Positions 1 through 64,000 of a stretch of 64,000 bases of DNA are shown one piece after another; the first letter of the stretch is position 1; each line of letters begins with the position of its first letter. This DNA is from Eledone cirrhosa (taxonomy: Eukaryota). The position numbers and the translations under genes were made by a program. Below the pieces are notes generated by a model, which had not been told where the DNA came from, searched no databases, and saw only the letters and a list, made by a program, of their open reading frames with translations. The stretch lies in NCBI GenBank assembly GCA_964016885.1, contig OZ024741.1:47182001-47246000 (forward strand), written 5' to 3'.

Positions 1-345
1 CGTAGAACAGGACGTCACTGTGTGGTGCCAAAGGTCCCGTCTTCCACATCTAGAATAAGGAGCAGGTATTGCAATAGCCTGGGATTCAAGGGCCCTCAAC
101 TCTTCAACAAGCTGCCGAGGGATCTGAGAGATTTGCATAACGTGGAGGTGGATGTCTTCAAGAAACATCTCGACATATTGTTATCCAGGATCCCGGATGA
201 GCCCACAGCAAGACACAAGGGAAACCTAAGGGCAGCAGCAACAAATTCCCTCTTACACCAGTGGCCAACCTATACAGGCTGGAGATAAAATGTGTAGCAA
301 CAAGGGCGGTGCCCCAGCATGGCCTCAGCCGGATAGCTGAAACAG
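1..345 (+). mobile_element. 3' end of a CR1-group LINE (ORF2 C-terminus)
   Basis: Translation GPQLFNKLPRDLR...FKKHLDILLSRIPDEP...TNSLLHQ matches the C-terminus of the near-complete LINE at 39.3-43.5 kb (GAQLFNFIP...FKLQLDRYLSTIRDEP...SNSLLH). Followed by (TA)n. Confidence 0.8.
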
Positions 346-373
346 GTAAAAGAGTACATATATATATATATAT

Positions 374-1038
374 AGACTTACGTAGATTAGAGAGAAACGA
401 AGCCTGCATGCTCCGATGGATGTGTAATAGTAATATACGCGAACAACAAAGCATAAATGAATTGAGAGAGAGACTGAGCATAAGAGGAATCAAATGCTGT
501 GTGCAGGAGAGGCGGTTACGCTGGTATGGACATGTAATGCGTATGAAGGATGACAGCTGCATAAAAAGGTGCAGAGCACTAGAAGTTGATGGAAACCGCG
601 GAGTGGGGAGACCCAAGTTGACCTGGGATGAGGTGATAAAAGCCGACCTTATCTAATTACACCTCTCAAAGGCGATGACACACAACCGTGACCTCTGGCG
701 TCACGCAGTAATACAGAGTACCCACCCTCCCATGGGTTCAAGCTGAAGCATATAGACAATATGCCTCCCATCCCCCACTGCAAGGTGGTCGTGGAGGTGC
801 TACAGCAAAAAAGCACCCAGCCCACACTGTAAAGTAGACGTGTAGGCGCCACGAAAAAGCACCCAGCACGCACTGTAAATGAGGTTGGTGTTAGGAAGGG
901 CATCCAGCTGTAGAAATCAAGCCAAATCAGTTCCTGTATGAGCAAGGCATGGTCAGCCGACCAGACACTGCCCACAACAGGACAACCCGTCTAACCCATG
1001 CTAGCGTGGAAGAACAGACGTAAAACGGTAATGATGAT
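374..1038 (+). mobile_element. 5'-truncated RTE-clade LINE (ORF C-terminus plus 3' UTR)
   Basis: RRLERNEACMLRWMC...RRLRWYGHVMRM...GRPKLTWDE is the RTE post-RT region. The 3' UTR ends in an ATG-repeat tail. Paralogous to 2240-2980. Confidence 0.85.
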
Positions 1039-1185
1039 ACATACATATATATATATATATACACATATATATATATACACATATATATATATATACACAT
1101 ATATACATGCATATATATCCATACATATATATGTATACATACATACATGTATACATATATATACATATGAATATATATATATATA
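1039..1185. repeat. Compound (TA)n/(TACA)n microsatellite
   Basis: Directly visible in the sequence. Confidence 0.95.
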
Positions 1186-2981
1186 GGTGATGCCCTAGAT
1201 AGGGGAAACTCTAGAGGCATTAAATTAATTGACCAGGTCATGAAGGTCACAGAAAAAGTAATAGCGCAACTAATCAGAGAGCGAATTGATCTAGATGAAA
1301 TGCAGTTCGGGTTTGTGTCAGGTAAAAGTACAACAGACGCTCTTTTCATTGTACGACAACTACAGGAGAAGTACCTAGCTAAAAGTAAACCCCTATACTT
1401 AGCTTTTGTTGACTTGGAGAAAGCCTTTGACAGAGTACCCCGCTCGATTATCTGGTAGGCCCTTAGAAAACTAGGTGTTGATGAATGGCTTGTGAGAGCT
1501 ATATATAAAGAAACAGTCAGCAAGGTTAGAATTAACAACGAATATAGTGAAGAGTTTAGCGTAAAAGTTGGTGTTCATCAGGGCTCCGTCCTTAGCCCCC
1601 TACTATTTATTATTGCCCTTCAGGCTATAACAGAGGAGTTCAAGACCGGCTGCCCATGGGAACTCCTATATGCAGATGATCTAACGCTCATAGCTGAAAC
1701 AATGGCTGAACTAGAGAAAAAATTCCAAACATGGAAGCATGGCCTAGAATCAAAAGGCCTTAAAGTTAACTTGTCTAAGACTAAACTTCTAGTTTGTAGG
1801 AAGGAAAATAGGGCACCGGTCCCTTCTGGGAAATGGCCATGCTCAGTGTGTAGGAAAGGAGTAGGTAGAAACTCCATTTTATGTCCCAAATGCAAAGTAT
1901 GGGTATATAAAAGATATAGTGGGATCACAGGTAAGCTAACTAAGAATATAGATTTTATATGTGGCCGGTGCTCTGGTGCTAGCAGCAAGTGCCCACAGAA
2001 TACTAACTCATTCCATTGCACAGATAGTTCTATAGAAATAGTGGACAGCTTCCGTTACCTGGGTGAGGGTGCAGTGAAAGTACAGTAGCTAGAGTCAGAA
2101 CGGGATGGAAAAAGTTCAGAGAGCTTATACCACTATTGGCCGCTAAAGGGTTCTCTCTAAAAATGAAAGGCAGGCTGTATGATGCCTGCATACGAACAGC
2201 AATGTTACATGGCAGTGAGACCTGGGCATTGTGTGCAGAGGATATACGCAGACTGGAGAGAAACAAAGCTTGCATGCTCCGCTGGATGTGTAATAGTAAT
2301 ATACGTGAACGGCAAAGCATAAACGAACTAAGGGAGAAATTAGAAATAAGAGGGATCAGATGTTGTTTACTCGAGAGAAGACTACGTTGGTATGGTCACA
2401 TGATGCGCATGAAAGACGACAGCTGTATAAAAAAGTGCAGGGCAATAAAAATAGACGGTAGCCACGGAGTAGGCAGACCCAGAAAAACCTGGGACGACTT
2501 GATAAATTCCGACCTCACACACTTACACCTCTCCAAGACAATGGCACTGGACCGAGATCTTTGGCGCTACACAGTAATAGAGAAGACCCGCCTTACCTAA
2601 GTGCCTACAGTCAGTAGGCACCTCTAACAAAATACACCCCCATCCCACTACCCCCACCCCATCCACACCACCCCTTTCAATGTAAAGTTATGTTGGTACC
2701 ACAACATCCAGCCCGAAACAAATGAGGTCGTGTAGGTGTCACGACAAAAAAACACACAGTCCACGCTGTAATGTGGCCGTGTAGGTAACACGGTAAAAAC
2801 CTCCCAGTTCCATACTGTAAATGTGGTTGGTGTTAGGAAGGGCATCCAGCCGTAGAAAACCCGCCAGACAGTCCTATGCAAGCAAGACAACCACTCTTGC
2901 CTCAAGTGGGAAAACGCCCGTCCAAACCCATGCGAGTGTGGAATATGGACGTTAAAGAAGATGATGATGATGATGATGATG
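1186..2981 (+). mobile_element. 5'-truncated RTE LINE; RT with stops and frameshifts; (GAT)n tail
   Basis: RT motifs [30 protein letters not shown] and LLYADDL; Cys-rich insert CSVC...CPKC...CGRC; (GAT)n tail at ~2960-2981. Confidence 0.93.
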
Positions 2982-3109
2982 ACGTGTGTGCGTATAGTTT
3001 ATATCTACTGAATTAAGTAAAAATTACAAGACACTTGTAAGCACACTTAACATAAATAGATTGGGTAAAGCTATTGTAACTTACCTAGAAATTGAAACAT
3101 ACACTGACC

Positions 3110-3330
3110 ATTATAAGCCTATGACCCCTAGAATCTCCACTAAAGATCACAAGGTTAACTTGAGTGAAAACGCCTCGATTAGTCTAATATGCCCATCTTC
3201 ATTGGACATTGGTAAAATTAGTAAAAACATCCTAGATAGAATAATACCTAAATTAAAGTTTAAGGCCAATACTATGTTATGAGGTAACACACATCAGATT
3301 ATTAATTGGTTCACTGAGATACCAGACAAG
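3110..3330 (+). mobile_element. Penelope-like element RT fragment
   Basis: KDHK...LICPSSLDIGKISKNILDRI...NTHQIINWF resembles the PLE RT region KDHK..RLINP.K..IG.ISK.IL..W.NT..VI.WF. Confidence 0.6.
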
Positions 3331-3334
3331 AAAA

Positions 3335-3500
3335 CACAAGAAATAGATAAATTTTATGCAGATCTAAGAATAGTCTTGAATAACGTAAATAGAGATGACA
3401 AACTCTTAGTGTTGGGTAATTTGAATGCTCGTATTGGGTGTAACTTTACTACAAGGAGCAGCCTAGGATGTCATGCAATGGGAAAATGCAATTAAAATGG
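3335..3500 (+). mobile_element. RTE APE endonuclease fragment
   Basis: IDKFYADLRIVLNNVNRDDKLLVLGNLNARIG contains a GDFNAR-type motif. Confidence 0.65.
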
Positions 3501-3519
3501 AGTTCTGTTAGGTGTGCTA

Positions 3520-4750
3520 GAAATTCAATCTTTCCCTCACCACTGAGCCCATCCTTACCTGCTCCTCTCACCATCTCATGCATATAACTATCCGCTCCAC
3601 TCTCTCTCAAATCTGTTCTTTCGACCAAGATCTCCCCAAGGCCTATCTTCATCTCTCCTCCACTTGCCAGCCCTCCTCACCCAATCCCTCGTCCAATTCA
3701 TTCTTCACCTCAATCGCCTCTTCAATTTTCTTACCTCTAGCAAATATCACAAACACTACTTACTCTGTTGCCCGACTGCCATCACCACACATGCTCATCT
3801 CGCCTCCTGATCCCACCTCTGGCTACCAGCAGCTCATCTCTTCAACCTCCTGCTCCCTACTGCCACCACACCTTTTAGTACGCACCCCTCGCACACCATC
3901 TACTTACTCTCCAAAATACATAAACCTAATAATCTCGGCCGTTCTATCGTTTCCGCCTGTAACTGCTCCACTGAAATCATCTAATACCCTCCTCACCCTC
4001 TTGGTCTCTGGCCTCCACAACACCAATCATCGCCTTCTCTTCACCCTGGATATCACCTCTCTCTATACCATCCTCCTCCATCATGATGACCTCTGCACTC
4101 TCCAACACTTTTTGGACCTACGCTTTACCCGTACCCTAGCACTTTCACTCTCCTTCTTGCTGAGCCTATTCTCATCATCAATGGGTTTTCCTTTTCCATA
4201 GAGTTTTACCAGCAGCTCTCTTGGGTAGCCATGGGAGTCACAATGGGTCCAAATTATGCCAACTTATTTGTTGGTTACGTCGAGGCCCGGATCTTTTCCC
4301 AGTACACTGGACCTACCCCTGAGCTATAAGGTCGTTACATCGACGACTGTATCGGCGCTACCTCTCTCTCATGTAAACAGCTCGACTGTTTTCTCTCCAT
4401 CCAATCTTTTCATCCTACTCTGACCTTCACATCCAAATCCGATTCTTCTGGACAATTTCTCGATATCTCTCTTTCTCTATTGATCACACTCACCACACCC
4501 ACTACTTCCATCTACAAACCCATTGACTCCCACTCTTACGTACTCCACACCACCCACATCAAACACTCTATACCCTACTCCCAATTTCCCAGTCTTCGTC
4601 AGCTCTGCAGCCAGGACCATGATTGCGATATCCAGTCTCAACACATGGCTTCTCATTTCATCTAGCGTGGATATCCACCCGCTGTCATTCAAGCTGCCCT
4701 TACCCGTGCCCGTTTTACAAACTGCACCACAGCCCTCTCACCCACTAACA
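3520..4750 (+). mobile_element. Degenerate Penelope-like element RT
   Basis: Across frames: KIHKPNNLGRSIVS, FTLDITSLYT, VAMGVTMGPNYANLFVG, RYIDDC and YKPIDSHSY. Confidence 0.85.
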
Positions 4751-5039
4751 GCCTCCCCCCCCCCCCCCCTTCATCTACGACCCGTCTATCTTACCACTAT
4801 GTCGCCACATCCTTCATTGTTTCCGAACCCTCATTTCCTACGTTGTTTCTCACCATCACTCATTTCTTACTTCTATGTACTGTGCTGCTTGTTTGTTTTT
4901 TTTTGTTATTACTTTTACATATATTATGTCTGATAGTATACAGTTCTATAACTGCTATAGCTCAGTCAATATATCAATATGATCAACCCTCCATACAATT
5001 GTAAAACAATGAATATGTAAAATAACTTGCCTTTGTTAT

Positions 5040-5612
5040 CATTGTTAAAAAAGACTACTATATAATGTAGGCTGTATCTACAAGATTGACTCAGCGAAAT
5101 ACAAACTAATCATGAATGTAACTAATATCCAATGGAACCATATAATGATATGAAAGAGGAGACAACTGACGAAGAACAAGTTAGTAAAGCTGATTATAAA
5201 AAGTACTTTGAATTAATCAATGAACTTAAAATTGTCAGTTCAAAAATTTGCCCTGTGAGTTTAAAGCACATATTTTCAGCAGAAAAAGATATTAACAGCC
5301 TACTTAACAGTAAAAAGAAGCAAAAAAAGATTTTTGAATTTATGACACCTGTAAAGAAGAATTGAACATCATAAATAAGAATACAATTAAATGTTAAATT
5401 AAAATTTTTGTCATGTTTTTACAGTTTTTTTTTTGGGGGGGGGGATAATGTCAAAATAACCAACTTTTCTTTAAAAATGTTATTAAAAAATAACTTAAAT
5501 TCAAAATTTTGTCAAAAACTTCGTTATTAACAGATTTTAATATAAAAACTCTCAAAAATGAACTTTCAAAAATTTTGTAAAACAAATTGTTCGTTATTGA
5601 CAGATTAGACTG
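5040..5612 (+). mobile_element. Probable Tigger/pogo-like transposon 3' end
   Basis: ORF 5132-5365 ends KKQKKIFEF (pogo-type KQxxIxxF tail). A TIR-like end ...TTCGTTATTGACAGATTAGACTG lies at ~5612, with a subterminal repeat TTCGTTATTAACAGATT at ~5520. Confidence 0.4.
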
Positions 5613-5904
5613 TTGTCTGTTTCTTGTATTCTGAACTACACCACGCTTACACGGCTGCCTACGTCACCAACTTGGATTTACCTACGATTGGATTAACGAA
5701 TCACCACCTATCCACCAGTCTCCTCCCGTAGGATCTTCATTACTGGCTTAACACCGCTACAATTCACCGTGACCCACCTCTTGACTTTCATCTAAAAAAC
5801 TTTTGTTTCTGATTTTCTTAACTTTTTCTGTTTTTTTCCGATTTTCTGACCTCCTCCAAACTTCGTGTTTTATCTCTTTTTTCTCGTTAACTACCCCCCA
5901 CTAT

Positions 5905-5934
5905 CCTGATGAAGGGCTTATGCCCAAAACGTCG
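5905..5934 (+). ncRNA. Degenerate minimal hammerhead ribozyme core (PLE terminal-repeat type)
   Basis: CTGATGA-A-GGGC-TTAT-GCCC-AAAA-CGTC. Core and stem II are intact; GAAA is mutated to AAAA at a CpG; no stem I is evident. Confidence 0.6.
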
Positions 5935-6029
5935 CCACGACATGCTCCATTCTCACTAAGTGTGAAACTAATACCATTTGTAACGTACTCCTGCGTTGTC
6001 TGTTTTTTTGTATTCAGAACTATATATCA

Positions 6030-6372
6030 TTCATTTCATCATTTCATTTTACGTCCACTTTTCCCTGCTTGCAATTGTGGGACGGGAACTGATTCTGGCT
6101 TGATTTCTACAGCTGGATGCCCTTCTTCCTAACACCAACCTCATTTACAGTGAGTGCTGGGTGCTTTTTTCCGTGGCACCTCCACGACCACTTTGCAGTG
6201 GAATGATATGGACCCCCAGTCCCTATCATCTCATTTCTACAGCTGAGTAAACTGGAGCAATGTGAAATAAAGTGTCTTGCTCAAGGAAACAACACATCAC
6301 CCGGTCTGAGAATTGAACTCACAATCTTTCGATTGCAAGGCCAGTGCTCTAACCACTAAGCCATGTGCCTCC
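6030..6372 (-). mobile_element. tRNA-derived SINE, family A (CORE/Meta-like body, RTE-derived tail)
   Basis: The minus strand begins GGAGGCACATGGCTTAGTGGTTAGAGC (A box)...GAGTTCAATTC (B box), then TCCTTGAGCAAGACACTTTATTTCAC. The tail matches the RTE 3' UTR at ~775-935. A second copy lies at 55395-55815. Confidence 0.85.
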
Positions 6373-6820
6373 ATATATATATATATATATATAAACCAGC
6401 ATGCTAACTCTATATCACTGTCTAATCACCTGTTAGCATTTAATGTCCGGAAAGGTTTTAGGCACTACCATTGTTACTGTCGCACTATTTCTCGCCATGG
6501 GACTTGGAGACTAGAGCCAAATGCTACCATTCTATTGTACAGTGATTGGAGACTGGATTTTTCTAATAACCAATCTTTCACTAACTTATTAATTTGTGTT
6601 TGAGATTTGTTGGCTGAGTGCTTATGGCGGGAGTGGAACTATTTGAATTTCGTCTGCCGTCATAAATTTCTGAAACAGTAACCAATTGTTGGACGGCATT
6701 GTGATGACGCATAGGGATTTCAGTTGCTACTCGCTTTACTGTGTTGGCCGTCACATACAGTCATAGCCAACACAGACTGGAATCAAATTCTGTCGATCGA
6801 TTGGTTATTGATTAGGCAAA

Positions 6821-6931
6821 ACCTGCTGATGAAGCCACATGCGCTGGTTGTGCATTGTTGCATAATAAATGCAGACAGTGGATGCTGTGCACTGTTACTA
6901 CATTAAGTGTGGCCAAAACTCAAGTACAGGT
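6821..6931 (+). ncRNA. Type I hammerhead ribozyme remnant with elongated stem II
   Basis: Stem I ACCTG (6821-25)/CAGGT (6927-31); CTGATGA at 6826-32; stem II GCCACA (6834-39)/TGTGGC (6908-13); then C-AAAA-CTCAAG-TA, which is CGAAACTCGAGTA after reverting two CpG>CpA changes. Confidence 0.65.
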
Positions 6932-7184
6932 AAAGATTGAAGGTACCCATTTAGGTGTGTTGTATTGAAGCGAATAACTATATGTCTACTCTGGGAGTTT
7001 ACTTAACATTACCTATTGAGTATGCTGAGATGCAACCGGTCCTAGCAGTGAAACCCATGTTAGTTCCGTCAACTTATATATATAAATCATGATTCATGAT
7101 CATGATTGAGGTGTTATTTAATAATTATTACATAACTAAGGTTATCTGGACACTGGATATCTTTACAGCTTAATTAGTCTACCA

Positions 7185-9730
<2,546 letters not shown>

Positions 9731-9899
9731 GTCTACCATAACAATTACCTCAAATCTAGATTAGTTAAAAACATCACCTAATACAACACGCATCTTTATA
9801 GGAAAAATAACACTTGCTCTAATATTTTTAAAAAAAACTTACTTATATAATGGAACTTTAATGATTTATTAAATTGCTTTATGTTTTATATTTTCTATG

Positions 9900-10732
9900 C
9901 TTTCTGAACCCTGAACTTGTGCAGTTACGCTGTATCATCTAGACGATGTAGCCGCATATGTTCAGAAATTCGAGCATGTCACTAACCAGTTGGCGTGCAT
10001 AGTGCATTGTTTTATGAATATCGACTTCTTCCGGGTGTTGTTCTGCAGTGGAGCTATCATCGGATTGCAATGTAGAGCCATTCTTATCATTCACGACTGC
10101 ACAAGCGAAGGACTATCCCAAACTGGCGATAGCATTCAATAAGATCTACAACAATTTGATACATATTGATCCCAGTAAATTATTATCTACCGACCAACCA
10201 GCTTTGAGTTTCGTATCAGAAGAACGTTTCAGACAGATCCGATATGATGACGAAATGTGCGATGCGATAAATGCGACGACCAGCGAGTTGAGAGATGATG
10301 TACTTATTGTCATAAAGGTGCTCTTACCAAAGTTGGGTGATGGCTTCCAGAAGCAAAAGGGCGACATATTCGGATTTGGAGAAGCTCGCGATTCTCCATA
10401 CGCCTTATCAAAGATGGACACTGCCAAACTTGAAAAAGCGCCTATTCACAACCTCAATTCAGAAAGAGGCGCGGGCTTTATTAATTACGAATTGACTCGC
10501 CGAGGCGCGAAACAATTGGCCGCCACTTCTTCATCTCAAGTAAAGATGAAGGCTAAAGACCTGATCGAAAACGAGTCAGGGTATTTCGTCAAATACAGGA
10601 AGTTGGTTAGAAAAGGCGGCCAAATACCTGAAATTATGAAAGCATGGACTGTAAGACAGGAGGAGTTAACACGCGAAGGCCTCGCAACCAAAGAAAATGC
10701 CAATATCGCCCCGACAAGCGACGAAACAAGGA
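9900..10732 (+). pseudogene. Fragment of a divergent transposase-like gene (hAT-like C-terminal motif)
   Basis: Long GC-richer reading frame (ORF 10048-10737 plus an upstream frameshifted part) containing APIHNLNSERGAGFINYEL, reminiscent of the hAT PxxxxxxER motif. Cut off by the LTR at 10733. Confidence 0.4.
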
Positions 10733-13070
10733 TATAGTAAGATGCCTCTCGCCACCTTATGGCGAATAAAGTAAACAGAGTCGTCTCCCTTGTTTGTGAC
10801 GTCACAATAAACTCAGCAGCAGCAATCCTCTTTCGACAAGAACTCTGAAAGGAGTCAGACGTGTTCATTATGGGCTCTCAAAAATAACCACTGCGGAATG
10901 TTGGCAGAGTTAAACACGGGACTTGCATGTTCTTAAATTAATATAGTATAAAAGTTCAAAGGTATGTATGTTACTCTATTATAATGTTGCATTCACATCG
11001 AATAAATATGTTGATAACTGAAAGAAACAAAGTAGTTACATTTTCTGTTCAAGAAGTTAGATACGCATTATCTAAAGTGGTGACCAGAACATGGAAAATG
11101 TAACTTTTAAAAATCTTTCAACCTATTTAAGACCTTCATCTCTTTGTTAAACATGACATTTGTTCTTTCTCTTCGGCAAAAACGAACACACAGACATATG
11201 CTGAACTTTTCGTTCAGACAGACTCTTTCACTCACCTAATATAAAAAAATAAACAAAAAGACATTTTAATAGTAACTTTAACGCAAATTAAACAAACATA
11301 GAAGGCAATCAATGGAAAAAGCAAACAAAAAAAACTATACCTTTCAATGTGTATGAACTTTTGCTGTTTACCTCGGGCGTCATAACTGAGAATTTTGTCT
11401 TACCTGATGGACACTTTGAATTTCCCGAAATGAGGCCACACACATCGACATTCTTTTTTCATCAACTTCATTTTGCTTCGTTGGAACAGTTTTTCTGAAT
11501 TTTATCTCATGTTTTGACAAAATTGGCAATGTGGCAGTTTTCGTCGGCAAGTTTTAGCGCCAAACTTCATACTCCAAATGGTGCTTCATCATTGGCTGAC
11601 ACGGGTTAGGTGGTACCCGTCTTCTCCAACATTCAACAATTTCACTACCTAATGGACGCCATTGTGAAAATGTTTACGAACTTTCAATTTCCAAGTGAAA
11701 AGACTTATGTTGTGACATTTATTATGTTAATACTATGAACATTTCTTGGACAATTTTCGTTACTGTGTTACCTATGTGCAAAACAAATGAAAAAAAAATT
11801 TTTTTTTGTTTTTCTTCTAGCATTTTGCTTTGGTTCTCCTTGATATTGCATGCATTTATCCTGTTTTTCCTCACTTTGCACATTATTTTATTTTTTTCTC
11901 TTCGGCATATTTTATTATTTGACTAATCCCAAATTTTGTAAAGGAAGAGAGAGGAAGAGAAAATATTTTTTTTTCTTTCTCTTTTTCTTTTCCTTGGACT
12001 GTATGATTTGTCTCGCTTGTTAAGACAAAACGAAAAAGACAGACGTTAAAAGGGGATTATTTATATATATATATATATTTTTTTTTTCTTTTTGCCTGAC
12101 GTTTTATTTTGTTTTTCCCATCATTACGGACTATTTATTGTCGTCTTGATTTGTTCCTTTTACTTTTCCTTGTAAACTGGCTATTGTCTAGCCATGAATA
12201 CCCCACACTTGCCTGCATTTACTGGGAATCCGAAACTGTGGTTTGCTCATATTTTACCGTCTGCAGAACCGAGCTTGAACACCGGCTCGCCGTATTAATT
12301 AACGGATTGCCTCCTAATTTGGCGCAATTGGTTCATGATTTAATAACCGACCCCCCGCTGACATTACCTATGCGTATGGAGATTTTACGAAGGAATAGTA
12401 AATCGGCGGAAAGTCGTTTTCGTATGTTGATCAAGGACGAACGCTTAGGCAAGCGGACGCCTACCGCCTTTTTGCAGCATTTGCGGGGATTGAATGATTC
12501 CCAAGGTCAGGATAGCTCCTTCCTGAAACAACTCTTCTTCTCTCGCCTCCCTCAGGATGTACAAGCGATACTTGCCAATATGGTGGACGTCAGTTCATTA
12601 GACGACATTGCCGACTCCGCCAACAAAAGCGTGGAGGTTATGAAGCGCGACACTTCAAAACAACTATATGTTGCTTCCTCTTCTGTTGCCTCCTCTTCTG
12701 TTGACCAGCAACACTTACCATCGCGCGAGGAGAAGGTGCTCGAAACAATGGAAGCACTGACTCGCCAACTATCAGAGTTGTGTAAGGAACTCAAATCATC
12801 TGGACGGCATAGGAGTCGCTCCCATTCATTTTCAACTCCTCGCCGCCATAGCCGTTCCAGACCTACCAATTCACCTTTTTGTTAGTACCACGAGACTTAC
12901 GGCGATAAAGCCGCACATTGCAGAGCTCCTTGTTCTTTTAAGGAAAACGGCAGCCAGAGTCACTGATGGCGGATAGTGCACTCTGTGACATATCGCCCAG
13001 CCACCATTTCTTTATTGAGGACCTACTATCTGGTAGAGCCTTTCTGGTTGACACAGGTGTGCCTCTTGTT
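10733..13070 (+). mobile_element. 5' part of a Gypsy LTR retrotransposon, CsRn1 lineage (LTR, tRNA-Trp PBS, gag, start of protease)
   Basis: Probable LTR 10733-11076; PBS TGGTGACC at 11078; gag LGKRTPTAFLQHLRGL...FFSRLP; CHCC knuckle C*YHETYGDKAAHCRAPC; protease FLVDTG in the -1 frame. Confidence 0.85.
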
Positions 13071-13934
13071 CTATTTGGCCTAGTCAATATAGTTGGTTCA
13101 ATAACAGTTTCCCATATCCGGCATCATGGATTTCCGGCATATTGGATGGTCGTAATGCAAAAACAAGACCATAAATGAGTGTGACGAAAAAATATCAAGT
13201 ATAGGTGCAATAATAGCGGACTTTTCCTTCTTTTCGACCATCCTCAACTTCAGAGGATATGTACAGGGGATTTCCGGCCCTCGGGAAAAATTTTTAGTAT
13301 GATTTCAGTGAATGGTATAGGTCACTACATATTTTAAAGGGGGCCCGGAACTTGAGTCTGCAGATTTGTAAATTAACACACACTTAAAGGCCTTTTGCTC
13401 TTTCTTAAACAAACCAAGGACAAACAAGGTGTTACTGCCAACACTAAAACCCCAACATCAATACCCGAAACAAAACAACAATACAAAAACTCACAACATC
13501 CACTCCCACACCACCACAGATCAGAGACAACAATACACACAAAACCCTACTGAAAAACCCTCCCTTGCCTCCTCTCTTTCTGTCAAATATTTCCACAAAC
13601 ACCTACACAAACACTCCACCACACAACATACCCCTCCCATCTACCCCTGATTCAGGTCTCAGACATGGGAACCTCTACATCTCCAAATGAGGATGAACTC
13701 CAAAAATCCAAGAAATAAAAAACACAGAAAAAAATACAAAAACAGAAACATCCACAGAAAACACACACACAGACAACACTGACATAAGCACATCAACTAT
13801 AGATCATGCAGCAGCAAAAGATAACTTCAACTACAATATGTTTATATATGTTTATGTTTGTCATTTTTGTTATGACTGCATGGGCTGTAGTGTCTATACA
13901 TTTTTGTATTTTTATTTATGGGCATATATATGTA

Positions 13935-13964
13935 TGTGTGTTAGTATACATTTATGTATGTATA

Positions 13965-14021
<57 letters not shown>

Positions 14022-14200
14022 ATGTGTGAGTGAGCGAGTGAGAGTGAATGAGCGAATGAGCATGAGGGAGCGAGTGAGCGTGAGGGAGCGAGTGAGCGTG
14101 AGGGAGCGAGTGAGCGTGAGGGAGTGAGTGAGCGTGAGTGAGCGAGTGAGCGTGATTGACCGTGCGCGCGTAAGTATGTGTATATGTGTGTACATGTGGC
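13935..14200. repeat. (TG)n/(TA)n microsatellite plus 18-bp GAGGGAGCGAGTGAGCGT minisatellite
   Basis: Directly visible in the sequence. Confidence 0.9.
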
Positions 14201-14879
14201 TATGTATATTATTTATGTACATATAGGTAGGTGTATATATACATATAGATCTCTATATAACTATATAAAAACAAACATATCTATATATCTGAACAAACAA
14301 TCTACGAAATTGAACACTTATCTGCGTCGCAACTCAACTGACTCAAACCGTTTTTCAAGCAAGGAAAAGCGGGCATAAAATGATGATGATGATATACGTG
14401 CCTATTTCCATATGCGTGTATGTATGTAAATGTATATGTATATATATGTGTGTGTGTACATACCTAATTTTGTATACATGTGTGTATTTAATTGTATTAA
14501 TACATACATACATATAAATGTGGGTAATATTAAATATCCAATTGTAAGTACGAGAATAGCTCAATGTAAAATACCTTTGCTATCTTTTCTTATATAAATG
14601 TTGATACTTATGCTTACTTCCTGTATTATGTATCCTCAAAATGTTCTTATGAGAAACTATTATATTTGTGTTTTAACCTTTATTATATACTCCAATGATT
14701 CAGGTCTTGTGCTAGGATGAAACAATTGTAAGTGATTAAATGTTCTAAACACTCTTTGATTGTTGTGTGTGTATTTATATATTTATTTCTTTAAGTCTAT
14801 ATTTCTTCCTTATCTTTTATATTTTTTATCAACTTTTATCAAATTTATATTTCTCCAGACCAACTTAAGTCTCAATACA

Positions 14880-14940
14880 TACGCCTTTAGCCTCGATGTC
14901 TCCCTCTACACTAGTCCCCACTCACCCAGTTGTCAACTAC
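14880..14940 (+). mobile_element. Small PLE RT remnant
   Basis: GCCTTTAGCCTCGATGTCTCCCTCTACA is nearly identical to 33533-33565 (AFSLDVVSLY). Confidence 0.5.
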
Positions 14941-15092
14941 CCCCCCTCCCCCATTGCAATCCTATGGATTATTAAATGTGGTTGAAAAAGACACCAACTG
15001 TACCGCCTGTAACACCAAGACTTAGCTGATCGTCAAGATTAAGGAGGTGTTTGAGGCTCTCTTGTGGAGGATGCCGAGGGAAGCTTCTTTAA

Positions 15093-17578
15093 CCCTTTAG
15101 CATTCAAACCGACAAGATTATGTCCCCTTTCATTTATTCAAACCGACAAAAACCGACATTTAATACTACACGGAGATCTCCTAAAAATAAACATCGACAT
15201 CATCAAAATCTCGTCAATTCGAGATTACTGCGAGATAATTAACTCTTAGTATAGTTAAAGAACTTGCGATAACACGTGTTTTTAACGTTGAAAGTGTAAC
15301 ATGGCTTCCGAAAGTAGCAACAACGAATTTGAAGGTTTTACATCCTACAACATTCAAGATAAAAAAGAAACAGAAGATAATTGTTTCTACTTTAGGCACA
15401 AGGCCAGCAATTACCCAGTACATTACTGGTACTTTATTTTATCGACCCCGTAAGGATGAAAGGCAAAGTTAACCTCGGCAGGAAACAGAATGAAACAGAA
15501 GATAATATCAGTGATTTATCTTCAAACGAATCAGATATATTTATTTCTGATATATCTGATGATGATGATAGTCACTTTGAAAGTGAAAGCGAAGATATAA
15601 CTGACACCATTGAAAAAACACCAACGTGGTTGAAAGAAACAACACCAATACATGTTTCGGTTTTTACTGAAAATACTGGACCACAACACACATTACCACC
15701 CGATGCTAAAGCACTGGATTATTTTTTTTTATTTTTACCACAAACTTTCTTTGAAGTTGTGGCAGAAGAGACAAATCGCTATGCACAACAACAAATTTCT
15801 AACCGAGGAAAACCTGATCTGTTATGGCGTCCGACAGATTCTGCCGAAATGAAAGCGTTTTTTACCATAAACATTATGTTTGGTATTAAACAATTTCCAC
15901 GACTGTGGAATTATTGGAGTACTGATATTAAGGTTTGGTGACCCTTATATATCTAGTATTATGGCAAAAACGAGATTCATAAAATTAAACCAGTATTTGC
16001 ATCTGGTTGATACTTCAAATGCCCCTGGTAGAAATGAATCAAATTACGACCCACTGTACAAAGTACGACCATTAATTGAAATGTTGTCGGAAAAATTTAA
16101 AAGTGTGTATATACCTGGAAAAAATCTTAGTGTTGATGAAGCTATGATTGGGTATAAGGGTAGGGTTCATTTCAGACAGTATATGCCAGCTAAACCCACC
16201 AAATGGGGCATCAAAGTGTGGGAACTGTGTGAATTGGACAACTTTGATGTTTACACAGGAAAAAAACTTAACGGAGAGAGAAAACACGGGTTGGGTTACG
16301 ATGTTGTGTGGTCGCTGACTCAACCCTTCCACTTTCAACACAGACATATTTATTTTGACCGTTTTTCTTCTTCAGTGCTTTTAGCAGAGGATCTTGCCTT
16401 TGTAAATACATACACCTGTGGCACAATAAGGAGCAATTGGAAAGGGCTACCCCAAGAAATAAAAGTTGGGAAACTGAAAAACAGAGGGGACATTCTCCAA
16501 ATGCAAAAAGAGAACATGTTACCCAGTTGGACGCCCTGGAAAGAAATGGTGGAGGTACATCTTGTAGTTTTTAGTGAATTTAACCATTGTGAATTCTTTT
16601 ATTGTATTTACTAAAAGCCACAAGGATCCGCCACCACCAAAGGACTACTGCCACATGAAATTTCACGTGGACATTGCATCCCAGCTACGTGGAGGATATA
16701 CTTCTCGCAAACACAAAGCTGGGAAAAAATCAAAGTTAGCAGTGGTCCACAAAGAAAATATTGATTTTCATAAAGTGGAGAGAATTGATGGTAGGAGGAA
16801 GGTTTGCCGATTGTGCTCTTTGCAAAAGAGAAAAACTGTTAAAGGTTACGCAATCCAAACCCTATTTATGTGTTCCTTTTGCAAAGTGCCATTATGTAAA
16901 GGGTGCTTTGGGCAGTATCACAATAGAAATATTGTCTGACAATATTGAAAACAATATTTAAAAAATATATTAGAACATATATACAAAAACACCTGCATTC
17001 ACCTGTGTCACACTTGTTAATGAACTTATATATTGGGAACATTCTGTTACGTAAATTTACACCGTACATTGTGTAAGAGTACATTGCCAATATTATTTTG
17101 ACTGGTGAAAAGGTTTTATACATTTTTTTCAATGAGAATATTTGCCTGGAATGTAGAGAAAGACTAAAACCTTGTACTGATTACACCTGCATTTATAATT
17201 AATTCACCTGTTCGGAAAACTGCTAGAATTGATGGAAATCAGCATCTAAGTCATTATTGGATTTATTTTTGCAACAAATCTAACAGGTAAGGCAGATAAA
17301 GTTTAAATTTTTGTGTTTATCCATAAAGTTATTACTTTTACACCTGTTAATTAATTTCACCTGCCCATAAAAGTCAAATTTAACAAAAAAAAATCAGGTA
17401 AAAATATATAATTGTAAATTATAGTTATTTAAACATCTGACAAAATTTCAAGTCTGCACATAGAAAATTAAAGTAATTACAAACAAATAAAATTGATAAC
17501 CCTCTTGAGTATAATTAAGTGAAAATAATGCAAATAGATGAACATGACATTTGACAATTCAATGTGAATGCTAAAGGG
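15093..17578 (+). mobile_element. piggyBac transposon (PGBD4-like), defective
   Basis: TTAA TSDs at 15089-92 and 17579-82; perfect 14-bp TIR CCCTTTAGCATTCA. The transposase starts at ATG 15301 with LSVDEAM, YMPAKPTKWGIK, YFDRF and a C-terminal CRLC...CSFC...LC..CF..YH. The third catalytic Asp region is deleted near 16525. Confidence 0.96.
15382..15481 (-). mobile_element. 5'-truncated SINE family B inserted in the piggyBac ORF
   Basis: Matches the SINE at 46865-47051. Flanked by a 15-bp TSD GAAACAGAAGATAAT (15367-81 and 15492-506). Confidence 0.85.
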
Positions 17579-17899
17579 TTAAGTGAATTTTCTTTTTTGA
17601 TTGTTTTAATCTTTATGCCACTTTCTATTTTCACAATAAATTTATTTTTGGCCGAGATTCACTTTTTTTCCCCGCATTTAGCGCAAACGCCCTGTATATA
17701 TTTAATTTTGAAATAATTAAAATTAACGAACCTAGACCTATTACACTGGTCAACAAAAAAATGTTTTTCATGGTTCTGGTATGATCTGGTCTGAGTTATG
17801 AGTAATCAAGGGTGCTGAATCCGAATATGACAACGATTAAGCCATATAAGATCTAGTTTTCAAGAACCTACATAACAGTTTATGTGACTCATATAAGGC

Positions 17900-18008
17900 A
17901 GCTCACATTATTTTCTCCATGTTACATCCATCAGATTACCATTTATTTAGAAGTTTGCAAAATTCTTTGAATGGTAAAACTTTCAATAATGATGATGACC
18001 TGAAATCT
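17900..18008 (+). mobile_element. Mariner (DD34D) transposase C-terminal fragment
   Basis: PSDYHLFRSLQNSLNGKTFNNDDDLKS follows a decayed YSPDLAP motif. Confidence 0.8.
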
Positions 18009-18009
18009 C

Positions 18010-20258
18010 TCGATGTCGGCCAACATAAGGATTTCGTCACTCTTCTGAAGAGAGAAAATCCATCTGTATTTACTGTTCGTTGTGTCATTCATCGACAACA
18101 TTTGGCTGCGAAGAAACTCAACAAGCCACTGAGCAAGTCCTTGCAGGTGGCCATTGATGTCATCAATTTTATCAAACGCCATGCCTGCAATGAACGAATT
18201 TTCTGGCAACTGTGCCAAGATAATGACGAAGAATTTGTCGAGTTGCTCCTTCATACTGAAGTGAGGTGGCTTTCAAAGGGCAAATGCTTTACTCGTTTCT
18301 TTGAATTGTTCGACTATCATTGAGTTTCTTTGAGGATGCAACACAGAACTGTACAAGAAAACCCTCGCTGTGAGGCAAGACTGTGCCTACCTCGACGACA
18401 TCTTCGACAAATGCAATAGTCTCATTATGGCTTTGCAGGGATACAGATATTCTTTGCTCACTGTCACCAAGCATCTCAATTCATTCGTTGCAACTAAGGG
18501 CGATCCTTGGTTTTAGTGTCCTAAATTATCATCATCGCCATTCAATTATTAGCTCCACCCACTATACGATACGCTGCTGCTTGATTTTTACGTTCATTTT
18601 CTTACATGCTTCATCATTTTTACATGAATATTTATTTACAGTTTTTAACAGAAAAAATATTGCTGCGAAATGCATTTTTTTTTAACAGATTTACAGTTTT
18701 TAACAACAGAAAAAAAATTTCTTTAAACAATATAGTGTTGCGATATACAGTTTAAAATCTTTTCAAAACATTTACCTTCACCAGTTGGATATGTGGCATT
18801 GCATCATCGCCACTCAAACTCCCTTAAATACAAGCAGGTGTTGGTCGACAATTCAGTTCAGCGATGTCTCTCATTCGTTAAATTGTCACGCATCGCAATA
18901 GTTATTCGAAAGAGCATGGCTGGAAGACCGCGTGCAGCACAATTTATTGTTGAGAATATTAATTCACCAGAAGAAACTTTAAATATGTATTTAACACACC
19001 GTGAAATGCATTTAATTACCGCAAATAATCGCTCTACTCTGGAATTTCTGGCTAGCAACCGGTTAATTTCAAATACTGCTAATTGTACTGCCTGCAATAT
19101 TTTATGTTCGTTTGTGACTTTGAAAGACGGGATTGATGGCTTTAGATGGAAATGTAAGGCAAGACTACGCCTACTTAACCAACATCTTCGACAAATGCAA
19201 TAACCTCATAATGGCTTTGCAGGGGGAGAAGATCACCTTGCTTAAAGCAAGGAATGCTGTGAAAACATTCCTGGCCAAATTGAATGTCATCGAAAGGAAT
19301 CTTTGTCGAAGGAAATTCTATCATTTTCCTAGTGTTGCCAATGTTCAAAACATTCTGAGCGATGACCAACTCCAAATTTATACCACTCACCTGTGCACTA
19401 CAAGACAACATGAGAGAACGGTTTGTCAATCTTTGGACGTTAAATTTCAGGAAGAATTCATTGAACTTCAAACAGATGACATCATCAAAATTAGATTTTC
19501 CAAAATAGGTGAACCCCTTTTTTGGATGCAAGAGGAAATTCAGTGTCGATTTCCACTCCTATATGCAGAGGCTAAGAGATTTACTCTGCCTTTTCCAAGC
19601 TCATACTTATTCGAGGGGGGGTTTGGCGCCGTTTCCAGACTGGACAGTTAGGCTCGCAACCACTACAATGTAATTACATGTGGAGATCTTCGGCTACATC
19701 TTACGAAAATCCAGCCCGACGTCAAAGAGTTAGCTAGACTCCATGAAGCTCAAGGATCCCATTGAAATGAGGTCAAAGTTAAAGTAAGTCTATTTATCCG
19801 AAAACTTGGATATGCTATTATTACGAAGCAATCTAACAAGTGGAACTAACATTAAAAGGAAAATTGGAAAGCTTTGAAATGATATAATTGCCATTTTCTT
19901 CCAGATAAGAGCACTCTTTGAATAGACAGTTTGGATAGACAGTTGCTCTTGCATAAATGTTCAAAATAGCTGGTATCACCTGGTGGGAATATAACAAATT
20001 CAACTGGTCCTTATTCATAAAAAAAAACATTTATGTTCCTTTTTTTTTAATTTATATAAATACTTCCTTTCAAAGGAATGTATTTATACTCTCAACTGCT
20101 TGCAATGGTATCTTTGGAATATTGTTAATTTTTTAGTAATCTACTGATATCAAAATCAGTAGTATATTGAAAAATGGGAAAATAGAGTAGGGAGGGGGCG
20201 TTTCATGATTTCGAGGGGCAAAAGGGAGCGTTTGGCCGAAATGGGTTAAGAACCTGTG
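18010..20258 (+). mobile_element. 3' half of hAT (Buster/Charlie) transposon(s), interrupted
   Basis: CVIHRQHLAAK, HTEVRWLSKG and PFPSSYLFEGGF. Right-end TIR-like GGTTAAGAACCTGTG followed by TACTAGAC (Charlie-like NNCTAGAN target). A ~65-bp segment is duplicated at ~18373 and ~19157 around an insert. Confidence 0.85.
18499..19155 (+). mobile_element. 5' fragment of a Merlin (IS1595/ISXO2-like) transposon
   Basis: LEFLASNRLISNTANCTACNILC...DGIDGFRWKC matches the Merlin N-terminal zinc ribbon (FL...LL...CxxC...DG..WRC). GGCGATCC at 18499 may be the TIR start. Confidence 0.6.
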
Positions 20259-21490
20259 TACTAGACGAATGGCTGACACACCACAACTTTAACCACGAAG
20301 ACTTTGCACAACAAACGTTTAAAGTCTGCCATAAGATCAACCCCAAAATAAACGGCTTACACATAACTAGAGTGAACAATTTGGGAAAAAGCTACATACT
20401 TAGATCGATATGCAACGGCCTCATGAACTGTGGAAGTACGAGATGCCAAGCAGCAGACAGCTTCACTTTCGGAAGATGTATAGATAAAACATTGATATAT
20501 ATACAGACGAAAGGTGGTTTACCACAAACAATGTAGAAGAAGCGAAATGCATTCTAGAAAACGCAGCTACATATATCAACATTAAGCACCAAAGCGAGAG
20601 AATTCTTAAAAAAACACCATCGCTATCCACAAGCAATGTCGAGCCATGGAACACAGTACTTAATGAAAAAGACGCCATATTGAATAGACTATTCTACTAC
20701 GAAAGCAGGGCAGGCCTCTCAAGAGGTTCAAAGACTGTGTGAAGTCCAGCATCAACAACACTGGAATTGCCCCAAAACAACTCGAGTCCCATGCTCAGGA
20801 CAAGACTGTGTGGTGAGCCGTTACCAGACGCGCCGAAGACTCTTTTGAAGAGAAGAGATGGGCAGAGGTCACTGAGGCCCGTGAAAGGAGGAGAAAGACA
20901 TCTGCAGCTGCCCCAAACGACTCTGGTCTCTTCCTCTGCTCCCACTGTCCCCGGACCTGCAAGTCAAGGATCGGCCTCCACAGCCACCTTCGCGCCCACG
21001 GCAGACGGGAACAACAATGAAGAAGATGTCATCATCGTTTACGAAAGACAACCAAGATTCTACTACAAAACAAAAAGAAAAATGTCAACTACAAGATTGG
21101 GGAAGAGTAGAAATCAACCCATTAATGTGGTTAACAGGATGGAAAAAAATTCATTGACAAGTACATTGACAATACATGTACACACACACACAACAATCAG
21201 CTACTTCGAAACACTTTCTATATGCCTGGAATCTGACCAAATGTCACCAAAGAAAAAAAAACTATTCAACGAGGGTAAACAACTAGAGAGAAAATTGAAA
21301 TACTGTCAGCTAGATGAAAACCAACCAGAACAAGCATGCCTATACCACAGCCAGATAGGGCCAGATTGCAATTTTGAAGAACCACCAAAAGCACCACCAC
21401 CAAACAGTCCTGAATGGAGCCCACTACCAATAGTAGATGAAACAGCTGAAGAACTATGACTAGACTACGTACCAAGACCAAACGAATTTG
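20259..21490 (+). pseudogene. Endogenous parvoviral element: NS1/Rep SF3 helicase and C-terminus
   Basis: From 20261: PKINGLHITRVNNLGKSYIL (Walker A), SFTFGRCIDKTLIY(fs)TDE (Walker B), VEEAKCILE...INIKHQSERILKKTPSLSTSN (B'/C) and AILNRLFYY. After an RTE insertion it resumes ...WGRVEINPLMW. Confidence 0.82.
20705..21056 (+). mobile_element. 3' end of an RTE LINE inserted in the viral gene
   Basis: GRPLKRFKDCVK...FLCSHCPRTCKSRIGLHSHLRAH (C2H2 tail). TSD ATTCTACTAC(G/A)AAA at 20691-704 and 21057-70. Confidence 0.88.
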
Positions 21491-21494
21491 TCCA

Positions 21495-21566
21495 ACTACT
21501 TAACAGAGAATACACACCACTACTTAACAGAGAATACACACCACTACTTAACAGAGAATACACACC
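21495..21566. repeat. 3 x 24-bp perfect tandem repeat ACTACTTAACAGAGAATACACACC
   Basis: Directly visible in the sequence. Confidence 0.95.
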
Positions 21567-21782
21567 ACACCTTTTTTGAAAAGATAATTTCCTTGCATGC
21601 AACGAACATTTCGAAGAATTATTCAAACAAGACGTTAATCAATACATTGACAATTTTCAGTAAGCAACAAGATCACAGTTCAGTTGTCTATATTTCTCTA
21701 ACTTTTAAATTAGCTGCAGGCTCTGGTCTGCAGGTCTTAATAAAACAATTGAAGCTTATCGATGTTGTTATTTACTATATTA

Positions 21783-24700
21783 CTCCCTCTGGTTGGAAAC
21801 TGTTGGTGCACAGTCAAAAACCAATTCCGGATTTTAGTTTTTCGTGCCAACTCATTGCGTCGGTGTGGAGTGTGCTGAAACTAAAACATTCACTGCTTAC
21901 GTTCAAAACCCATTCATAATTTAAAAAAACACGACTGTTTCTACCAGAGAATAGTTAAATTTTTTCAGGCCACCCGCAGAGACAAAGTGAATATGGAAAA
22001 GGAAGGGGAAAATAATATGAACAGTAAACAAAGACATGAAAAGCACGAATTAACAAACTCAGAACGAACAGCAGTCTTGCATGCACAACTGGAGAGATCC
22101 AAAGATCATTAGCTAGAACGAGGGGCTATCAAACATGTTGCATCAACATCCGGTATTGGAAGAAACACCGTAGGTAGAATTTGGTCCAGAGCCTTAGAAA
22201 GTTCATCCGATATATCTGTGCCAATGGACGTTTCAAACCGGAAACACCTCACAGGTCGAAAATAGAAAGACTACCGTGCAAATCTGGAAAAATTAAGCTC
22301 CATTCGCTTGCGAAAAAGGAGTACTTTGAGATCTACCGCCGAAGCATGTGGAATCCCGAAGACAACATTGATTGCTAGGATGAAAGATGGTGAGATTAGG
22401 CATCACTCAAATTCTGTCAAACCCTTTCTAACAGCTGAAAACATGAAGAATCATGTTGAATTTTGCTGTTCATACTTGGATATGAATCACGGAAGATTCA
22501 AAGAAATGCTGGCTGTTATACATATTAACGAAAAATGGTTCTATATGACGCAAAATACAAAGAAATTCTATTTAGGGAAGAATGAATGCGATCCATACAG
22601 AACAACTAAAAGCAAGCGTTTTATTACAAAGGTGTAGCAAGAGTTGCCTCCCTTATCACCAGTAGCGCTCTCTAAACAGGAAGTAGCTGGAGTTACTTCC
22701 CGTTGAGGTGGCAGAACCTTTGTCACTTCCGTTCTGGGACCCTATAAAGGAGGGAGCTTTCAGCTCTCTCCCTCTTTTCTAACCTGCCTGGCCCTTCAGC
22801 CAGGCGCGTTCGCCGAGGCTATACTTTCTGGCAACCTGAACATGGTAATGTAAAGACCACTTGGTCTCTTGCGAGATGACTTCAAAACGGTAATACAACT
22901 AACTTTAATTCATTCTTTTATCTCTCTTGGCATGTCAACTATTCTGCTCTACTACATAGCTCAACCTTGTTAAATAAACATTGTACAAACAATCGAGTGT
23001 CCTGTTATATTCATACAACTCAGTGCACCTGTTATAAGTGGTGACCCCGAGAAAAAAATAATAGGATCTGGTGTTGTGTGAATATGAAAAAAATAAGAAA
23101 ATTAATTAGAAAGAAAAAATTCCTCTAACAACATTCCACATGGATTTTGTCTAAAACGAAAAATAGAAGCAATTTTTTTCTCAGCAGCAAACAAACAAGA
23201 AAAAATGTTGTTCTTCACCTAACGTTTACATCGTTTGGGTGTCGCTACTTTTTCGTCACTTTCAAATAAAAAAAATTGAACTCTCGCCATATACAAAGCT
23301 TTTCCTTCTTTTTCATATCACGTTCACAAACAAATTTTTCAAAATGGCTGCCAACGACCTGTTGCACTATCATTTTCACGCCATTTTCTCGCGCAATAGA
23401 AATATTTTTTTTAACACTTGACTTTAACCTTGTTTCGGCACGTGGGAGTACACATCTTGACTCACTGATATAACACACGCCATAGATAATGTTTCTTGCC
23501 AAGGATTCTCCAGCCTTAAGCTATATTCTCCTATTTGCCGGTTTAAAAATTTACCACGTAAATTTGCCGTTGAAAACTGCGCATTTATTCAGAATTATTA
23601 TTTCTTTGGTCGCTGGCCTCTTGACCCTTCCAGGTCAACGCGTTCTCAACATCGACCATCAACTTTGGCTGTTATTTCTAGCACATTGCGCAACTCATTT
23701 TTTCTGGGAAACTTTTTTACTGTGTATCGAAACAAGTTCTAGCCAATGCATCTTTGCTGGCTCACCCAGTGTCCAACGCTAAGCTTTCGCTTTGTGTTGA
23801 TGCGTCGGATACTGCCGTGGGCGCGGTTTTGCAGCAAAGTAGAAACGATCAACAGCAACCGTTGGAATTTTTCTCCAGGAAGCTGAAACCTGCCGAAACC
23901 CACTACAGCACTTTTGGACGGGAGTTGCTAGCAATATATTTATCGGTGAAACATTTTTCGCACATGCTTGAGAGAAGAACGTTTACTATCTTCACGGACC
24001 ACAAGCCGTTGACATTCACCTTGCAAGCTAAAGCAGACAAATACTCACCTAGAGAAACTAGACATCTTGACCTCATCTCTTAATTTACAAATGATATTCA
24101 ACATATTCCGGATCATATCAATACAGCGGCCGACGTCCTGTCTCGTTTACAGATTACTTCAATCTCGTCGCCCGATGACATAGATTTGAATCACTTGGCA
24201 GCCGATCAGCCTACCCTCGAATCGTTGGATGTTACATCACCTGAATTTGTGAATTGCAGGATGAAATACCTACCTTTACCGACCGCAGAGGGATGGATCC
24301 TCTGCAATGTCTCTTTGGATACGCCACGCCCTTTTGTTCCGTTGAACCATCGTCGAACTGTGTTTCTTGTTTTGCACGGCATTTCACATCCTGGATCTTC
24401 TGCCACAGTAAAACTCATAACGGCTAGATTCTTCTGGCCAAATATGAGACGTGAAATTACTGTCTGGTGCCGTTCCTGTGTTGCTTGCCAAAAATCCAAA
24501 GTTCATAGACATATTAAGACTCCTCTTGGTACTTTTAGTAACCCGGACACCCGGTTTCGCCACATTCATGTGGACATCGTGGGACCTTGGCCCATCAGCG
24601 GTGGTTACAATTACTTATTGACGGTAATCGATCGTTTTTCGCGATGGCCTGAAGCCATCCCCTTGAGGGATATCACTGCTGAGACCACAGCGCGTACCCT

Positions 24701-27004
24701 TGTCTGGTTGGATCGCACGATATGGAGTGCCAACATCAATTACCACGGACCGTGGAAGGCAGTTTGAATCAAACCTCTTCCATGAATTGACGAAGATCAT
24801 CGGCGCTAAACGCATACGAACTACTGCATATCATCCTACCTCTAATGGAATGGTGGAGCGCTTCCACCGACAACTGAAAGCCGCTCTACGGACTTCTGAC
24901 TCTACGCGCTGGAGTGAGTACCTCCCTATTGTGTTGTTGGGGATTCGGTCAACAATAAAGGAGGACCTTGGGTTCTCCCCGGCCGAATTGTTATATGGTG
25001 CTCCTCTAGCGTTACCTGGGCAAATGCTTGCCCCTGTCGATCTTGCTGAACAAAATCCGCTTTCCTACGTATCCCATCTGCGTTCTTATTTTCAGGACCT
25101 GCCATCGATGGATACGAGGAAGCAAACTGTACAATTTGCAGTCCCGAGGGATATTGCCTTGTGGACCCATGTGTTTGTAAGAAACGATGCTGTGAAACCA
25201 CCTCTCACACAACCATATTCTGGACCCTACTGTGTATTAGCTCGTTCAGAGAAACATTTCACTGCAGACATTAAGGGTTCCAGAGAGACGGTTTCTATTG
25301 ATAGACTCAAACGACCACATTTGGATACAGATGCTATCGCACCTGAGCCACAAACGCCCCCGTCTTTTTCTTTCGCACACACACCTGCTTCTTCGTCCCC
25401 CCATCGCCAAGATATAAGACTACGATCCGTTCCGGTCGGAGGGTTCATTGGCCCAAAAAACTGTATAGCACAATATATTATTAAACTGCTATTGTGCGGT
25501 GCTTTAATCCTGTAGTGACTTTTGGAACTTTTAGGAAATTGTATTTAAATTTTATGACATTTGTTTTTTCCTTTCACGTTCTTGCATGCTTTTTTTTAAT
25601 ATGTACTTTTGAAACTTTTTGTGCCCTTCATGCTCGGTTGGGCTGATTGCTCCTTGGTTTGGGATTTTTGCTGATTGCTAATCGGTTTTTCTACATGCAT
25701 GATTTTATGAACCGATTTTTATTTAATTTTCTAAAAATCTGGTGGGAGGCTATGTAGAAGATCACGCCATCTAGCGTTGGCTGCCTACACAGTCGATTAA
25801 CTGCCCTTAGTTCTGACGTCACGTTCTGACGTCAGTGGCTGAGACAATAACACTTGGACAATACCACTTGAAGACAATAGGTGTGCGATAATCACGCAGC
25901 GGCTTTAGAGATGACACCAACACCATGTGGCAGTATTTGACGTTTTAAACATATTCCCAACCTAGGAGCATTAATGTATTCATATATACTTTGTAATTGC
26001 TCCTACATATAAATAATGTTTTTTGTAACATAAATTGAGGTATGTCTTTATTCCTTGTTTGAAATGTGCCAGTAAACCATAACCAATTAGACGGGATGAC
26101 TGACGACCACTTCCCGCCTAAAAAGGTTATGTTTTTAGCATCTGTAGTTCAACCACGCTGGGATTCACATCGCAAATGCTATTTTGATGGTAAGCTTGGA
26201 ATTTGGCCATTTGTTACAAAAGAGGTGGCTCAACGTAAGAGTCGAAACAGGCCAAAGTCATGGATTCGGTAACAAAAGAGCAGATGTCAATTTCTAATTG
26301 AAGAAGTCCTGGTTTCAATTCGAGAGAAATGGCCACTTGGATCCAATCGACTACCCATCAAGATTCAGCAAGACAATGCTCGGCCACACATACATCCAAC
26401 AGATCCACTCCTCAAAGAAGCTGCAGAGAGATTGGGATTAAATATTGAATTGGTTTGTCAACCTCCTAACAGTCCTGACCTGAATGTGCTTGACCTAGGA
26501 TACTTCAATGCCATTCAATCCCTACAGCACCAAAAGGCTCCAAGTAATGTTGATGAGCTAATTCTAGAAGTGGAAGACAACTTCCTGAAACTACAGAGAT
26601 CGAAGTTGAACAATATTTTCCTCACATTGCAGCAGACAATGGAGCAAATTCTTTTGGTTAACGGTGGCAACAACTACACACACCAGCATATGTCAAAAGA
26701 AAAGCTTGAAAGAGATGGCAAAATACCAACTTCTATCTCAATTTCAGAAGAATTGCAACGTAAGCAAGATTGTATTGAATAAATCCATTTGACTTTTATT
26801 CGTTATCTTTGTTTCTTGTCTCTCTTTATCATATTTTTGTACAGAATATAATGTACTACTATAACGTTAAAAATTATACATTTTTGAGTTAATTTGTATT
26901 TTCCCTTCTACACCTAACCTAACTAATGGCAACAATTCTATGCACCAACTGTTTCCGACCAACAGCAAAGGTTGTATGCACCAACTGTTCCCGACCAGAG
27001 GGAG
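21783..27004 (+). mobile_element. Tc1/mariner DD39D ('plant mariner'-type) transposon, split by a Gypsy insertion
   Basis: TA TSDs; 28-bp TIR CTCCCTCTGGT(T/C)GG(A/G)AAC(T/A)GTTGGTGCA. Transposase at ~22017-22632 and 26123-26782 with IHINEKWF, KVMFL, IQQDNARPH and PNSPDLNVLD; 39 residues separate the second and third Asp. Confidence 0.95.
22633..26122 (+). mobile_element. Internally deleted Gypsy (CsRn1-lineage) LTR element: 5' LTR, PBS, RNase H, integrase, PPT, 3' LTR
   Basis: Starts TGTAG; PBS TGGTGACCCCGA at 23039; RNase H VDASD...YSTFGRELLAI...TDHKPL; integrase [37 protein letters not shown] and a GPY motif; PPT GGTGGGAGG at 25741; 3' LTR from ~25752; 4-bp TSD AAGG. Confidence 0.92.
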
Positions 27005-27257
27005 TATTATTTATCTATTATCTTTGTGTATATATATATATATATAAGGGATACAGATATTGTTTGCTCACTGTCACAGAGCATCTCAATTCATTCATTG
27101 CAACTAAGTTTGTGATCGAGGTATTTTATTTTGCAAGGTACTATTTTTCCCTCGAGTTTGTGATTTCAGAGAAAGGCAAGAAATTCTTCATATTTTGCAT
27201 CTTTGGTATTTCGACTTTACAGTTTGAATTGTAGAATTGTTTATCCAATCAAAATAT

Positions 27258-29600
27258 TGCACGCTCTTGTAAACAGCCCTGTTCGTTTTCCAACCAGGGA
27301 AACAGATTTCAGGAGACCTGAACACGGCACAGTCTCCTCTGACGCTCCCAAATAATCGTGCGTTCTTCTTAACAGACATGGATTCCCAAGCACGTTGTTT
27401 GGTTGACACAGGCGCCGCTTGCAGCATATGGCCATTAAAACTTCTCAAAGAGAAGCCACCACTTTCACCCATATCTCTGCAAGCTGTAAATCATTCACCG
27501 ATCCCCACGTACGGTCAAATTTCTCGTTCTTTGAACCTGGAATTGCGCAGAGACTTCACGTAGATATTCACTGTCGCCGATCTGCCTTACCCTATTCTAG
27601 GCTCGGATTTCCTGCACCACTATAACCTTTTAGTGGATATGCGCAGACGCCGGTTGTTGGATGCGAACACGGAACTGTCCGTCCCAGGTATAAGATCGAC
27701 TATCTCGTCTATCAGCCCGGTTTTCTTTATCGCCGCTTCAGAAGATCCTTTTCAGGCGCTGTTACATTCCTTCCCAGAATTGACCAATTCAAATTTTGTG
27801 ATGAGTAAGCCTACTCACTCAACAAAACACTACATTGAGACATCTGGTGTTCCTGCATTTTCATGCCCTCGCCACCTCCCTGCGGAGAAATTGAAAGTGG
27901 CGAAGGCTGAATTCAACCACATGCTGCAGCTCGGGATCATACGCCCATCCTCAAGTCCGTGGGCCATTCCTTTGCATTTGGTTCCGAAGCATTCCAGTGA
28001 TTGGCATCCCACTGGGGACTTTCGCCGGTTAAACGCAATGACAATACCCGATCCCACACATACAGGATTTCGCGTCTTCGCTTCACAAATGTAAGACATT
28101 ATCCAAATTGGATTTGGTCAAGGCTTACCACCAGATTCCAATGAACCCGGCAGATATACCTAAAACTTCCGTAACAACTCCTTTCGGAGCGTTCAAATTT
28201 CTGACTATGCCTTTCAGGTTGCAAAACGCAGCCAGTACTTTCCTACGTTTCATGGATGAAGTTGTGCGCGATTTGGACTTCGTGTATAACTACATTGATG
28301 ACATTCTCGTGGCAAGTGCCTCACCCGAGGAACATGTCACTCACCTCCGTCTACTGTTTCAGCGGTTTCAGCAGTATCGGGTGCGAATCAATCCGGCGAA
28401 ATGTGTTTTGGGTACATCTTCACTTGTCTTCTTGGGCCACGTTATCAGCCCCGAGGGAATCTCACCACTACCTGACAAAGTGAAAGCTCTGCAAGACCTT
28501 CACCCACCCACTTCACTTCGACAGCTACGACATTTCCTTGGTCTGCTGAACTACTATAGGCGTTTTATCCCACACTGTGCGAATCTCCTGTCTCCTCTGT
28601 CCGACCCGTTACATAACAGGAAAAAGAAAAATGAATCAATCACACTGGACACGAGTCAGCTAAAAGCCTTCAACGAAGTGAAGCAGAAACTTGCACATCC
28701 TGTGTCTGGTGCCTAGTTTTCCCTGGTCGTTGATGCATCAGGCACAGTTGTAAGTGCAGTGTTGCAACAGCACCACCAACAACAATTACAACCTCTCGCG
28801 TACTTCTCGAGACAACTGAAACCTGCAGAAACAAGATATAGCACATTCAGCCGTGAACTCCTGGCTATGTACCTCTCAGTGAAACACTTTCGGCATGTAC
28901 TGGGGGGGGGGGGGGGGTCGACAATTTGCGATCTACACCGATCATCGTCCGCTTATGTTCGCACTGCGTTCTAAGCCGGATAAATATTCACCTCGCGAAA
29001 CTCGTCACTTGGATTTCGTTTCGCAATTTACCAGTGATATCCGACATCTCCGGTGAACAGAATGCGCAGCAGATGCCTTGTCTCCCCTCCCAATCAATTC
29101 CCTGTCATCACCTTCAGATATTGACCTTCAACGGATGGCCACAAAACAGCCACCTCTAGATACCTTGGATCTCTCGTCGCCTGAATTTGCAACTGGCAAA
29201 TTTTCATATCTACCTGTGCCCACTTCAGACACAGATTATTTGCGACACCTCGACAGATTCACCTCATCCCCTAGTTCCAGTGACTCATCGTCGAGCTGTT
29301 TTCGATACCTTGCACGGTCTGGCACACCCCGGGATCTCGACCACAGTGAAGCTCATTTCGGCTAGATTCTTCTGGCCGAATATGAGGCGTGACATCACTG
29401 CCTGGACACGTTCCTGTTTATCCTGCCAGAAGTCAAAGTGGCACAAACACATCCGCACACCTCTCGGAACTTTCAGCACTCCAAACGCTCGGTTCAGTTA
29501 TGTCCATATAGATCTCGTTGGACCATGGCCGGTCAGCCAAGGATTTACATATCTCCTGACCTGTATAGATCGCTTCACACGTTGGCCTGAGGCCATTCCT
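27258..29600 (+). mobile_element. Gypsy (CsRn1-lineage) gag end and pol fragment (PR-RT-RH-partial IN)
   Basis: CKQPCSF gag tail, LVDTGAACS, DLVKAYHQIP, YIDDILVAS, FLGLLNYYRRFIP, YSTFSRELLA, and IN HHCC plus IDRFTRWPEAIP. Multiple frameshifts. Confidence 0.93.
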
Positions 29601-29964
29601 TTTATGGCCAAGGCATAGATAAACTTATTGAACGATGGGAGGAGGTCATCAACAACAACGGAGATTATCTTGTTGACTAGTTTTATGCAATTTAACATTG
29701 TAAAACTATTACCATAAAACATTTTGAAGAATGGTCACGACTTATTCCCCAACCCAATAGTAATAGCAGCAAGACGGTCTGACACTTTGTATACTTGAAT
29801 GTTTCATTATGTAATTCTTAATTCAAACTTTCCTCTGGTGCAGGAGAAGGCTTCAGATATGAAAACAAAAACACAAGACTTCATTGTTATTTTCACTAAA
29901 ATCACATAAAGAAGAAGGTTCTAGTGCCAGTTCTGTAGGTGAATACTAGGTATATAGGAATAGA

Positions 29965-30470
29965 ATTAATAATTTTGACATGACCATGGGATCACAAAAT
30001 TCAGCAAAATTACAGATATAGTTGGCATGAACATAGCACACAAACACCATAATGAATTTAAGGATCTTCAAGAGGGCACATACAGAGATGATGCTCTTTC
30101 GCTAGTTAGGAATGCAAATGGTCAGATATTAGAAAAGAAGCAAAAACATTAGATTATTCTTTAATCAGATAGGCTTGAAAATAATGTTCATGTATAACTT
30201 TACATAGACCAACTTCTTAGGCGTAACTTTCAATCTTAATTCTGGTCTTGTTTCACCATATCATAAGAATAATGAGAAACTATTGTATATTAATTGTTAT
30301 TCCAACCACCCAAAAATCTATAAATTCTATAGTTAGAAATGTATCACTTAGAATTTCCCCGACTCTTGGCCTCTTTAGATATATTTAAGGAACATGCTGA
30401 ATACTATAAAAATGCATTATGAAGAGCTGGATATAAAACTGGGATAGAGTACCTGAATGAAACTGTAGCA
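29965..30470 (+). mobile_element. PLE RT fragment
   Basis: FDMTMGS, YRDDAL, NFLGVTFNL and YINCYSNHP. Confidence 0.75.
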
Positions 30471-31084
30471 AGACATGATAGAACTATTTTATTGTGACAT
30501 ATGAATACAAATAACCACTTCTGCCCAGCAATAGAACGTACCTTTTTCGTAACTAGCTTGGAGTTGCAGCCTGGACACTGATAGGGCAATAGCTCATAAC
30601 TTGCATTCCCATTGTTTTAATTTTTCTCTCCAACAATGAGAGTAGTTCGTTAGACAGCCTTTAAGAGAGTTATTGTTTATCTGTCAACTTATTTTACCAA
30701 ATATTCTAATGCCTTACAGATGAAATATCATTCCTACAACCAGCTTTGGAAATTTTACCAACTTTACAGTAAAGTAATGATAAATTAGTGCCTGTCTCGC
30801 TACATTTTTAGCCTACCTAAAAACATTTATTTCACTGACATCTTCACAGAGAAAACTTTGCTGCATACACTTTTTACACGTTCAAACAAATTAAAAATAA
30901 ATTATTTTTGTATAAAAACTGAACTATGCCTTCTAATATATTTTTTTGAACCATTGGAACACTTCTTCAACATCTCCATCTTCCTAAAGTGGCAATCTTG
31001 CTAAAATGATAATTCTTACTAAAGTGGTGACTTTCCGACATCGGAATATTTCTTTTGGAAATATTCCCTAAAAAAAAAAAAAAA

Positions 31085-31510
31085 TCTTAAAATTACGCCC
31101 AATCATTGCCAGTCCAATATCAAGCACACAACATCTGAGCAACCTATTAGATATGATACTAAAACCTCTATGTAAAAAAGTACGAAGCTTCATCAGAGAC
31201 AGCATGGATTTGTTTAACTATGTCCTTTAAAAAGTGGATAAGGGAACAATTCTAGTTAGTTTTGATGTAACAAGTCTATACACTAATAGACCCCAAAATT
31301 TAGGAATGGAAGCTGTAGACTTCTGGATCACAAAACACCCAGATTACATGCCCGAAAGATTTCTAAAAGACTATCCTGGAACTGAAAATAGTGTTGGAGA
31401 ATAACCACTCCCTCTTTGGCAACAACTTTTATTTACAAATAAAAGGAACAACCATAGACACAAAAGTAGCCACAACATCTGCAACACTTGTTATGGGCCT
31501 CCTCGAGGCC
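31085..31510 (+). mobile_element. PLE RT fragment (second family)
   Basis: KLRPIIASP, ILVSFDVTSLYTN and FYLQIKGT. Confidence 0.8.
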
Positions 31511-31659
31511 CATAACAATGGGCCTTTTATCAAAATGTTAAGTGTCATAGACAATGTCTTGGGAATGGGGAAAAAGCCCAATCACAACCGAAAAGGGAAC
31601 ATCATGTTGAGGGTCTTGAGGATCCTAGATGATGACCCCGTGAAGAGAATGATGATTGG

Positions 31660-32232
31660 AAACAGAAGCCAGCTCATCACCACATCAGCTGTGAGGAACA
31701 CAACTAATGCTGCAGTAGGAGTGGGTTTTGTGTTCAGTACAAGAGCCAACCTATTCGTGAGGGAGATCATACCTGTCTCCCCGCTAGTGTTGAGGGTGAC
31801 CATCAGTGGAAACCTCAAAGCCGACAGTCATCTCAGCCTATAGTCCAACTGAGGGGGACAGTGATGTTAGTGCAGAGGAGTTCCATGAGGAAGTGAGTTG
31901 AGCTGTCAACACCACACAAGCTCATAACATTCTGTTTGTTCTGGGTGACTTCAATGCACATCTGAGTAAGGAGAGCAGTGAAGATTCTTGCTGGTACTTC
32001 CATAACAAAACAAACCAAAACAGGAGACTACTGAGGGACATCCTACTGGAGGCGAACCTGATGGCAACCAACCTAAGGTTTAGGAAGAATCCAGGGAAGA
32101 TGTGGACCTACATCTTTGATATGCACCTGACCAAGTCCCAGATTGATTTTATTCTGGTGAAGAGGGAGTGGCAGAATAGTGTTCTAAACACAGAACCCTA
32201 CCCTTATTTCAATACACTGGGCAGTGACCACC
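31660..32232 (+). mobile_element. RTE APE endonuclease fragment
   Basis: GVGF, SAYSPTE, LGDFNAHL, SQIDFILV and LGSDH. Confidence 0.8.
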
Positions 32233-32289
32233 TGTTTTGTTCTAGGCACTATCTGCCTAGCTTCAACCTAATGACCAGTAATTGCTTTC

Positions 32290-32520
32290 ATTTTTTATAT
32301 CTTCCTGTGTGTATATAAATTCGGCCTTCTAACAAATGTGTTTATATCGAATTGAGTGTTAAAAATATAATTATTTATATATGGATGTCAGAAGCCTGTC
32401 GCTGAAAGTAAAAGAAGGACCACACTAACCAAGGTCTATAAATGTTTCAACCTGTAATTATTAATAGGCATTTGACTCTTTTCGTTATAAAATGGTGACG
32501 CCGACATGATACGAACACGC
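32290..32520 (+). mobile_element. LTR remnant with tRNA-Trp primer-binding site
   Basis: ...TTATAAAA-TGGTGACGCCGACATGATACGAACACGC (32493-32520) is complementary to the tRNA-Trp 3' end including CCA. The LTR start is uncertain. Confidence 0.6.
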
Positions 32521-32699
32521 AGAGGGTTATGAAAGGCAAAAGAGAATAGATGGAGAGATGGGTGGAACATTTCTTGAAAATAATTTTTTAAAAAATTTAA
32601 AAAAACTTAAAGCAAAAATCCCTCAAACTCAGCAAGGCAGATCATCTTGTTAACAGTCCCCCTCATAACACCAACAATGCCGAGCCTTGCGGCGCACCT

Positions 32700-34100
32700 A
32701 CCAACAACACAACACTCAATGCAAGACAACTTGTCACGGACTTGACAGGATATCTCTCCCGAGAAGAACTAAATCTCCTCAGTCTTGGTCCCAAGTTCAT
32801 ACTAAAACAGAGACTGGACGAAAGGTTATGGTTCGACCTAAGACGAATTTCTGTTGAGCTGCCTACCAACTAAAATGGATATTGGCCATCGGCAACAACG
32901 CTTCCGAAACAAACACTTCCACCAGATTCCCGAGATACCAACTAGACCATCCACTCTATCCACTAAACCGTGAACTTGATGAGAAACTCTCGAGACTGAA
33001 GCAGTCTATATTTGATATCCTGCGGAAACAGAAGAGGATAACCCCAAATCTCTCCAGAACCCAACACCTCACCCTGAAAAACCTACGAGAAAGGGAGCTC
33101 ATCTACCTATCCTCCGACAAAGGGAAGGAATTCTATGTCCTCTCCCAGGCCACCTATGACAACTTGGCCTTTGATCATCTGAGCGACAACAGACTGTACA
33201 CGGAAGTCTGACATAACTGCAGCCCAGATCAAAGAGCAAGTGAACACCATCTGGCCTGACATCTGCCAAATAAACGTAAGATTAACTTCATCACCAGAAC
33301 TAACAGACTGCCCACTTTCTACCACTTCATTAAGACCTACAAAAATAATACTAGACTACAAATTAGACCCATGATCTCCAGCATAGAAGGAACCCTATAT
33401 AAAATTTCCTGGCTTCTCACCCAGATCCTTAAGCCTAGACTCTCCACCTTCCCCGAGCATGTCAGTAGCTCCGATGAAGTTGTACAAAGACTCCACCAAC
33501 TCTAACCAGACCTACTTAGACTCAAGAAGTGCGCCTTTAGCCTCGACGTTGTCTCCCTCTACAGTACAGTCCCCGCTCACCCAACCATCAACTTATTGAC
33601 TGACTACATGATCTCCGATAACATTTACTTCTACAGTCTACACCCGACAGACACACACACCACACACTTCTTGGAAGTGTGTAAGCTAAATGGTTACCCG
33701 ACATCCACCGTGAATCATGTTAGAAATAAAAAACACTGCATTCGAAGCACAAACTCCACCAACACCTGCTTCTTAAAGCTCCCACATTTCAGTGATGAAA
33801 CAACAATGGCCATCCGCAGGGCCATCCGAAGGGAAGGACTGGACTTACAACTAGCTCATTCAGGGCCTTCCTTATGCGGACAACTTTCTATGAGACGAAC
33901 TGTTGAACATAACAGCCGATGCACGTTGGCCAACTGCCCCATCGATAATACAGACATATGCCATCAAGCATATATCATGTACAGAGTCCAGTGTGATAAA
34001 TGCAACAACTTCTATACAGATAGCATGTCCAGACACTTGCACATCAGGATTAAACTAATGCTTCCTCATTCAAGAAGCACTTAGAGAAATGCAAAAACAC
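32700..34100 (+). mobile_element. Internally deleted PLE (RT plus GIY-YIG remnants)
   Basis: LLSLGPKF, SSDKG, IRPMISS and AFSLDVVSLYS; GIY-YIG-like IMYRVQCDKCNNFY...RHLHIRIK. Confidence 0.85.
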
Positions 34101-34114
34101 CTAAAAAAAATAAC

Positions 34115-34400
34115 AGCAAAAGAAAGTTGATGTATGTTGTATACAAGAGACCAGATGGAAGGAGAATCTTATAGGCTCCTAGTAAGTACAAAAGAATTTT
34201 TTCTGGAAAGGAAATGACAGCAAGCAAGGTAGGGTAGGTATTATGCTAGCAGAAAAATGGGTGGACATGATAATTACAGTAAATAGAATAAATCATTACA
34301 CTAGTCCTAAATAGAATAATGGTTAACAATCCTGTCTGTTTAAGCACCCCAATCAAGACTGTCAGGCGTGCAAAAAGACGGGTTTTATGAACCCGTAATA
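34115..34400 (+). mobile_element. RTE APE N-terminal fragment
   Basis: VDVCCIQETRWK...FFWKGN...VGIMLAEKWVD. Confidence 0.7.
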
Positions 34401-34429
34401 TATTGTTGGGGAGAAGTATGTTAGTGATG

Positions 34430-35120
34430 ACAAAGGCACACTTGCCCTCGTCAACACTAAAAAGAAAGTTGCATTAGTGGGTGCTGGCATGGGGTAAAGG
34501 AGAGAGTGTGTGGTAAAGAGGTACGGGTGTATGTGTGTGGGTCAGTGGATGGGTGAAGTGTGTGGAGTGTGTAGAGGTGTTTGTGTGTGGGGAGTTTAAA
34601 ATGTTACCAGTCCAGGTCTGGTGAAGGAGGTGTAGCAAAAGGAGTGCCGGACATGGAGGGATTGGCCATTGGGGCCCTAGAAGGTTGTATAGTGTTGAAG
34701 TGAGGGCAAGTGTGGCAACAGGATCGGGAACAGGGGAGGGATCCGGTGGAGGAAGGGTGCTATGAACGATGAGGTTCCAGAGGTTGCATGCGGGCTTGAA
34801 GGTGGGGAAGTGTGGGAGTGGGAGGGGTCTGACCGGAAGCAGAAGAGCTGCTGGTGGTGCAATGTGACAGGGTGGTATGTAAAGGGAAAATGGAGTTGGT
34901 GGGTGGGGGAGCCAAGGTCATGGGGTGAGGGCGGTAGTGCAGTGGACAGCACAAATGAGAGCGGCATGGACAAGGCAGGTGGTAACCGACTGACCGACCA
35001 AATAGAGGGTCTGGATTTCAAAGACTTCAATTCTGCTATAAAGGCAATAGAGTCGTGAGTCAGTGGGTTTAAAGAAGGCAGTGGTGATGAGTGAGTGTGT
35101 GATTTGCTGAGTCATATCTT
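34430..35120 (-). mobile_element. PLE 3' fragment on the minus strand
   Basis: Minus-strand ITTAFFKPTDSRLY; resembles 4480-4750; ends near a decayed hammerhead-like TGACGAGGGCAAGTGTGCC. Confidence 0.65.
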
Positions 35121-38100
35121 CAAGAGAGCAAAGAAGTCATAAAAATATGAGCCACAAAGGGGCCCACAGAAGCCTGGAAGGATCTAGAGCATTGGTTCCC
35201 AACCAGGGGGCCATGGCCCACCAGTGGGCCATAGCAAGTTATTGGGGGAGCCACAGGAATTAACTAAAAATCACAAAATTTCATACATAACAAAGAAGAG
35301 TAGTTTCCTAACATAATTTTTTCTTTTTCTTGCTTCAAATTTTTATATTCAACTTTTTATCAATTTTCTACCTTTTCTAATTATGATTTTACTTCACTTG
35401 ATAATTATTTAAATCTGGATATAACAATTTATGTTTTAGTAAATAAACTTAGTAAAGAAACTTATTTTTATAACAGGATATATATTATTTATTTTAGTAA
35501 ATTTCTCATTTAAAACTGGATCTAGAAACTTTTTTTATTTATTTGTCAGAAAAAAAGAAAGTATGATGATACATATCTTCAAATGGGATTTGTTTGCATG
35601 CAAAAGAACAATATTGATTTGCCTCAATGTGTAACTTGTTTCAAGGTACTGGACTATGAGGCCTTCTAAGCTCAAATTACATCTTTCAAAATATCATCCT
35701 GAAAAACTTGGAAAAGATGAATCTTTTTTTTTAAAAGGAAATCAGATGGTTTAAAAAATCAAAAGCTTGATGTAAGTGGTACTATTCATGAGACCAAAGC
35801 CACTATTGTTGAAGCTTCCTATCGGGTTGCTTATCTGATTGTTCAACAAAAGAAGGCACATACGATTGCTGAGGAACTTATTTTGCCTTGTGCCAAAGAG
35901 ATGGTTAAACTTGTTGGAGAAAGTGCTTCAAAGAAGTTAAATGATATATCCTTGTCAAATAACACAATAAAACGAAGGATAAATGATATATCGGAAGATT
36001 TGAAGGATGAAATCATTGAGCAAATTAAGGATTCACCATGGCTTGCATTGCAGCTTGATGAATCAACTGATGTTCCCATGTGTTCTCAACTCCTAGTCTT
36101 CTGTCGCTATTTGTTTAATGGTCATATGAAAGAAGAGTTTCTTTACTGTCATTCGCTGGAGGGCACAACGAAAGCAGTTGATGTCATGGAATCAATTTCT
36201 ACATTTATTGACAAACAAGGAATTCTTTGGCAACGTCTCATAGGCATAACAGCAGATGGAGCATCAGCAATGCTTGGATCAAGGTCTGGTTTTCAAACAC
36301 TGGTAAAAGCTAAAGCACCACAAGTAGTAGGAGTACATTGCTTCATACACAGGGAAGCCCTTGCATCAAAATCATTGCCTCAAAAATTAAATAATTTCTT
36401 CAAAGACATTGTCAAAATTGTAAATTTTATCAAATCATCAGCTCTGAATACTCGTTTGTTCAAACAACTTTGTGATGACCTGGGAACAAAGCACACAAAT
36501 CTTCTTTACTACACAGCTGTCTGTTGGTTGTCAGCTGGTCAATTTTTGGAAAGGTTTTTCTTGCTTCGCAATGTGGTGAAAAAGTTTGTTGAAGAGCAAA
36601 AGAAGCAAGATATTCTGGAAAAATTTCCACATGATCAATTTGATCTTCTTGCTTATCTTGTTGACATTTTCGACATACTCAATAGTTTGAATTCAAAGTT
36701 GCAAGGGAAAAATTGCAATATTCTGTGACATACAGATGCTATCCGCGCTTTTCTAGGAAAATTAGTATTATACAAGCAAAGAGTTCACCAAGGTAATGTT
36801 ATAATGTTTCCAAAAATGACATCTATTCTAAATGGAGAGCAACTCCCAATGACCACAGAACTTGAAATAACTGAGCATCTGTCACAACTTGAGGATGAGT
36901 TTCAGAGGTACTTCCCAGTTCTAAGTCAACAAAATCTTGAGTTGACAAGAAATCCCTTTCTTTGTGATGTGGAAGTTGTACCAGAAGCCGCTCAAGAAGA
37001 ATTCCTTGAACTAATTAATGACAGCAAAGAATTTGTTTAAGATAGAAGAATTGAATGAATTCTGGTGTTCTATGAAAGTGTGCTACCCAAGAATAACTGA
37101 CATGGTGATCCATGTGTTGCTGCCATTTTCATCTACTTATCTTTGTGAGAGCGGGTTCTCTGCTATGCTAGCAATCAAATCAAAGGCAAGAAACAAATTG
37201 GCAGTTGAAGATGACTTGAGGTGTGCTCTTACCTCTATTTTTCCAAGATTCCAGAAACTAGTTGAAAACAAACAATTACAGAAATCTCATTAATTTGTTC
37301 TTTGAAATTAAATAATATGTTCTTATTTTAATGTTTTTTGTTGAAAAAGGATTTATAATAAATTTTAAATGATTTGATTGAAATAAAAAGACATGCTGAA
37401 ATTATTTCAACATAAAAAAATTATATCATTATATTTTTATAACTGAAAATTCTTCCCTCTCAAAAACGACAAAGCCTTAATTCCAGTGAAAGCTACGTTT
37501 TTGTATCGTGAACACGCATTATGAAAGATATAATACTATAACAATAATAATAATTATTCGTAAGTACACAATATTCCTATTAACAAACACACAATAGTTT
37601 ACATTATCTCAGAATTATAACATATACCAGTATTATTGTCTCCTACTGTTCAATACACCACAGAAGTTAATATTTTGAATATTTCTATCCTTATTTGCCA
37701 TTACCTATATTTACTGTTATTATCTATATTTCTTGTTGCACAAACAACTTGGTTAAGTGATCAACAACGAATCGAAGACACTGAAAAACAATAAGTAGCT
37801 CACAACAACAGTAACAAAAAAACAACAAAAAACACATCTTTAAATATCGCAACTGGTCATATATTGAAGTGGATACTTTCATTAACTCATGGTTCATTCT
37901 CTTTCAGACCGATAACATGCATGCCTCAAACTTCAATTTCATTGCTAAAAGAGTTGGCCATCTCTTTAATAACTCTGCTTCATATCTCACTGTGAGAAAC
38001 CTGTAACCACGTGGATAAACTAGCCCGAAATTTGTTTACTCACTACAGCCCATTTAATGTTATTATCTATATATTTTGTTGCACAAACAACTTGGTTAAG

Positions 38101-38544
38101 TGATCAACAACGAATCGAAGACACTGAAAAACAATAAGTAGTTCACAACAACAGCAACAGTAACAAAAAAAACACATCTTTAAATATCGTAACTGGTCAT
38201 ATATTGAAGTGGATTCAACTACAACATTCACATCAGCAGCTAAAAGAACTAATAGACCCACTGCCATCACCATCATCGTCGTCATTATCGTCATCATCAT
38301 TGTTTCCATCTTCTACTGCTACTTCCCCTTCTTCATCTTCTCTCCCTCCTCCTCCTCCCTCCGGCGTAACTAGCGCCCCCCCCCCCCCCTGGCTTTCTTC
38401 TCGGTCTAGGTGGGCCCCCTAGGCTATAATTCTAAACACATAACTTATTACACATGTAATTACGAATCCTTAACTACAACAACTTAAAGAAAACCCTTAA
38501 TCTCTAATAAGACTAGAAGTTAAGACCAATTTCTTGTTTATTTA

Positions 38545-38810
38545 AAGAATATAATATTTCGGATAAAATGGCAACTGCATCTAAAAAATGTGTGGAGAAT
38601 ATTCAGTCGAATAAAAGTGTTACATTTTTTTTATTTGCTTTCTCCACATCTTTAGTTGAGTCAGGTTTCAGTCGGGTTATGCATCTGCTTTCAAAAAGTG
38701 GAAATCGCCTTGATATAGAAAGAAGAGGTGGTTTACGACTCTCTCTAACGGCTTTGACACCAAACATTGACAAATTAGTAGCCTTGCCTCAATCACAGGG
38801 ATCTCATTAA
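38545..38810 (+). mobile_element. C-terminal fragment of another hAT transposase
   Basis: AFSTSLVESGFS...NRLDIERRGGLRLSLT...QGSH (hAT dimerisation domain). Confidence 0.75.
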
Positions 38811-39339
38811 AAACCGATTGTTATATTCTTTGATTTGTAAATATATATAAATGATTTGATATCTAAATTCTATATTATTCTTTTTGTTTGAAATGTTGTA
38901 ATACATACTTATATTATTCTCGATACTCAGTTTTTTAACCTAATATTTAATTAAAAGTATAATTATGCATGAGTATATACACACAAATATATATTTAGTT
39001 GGAATAAAATATTCGTTCTCATCATGAACTTTCTAGAGTTGTAACTTGATATCTGCTGTCCAGAACTTTGACCTAATTGTCTTCCTCTATTGTAACACCC
39101 CTCCTCATCCTCTAACTGCTTTCCATTGAATTTCATCTTTTATCTCCTTTTGGATTTTGTTGATTTAGAAACCAGCCAATGAATACCATCGGTCAATGTT
39201 CCTTTATATTTTGATATGTTTTTTATTCTTGTAATAAAATTAGTTTTCATTCAACACTGACGATAGAGAGCGGATGGAGGTATGTTGTATTTTCTTTGTA
39301 TAATTTGTAAAATATAAAATATATATATATATATATCTT

Positions 39340-42300
39340 AATGAAAATACACATGCCAATATCTGATCCCTTGAAACGATCGTCTGTTAAAGTGTAAATC
39401 AATATTAATAGGAAGAACATGCAAAATGTGTGACAAACAGTACTGCATTACATTTGGCCAAAAACCAGCTTTGGCATGCTTCATCTGTGGACAAGGAATA
39501 CACGAAGCGTGCTACTTAAAAAAGATAAATAACCACACCATTCCACATATTCTAGGCCTACACTGGCTATGCGGTTATTGTTCACCAAGGGCCACAATAA
39601 CGAATGACCCTAGGACCCTACCACAGACAGGCCGTTCTAAACAGACATTGATTGGCGAAACTGACATGGCAAATAAATCCTGCCACACACAGGCCATCCA
39701 AGTGCCTCTTGTAAATGACAAGAATGAAGACAATGACATGCAAACACCTACAAAACAAGAAACAGGAGATCCTGCAGAAAAAGACCAAACTTCCCACGAA
39801 AAGAAACAGATTCAGAGCAAACGCTCAAATGAAGGCCAGTATGTATCCATTACAGGAGCAACAAGTGCAAACATGGTCTTTCAGGCAAAGGGTGCACGTA
39901 CAGTCACCCCAAACCATGCAAACCATATATCAACTTCGGTACTGAACGAAAAAAAGGATGCCAAAATGGCCGAGAATGTGAACTCCTTCACCCAAAGATG
40001 TGCCGCAATTCACTGAGAAAAAAAGAATGTTTTGACGAGAATTGCAAATTTATGCACCGGAAGGGTACAATTCGCATAAAAACTACTGAACCCACACCAC
40101 CAGGACCAAGCTCAGCAGGGTATGAAAACCATTTCCCAAAAATGCAGAAACCAGGACATGGCTCAACAGTGAATGAAAATCATGCTACTCAATTGCACAC
40201 ATCAGCTGTAACAAACCCAAACTCGCAGAAATTCAATACAGTAATGAATGAAAGCAGTTTTTTAGGCATAATCTACCAACTACAACAACAGCTGTACTCC
40301 ATACAGATGACTCAGCAAAACCAGGCAACATTGATACAAAGGCTGACACCTGGACTTACAGGGCACATACAACAAATACAGACAGCCCAGCAGACCAAAT
40401 ATCCAGTCAGCACAGTCCCAGCAACTACAACAGTCTTGCCAACAATAGGGCAGATGTATCCGGTACAACAAGCATAATTAATAACAGCAAATATCCAGGG
40501 TCTTTATCCGAAAACAAAACTGTAAAGTCCTTTTCTTGGAAGAATTAGCAACAGAAAACAACTCCAAAATAATTGGAATTACTGAAAGTCATCTCAACGA
40601 AAACATCCGCAACAGCGAAATCTCAATCAATGGATTCAACATCTTCAGATGTGATAGACAAGGCAGATCCCATGGGGCGTTATCATGTATATCCATGATA
40701 CCTATGCATGCATAGAACTTGTCAATGAATCAAATGCCTACTGCAACCTGCTGTGCATAAAAATCATCCAACTTAATACAGTTGTAACAATAATGTACAG
40801 ACCGCCAAACAGCCCAACATTATCCTTCACTGAGCCACTGACAAAGCTCCAACAAATTCTGGGAAACATGGAGAGTCCAATGCCAGACATTATCCTCCTT
40901 GGTGACTTCAACTTCCCTAACATCATCTGGCCACATGGACACATACTAAAACTGGGGACAAAAGCTGAACAAATACAGGCAGCCAAACTGTTGGAAGTCG
41001 CAGAGAAATTATACCTCAAACAAATGATGACAGAAGCAACTAGAAATAATAATACGATCGACTTGGTTTTCACCAACGAGGACACGCTATTTGACCTTCA
41101 CTCAACCCCAACAATCCTTTCAGACCACAATATTATTGAAATGCATTTACACATTGGTAATGAGCCCAATGCCACAACTCTTAAACAAAAGGACATGCCA
41201 AAGCTATGCAGGTATGATTATCACCAGGCAAATTGGGAAACTATTAACAACCAGTTACAAATCATTGACTGGGATTTCTACCTTACTGGGCCAGATAAAC
41301 ACAAGAAATTCTTAAACAAGATCGAAGAAATATGTGCAAAAAATATTCCTCTTAAGAAAACCAAATCCACAAAAAAACCTGTACCACGGGAGCGAAAGAT
41401 CCTGATGCGCAAAAGGTCAAGACTAAGAAACAAAACATCTAAGTTGACATCAAAACATGAACTACAGAAAGTCCTTCACCAAATATACAGATTAGAAGAC
41501 AATCTAAAACAACACTATGATGAAGAACGTAACAATGCAGAAAAGAGAGCCATAGAAAACATCAAGAAAAATCCAAAATGTTTCTACAGTTTTGCAAAGA
41601 AATACTCGAATACCAAGTCAACAATAGGACCTCTCCAGAGACAAAATGGGGATGTAGTGAATAACCCTATTGAAATGGCAGAAATGTTGGGTCAACAGTA
41701 TGAAAGTGTCTTCAGTGAGCCATCTAAAACCATGAAGATCCATGACCCAAGAGAATTCTTCAAGGATATCGACCATACTAAACCTACCCTATCCGACATT
41801 GATTTCAACCCAGAAGACATAGAAAGAGCCATAGACAAGCTCTCCATGCACTCGGCTGCGGGGCCTGATGGTTTCAATGCCATGATACTTAAAAACTGCA
41901 AGGTACAATTGTTGAAACCCCTTTACATGATATGGAAGGAATCTATGGAGAATGGCAAAATACCAAATACATATAAAGAAGCACACATAACTCCAATACA
42001 TAAAGGGGACAGCAAATCAAAACCAAAGAACTACCGACCAATCTCACTGACATCACACATTATCAAGGTCTTCGAAAGAATAGTTCGTGGAAAACTGGTT
42101 GAGTTCCTGGAATCCAACAATCTGATGAAATGCAATCAGCATGGATTCAGGTTAGGTAGATCATGTCTTTCCCAACTACTGGCACACTATGACCAAATCC
42201 TAGAAAATCTAGAGAATGGATACAACACAGATGTTATTTACCTCGACTTTGCCAAGGCATTTGACAAGGTAGATCATGGCATCCTGGGACACGAACTTCG

Positions 42301-43500
42301 AAAGCTAGGAGTAGGAGGAAAAGTTGGTACATGGATACATGAGTTCCTTACAAATAGAACTCAAACAGTCACTGTGAATGGAACCCATTCAACACCATCA
42401 CCTGTGACCAGCAGTGTTCCTCAGGGTACAGTACTCGGCCCGATCCTGTTTCTCATCCTCATCTCTGACATAGATGAAGATACAACCAGCAACGTCTCAT
42501 CCTTTGCTGATAACACCAGGGTCATGAGACAAATCAAAGACGAGGTGGATACAGAGGCCTTACAAAAGGACCTAACCACCATATACAAATGGCAGGAAAC
42601 AACATGTTGTTCAATGATAAGAAGTTTGAACTAATTCGCTACGGAACAGATCAAGATCTGAAAAATACAACAAACTACAGAAACCCATCAGGACAACAAA
42701 TAATGGAAAAACAGTGTGTGAAAGATTTAGGCATCCACATGGGAACCAGCCTAAAATTCAGAGAACACCTTGACTCAGTCTGTCTTACTGCAAGAAAATA
42801 CAGCGGGTGGATCTTGCGCACCTTCAAATCAAGAGATACCTCAACAATGAAAACCCTCTGGAATAGTATGATACTTCCAAGGATTGACTACTGTTCTCAG
42901 TTGTGGTCACCAACAACAAAGGGCCAACTATCTAAGATGGAATCGCTCCAAAGAAATTTTACCTCATACTTCTTAGAAACGAGGGACCTGGACTATTGGC
43001 AAAGACTCAAAACCTTGAAGATGTACTCAATAGAAAGAAGATTTGAGCGATACCGAATTATATACATTTGGAAAATGATAGAACAAAAGGTGCCAAACTT
43101 TGGTATCAAAACCTACCACTCACTGCGCCACGGAAGACGCTGCCAGCTACCACCAATTAACAAAAGGGCTGGCCAGGCAGCAAAAACCCTGCGAGAGTCA
43201 AGTCTGTTGGTTCGAGGGGCACAACTATTCAACTTCATTCCGGTACATGTCAGAAATCTATCAGGATGCAGTGTGGAATCATTCAAATTGCAGCTGGATA
43301 GATACTTAAGCACCATTAGAGATGAACCCCATCTCCCAGGATATACACAACGAGCACAAACTGACTCAAACTCGCTCCTACACATGTCAATATTAAACAG
43401 AGAATCCAACCTGGCAACCACACCAGACTCTGAGGGTGGAGTCTTCGACTTGGCCTGAGCATGGACTCAAACTCAAATGAAATGAAATGAAAAATGAAAT
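39340..43500 (+). mobile_element. Near full-length CR1-group LINE (ORF1: PHD plus 3 CCCH fingers; ORF2: APE plus RT) with few disruptions
   Basis: ORF1 ~39420-40477 with one frameshift. ORF2 ~40470-43458 has ANIQGL, ITESHL, YRPP, LGDFNFP, SDH, NYRPISLTS, QHGFR, YLDFAKAFDKVDH, VPQGTVLGP and FADNT (D>N). (TGAAA)n tail at ~43477-43500. Confidence 0.95.
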
Positions 43501-43799
43501 CAAAAATTTTAATTTTTTGGGAGCCATACTGTTTTGCTATATCATTAAGGTGGAATTTATTATAAAAGGTTGGGAACCGCTGATCTAGAGCCAGTGCAAG
43601 TGATATCACCTGCAATGCAGATAATGTCAGTGAAGACAAACCAAGAGAACAAAATGAAACACTAGAACCTGGATAGGGTAAAACAAGGATCCACCAGGCA
43701 GACCCAATAGGAAAAAGGTCAGCAAACAGGCAGGGGGTGACCAGTGCTAAGAAGAGTAGAACTAGGAGAAACAGAGTCCCTGGGAAAAAGAGAGCCTGA

Positions 43800-44640
43800 G
43801 TTTTTCAAGTATGTTGTATTTCGTCCTGACAGTGGGGAGGGAACTCATGGTGGAGTTGCTTTGTACATCCATGAAGATGTCACACCCTTAGTACTGTTGT
43901 TACATTCCATTTGAATGAGTCAAATCAATACAGGACCTGGGTATTGACATGAGCAATGAAGCACTGTTTCATGTACACATCACCAAAACGACAGCAATGT
44001 GCAGACGACTGGCGAGTTGAAGTCTGAAGACTTTCATGACAAAATAAAAAAAAATTGGTCCTCTAGAGGGCTTTTGTCCTCAGCCAACTGAACTATTGCT
44101 CTTAGCTGTGGTCGCTCCACCAAGTCAAACTAACCACAGAGCTTGAAGCAATCCAACAAAGCTACACCAAGAGGATTGCTTTAATGAAGGAGATGAGCTA
44201 CTGGGAGTGTCTGAAAGAACTAAAGCTCTACTCCCTGGAATGAAGACAGAAGAGATACGTAGTGATACTTATGGAAGATCCTGAAAGGGTTAGCACCAAA
44301 CTTTGGATTGAGAGCTGAACCAACCAATGCACAGGATGCCACTGTGTAATGCCAAAGGTCCTATCCTTCATATCAAGAGTAAAGATCAGATACTGCAATA
44401 GCCTGGGGTTCAAAAGCAAAAGAATCTGCAAGATCTACATGGTGTGTATATGTAGATGTTTTTAAAAAACATCTCAACATTCTACTAACCACGATCTCGG
44501 ATGAACCCACAGCACGAAGTACAGCACAAATAAGGGTAGCAATAACAAACTCCCTCTTCCACCAATGTCCAACCAAAGAAGGCTGGATATAGAAAGTGTA
44601 GCGTCAATGGCAGTGCCCCACCATAAAGAAACCAAACCGA
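43800..44640 (+). mobile_element. Degenerate CR1-group LINE fragments
   Basis: HGGVALYIH and DLGIDMS; 44330-44620 is similar to 1-320. Confidence 0.7.
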
Positions 44641-45669
44641 CTGGACGTGTTTTCTTGGGACTCTGCAAGTCAGCAGCCACGTTTTGCTACCTCCAAGAAA
44701 ATAAAAAAGTCTACATCAAATCAAAACAAAACATTAGTCAACTGTCTAAATAAATCGATAAATGTGGAATTGAAAAAAAAAGTAAATAAATAAATAACCA
44801 AAGTTAGAAACTATGCCAAATTACCATCAAATACTTTGCAAAAAAAAGATATAAAAACCAGTCAATTGGAACAGGTAAAAGAGTAAAAGACTTGGCTGGT
44901 GATAGGAAGGGCATCCAGCCAGAAAGTTTGGAGAAGCAAATTCTTTGTGGCAAGATCATTGGAAAGAGTGACATTTACTGAATAAATACGTCAAAGAAAA
45001 TAGAATGAGAAAGAGCAACCTCATTCTGAACACTGACAACAGAAAGGACTGGAGAGTTATGATCACTCATGTCTGGAATAGACCTGGCAACTGATGATGA
45101 GTACAACATGATACACTCAGCCTGCTTTGTAACCCTTTTAGTTTAGTGACCTACTTCCACCAATTATCACGACCACAGCTGTATCCTCCATACCTAGTTT
45201 GCCTTATACCAACGTTTGTACATCATATGCTTACTTGTAACTAGACAGTCAACATCGAGTGCCATACTATGGCGAGCATATCAAAAACAAAACACTATTA
45301 CATTTAAGTACCTGTCTGATGGCAACACATCAAATAATTGTTATATATTGACTTTGAAATGTGCATAACAGTATGATATAATAAACTGAAGATGATACTG
45401 TCATTTCTTTTTCCTAACATTGACACTCCGTCTGATACCTTATAGGTATGCCCTATGGCATACACACCTCAGATCAACCAACACTGATTACCTGGAATAT
45501 TTTGATCCTATTATTGTCGAACACTTCATGCTGTAACAGAGATGGAAACTTGATATCACTACATCACTAAAGGATGTACCATACCTGGCAAGCGAGAGTT
45601 TACCAAACAACTTATCGCAAAAATGGACTCGTTCGGAGACTGTGCGGGCATGCATACAATGTTGATAAA

Positions 45670-46085
45670 GGAAAACCTAAGGACCAAATGAAACAACACA
45701 TAACCTGGAGTGGAAGTTCAAATCTTGAAACAAAAAACCCCGCCCCATAATGATCTGTAGGTGGCTCAGATGTATGGGTCCGTTGCCTGCTGAACGAAAC
45801 AACAGCATCATTTGGCAGCACACTGGGTGACCAAGCAGCTCGCCAAAGGGATAGTATTTCTTGCTCCACAGAGACAGACCTAGAAAAGGTGGTCTAAACA
45901 AGCTTGTCTCACCATCACGGTGGCCAATGCGCATCTCCTCATAGCGGTGGAAACAAGAAGAACATTTCAAAGATGAGAAGTTTAAAGATAGGATGCTGGA
46001 ATATTCACACCATGCAGGATTCTGATAACATCTGCCCACAGAGACAGTCAGCACTAGTAGCCAAGGAGTTGGATCGACTGAAGGA
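45670..46085 (+). mobile_element. 5' end of an RTE LINE (5' UTR plus APE start)
   Basis: MRSLKIGCWNIHTMQD...RQSALVAKELDRL is the RTE N-terminus. Confidence 0.75.
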
Positions 46086-46499
46086 CCCCTGGCCAAGTTG
46101 GCGTCCCTGAGGTGGAGTGGCTCTTCCAGCGAGTCTTCCTTGTCTTCTGGGACAATGTACTCTCCATCTTGTCGGCTGAGATGCAGAGGTGGAGGGCGAG
46201 TTAAATAGAAAAAAACAATTTGAATTTCTTCAAATACATCAGCAAGCTACATCAAGAGGTGAAATAATGGATGTAGCAATGGTCATCTGAAAATATCTGA
46301 TTGTGGTAGTTTAGGCCAGCTAATGAAACAACAACGTTAGTTGATACTAACAACAAAGCAGGTAATACACTTTCCAGTTCCACATTCTATAACACATTCG
46401 ATAAATCTTCCGACAAGAGCCGTATTTATCTAATATTACTGTTTAATAAAAGCATATGTATGCCGTTACAAGCCGATCAAACTAAGGCTCAATTCACAA

Positions 46500-47300
46500 T
46501 AGCTAGGGCTAAACTTAGATTCTTGAACAGCATAAATAGGAAACAAAATAGAATGGAGGCCCAGCAATATGGTGAAAAATCCTTGTGTAAACCCATACAG
46601 TGCTCAAGAAATGGAGAGACAGTATGCTTTCCAACAAACAACTCTAGTAATGCAACCCCACATCATTAACACAACAGAAACACCACCACAGGAACATGGG
46701 GAAAGAGAAAACAACCCTCAAATCTCACATGATGATGTGGTCTAACATAATTGTTTCTACTTTAGGCACAAGGCCAGCAATTACCCTGTGCACTACTGGT
46801 ACTTTATTTTATCGACCCCGTAAGGATGAAAGGCAAAGTCAACCTCGATGTGGTCTAACATAATTGTTTCTACTTTAGGCACAAGGCCAGCAATTACCCA
46901 GTGCATTACTGGTACTTTATTTTATCGACCCCGTAAGGATGAAAGGCAAAGTCAACCTCGGCGGGATTTGAACTCAGATCGTAAAGGGACGTAACTATGC
47001 TGGAAAGCATGGCGTCCGACCCTCTACTGATACTGCCAATCCACTGCCCTTGATGTGGTCTAACATAATGCAACCTAATAAGTGTACAGCTAATAACTTA
47101 CAGGCCTGGAACATTGATGTCCCGAAGCTGTATGGGCTTCATGGAAGACTCCAAAACAAATAGTGACTCAGTCATAGGACCACCAACACAGCCATCTGTG
47201 GAACCAACATTGCCAGTAAGTAGACTCTCCAACTTCCTCTCCATGATCATACACCCTACATTTGAAATGTCTCCAGGTATATGTGACAGCACAGAACAGA
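46500..47300 (+). mobile_element. Highly decayed PLE RT fragment hosting two SINEs
   Basis: ETVCFPTNNS (PxDK-like), LYGL and RLSNFLSMIIHP...ICDSTEQ. Confidence 0.4.
46752..47051 (-). mobile_element. Two tandem SINE family B copies (truncated 46752-46846; full 46865-47051)
   Basis: Minus-strand head GGGCAGTGGATTGGCAGTATCAGTAG...GAGTTCAAATCCC; MESC-like core GCCTTTCATCCTTACGGGGTCGATAAA. The 18-bp target sequence is present three times. Confidence 0.88.
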
Positions 47301-48159
47301 CATACAAATACATGAGGGAGAGCTTCCCCTATGACGTGGGAATTCCTAGTGTAAAACCCACAAGTAGATTTTTAAAGGGGTTCCCAAAGGATCCACAACC
47401 ATATATGGATCAAGCTACCTGATCTCTCACAGAACAGAGAGTAAGTAGCTCATTTTTTTTCTTCTCATCCTTCTTTCTGGCCCACAGTAATTTTAAGAGT
47501 AGGTTGTATAAATGTACATGGTCAGGGGTCATCCTGGAAGCAAGGTCGCTTGCTCAATGACTCCAGGTCACTAACTCTACTGGTGGTCCCGTCTATGAAC
47601 AGCAGTAAAGGTGGTGCCTATAAACTGGTGGTTATCTATGGAACAACTATGGCAGGATGGCCAGATGCTTTTTCAATTGACTAGAATCCTTTCTGGGAAT
47701 GTCTTGCCTTTTCCTGTTAGCCAAGGAGGACTGAAACAAGAACCTATTACAAGCAGGCAATAAAATGCTAAATGAAGACAAGCCATAAACATGGCCAAAA
47801 AAGAGACATAATGCATTTCCTTAAGAAGAGAAACCAAAACCAAACTGTAAACTATGCTAGAATCTCCATGCGTGTCTCAACAAAGAGATATAATAAAATG
47901 CTTCAAGAAGAAACGGAATACATTTTCAGTCAGTTATATTTTTTTTTTTATTTATTTATTGTCTCATATTCTTGCAGTGTTAAACTAGTTTTTAACATTG
48001 TTGCATAGCAATCATTTCTTATGTGTGAAAAGCTAAGATGATGTCCAACAGACATTAGTATGTCTTTTTCATTTGTTGTCTGGATATTTGTTTTCTGTTT
48101 TATTGTGTTTGTGCCATATTGACATGAAAGAAAAGACTGGCAAAATGCGAGTCACATTC

Positions 48160-49295
48160 ATCATGCAGAGATCGAAAAAAATCTTGAGGAAAAACCAAAA
48201 TGGCTTTCAAAGAAATAGATCAGTATCTGCCCAAATTATTAGTTTGAAGAGTCATTGAAGGAGTTCATGCAAGAAAACTGAAAGCAGTCTTTCCATTTGT
48301 TAACTTTTCTAAGGGTTTTAAATACACAGAGGGAAAATGGAAGAAATACTTTTTGCATACTGTATACCAAAGGAAACTCAACGCCAACATGATGTTGTAA
48401 AGAAATATTCGATGGTAACAAAGTGGCTGGTGTCCTCCACCACCTTAAAACCTTACCTGTTCATTATATGTCTAGATTATGTTTTACGTTCCTCTGTAGA
48501 TGAGCTGAAGGACAAAGGATTCACTCCGTCAACCAGCCAGCAACAGACACTTTCCAACTGAGACCATCACAGATGTTGACTATGTTGATGACCTGACACT
48601 GCTAGATGAAGTTTGTGAAGCAGAGTCTCTCTTGCATAGCCATGAAAGTGCTGCTAAAGGTGTTGGTCTATGTCAACTCGAGCAAGACAGAATATATGAT
48701 GTACAACCAGAGCAGCAACATTAATTCCATAGCTGGAAAATCCTTGAAAATTGTTGATGAATTCACATGCCTTGGAAGTAAAATCACAAAAGATGTCTGC
48801 AAGTGATGTTCATGTCTGAATTGGCAAAACCTATGCTGCTTTAAATAAATTATCAACAGTCTGGAAATCTGAACTTCCATTAAATTTGAAACTTAATTTC
48901 TTTCAAGTGGTTGTTTAGTAAGTTCTGTTATATGGCTGTATAACATGGACTCTAACAAAGTCTTGAGAAGAAAATTGACAGAACTTATACAAGAATGCTT
49001 TGAGCTGCTCAGGATATCCCCAAAAGACTTCTCCAATATCACATACATCAGAGAAAGAAGCAGTTTCACTGGACGTTGCTGAGGATCTCATCCTTTGCTC
49101 TCCAGCAATGTTCTTTGGGAATTGAAGCATGGGTATGCAAATGATGATAGACCACATTGAACTTACATAAAGCAACTGTGCAAGGATTCTGGGTGCACCT
49201 GCGAAGACCAGGCACAAGCCATGGCAGACTAAACAAACTGAAGAGAATGAGCCATGGCAATCCATGCAATAAGCAAACCTGGATGATATGTTGGA
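48160..49295 (+). mobile_element. Degenerate RTE LINE (RT to C-terminus)
   Basis: LRKNQNGFQRNRS, PYLFIICLDYVLR, DYVDDL, VLLYGC and TYIKQLCKDSGC. Confidence 0.8.
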
Positions 49296-49789
49296 AGGCA
49301 GAGATATGATGATAATGCATTATAGAGCTTTCCTAACCCACATCTCATCCAAACTATTCAACCTTATCAATCCCAAAGGTCAAAAGCCAAACACAGGTAA
49401 AAAGATTTGAACTTAAAGCCAATATTATATATATTATCTCTATATTATTAAGCATCTTGTACATCACCATACCATTACTATCAAGTTAAAAGAAAAAGTG
49501 GAGAGTGGGGATAGGAAAAAAAAAAAAAAACAAGAGTAAAAAGGTAGTGTTAGTAGACAGTGGGGTGCCACAGGTTTTGATTAACCAAAATGGTATAAAA
49601 CAAAAAAAAGAGAAGAGGTTTCTGAGAGGAAAAAAGAGCATGCATAAAATACTTCATTCCAAGGTTTCCATTTCAACAGATGAACTACCAAGATGCTGTA
49701 CCATTTTCAAGTTTGATGTGTGCTGCTTTGATTTGCCAATGCCATTGAGAAGAACCAAGTAACGGTTCCTAGAATGAAAATAATGATGA

Positions 49790-49965
49790 TGATAATAATG
49801 GTATTTAATTTCGGCACAAGATCAGCAATTTCAAGGAGGAAGTCAAATGACAAGTACTTTATTTTATCAACTCCAGAAGAACGAAAAGGATTTAAACCCA
49901 AAGAGTAAATCATCAGAAAAAAGATACAAGTCATTTTGTCTGACACTACCAATACTGCCAATCTG
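49790..49965 (-). mobile_element. Diverged SINE family B copy
   Basis: GGCACAAGATCAGCAATTT...GTACTTTATTTTATC similarity to 46865-47051. Confidence 0.55.
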
Positions 49966-50029
49966 TATTGCCTTTCAAACCTGTATTGTCTTTCATGTGT
50001 CCCTCTGCTTTGTAAAGAAGGATACATAT

Positions 50030-50275
50030 ATACACTCTGTAAAGTGGTCGTGTAGGTGTCACAGCAAAAAGCACCCAGTACACACTGTAAAGTGGTCATG
50101 TAGGTGTCATGACAAAAGGCACCTAACACACACTAAATATTGTTGACATTAGGAAGGGCATTCAGCTGTAGAAATCTAGCCAGAAACAGTCCTATATGAG
50201 CAAGACTTGCATCTAATGGGACAAATTCATCTAACCCATGCTAACATGGAAAATAGATGTTAAACAGTGATGATC
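50030..50275 (+). mobile_element. RTE 3' UTR fragment
   Basis: Similar to 780-1035 (AAAAAGCACCCAG, TTAGGAAGGGCAT, CTAACCCATGCTA). Confidence 0.75.
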
Positions 50276-50424
50276 ACCTTCATATCTTTTACCTCCATAC
50301 ATTCCTTCTCTCTATTCATCTTCCTCAGTCCATCCATACTCTCTGTTATTAAGATCAGGTCATTTGCATACAGCAACTCCCATGGTAAACCCTCCTTTGA
50401 ACTTCTTCCTGAAAATTACATTAA

Positions 50425-50630
50425 CCCTTTAACATTTACATTACTCTATATATACTATTGTATTTTCACAGTAAAGGCTTTATCTCATATAATATCGAAT
50501 CTATGATATTTTGATACTATTTTGAGAACAATACCTAAACATCAGTGTGAGCAGCCAATTATAGCTGGCTCGAACAGAAAGAGGTGAGAGAATTTTGGCC
50601 AGATATGGCTGGTTTAGATACTAAAAAGGG
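50425..50630. mobile_element. piggyBac-family MITE
   Basis: TTAA|CCCTTTAACATTTA...TACTAAAAAGGG|TTAA; termini resemble the TIR of 15093-17578. Confidence 0.8.
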
Positions 50631-50759
50631 TTAAGGGGACACATGCCTGGAGAATGGTCAGCCATTCTATTGAACAAACAACTGGAACACTCATCAAAAC
50701 CTACAAAGATCTATTTCCATTCTGTTCGTGTTAGTGAGTCTTAAGTCGGTCAAAATATT

Positions 50760-50946
50760 ATGGATTGGCAGTATCGGTAGAGGGTCGGACGCCATGCTTT
50801 GACGCATAGAGTTACGGCCCTTTCCATTCTGAGTTCAAATCCCGCCAAGGTTAACTTTGTCTTTCATCATTACGGGGTTGATAAAATAAAGTACCAGTAA
50901 TGCACTGGGTAATTGCTGACCTCGTGCCAAAAGTAGAAACAATTAT
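50760..50946 (+). mobile_element. SINE family B, near full length
   Basis: TGGCAGTATCGG (A box), GAGTTCAAATCCC (B box), MESC-like core and GTAGAAACAATTAT tail. Confidence 0.85.
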
Positions 50947-52191
50947 ACTGGTTGTATACTTCTGAGAAAGTGACAAAAAAAAACAATTTCCTTCTTTTTT
51001 GGAGTCTTTTTATGTAATTTTTGTTAACTTTTCCCACTTAAAACATTTTTCCTTTTACAACACAATCTCACACACACACATAAAACAGGCACACACAATC
51101 AGAAAAATAGATACACCTATATATATATACATACACACACACACAGTAAAAAACAGGCACACATAATCAGAAGCATAGACACCTATTTATACAGTCATAC
51201 CTGTTAAGACAGCAATGATGATACAATTAGTAAACTGTCTTACACCAGGTTTTTTTAATAAATAAACCCATCTCTTTTGTTTTTAACTGCTTCCTCTTTC
51301 CACACAAACCTTCGATTAGAAATTATTACAAATTATATTACAATATATTTTTTTCTAAAGAACTTCAATAATGGATGGCTCCATATTTAGCAATTAGATA
51401 AATACTTGGCTTGTCTTTCTTGTTAACTCACACAACCCTGTTTCTTTCTAATCAGTATTTCAGAGTCAATACGTTTGTTGAAGTAATATGTTCTCAGCTA
51501 ATTTTGTTAGCATATGTCAATAGTTTATGTGTATGGGAACAATTTCAGAAAGAAACAAAAACAAGATGAGCCAAATATTTGTTAGTGGAGTAAGTTTTCA
51601 AAGTGATTTGAACAGAGGAATTGAAATCAGATTATGGAGAACACATGCCAGACACATCATCCTGCTAATGTACTAATGTATTGGTTTAAGGAAGTAAACT
51701 CATTGTAACATGTCAAATATATATTTTTATTATATTGCAAGACATTCTCTCTAGCACCTCACCATTTGTCACTGATGAATCAGCTATGAGAGAGAGAGAC
51801 GGCCACATCAGCACCTATATAAAAAGTTTATGAGATTAGATTCCAGTCCGAAGATCCAGTTCATCAGTTGTAAGGGCCCCATCAAATGAAATACATGAAT
51901 CCATGCTTATACGTGAGAACATGACAGTAAGGTAAATTATGTACAAGTTGATCTGACATAACTTGATCTTAAGATTCTTAGCTAAAACTCCAATGTCAGA
52001 ACTATGTCTATCATATAGGTTGATCCCTAGAATATAAGATAAGCTCTACTAGTGTTGTACTTTTGATGACTGTCCTAGAAATGTTCTAACTGATGACTAA
52101 AATATATGTTCTGTATATTAGAGTAAAACATGGTTCTATGCCTTCCACAAAAACTTCATAATTACTTACAAGGGTTATCTCAGTTTTACTA

Positions 52192-52274
52192 CTACTCCTG
52201 TAAGTTCTCTATAAGTTTCTGTCCCTTTACTATGTTCATATGTATTAACTGCAGGTTCTCATGAGGGTGGGAAA
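52192..52274 (-). CDS. Terminal coding exon of an unidentified host gene
   Basis: Minus-strand acceptor TTTTCTTTTTCTTTTCAG|. In phase 1 it reads (V)SHPHENLQLIHMNIVKGQKLIENLQE followed by TAG TAG TAA. The phase matches exon 54670-54790. Confidence 0.7.
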
Positions 52275-53139
52275 CTGAAAAGAAAAAGAAAACACTTGTA
52301 AAAATGTCCACAATTTAACGGGAAAAAAAAATTTTCAAACATGTTATAATAATAGTTTCTTTATTAACCACAAAGGGTCCACATCAAGAAATTATGACAA
52401 TACAGGACGAAATTATGACAATACAGGACGAAAACAGAGTGTGTGTATGTGTTCGTGTGAGGATTTTGTGTGTAAACAAATTTTAATAATCTTTAAAAAA
52501 AAAGATAAAATTAAAACAAAGGTTCCTCAATAGGGAGCAGACGTTCGAGGCTACCTCATATTACCTACCTCATACTACTCCTCCCTCTTTATGCCTGTTG
52601 CCTGCATGAATGTATTTTGCCTAAAGAGAGGAGTAGTATGAGGTAGTCATAACAGTGATAGCAGCACCCTGTTTTTGTTGTAAAGTGAGAGGAGTAGTAT
52701 GAGGTAGTCATAATAACAGTGGTAGAAGCACAATGCACAGCTATTGGAAATATTCTGTTTGGACATTTATATGCACATACACACATATATACACAACGTA
52801 TGGAAAAAAAAATTCGAGTTATGAAAATTTTAGGAAATATTTTCAAGAGAATGCATAAATAACACAAACGGCAATGTAGTAAATGTAGAAAAACTGCTTC
52901 ATTGTAAAATAAACACAAGATCTTTTAACGCCTTAACGCAGAATTTGAAGCCGGCGAAAATTGGCAAAATTTTTACCTCGAATATAAGTCAATCCATATT
53001 TTACCATCAACTTATATTCAAGTATATATGGTAAGCAACATTTTTTTTCATATTTTATCATATTTTTAAGATTTATTTAGCATTTATCTACAAGCCTAGA
53101 ATTAAACTGTAATTTACATTTAGTAATAAAAATACTAAG

Positions 53140-53345
53140 TAATGATTCCTACTTTAAGCAGAAAGTGAAAGAAGGGTAACACACACCACCCCACCACCGT
53201 GTTTGACTGGAACTCTATTTTATCGACCAGAGAAGGTTGAAAAGTAATATTGACCATGACAGGATTTTAACTCAGTAATGGGATGTAACTAAATACTGCA
53301 AATTACAAATAAATTTGTCTAGTGATCTACCAATTCTGCCAAATT
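53140..53345 (-). mobile_element. Diverged SINE family B copy
   Basis: CTATTTTATCGACC...GAAGGTTGAAAAG...AATTCTGCCA. Confidence 0.55.
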
Positions 53346-53417
53346 AATAGCAACCAATAGCAAGGCAAAAATCTGTAGAGACACCATCTGACCAAAATAA
53401 CAAAACAATAACCATTA

Positions 53418-53575
53418 ACTCTTTAGCATTTAAACCGGCCATATCCAGCCGGAATTCTCTCACCACTGCTTTGTTCAAAACGGCTGTAACCGGCTACTCA
53501 TACTGATGTTAAGGTATTGTTCACAAAATAAATAATATCAAAATCTCAGATTCAATATTATGTGAGAAAGCCTTG
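53418..53575. mobile_element. piggyBac-family MITE, opposite orientation, truncated
   Basis: TTAA|CTCTTTAGCATTTAAACCGGCC; body is the reverse complement of 50425-50630. Confidence 0.75.
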
Positions 53576-53904
53576 AGAAAATATAATAGTATATATAGAG
53601 TAACAACCAATAAAATATACAAACAGAAATAGACAAACCAAGAGAATCAAAGAGTGGAAACAAGCTATGAAAAAGGATAATGGACACTGCTTTTCCCTCC
53701 CTAACTGAACATTAAAAATATTTTTAAAATCCAATTCAAATGTTTTATATCATCATACCATTGGTTTTATGTTACTTTTCCGTGCTGGGAATGTCCTACA
53801 GCCAGATGCCCTTACTGACACTGACCCTTTTTAGTTGCTTCTTATGATATGCAGGGATACAGTGTACCTATTCTAAACCAGATACAGAAACTAATTATCA
53901 TCAT

Positions 53905-54095
53905 GGTAGATCATAGGACACCATGCTTCACAGCATAGTCATGTGTCTTTATGTTCTAAGTTCAAATACCGCCAAGGTTAGCTTTGCTTTTCATCCTTAC
54001 AGGGTCGATAAAATATAGCACCAGTAATGCACTGGATTCGATTTAATCTTTCTCCTCCCTAAAAATTGCTGGCCTTGTGCCTAAATCAGAAACAT
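53905..54095 (+). mobile_element. SINE family B copy
   Basis: AAGTTCAAATACCGCC...TTTCATCCTTACAGGGTCGATAAA...GGCCTTGTGCCTAAA. Confidence 0.75.
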
Positions 54096-54669
54096 TTATT
54101 TTCACATAGGGTAAGATAGGTCCTCTCCAGTACAGAATTTCTCCACTTCTTTCATTCCTTTGTCATCTCCTGTGAGAGAGACAGCTTCTCTAGATCAGTT
54201 TTCAACATCTTCACCTATGATTACCTCAGGCTTTCTAATCTACATCTCCCTCCCACTACCTCACCCAATCATCATCATCATCATCATCATCTATATGCAT
54301 TACATATCCATACCAGCATAACCTATCCTGCATGCAATATACAGTTCTGCCTTTTTTTCTCTCTCAGCTCAACTACTTTTGTCAACTTTTCAAGCGCTAG
54401 TAATTTTTATGAGTTGTTTCCCTTGACACTGCTTTATCTATTAAGGGGAGATAACCTTATGGTGCCCTATGTCGCTGAGAGCGCATTAGAGGTTAATTCA
54501 CACTAATATTGCTCATCCGAAAGTTGATGCTCGATCTCAATTTGTTTCCTTCCAGCCTACACATATCCTCTGCATTTACTGCCCAAGCCCCACTGCTATG
54601 CAACATTGCACTTCTCATGCAGGCATCATACAATCTAAACATTACAAAATTTTAGAGATATTTTCTTAC

Positions 54670-54790
54670 CTCCCGATTTTGACATTAAATCCTGCAATGC
54701 AGCCAATGCTGCAACAGTTGAATTGAGATCCTTAGAGGACTTCTCCATCTCTAAGAGACAATTACGAAGCTTAGAGTTAGCAGTTTTTGC
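54670..54790 (-). CDS. Internal coding exon of the host gene (121 bp, phase 0 to 1)
   Basis: Acceptor TTTTCTTGTGTTTTGTTTACAG|, donor GAG|GTAAGA. Open frame AKTANSKLRNCLLEMEKSSKDLNSTVAALAALQDLMSKSG, helical or coiled-coil-like. Confidence 0.75.
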
Positions 54791-55134
54791 CTGTAAACAA
54801 AACACAAGAAAATATAATAATCTCTCAATCAGTTTGAGACAAGAGATGAAGAAAATAAGAGAGACGTAAGAGGGGATAAAGACACAATGAAGTGACAGGC
54901 ACAGACTAGAAAGAGACAGCCAGAAACAGTTAGTAGACAGACAGAGAAAGAGTGAAAGAAAAGAAAAAATTTGGAAGTATTCGAACTCCCAAACATATAC
55001 ATAAATATAAACAAATATTTACACTTATATACATAAATATACATAGCTATATAAAGTGTATGTGTACTTTGTCTGGCAGAATGACTGTTTGCTCATGTAG
55101 AGGTGAATACTCCAGCAATAATTACTGAAATGAA

Positions 55135-55230
55135 GATATAGTTTAGTGGTTAGAGTGATGGGCTCATGATCATAAGGTGGTGAGCTCAATTCCTGGACTG
55201 GGAGACATGTCTGAACAAGAAACTTCATTT
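55135..55230 (+). mobile_element. SINE family A head fragment
   Basis: TTTAGTGGTTAGAG...GAGCTCAATTCC...GAACAAGAAACTTCATTT. Confidence 0.5.
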
Positions 55231-55394
55231 TATACTAGGTACAATGTATCCCTACATGTCATAGGTGTCTAAAAGGGTTAACACCAAGAAGGGCATTCAG
55301 CTGTAAAAAGGACCATGTGATAAGTGTGCTGAAGCCTGTCATGAACACAGCAAGGCTAAACCTTGCTTGAGCATAGAAAAGGGCCTTAAAATAT

Positions 55395-55815
55395 CATCAT
55401 CACCGTTTTACATCCGTTCTTCCACACTAGCATGGGTTAGACGGGTTGTCCTGTTGTGGGCAGTGTCCGGTCGGGTGACCATGTCTTGCTCATACAGAAA
55501 CTGATTTTGGCTTGATTTCTACAGCTGGATGCTCTTCCTAACACCAACCTCATTTACAGTGAGTGCTGCATGCTTTTTTGCCGTGGCACTTTACAGTGTG
55601 GGCTGGGTGCTTTTTTTCTGTGGCACCTCCACAACCACTTTGCAGTGGAATAATAGGGACCCCAGTCCTATCATCTCATTTCTACAGCTGAGTAAACTGG
55701 AGCAATGTGAAATAAAGTGTCTTGCTCAAGGAAACAACACATCACTCGGTCCAAGAATTGAACTCACAACCTTTCGATTGCAAGCCCAATGCTCTAACCA
55801 CTGAGCCATGCGCCT
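55395..55815 (-). mobile_element. SINE family A, full length with RTE-derived tail
   Basis: Closely similar to 6030-6372; the tail is the reverse complement of the RTE 3' UTR at ~775-1035. Confidence 0.88.
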
Positions 55816-56023
55816 TCTGTGTTGTTTAGAATACATATACTGTATCTCTACATGTCTTAGGAGGTGACTAAAAGGATTAACACCAGGAAGAGCATTCAAC
55901 AGTACAACAATGTTTGGAAAAAGTCTTAAAAAACTTGTTACTGTTGCTACAATTGTAAACCCACTAAAATTAATGTTTTCTGTTGCTTTGCTATCACCAG
56001 AAATTACTGGTAGTACTGCTAAC

Positions 56024-56126
56024 CTGATGGACTCTAATAAATCGTGGGTAGGGGAGAAATGAGGGCAATCTCTGTGTGTAGTTAAATTGCTTATGGTTAC
56101 TAAAATCTGCTTCAATATTATTTTGG
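56024..56126 (-). CDS. Candidate upstream coding exon of the host gene (103 bp)
   Basis: Long polypyrimidine tract then AAG|; donor CAG|GTTAGC. Open frame QNNIEADFSNHKQFNYTQRLPSFLPYPRFIRVHQ ends in phase 0, matching the next exon. An alternative acceptor is at 56106. Confidence 0.55.
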
Positions 56127-56796
56127 CTTTGAGCAAAATCAAATTAAGAAAAGAATAAAAAAAGAAAAGAAAAAAATACTGCAAATGACAATGTAAAGTA
56201 AAAAAAACAAATTAACAAATAAACTTAATTAAATCTTAACTAAATCTTATTTGAACCTTCATTTGTTTTTAATATGATCTGAGAGAAGTATTTAAAAAAA
56301 AATAAAATTGACAAATTTTCATCTAATTATATATATATATTTTTTTTTGCCTGCCACCTAACCTCTTCAACAACTAATAGGAAATTCTTTCCTTTCACTT
56401 TTTACTGGTTGTAGTCATTAGATGACAGCCATGTTGGAGCACTACATTAGTCAAATCAACCTCAGTACTTTAACCTCTTCAGTGCCATAGACAAGATAAC
56501 TCGTCCTAACATGTTTGAACTCTTTTCCAACAGTTCATAACTTCAAAGTTAAGAAATCGTTTCTAACAGTTCATAATTTCAAAGCTAGATGGAGTTACTA
56601 GTTTATAGATGTAAAGTTTGTCAATCACTCAGATATGTGTTGTTAATAAATGTTTGTTTAAAAAAAAAAAAAGTTATTTTACTGAAAAAAATAAATAAAT
56701 AAAAACGGCACAGCAACTGTAGCTGTGTAAAATATACGGAGCAGTCAACAAGTCAAATTTTGGACTGATTTTATCAATCCCTCTTTTTTGCCACTG

Positions 56797-56915
56797 GAGG
56801 TGGTGCATGGTTCAGTGGTTAGGGTGTTTGGACTCATGATCGTAAGGTCACAGGTTTGATTCCTGGACCAGGTGGCACAGTGATTTCTTTAGCAAGATGC
56901 TTCATTTCACATTGA
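56797..56915 (+). mobile_element. SINE family A head fragment
   Basis: TGGTTCAGTGGTTAGG...GGTTTGATTCC...AGCAAGATGCTTCATTTCACATTG. Confidence 0.6.
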
Positions 56916-56998
56916 TTTTCATGATAGTACTGCAGCCCCTATGATTAAAATACCCAAGAAACCTCTTACAAGAGAAAACCTTGTAGAAAGCCAGTTAA

Positions 56999-57190
56999 CC
57001 CTTTAGCATTTACATTACTCTATATTTACTATTATATTTTCACAGTAAAGGTTTTACCTCACATATCGAATCTATGAGATTTTGATATTTATTTTGAGAA
57101 CAATACCTTAACATCAGTATGAGTGGCCGGTTATGGCCAGTTTGAACAGAAAAAGGTGAGAGAATTTTGGCCGGATACAGTCGAGTTAAA
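56999..57190. mobile_element. piggyBac-family MITE
   Basis: TTAA|CCCTTTAGCATTTACATTAC; body similar to 50425-50630; right end degraded. Confidence 0.78.
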
Positions 57191-57632
57191 CCTACTAGCT
57201 CCTTTCTTCCCTTTTAAATCATAGTTGGTGAACAAAAGTATTATTTGGTACAGGTCTGCAATGGGCCAATCACTAGTTCACAGTCTTGTTGATGGTGAGA
57301 CTAACAGTGGAGAGTCTGTAACTCAGTACAGAACAAATATATAAAGAGACAGAAGAGCATTGCTTCTTCAGTTTTCTGAACACTGGATATACAACACAAA
57401 CAAAACATATATACACACACACACATATCTATCTATGTGTATGTAGTGTTTGTGTTGTGTGCCCCAAAATGTACACAGGTGCGCCTGCATGTTTACAAAT
57501 TCTGCCATGAACAAAAGGGTACTCAATACATGTAGAAGAGTAAATATGCATTTTGTTCATAATTTATTACTAGAGTTCACCAGTCCTACTATAGCAATTA
57601 CATTAATACCATTATACTCTTGGAGTGGATGA

Positions 57633-59741
57633 GGGGGGGGGGGGGGGGGGGGGGGGGGTGCTTATATGATAAATAGTGTGGCCCCAACCCTAGATAACAC
57701 GGCGCCAACCTTAGATAGCGTGGCCCCAACTCTAGATAACGCTGCGCCAACCTTAGATAGCGTGGCCCCAGCTCTCGATAGCGTGGCTCCAACCCGAGAT
57801 ACCGTGGCCCAACCCTAGATAGCGTGGCTCCAACCCTAGATAGTGTGGCTCCAACCCGAGAAAACGTGGCCCCAACTCTCGATAGCGTGGCTCCAACCCT
57901 AGATAGCATGGCTCCAACCGAAGATAGCGTGGCTCCAACCCTAGATAGCGTGGCGCCAACACTAGATAGCGTGGCCCCAACCCTAGATAACATAGCTCCA
58001 ACCCTAGATAACATGGCCCCAACCCTAGATAGTGTGGCTCCAACCCTAGATAGCATGGCTCCAACCCGAGATAGCATGGCTCCAACCCAAGATAGCATGG
58101 CTCCAACCCTAGATAGCATGGCTCCAACCCTAGATAGCATGGCTCCAACCCTAGATAGCATGGCTCCAACCCTAGATAACATGGCCCCAACCCTAGATAG
58201 CGTTTCCCCAACCCTAGATAGCGTGGCTCCAACCCTAGATAGCATGGCCCCAACCCTAGATAGCGTGGCTCCAACCCTAGATAGCATGGCCCCAACCCTA
58301 GATAGCATGGCTCCAACCCTAGATAGCATGGCTCCAACCTTAGATAGCGTGGCCCCAACTCTAGATAGCGTGGCCCCAACTCTAGATAACGCTGCGCCAA
58401 CCCCAGATAGCGTGGCCCCAACTCTCGAGAGCGTGGCTCCAACCCTAGATAGCATGGCTCCAACCCTAGATACCGTGGCCCAACCCTAGATAGCGTGGCT
58501 CCAACCCTAGATAGAGTGGCTCCAACCCGAGAAAACGTGGCCCCAACTCTCAATAGAGTGGCTCCAACCCTAGATAGCATGGCTCCAACCCAAGATAGCG
58601 TGGCTCCAACCCTAGATAGCGTGGCCCCAACCCTAGATAACATGGCCCCAACCCAAGATAGCGTGGTTCCAACCCTAGATAGCATGGCTCCAACCCTAGA
58701 TAGTGTGGCTCCGACCCTAGATAGCATGGATCCAACTCTAGATAGCATGGCCCCAACCCTAGATAGCATGGCTCCAACCCTAGATAGCATGGATCCAACC
58801 CTAGATAGCATGGCCCCAACCCTAGATAGCGTGGCTCCAACCCTAGATAACATGAATCCAACTCTAGATAGCATGGCCCCAACCCTAGATAGCATGGCTC
58901 CAACCCTAAATAGCATGGATCCAACTCTAGATAGCATGGCCCCAACCCTAGATAACATGGCCCCAACTCTAGATAGCGTGGCCCCAACCCTAGATAGCAT
59001 GGCCCCAACCCTAGATAACGTGGCCCCAACTCTAGATAACGTGGCCCCAACTCTAGATAGCGTGGCCCCAACCCTAGATAACGTGGCCCCAACTCTAGAT
59101 AGCATGGCCCCAACCCTAGATAGCATGGCTCCAACCCTAGATAGCATGGCTCCAACCCTAGATAGCATGGCTCCAACCCTAGATAGCATGGCTCCAACTC
59201 TAGATAGCATGGCTCCAACTCTAGATAGCATGGCCCCAACCCTAGATAACGTGGCTCCAACCCTAGATAGCGTGGCCCCAACCCTAGATAACGTGGCCCC
59301 AACTCTAGATAGCGTGGCCCCAACCCTAGATAGCATGGCTCCAACCCTAGATACCGTGGCCCAACCCTAGATAGCGTGGCTCCAACCCTAGATAGCATGG
59401 CTCCAACTCTAGATAGCATGGCCCCAACCCTAGATAGCATGGCTCCAACTCTAGATAGCATGGCCCCAACCCTAGATAGCATGGCCCCAACCCTAGATAG
59501 CATGGCCCCAACCCTAGATAACGTGGCCCCAACCCTAGATAATGTGGCCCCAACTCTAGATAGCGTGGCCCCAACCCTAGATAACGTGGCCCCAACTCTA
59601 GATAGCATGGCCCCAACCCTAGATAGCATGGCCCCAACCCTAGATAGCATGGCCCCAACCCTAGATAACGTGGCCCCAACCCTAGATAGCGTGGCCCCAA
59701 CCCTAGATAACGTGGCCCCAACTCTAGATAGCGTGGCTCCA
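57633..59741. repeat. Poly-G tract followed by a ~2.1-kb 21-bp minisatellite (GGCYCCAACYCTAGATAGCRT)
   Basis: About 100 units visible; accounts for the APTLDS / LSRVGA / LGLEP repeat ORFs. Confidence 0.97.
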
Positions 59742-60391
59742 ATGACATATTGGTAGCTACAGTTGCTTCAGTCTGACCTGTAGCTAAAGGATAATTTCAT
59801 CTCAAAATTCACATGACATGACAATTAATTTGACCTACTGTTATAGAGAACACTGGTATATAAACATACACACACATGTACAGACACACATATGCACAAA
59901 TACACAGACATGCACAAATACACAGACATGCACAAGTACATACAGACACACACATGCACAAATACACACAAACACACCATGGCTTTTCTTTCAGTTTCTG
60001 TCTACCAAAGTATTATAGGGGCTGAAGCTACAGAAGACGCTGCAGGAACTATACAGTAGAATAAAATCAAAAGTCATATGGTTGCAAGGCAGATTTCTTA
60101 ATGACATTTGTATGTTTATAACACACATTCCCTCATAGTCTCTCCATTTGTCTTGAACAAGTGAAAGAAGAGAAAAGAAGAGTGAAAGGAGAGGAGAGAA
60201 GAGAAGCGAAAAAAAAAAAGAAAAGTGAAAGAGAGAAGAAAAGTGAAAGAAGAAAATATAAATTAATAAGAAGTTAATTTAGTTGATCTATTGTTTATGA
60301 TAAATGTTAAAATTTCATTTCAACTTTGATCTGTGGAGGTTTGTTGAGAGAAATGGGTGGCTATTACATAATAGATGTTAGGATTGACAGT

Positions 60392-63300
60392 AATGTGGCA
60401 ACACCACCCCTCCATTACCTCAACTAATGTGGCAAGACCACAACTCCACAGTACCTCAACTAATGTGGCAACACCACACCTCCACAGTACCTCAACTAAT
60501 GTGACTACACCACCCCTCCATTACCTCAACTAATGTGGCAAGACCACAACTCCACAGTACCTCAACTAATGTGGGAACACCACCCCTCCATTACCTCAAC
60601 TAATGTGGCAACACCACACCTCCACAGTACCTCAACTAATGTGGCAACACCACACCTCCACAGTACCTCAACTAATGTGGCAACACCACACCTCCACAGT
60701 ACCTCAACTAATGTGGCAACACCACACCTCCACAGTACCTCAACTAATGTGGCAGCACCACACCTCCACAGTACCTCAACTAATGTGGCAACACCACACC
60801 TCCACAGTACCTCAACTAATGTGGCAACACCACACCTCCACAGTACCTCAACTAATGTGACTACACCACACCTCCACAGTACCTCAACTAATGTGGCAAC
60901 ACCACACCTCCACAGTACCTCCACTAATGTGACTACACCACACCTCCACAGTACCTCAATGTGACTACACCACACCTCCACAGTACCTCAACTAATGTGA
61001 CAACACCACACCTCCACAGTACCTCAACTAATGTGACTACACCACACCTCCACAGTACCTCAACTAATGTGGGAACACCACACCTCCACAGTACCTCAAC
61101 TAATGTGACTACACCACACCTCCACAGTACCTCAACTAATGTGGCTACACCACACCTCCACAGTACCTCAACTAATGTGGCAACACCACACCTCCACAGT
61201 ACCTAAACTAATGTGGCAACACCACACCTCCACAGTACCTAAACTAATGTGGCAACACCACACCTCCACAGTACCTCAACTAATGTGACTACACCACACC
61301 TCCACAGTACCTCAACTAATGTGGCAACACCACACCTCCACAGTACCTCAACTAATGTGGCAACACCACACCTCCACAGTACCTCAACTAATGTGACTAC
61401 ACCACACCTCCACAGTACCTCAACTAATGTGGCAACACCACACCTCCACAGTACCTCAACTAATGTGGCAACACCACACCTCCACAGTACCTCAACTAAT
61501 GTGACTACACCACACCTCCACAGTACCTCAATGTGACAACACCACACCTCCACAGTACCTCAACTAATGTGGCAACACCACACCTCCACAGTACCTCAAC
61601 TAATGTGGCAACACCACACCTCCACAGTACCTCAACTAATGTGGCAACACCACACCTCCACAGTACCTCAACTAATGTGGCAACACCACACCACAGTACA
61701 ACAACTAATGTGGCAACACCACACCACAGTACAACAACTAATGTGGCAACACCACACCTCCACAGTACCTCAACTAATGTGACTACACCACACCTCCACA
61801 GTACCTCAACTAATGTGGCAACACCACACCTCCACAGTACCTCAACTAATGTGACTACACCACACCTCCACAGTACCTCAACTAATGTGGCAGCACCACA
61901 CCTCCACAGTACCTCAACTAATGTGACTACACCACACCTCCACAGTACCTCAACTAATGTGGCAACACCACACCTCCACAGTACCTCAACTAATGTGGCT
62001 ACACCACACCTCCACAGTACCTCAACTAATGTGGCAACACCACACCTCCACAGTACCTCAACTAATGTGGCAACACCACACCTCCAGAGTACCTCAACTA
62101 ATGTGGCTATACCACACCTCCACAGTACCTCAACTAATGTGGCTACACCACACCTCCACAGTACCTCAATGTGACTACACCACACCTCCACAGTACCTCA
62201 ACTAATGTGGCAACACCACACCTCCACAGTACCTCAACTAATGTGGGAACACCACACCTCCACAGTACCTCAACTAATGTGGCTACACCATACCTCCACA
62301 GTACCTCAACTAATGTGGCAACACCACACCACAGTACCTCAACTAATGTGGCAACACCACACCTCCACAGTACCTCAATGTGACTACACCACACCTCCAC
62401 AGTACCTCAACTAATGTGACTACACCACACCTCCACAGTACCTCAACTAATGTGACTACACCACACCTCCACAGTACCTCAACTAATGTGGCAACACCAC
62501 ACCTCCGCAGTACCTCAACTAATGCGGCAACACCACACCTCCACAGTACCTCAACTAATGTGGCAACACCACACCTCCACAGTACCTCAACTAATGTGAC
62601 TACACCACACCTCCACAGTACCTCAACTAATGTGGCAACACCACACCTCCACAGTACCTCAATGTGACTACACCACACCTCCACAGTACCTCAACTAATG
62701 TGACTACACCACACCTCCACAGTACCTCAACTAATGTGACTACACCACACCTCCACAGTACCTCAACTAATGTGGCAACACCACACCTCCACAGTACCTC
62801 AACTAATGTGGCAGCACCACACCTCCACAGTACCTCAACAAATGTGGCAACACCACACCTCCACAGTACCTCAACTAATGTGACTACACCACACCTCCAC
62901 AGTACCTCAACTAATGTGGCAACACCACACCTCCACAGTACCTCAACTAATGTGGCAACACCACACCTCCACAGTACCTCAACTAATGTGGCAACACCAC
63001 ACCTCCACAGTACCTCAACTAATGTGGCAACACCACACCTCCACAGTACCTAAACTAATGTGACAACACCACACCTCCACAGTACCTAAACTAATGTGAC
63101 AACACCACACCTCCACAGTACCTCAACTAATGTGGCAACACCACACCTCCACAGTACCTCAACTAATGTGGCAACACCACACCACAGTACCTCAACTAAT
63201 GTGGCAACACCACACCTCCACAGTACCTCAACTAATGTGGCAACACCACACCTCCACAGTACCTCAACTAATGTGACAACACCACACCTCCACAGTACCT

Positions 63301-63485
63301 CAACTAATGTGGCAACACCACACCTCCACAGTACCTCAACTAATGTGGCAACACCACACCTCCACAGTACCTCAACTAATGTGGCAACACCACACCACAG
63401 TACCTCAACTAATGTGGCAACACCACACCACAGTACCTCAACTAATGTGGCAACACCACACCTCCACAGTACTTCAACTAATGTA
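60392..63485. repeat. ~3.1-kb 36-bp minisatellite (TAATGTGGCAACACCACACCTCCACAGTACCTCAAC)
   Basis: About 85 units, with 33- and 32-bp deletion variants. Confidence 0.97.
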
Positions 63486-63509
63486 GGTGACAACACCACA
63501 CCACTCACC

Positions 63510-63850
63510 ACCATCATCATTGCCCATGCCTAGTCATCATCGTTGTCCTTGCCTGGTCATCATTGCCCATACCTGGTTATCCTCATCATCGTTGCCCATG
63601 CCTGATCATCATCATCATTGCCCATACCTGGTCATCATCATCATCATTGCCCATGCTAGGTCATCATCATCATTGCCTATGCCTGGTCATCATCATCATC
63701 ATTGCCCATGCCTGGTCATCATCATCATCATTGCCCATGCCTGGTCATCATCATCATCATCGTTGCCCATGCCTGGTCATCATCATCATTGCCCATGCCT
63801 GGTCATCATCATCATCATCGTTGCCCATGCCTGGTCATCATCATCATCAT
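63510..63850. repeat. Variable tandem repeat TGCCCATGCCTGG(TCA)n
   Basis: Directly visible in the sequence. Confidence 0.9.
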
Positions 63851-64000
63851 TTAACCATATTTCAAGGCTTCAGTAGTCATGTGGCCATGTTTCCACAGCC
63901 AACCACTTTACAGCAGGAGCATACCGGTAGGCCAAGACCTAAATACCATACCACCTCTCTGCTTCTTTACTACCATCCTCTCCTTGCTTCTTTCATTCCA

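Follow-up and report, generated by a model that had tools for sequence, protein, structure and literature searches.

The question raised by this locus is whether a degraded stretch of coding sequence in the genome of Eledone cirrhosa is the remnant of a parvovirus and, if so, what kind of virus left it there. The DNA analyzed, referred to below as the window, covers 64,000 nt of contig OZ024741.1 (assembly GCA_964016885.1, positions 47,182,001 to 47,246,000 of the forward strand). An initial annotation, made from the letters of the window, had proposed that it holds a fossil of the NS1 gene of a mollusc-infecting parvovirus. That the host is a mollusc is borne out by its genome, where 39 matches to the molluscan haemocyanin beta-sandwich domain were found, mostly in runs of seven, as compared to none in 14 controls; seven haemocyanin units per gene is the octopod and nautilus type.

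A Broken NS1 Gene Bordered by Transposons

Positions 20259-21780 of the window correspond to a dead endogenous parvovirus NS1 fragment, made of the helicase half of the protein, its C-terminal tail and a polyA signal (Table 1). Both peptides quoted in the initial annotation are present at their places, one in a frame running from 20261 to about 20500 and the other in a second frame from about 20497 to 20700, and the change of frame near 20500 does fall in an AT run. The Walker A, B, B', and C regions of SF3 helicases that were read there could all be located, but Walker A and motif B' have each lost one near-invariant residue. The gene is then interrupted by a LINE flanked, as proposed, by a target-site duplication (of 10 nt), although the insert spans 20701-21056 instead of 20705-21056. 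Its removal does not restore a single frame, contrary to what had been suggested: the frame breaks again between 21067 and 21086 and once more after the stop at 21155, so that the copy displays at least three frame breaks. Nor does the viral sequence end at 21490, where its limit had been set; it extends to the last stop (21661-21663) and to an AATAAA signal (21739-21744). Weaker matches to longer NS1 frames resume after the LINE insert and reach about 21630, and positions 21735-21772 are 85% identical to the equivalent region of another genome copy.

Table 1. Features of the viral fragment and of its borders (positions counted from the first letter of the window).
Feature	Position	Strand	Evidence or remark
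3' end of high-copy hAT-type DNA transposon	20244..20258	+	5' border of viral piece; upstream frames match the hAT of the window; depth jump
NS1 piece A: pre-Walker helices, degenerate Walker A, start of Walker B strand	20261..20500	+	Parvo_NS1 E 0.019; 75-76% identity to natural homologues
NS1 piece B, other frame: Walker B, degenerate B', motif C, arginine-finger region	20497..20700	+	Parvo_NS1 E 5.4e-4; 63-64% identity
10-nt target-site duplication, left copy	20691..20700	+	
5'-truncated LINE 3' end, 356 nt	20701..21056	+	Copy comparison, weak C2H2 match, high depth
10-nt target-site duplication, right copy	21057..21066	+	
NS1 piece C: last part of helicase domain, beyond another frame break and ended by a stop (21155)	21086..21154	+	57-62% identity over 21 residues
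NS1 C-terminal tail; in-frame stops 21457 and 21577, last stop 21661-21663	21187..21663	+	
24-nt unit, three tandem copies within NS1 tail	21495..21566	+	
Viral 3' untranslated region, AATAAA at 21739-21744	21664..21780	+	Another copy is 85% identical over 39 nt
Tc1/mariner element, TA-flanked terminal repeats, nested LTR pieces	21783..27004	+	3' border of viral piece

On the 5' side, the viral piece had been described as cut by a hAT end. This is supported by the upstream frames, which match the Pfam-confirmed hAT of the window, and by read depth, which indicates a very high copy number as far as about 20258. In the 30 kb upstream of the viral piece, the corresponding 5' end of this transposon was not found. 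A putative hAT target octamer has an exact second copy in the window only downstream. The 5' remainder of the virus was found neither in the window nor in the 10 kb preceding it; within the window, the copy has no HUH half and no hairpin, no capsid gene follows the NS1 tail, and there is no VP match anywhere. Two repeats were noted besides: a 62-nt sequence occurs, with 93.5% identity, at 18437-18498 (inside the upstream hAT) and at 27047-27108 (just past the mariner element), and long short-tandem-repeat arrays at 57600-63900 give spurious open frames on both strands.

Parvoviral Origin of the Helicase and Its Two Lineages

Pieces A and B match consecutive stretches of the Parvo_NS1 profile of Pfam (88-162 and 164-209), with scores of 14.4 and 19.5 bits that are both below the curated cut-off of 20, and PDB sequence searches with each window piece alone returned no parvovirus or other relevant match. 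Compared by blastx to longer natural homologues, taken from this genome and from public data, the pair reaches E-values of about 1e-59 to 1e-61, far beyond chance. Close outside relatives are Logan proteins (45-62% identity), cluster look-ups leading to no named virus, and a DNA search of the 3.0-Gb genome identified 10 other places at 68-82% identity to the window copy.

A sister copy, whose longer NS1 frame served as a stand-in, matches Parvo_NS1 with an E-value of 1e-16 and has AAV2 Rep as its best PDB match. It also matches PPV_E1_C, weakly (E 6e-5), and this match, as well as the scores of the single window pieces below the Pfam cut-off, could speak for a helicase from a non-parvoviral SF3 source (papillomavirus E1-like, Polinton, or CRESS Rep) or from a cellular ATPase. 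A model of the helicase, folded from the sister copy and not from the window piece (111 sequences, pLDDT 95.7), has AAV2 Rep in first rank among PDB folds, with the E1 and large-T helicases present lower; 47 of its top 50 BFVD matches are parvo-, denso-, or parvo-like viruses, the others being two entries without a name and one of Vesanto virus. Parvoviruses come first in Pfam, PDB, and BFVD, and the sister copies adjoin a parvovirus VP1. The non-parvoviral origin, which is largely refuted by the fold search, the gene order, and the capsid match, appears extremely improbable, and the window element is almost certainly an endogenous parvovirus NS1, in agreement with the initial proposal. Sister copies also display, by eye, an HUH-like His pair with a downstream Tyr; this region gave no profile match, and the model of the full-length NS1 is poor (pLDDT 42).

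In a tree of proteins covering the core (129 of 161) and nine genome pieces, which includes no named parvovirus, both window pieces fall into one long-stemmed clade, lineage a (FastTree support 1.0). A second lineage of the genome, b, is about 27% identical to a in NS1 and stands apart from it in trees; a single origin of the two is neither established nor rejected (AU p 0.158 on 28 rows, quick LG+G4). Overall, matches in the genome number at least 58 for NS1, 14 for VP-a, and 31 for VP-b. Of note, a third lineage is possibly represented by a capsid fragment (L014:5442-5951) that shares 52% identity with lineage b across 92 residues and weakly matches IHHNV_capsid (E 0.046). In the clam Mactra antiquata, a protein encoded on a 27-Mb contig and annotated as hypothetical (P0060) is a distant NS1 relative, likely another mollusc endogenous parvovirus.

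Decay, Age, and Presence in Several Animals

With 11 outside proteins as reference, 16 of 89 near-fixed NS1 columns are altered in the window copy; the same columns show zero to five alterations in the outside proteins, while two genome copies with long frames have six and eight, and a second decayed copy has 21. By rough arithmetic, the decay of the window copy amounts to about 6% of neutral change. As the initial annotation had proposed, the viral insertion is older than the LINE, since the latter sits within the NS1 gene with a target duplication. This insert, which we take to be of the RTE class from its C-terminal zinc finger, has 748 candidate copies, 40 of which were scored; the 39 others are 90-93% identical to the insert, which diverges by 7-10% from these nearest scored copies. 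With an octopus substitution rate of about 0.0036 per million years, this would translate, as a soft estimate, into an order of 10-20 million years.

Short-read contigs, from reads possibly of the source animal, carry identical letters and breaks (0-1 differences, no gaps) and bridge both the host-virus and the LINE-virus junctions; the frame breaks are therefore no assembly errors. A few reads with at least 96% identity over unique parts were also found in three other samples of one further study, and are likely derived from the window locus because the nearest paralogue is only 82% identical. The fragment is thus joined to host DNA, carries disabling mutations and is represented by reads from more than one animal, as is expected from an endogenous viral element. 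No orthologous insertion was seen, the runs of two other organisms matching the LINE insert only. The window copy would have integrated by chance, lost its 5' part and decayed neutrally, and would yield no working protein. By itself, it is an ordinary fossil.

Capsid-First Gene Order in the Sister Copies

As the window copy is devoid of capsid gene, HUH half, and hairpin, the gene order of its parent has to be deduced from its relatives. In sister copies of both lineages, a hairpin, a VP1 gene with a PLA2 domain, NS1, and a second hairpin follow each other on one strand. The capsid genes adjoining NS1 copies have, in addition to PLA2, profile matches to AAV VP1 (E 9e-12) and to the capsid of the Penaeus monodon metallodensovirus, PmMDV (E 1.5e-6). 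A parvovirus-type SF3 NS1 and a VP-type capsid gene, the latter in the sister copies only and judged from sequence, are both traits of the Parvoviridae.

Gene order was counted over 36 ten-kb genome stretches, covering many but not all NS1 and VP matches. In 6 of 11 cases for lineage a and in all 12 for lineage b, NS1 starts no more than 600 nt after the end of a VP of the same lineage, while no same-lineage VP starts within 1.5 kb after an NS1 end (0/20 for a and 0/14 for b). Five lineage-a starts are without an adjacent VP end: in one case an LTR element has split the copy and the start lies in its second half, in two cases other parts of VP are found upstream, and in the remaining two there are none. 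These counts are not independent, because many stretches were picked by their VP matches and four lineage-b loci are near-identical. VP stop and NS1 start are separated by about 20-100 nt, and this short spacing is kept in lineage a even though its capsids are only 31-84% identical to each other.

Altogether, we hold with strong confidence that the capsid-first layout is native to the lineage. The order of the sister copies is likely that of a linear virus lineage, itself likely to infect cephalopods, and the window contains a broken germline copy of the 3' half of an NS1 gene from it. The window copy corresponds to the last third, on the 3' side, of a lineage-a genome, in keeping with an NS1 that ends in a polyA signal and is not followed by a capsid gene.

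Several loci hold more than one copy. At about 9.073-9.089 Mb of one contig (L038/L039, G000:C12), several parvovirus units from both lineages follow one another head to tail in the same orientation, all of them capsid-first. Similar pile-ups occur on C2 at 345.37 Mb (L014-L016), C841, and C25, and all of these resemble hot spots of integration or retention. At another locus, frames that we presume from their motifs to be Helitron-like (L012:2194-5095) lie a few kb upstream of a viral copy.

Genome Ends and the Probable Linear Form of the Parent

In lineage a, a hairpin with arms of 26-46 pairs lies upstream of VP in three copies, with a fourth showing part of one; three copies have such a hairpin downstream of NS1. 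These end hairpins are strong (z of -8 to -18.5), and only 24 such hairpins occur in 360 kb, none of them in the VP-NS1 gaps. Most copies have no hairpins, and one hairpin among those folded falls outside the viral stretch, indicating that host hairpins exist as a background. A 9-nt motif is found upstream of VP in 7 of 10 lineage-a starts, being absent from the other three, and in reversed form near two right ends. The two ends of one broken copy lie about 4.3 kb apart; a linear genome of 4-6 kb between hairpins, another trait of the Parvoviridae, is found in the sister copies only. A common AGATGGCGG-type motif, which we take to be YY1-like, occurs in the right-end region downstream of NS1 at L038, L036, and L014.

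Recent lineage-b loci contain near-perfect palindromes of 1.4-3.1 kb, and such long palindromic duplications would fit rolling-hairpin replication; the 3.1-kb palindrome, centered just upstream of the VP start, looks like a dimer of hairpin replication. Near-identical lineage-b copies are present on four contigs (L049, L051, L052, and L055, on C10, C14, C998, and C5, respectively), three of them with long near-perfect palindromic rearrangements, and may result from very recent germline entry or copying. In addition, one capsid gene has at its end a perfect inverted duplication of 66 bp (L037:6156-6289) that resembles a template switch in hairpin replication.

These features bear on two other ways of reading the capsid-first order. 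The parent could have been circular, or have integrated as head-to-tail concatemers of an ordinary NS-VP genome, the capsid-first order then reflecting only the point of opening. Circular parvovirus-like genomes have indeed been reported (bioRxiv 10.1101/2024.03.25.586562), and one lineage-b locus carries two same-strand VP copies 4.26 kb apart. However, the repeat at this locus is joined via a head-to-head palindrome and not head to tail, a same-lineage VP start after an NS1 end was found in none of 34 cases, and hairpins lie before VP and after NS1 but not in the short gap between them. Hairpin positions and head-to-head palindromes both argue against a circle or head-to-tail concatemers, and we consider this reading improbable. 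Somewhat more doubtful still is the possibility that the capsid-first units are a parvovirus-derived mobile element spreading within the host genome. It would account for the dozens of copies (58 NS1 and 31 VP-b matches), the near-identical lineage-b copies on several contigs, and the clustering of viral copies among transposons, but the identity of lineage-a copies to the window copy is only 68-82%, as separate infections would leave, palindromic rearrangements break the near-identical b copies at differing points, and the capsid-first units retain a PLA2-bearing capsid gene. The parent favored here would be a linear virus, with a genome of about 4.3-4.5 kb that would replicate by rolling hairpin and carry a left promoter driving VP1. 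Scans of viral contigs and metagenome contigs returned no exogenous relative of the lineage.

Predicted Expression of the Two Lineages

The two lineages differ in the signals around their capsid gene, from which promoters and splicing can be predicted. In lineage a, a TATA box precedes VP and a second TATA-like box is present ahead of the NS1 start, in the gap or in the last VP codons; NS1 would accordingly be made from an internal promoter at the end of the capsid gene. None of the six lineage-a VP-NS1 gaps examined contains an AATAAA, and the VP and NS1 messages would therefore both end at the right-hand polyA site.

In lineage b, a conserved 18-codon leader followed by a donor in phase 0 is found, together with a TATA box, ahead of 9 of 10 VP starts, the tenth being an internal duplicate. 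An in-frame acceptor lies past the VP stop in 11 of 11 ends (five recognized by pattern and six by eye, with four of them identical). NS1 would here be spliced from the 18-codon leader across the entire capsid gene, while the unspliced RNA would give VP; the capsid gene of lineage b would thereby sit in an NS1 intron.

Strand Bias and a Possible Role in piRNA Production

The fragment had also been noted to share the orientation of the neighboring transposons, and to be antisense to a proposed piRNA precursor. The first point holds: all 13 Pfam-matched transposon frames at positions 1-57400 of the window, which represent about six separate elements, are on the + strand, as is the NS1 piece, and the one-way orientation that is a trait of unistrand piRNA clusters is thus present. 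The tally of all 109 frames scanned gives 69 on the + strand and 40 on the - strand. Transposons beside other viral copies are on the same strand in nine cases and on the opposite one in a single case, a tally that is unreliable since the probes missed several opposite-strand LINE frames. A candidate host exon with splice-like ends and no Pfam match lies at 54671-54790 on the - strand, i.e., opposite to the transposons.

This orientation raises the possibility that the piece has been kept by selection as an antisense piRNA template in a one-strand cluster, where it would provide a sequence-specific defense against this lineage of viruses. Such a role would concern its present function only and is compatible with the origin from a capsid-first virus lineage favored above. 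It is in line with the strand bias of the transposons, with the presence of reads of at least 96% identity over unique parts in three other samples, and with the antisense, 5'U piRNA-like RNAs that parvovirus-like sequences yield in starfish and anemone (PMC6085071). On the other hand, the bias rests on few independent elements, the minus-strand transcript is only putative, with the candidate exon near 54.7 kb having no Pfam match, and presence in several animals equally fits drift. If the piece has any present role, this would be to provide antisense RNA feeding piRNAs, to which we give slightly less than an even chance. A broader scenario, put forward as tentative, is that cephalopods carry undescribed capsid-first parvoviruses of subfamily level, which have two solutions for NS1 expression (an internal NS1 promoter, or a capsid gene in an NS1 intron), still circulate, continue to enter the germline, and would be gathered in one-way piRNA clusters that act as an inherited memory against viruses.

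Comparison With Known Parvoviruses

Parvovirus-related sequences of cephalopods are already in print, in the form of ESTs of Sepia officinalis and Euprymna scolopes and of the Octopus bimaculoides protein KOF81493; the mollusc sequences branch outside known genera (François 2016, PMC5013282). Judged by eye, lineage-a motifs are shared by the NS1 fragments of Sepia and Euprymna, and lineage-b motifs by the Octopus protein. These are fragments of 172-246 aa or less than 800 nt, as opposed to the whole genome layout described here, and the main text of that paper does not mention "gene order," "upstream," or "genomic organization" (PMC5013282). The short NS1 fragments in print thus look like members of the same lineages, and the new part would be the gene order of the sister copies. 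Word searches of an incomplete body of literature found no prior report of these elements or of a capsid-first order, but one of them also missed PMC5013282, so that absence from print is not established; the passages considered from PMC9896142, PMC6085071, and bioRxiv 10.1101/2024.03.25.586562 contain no capsid-first example either. On balance, the layout is probably unreported.

According to two reviews, NS is on the left and VP on the right in all parvoviruses (PMC11357303, PMC6631224); gene order is not named among the features of the Parvoviridae in the text or in the table of family characteristics of the ICTV profile (PMC6537627). Canonical monosense members (Parvovirinae, Iteradensovirus, Hamavirinae) resemble the sister copies in their SF3 NS1, PLA2-bearing VP1, jelly-roll similarity, and about 4.3 kb between hairpins with genes on one strand, but they have this NS-VP order, whereas the capsid gene comes first here. 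Members of the Densovirinae are ambisense in most genera, or monosense with an NS-VP order (Iteradensovirus), in contrast to VP and NS1 on one strand with VP first. In the Hamavirinae, the order is NS-NP-VP and VP has no PLA2, which novel hamaviruses lack as well (PMC9896142, PMC6631224), while in the sister copies PLA2 is present and the order reversed. The placement suggested by the initial annotation ("densovirus and hamaparvovirus types") is not supported, as relatives with a PLA2-bearing VP1 and a capsid-first layout fit neither type as described in the papers considered here.

A capsid-first order in two lineages with NS1 proteins that are about 27% identical breaks the NS-left pattern. 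Parvovirus replication genes lie beside the left origin and are expressed first, and a capsid-first order raises the question of how NS1 is made early. More generally, the cephalopod parvoviruses, so far short fragments, gain a genome anatomy with capsid, ends, and expression signals; the dozens of copies of differing ages provide a fossil series for a mollusc virus and make a piRNA-based antiviral memory in cephalopods testable.

Among individual systems, the top BFVD fold match of the sister-copy helicase is a 358-aa NS1 entry that is distant, with 33% identity, and that is likely an endogenous element of a marine invertebrate giving antisense piRNA-like RNAs (PMC6085071). PmMDV (Metallovirinae) is the only solved invertebrate parvovirus capsid matched by VP, over 48 residues (E 1e-5); its 4.37-kb genome has inverted terminal repeats and up to eight products (PMC11357303). 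Lastly, the lineage of the Swazi bat megaparvovirus (PMC13426907) has a PLA2-bearing frame 5' of NS1, and complete endogenous copies define its host; its genome of about 6.4 kb nonetheless has the capsid gene, without PLA2, after NS1, whereas here the whole VP1 precedes NS1.
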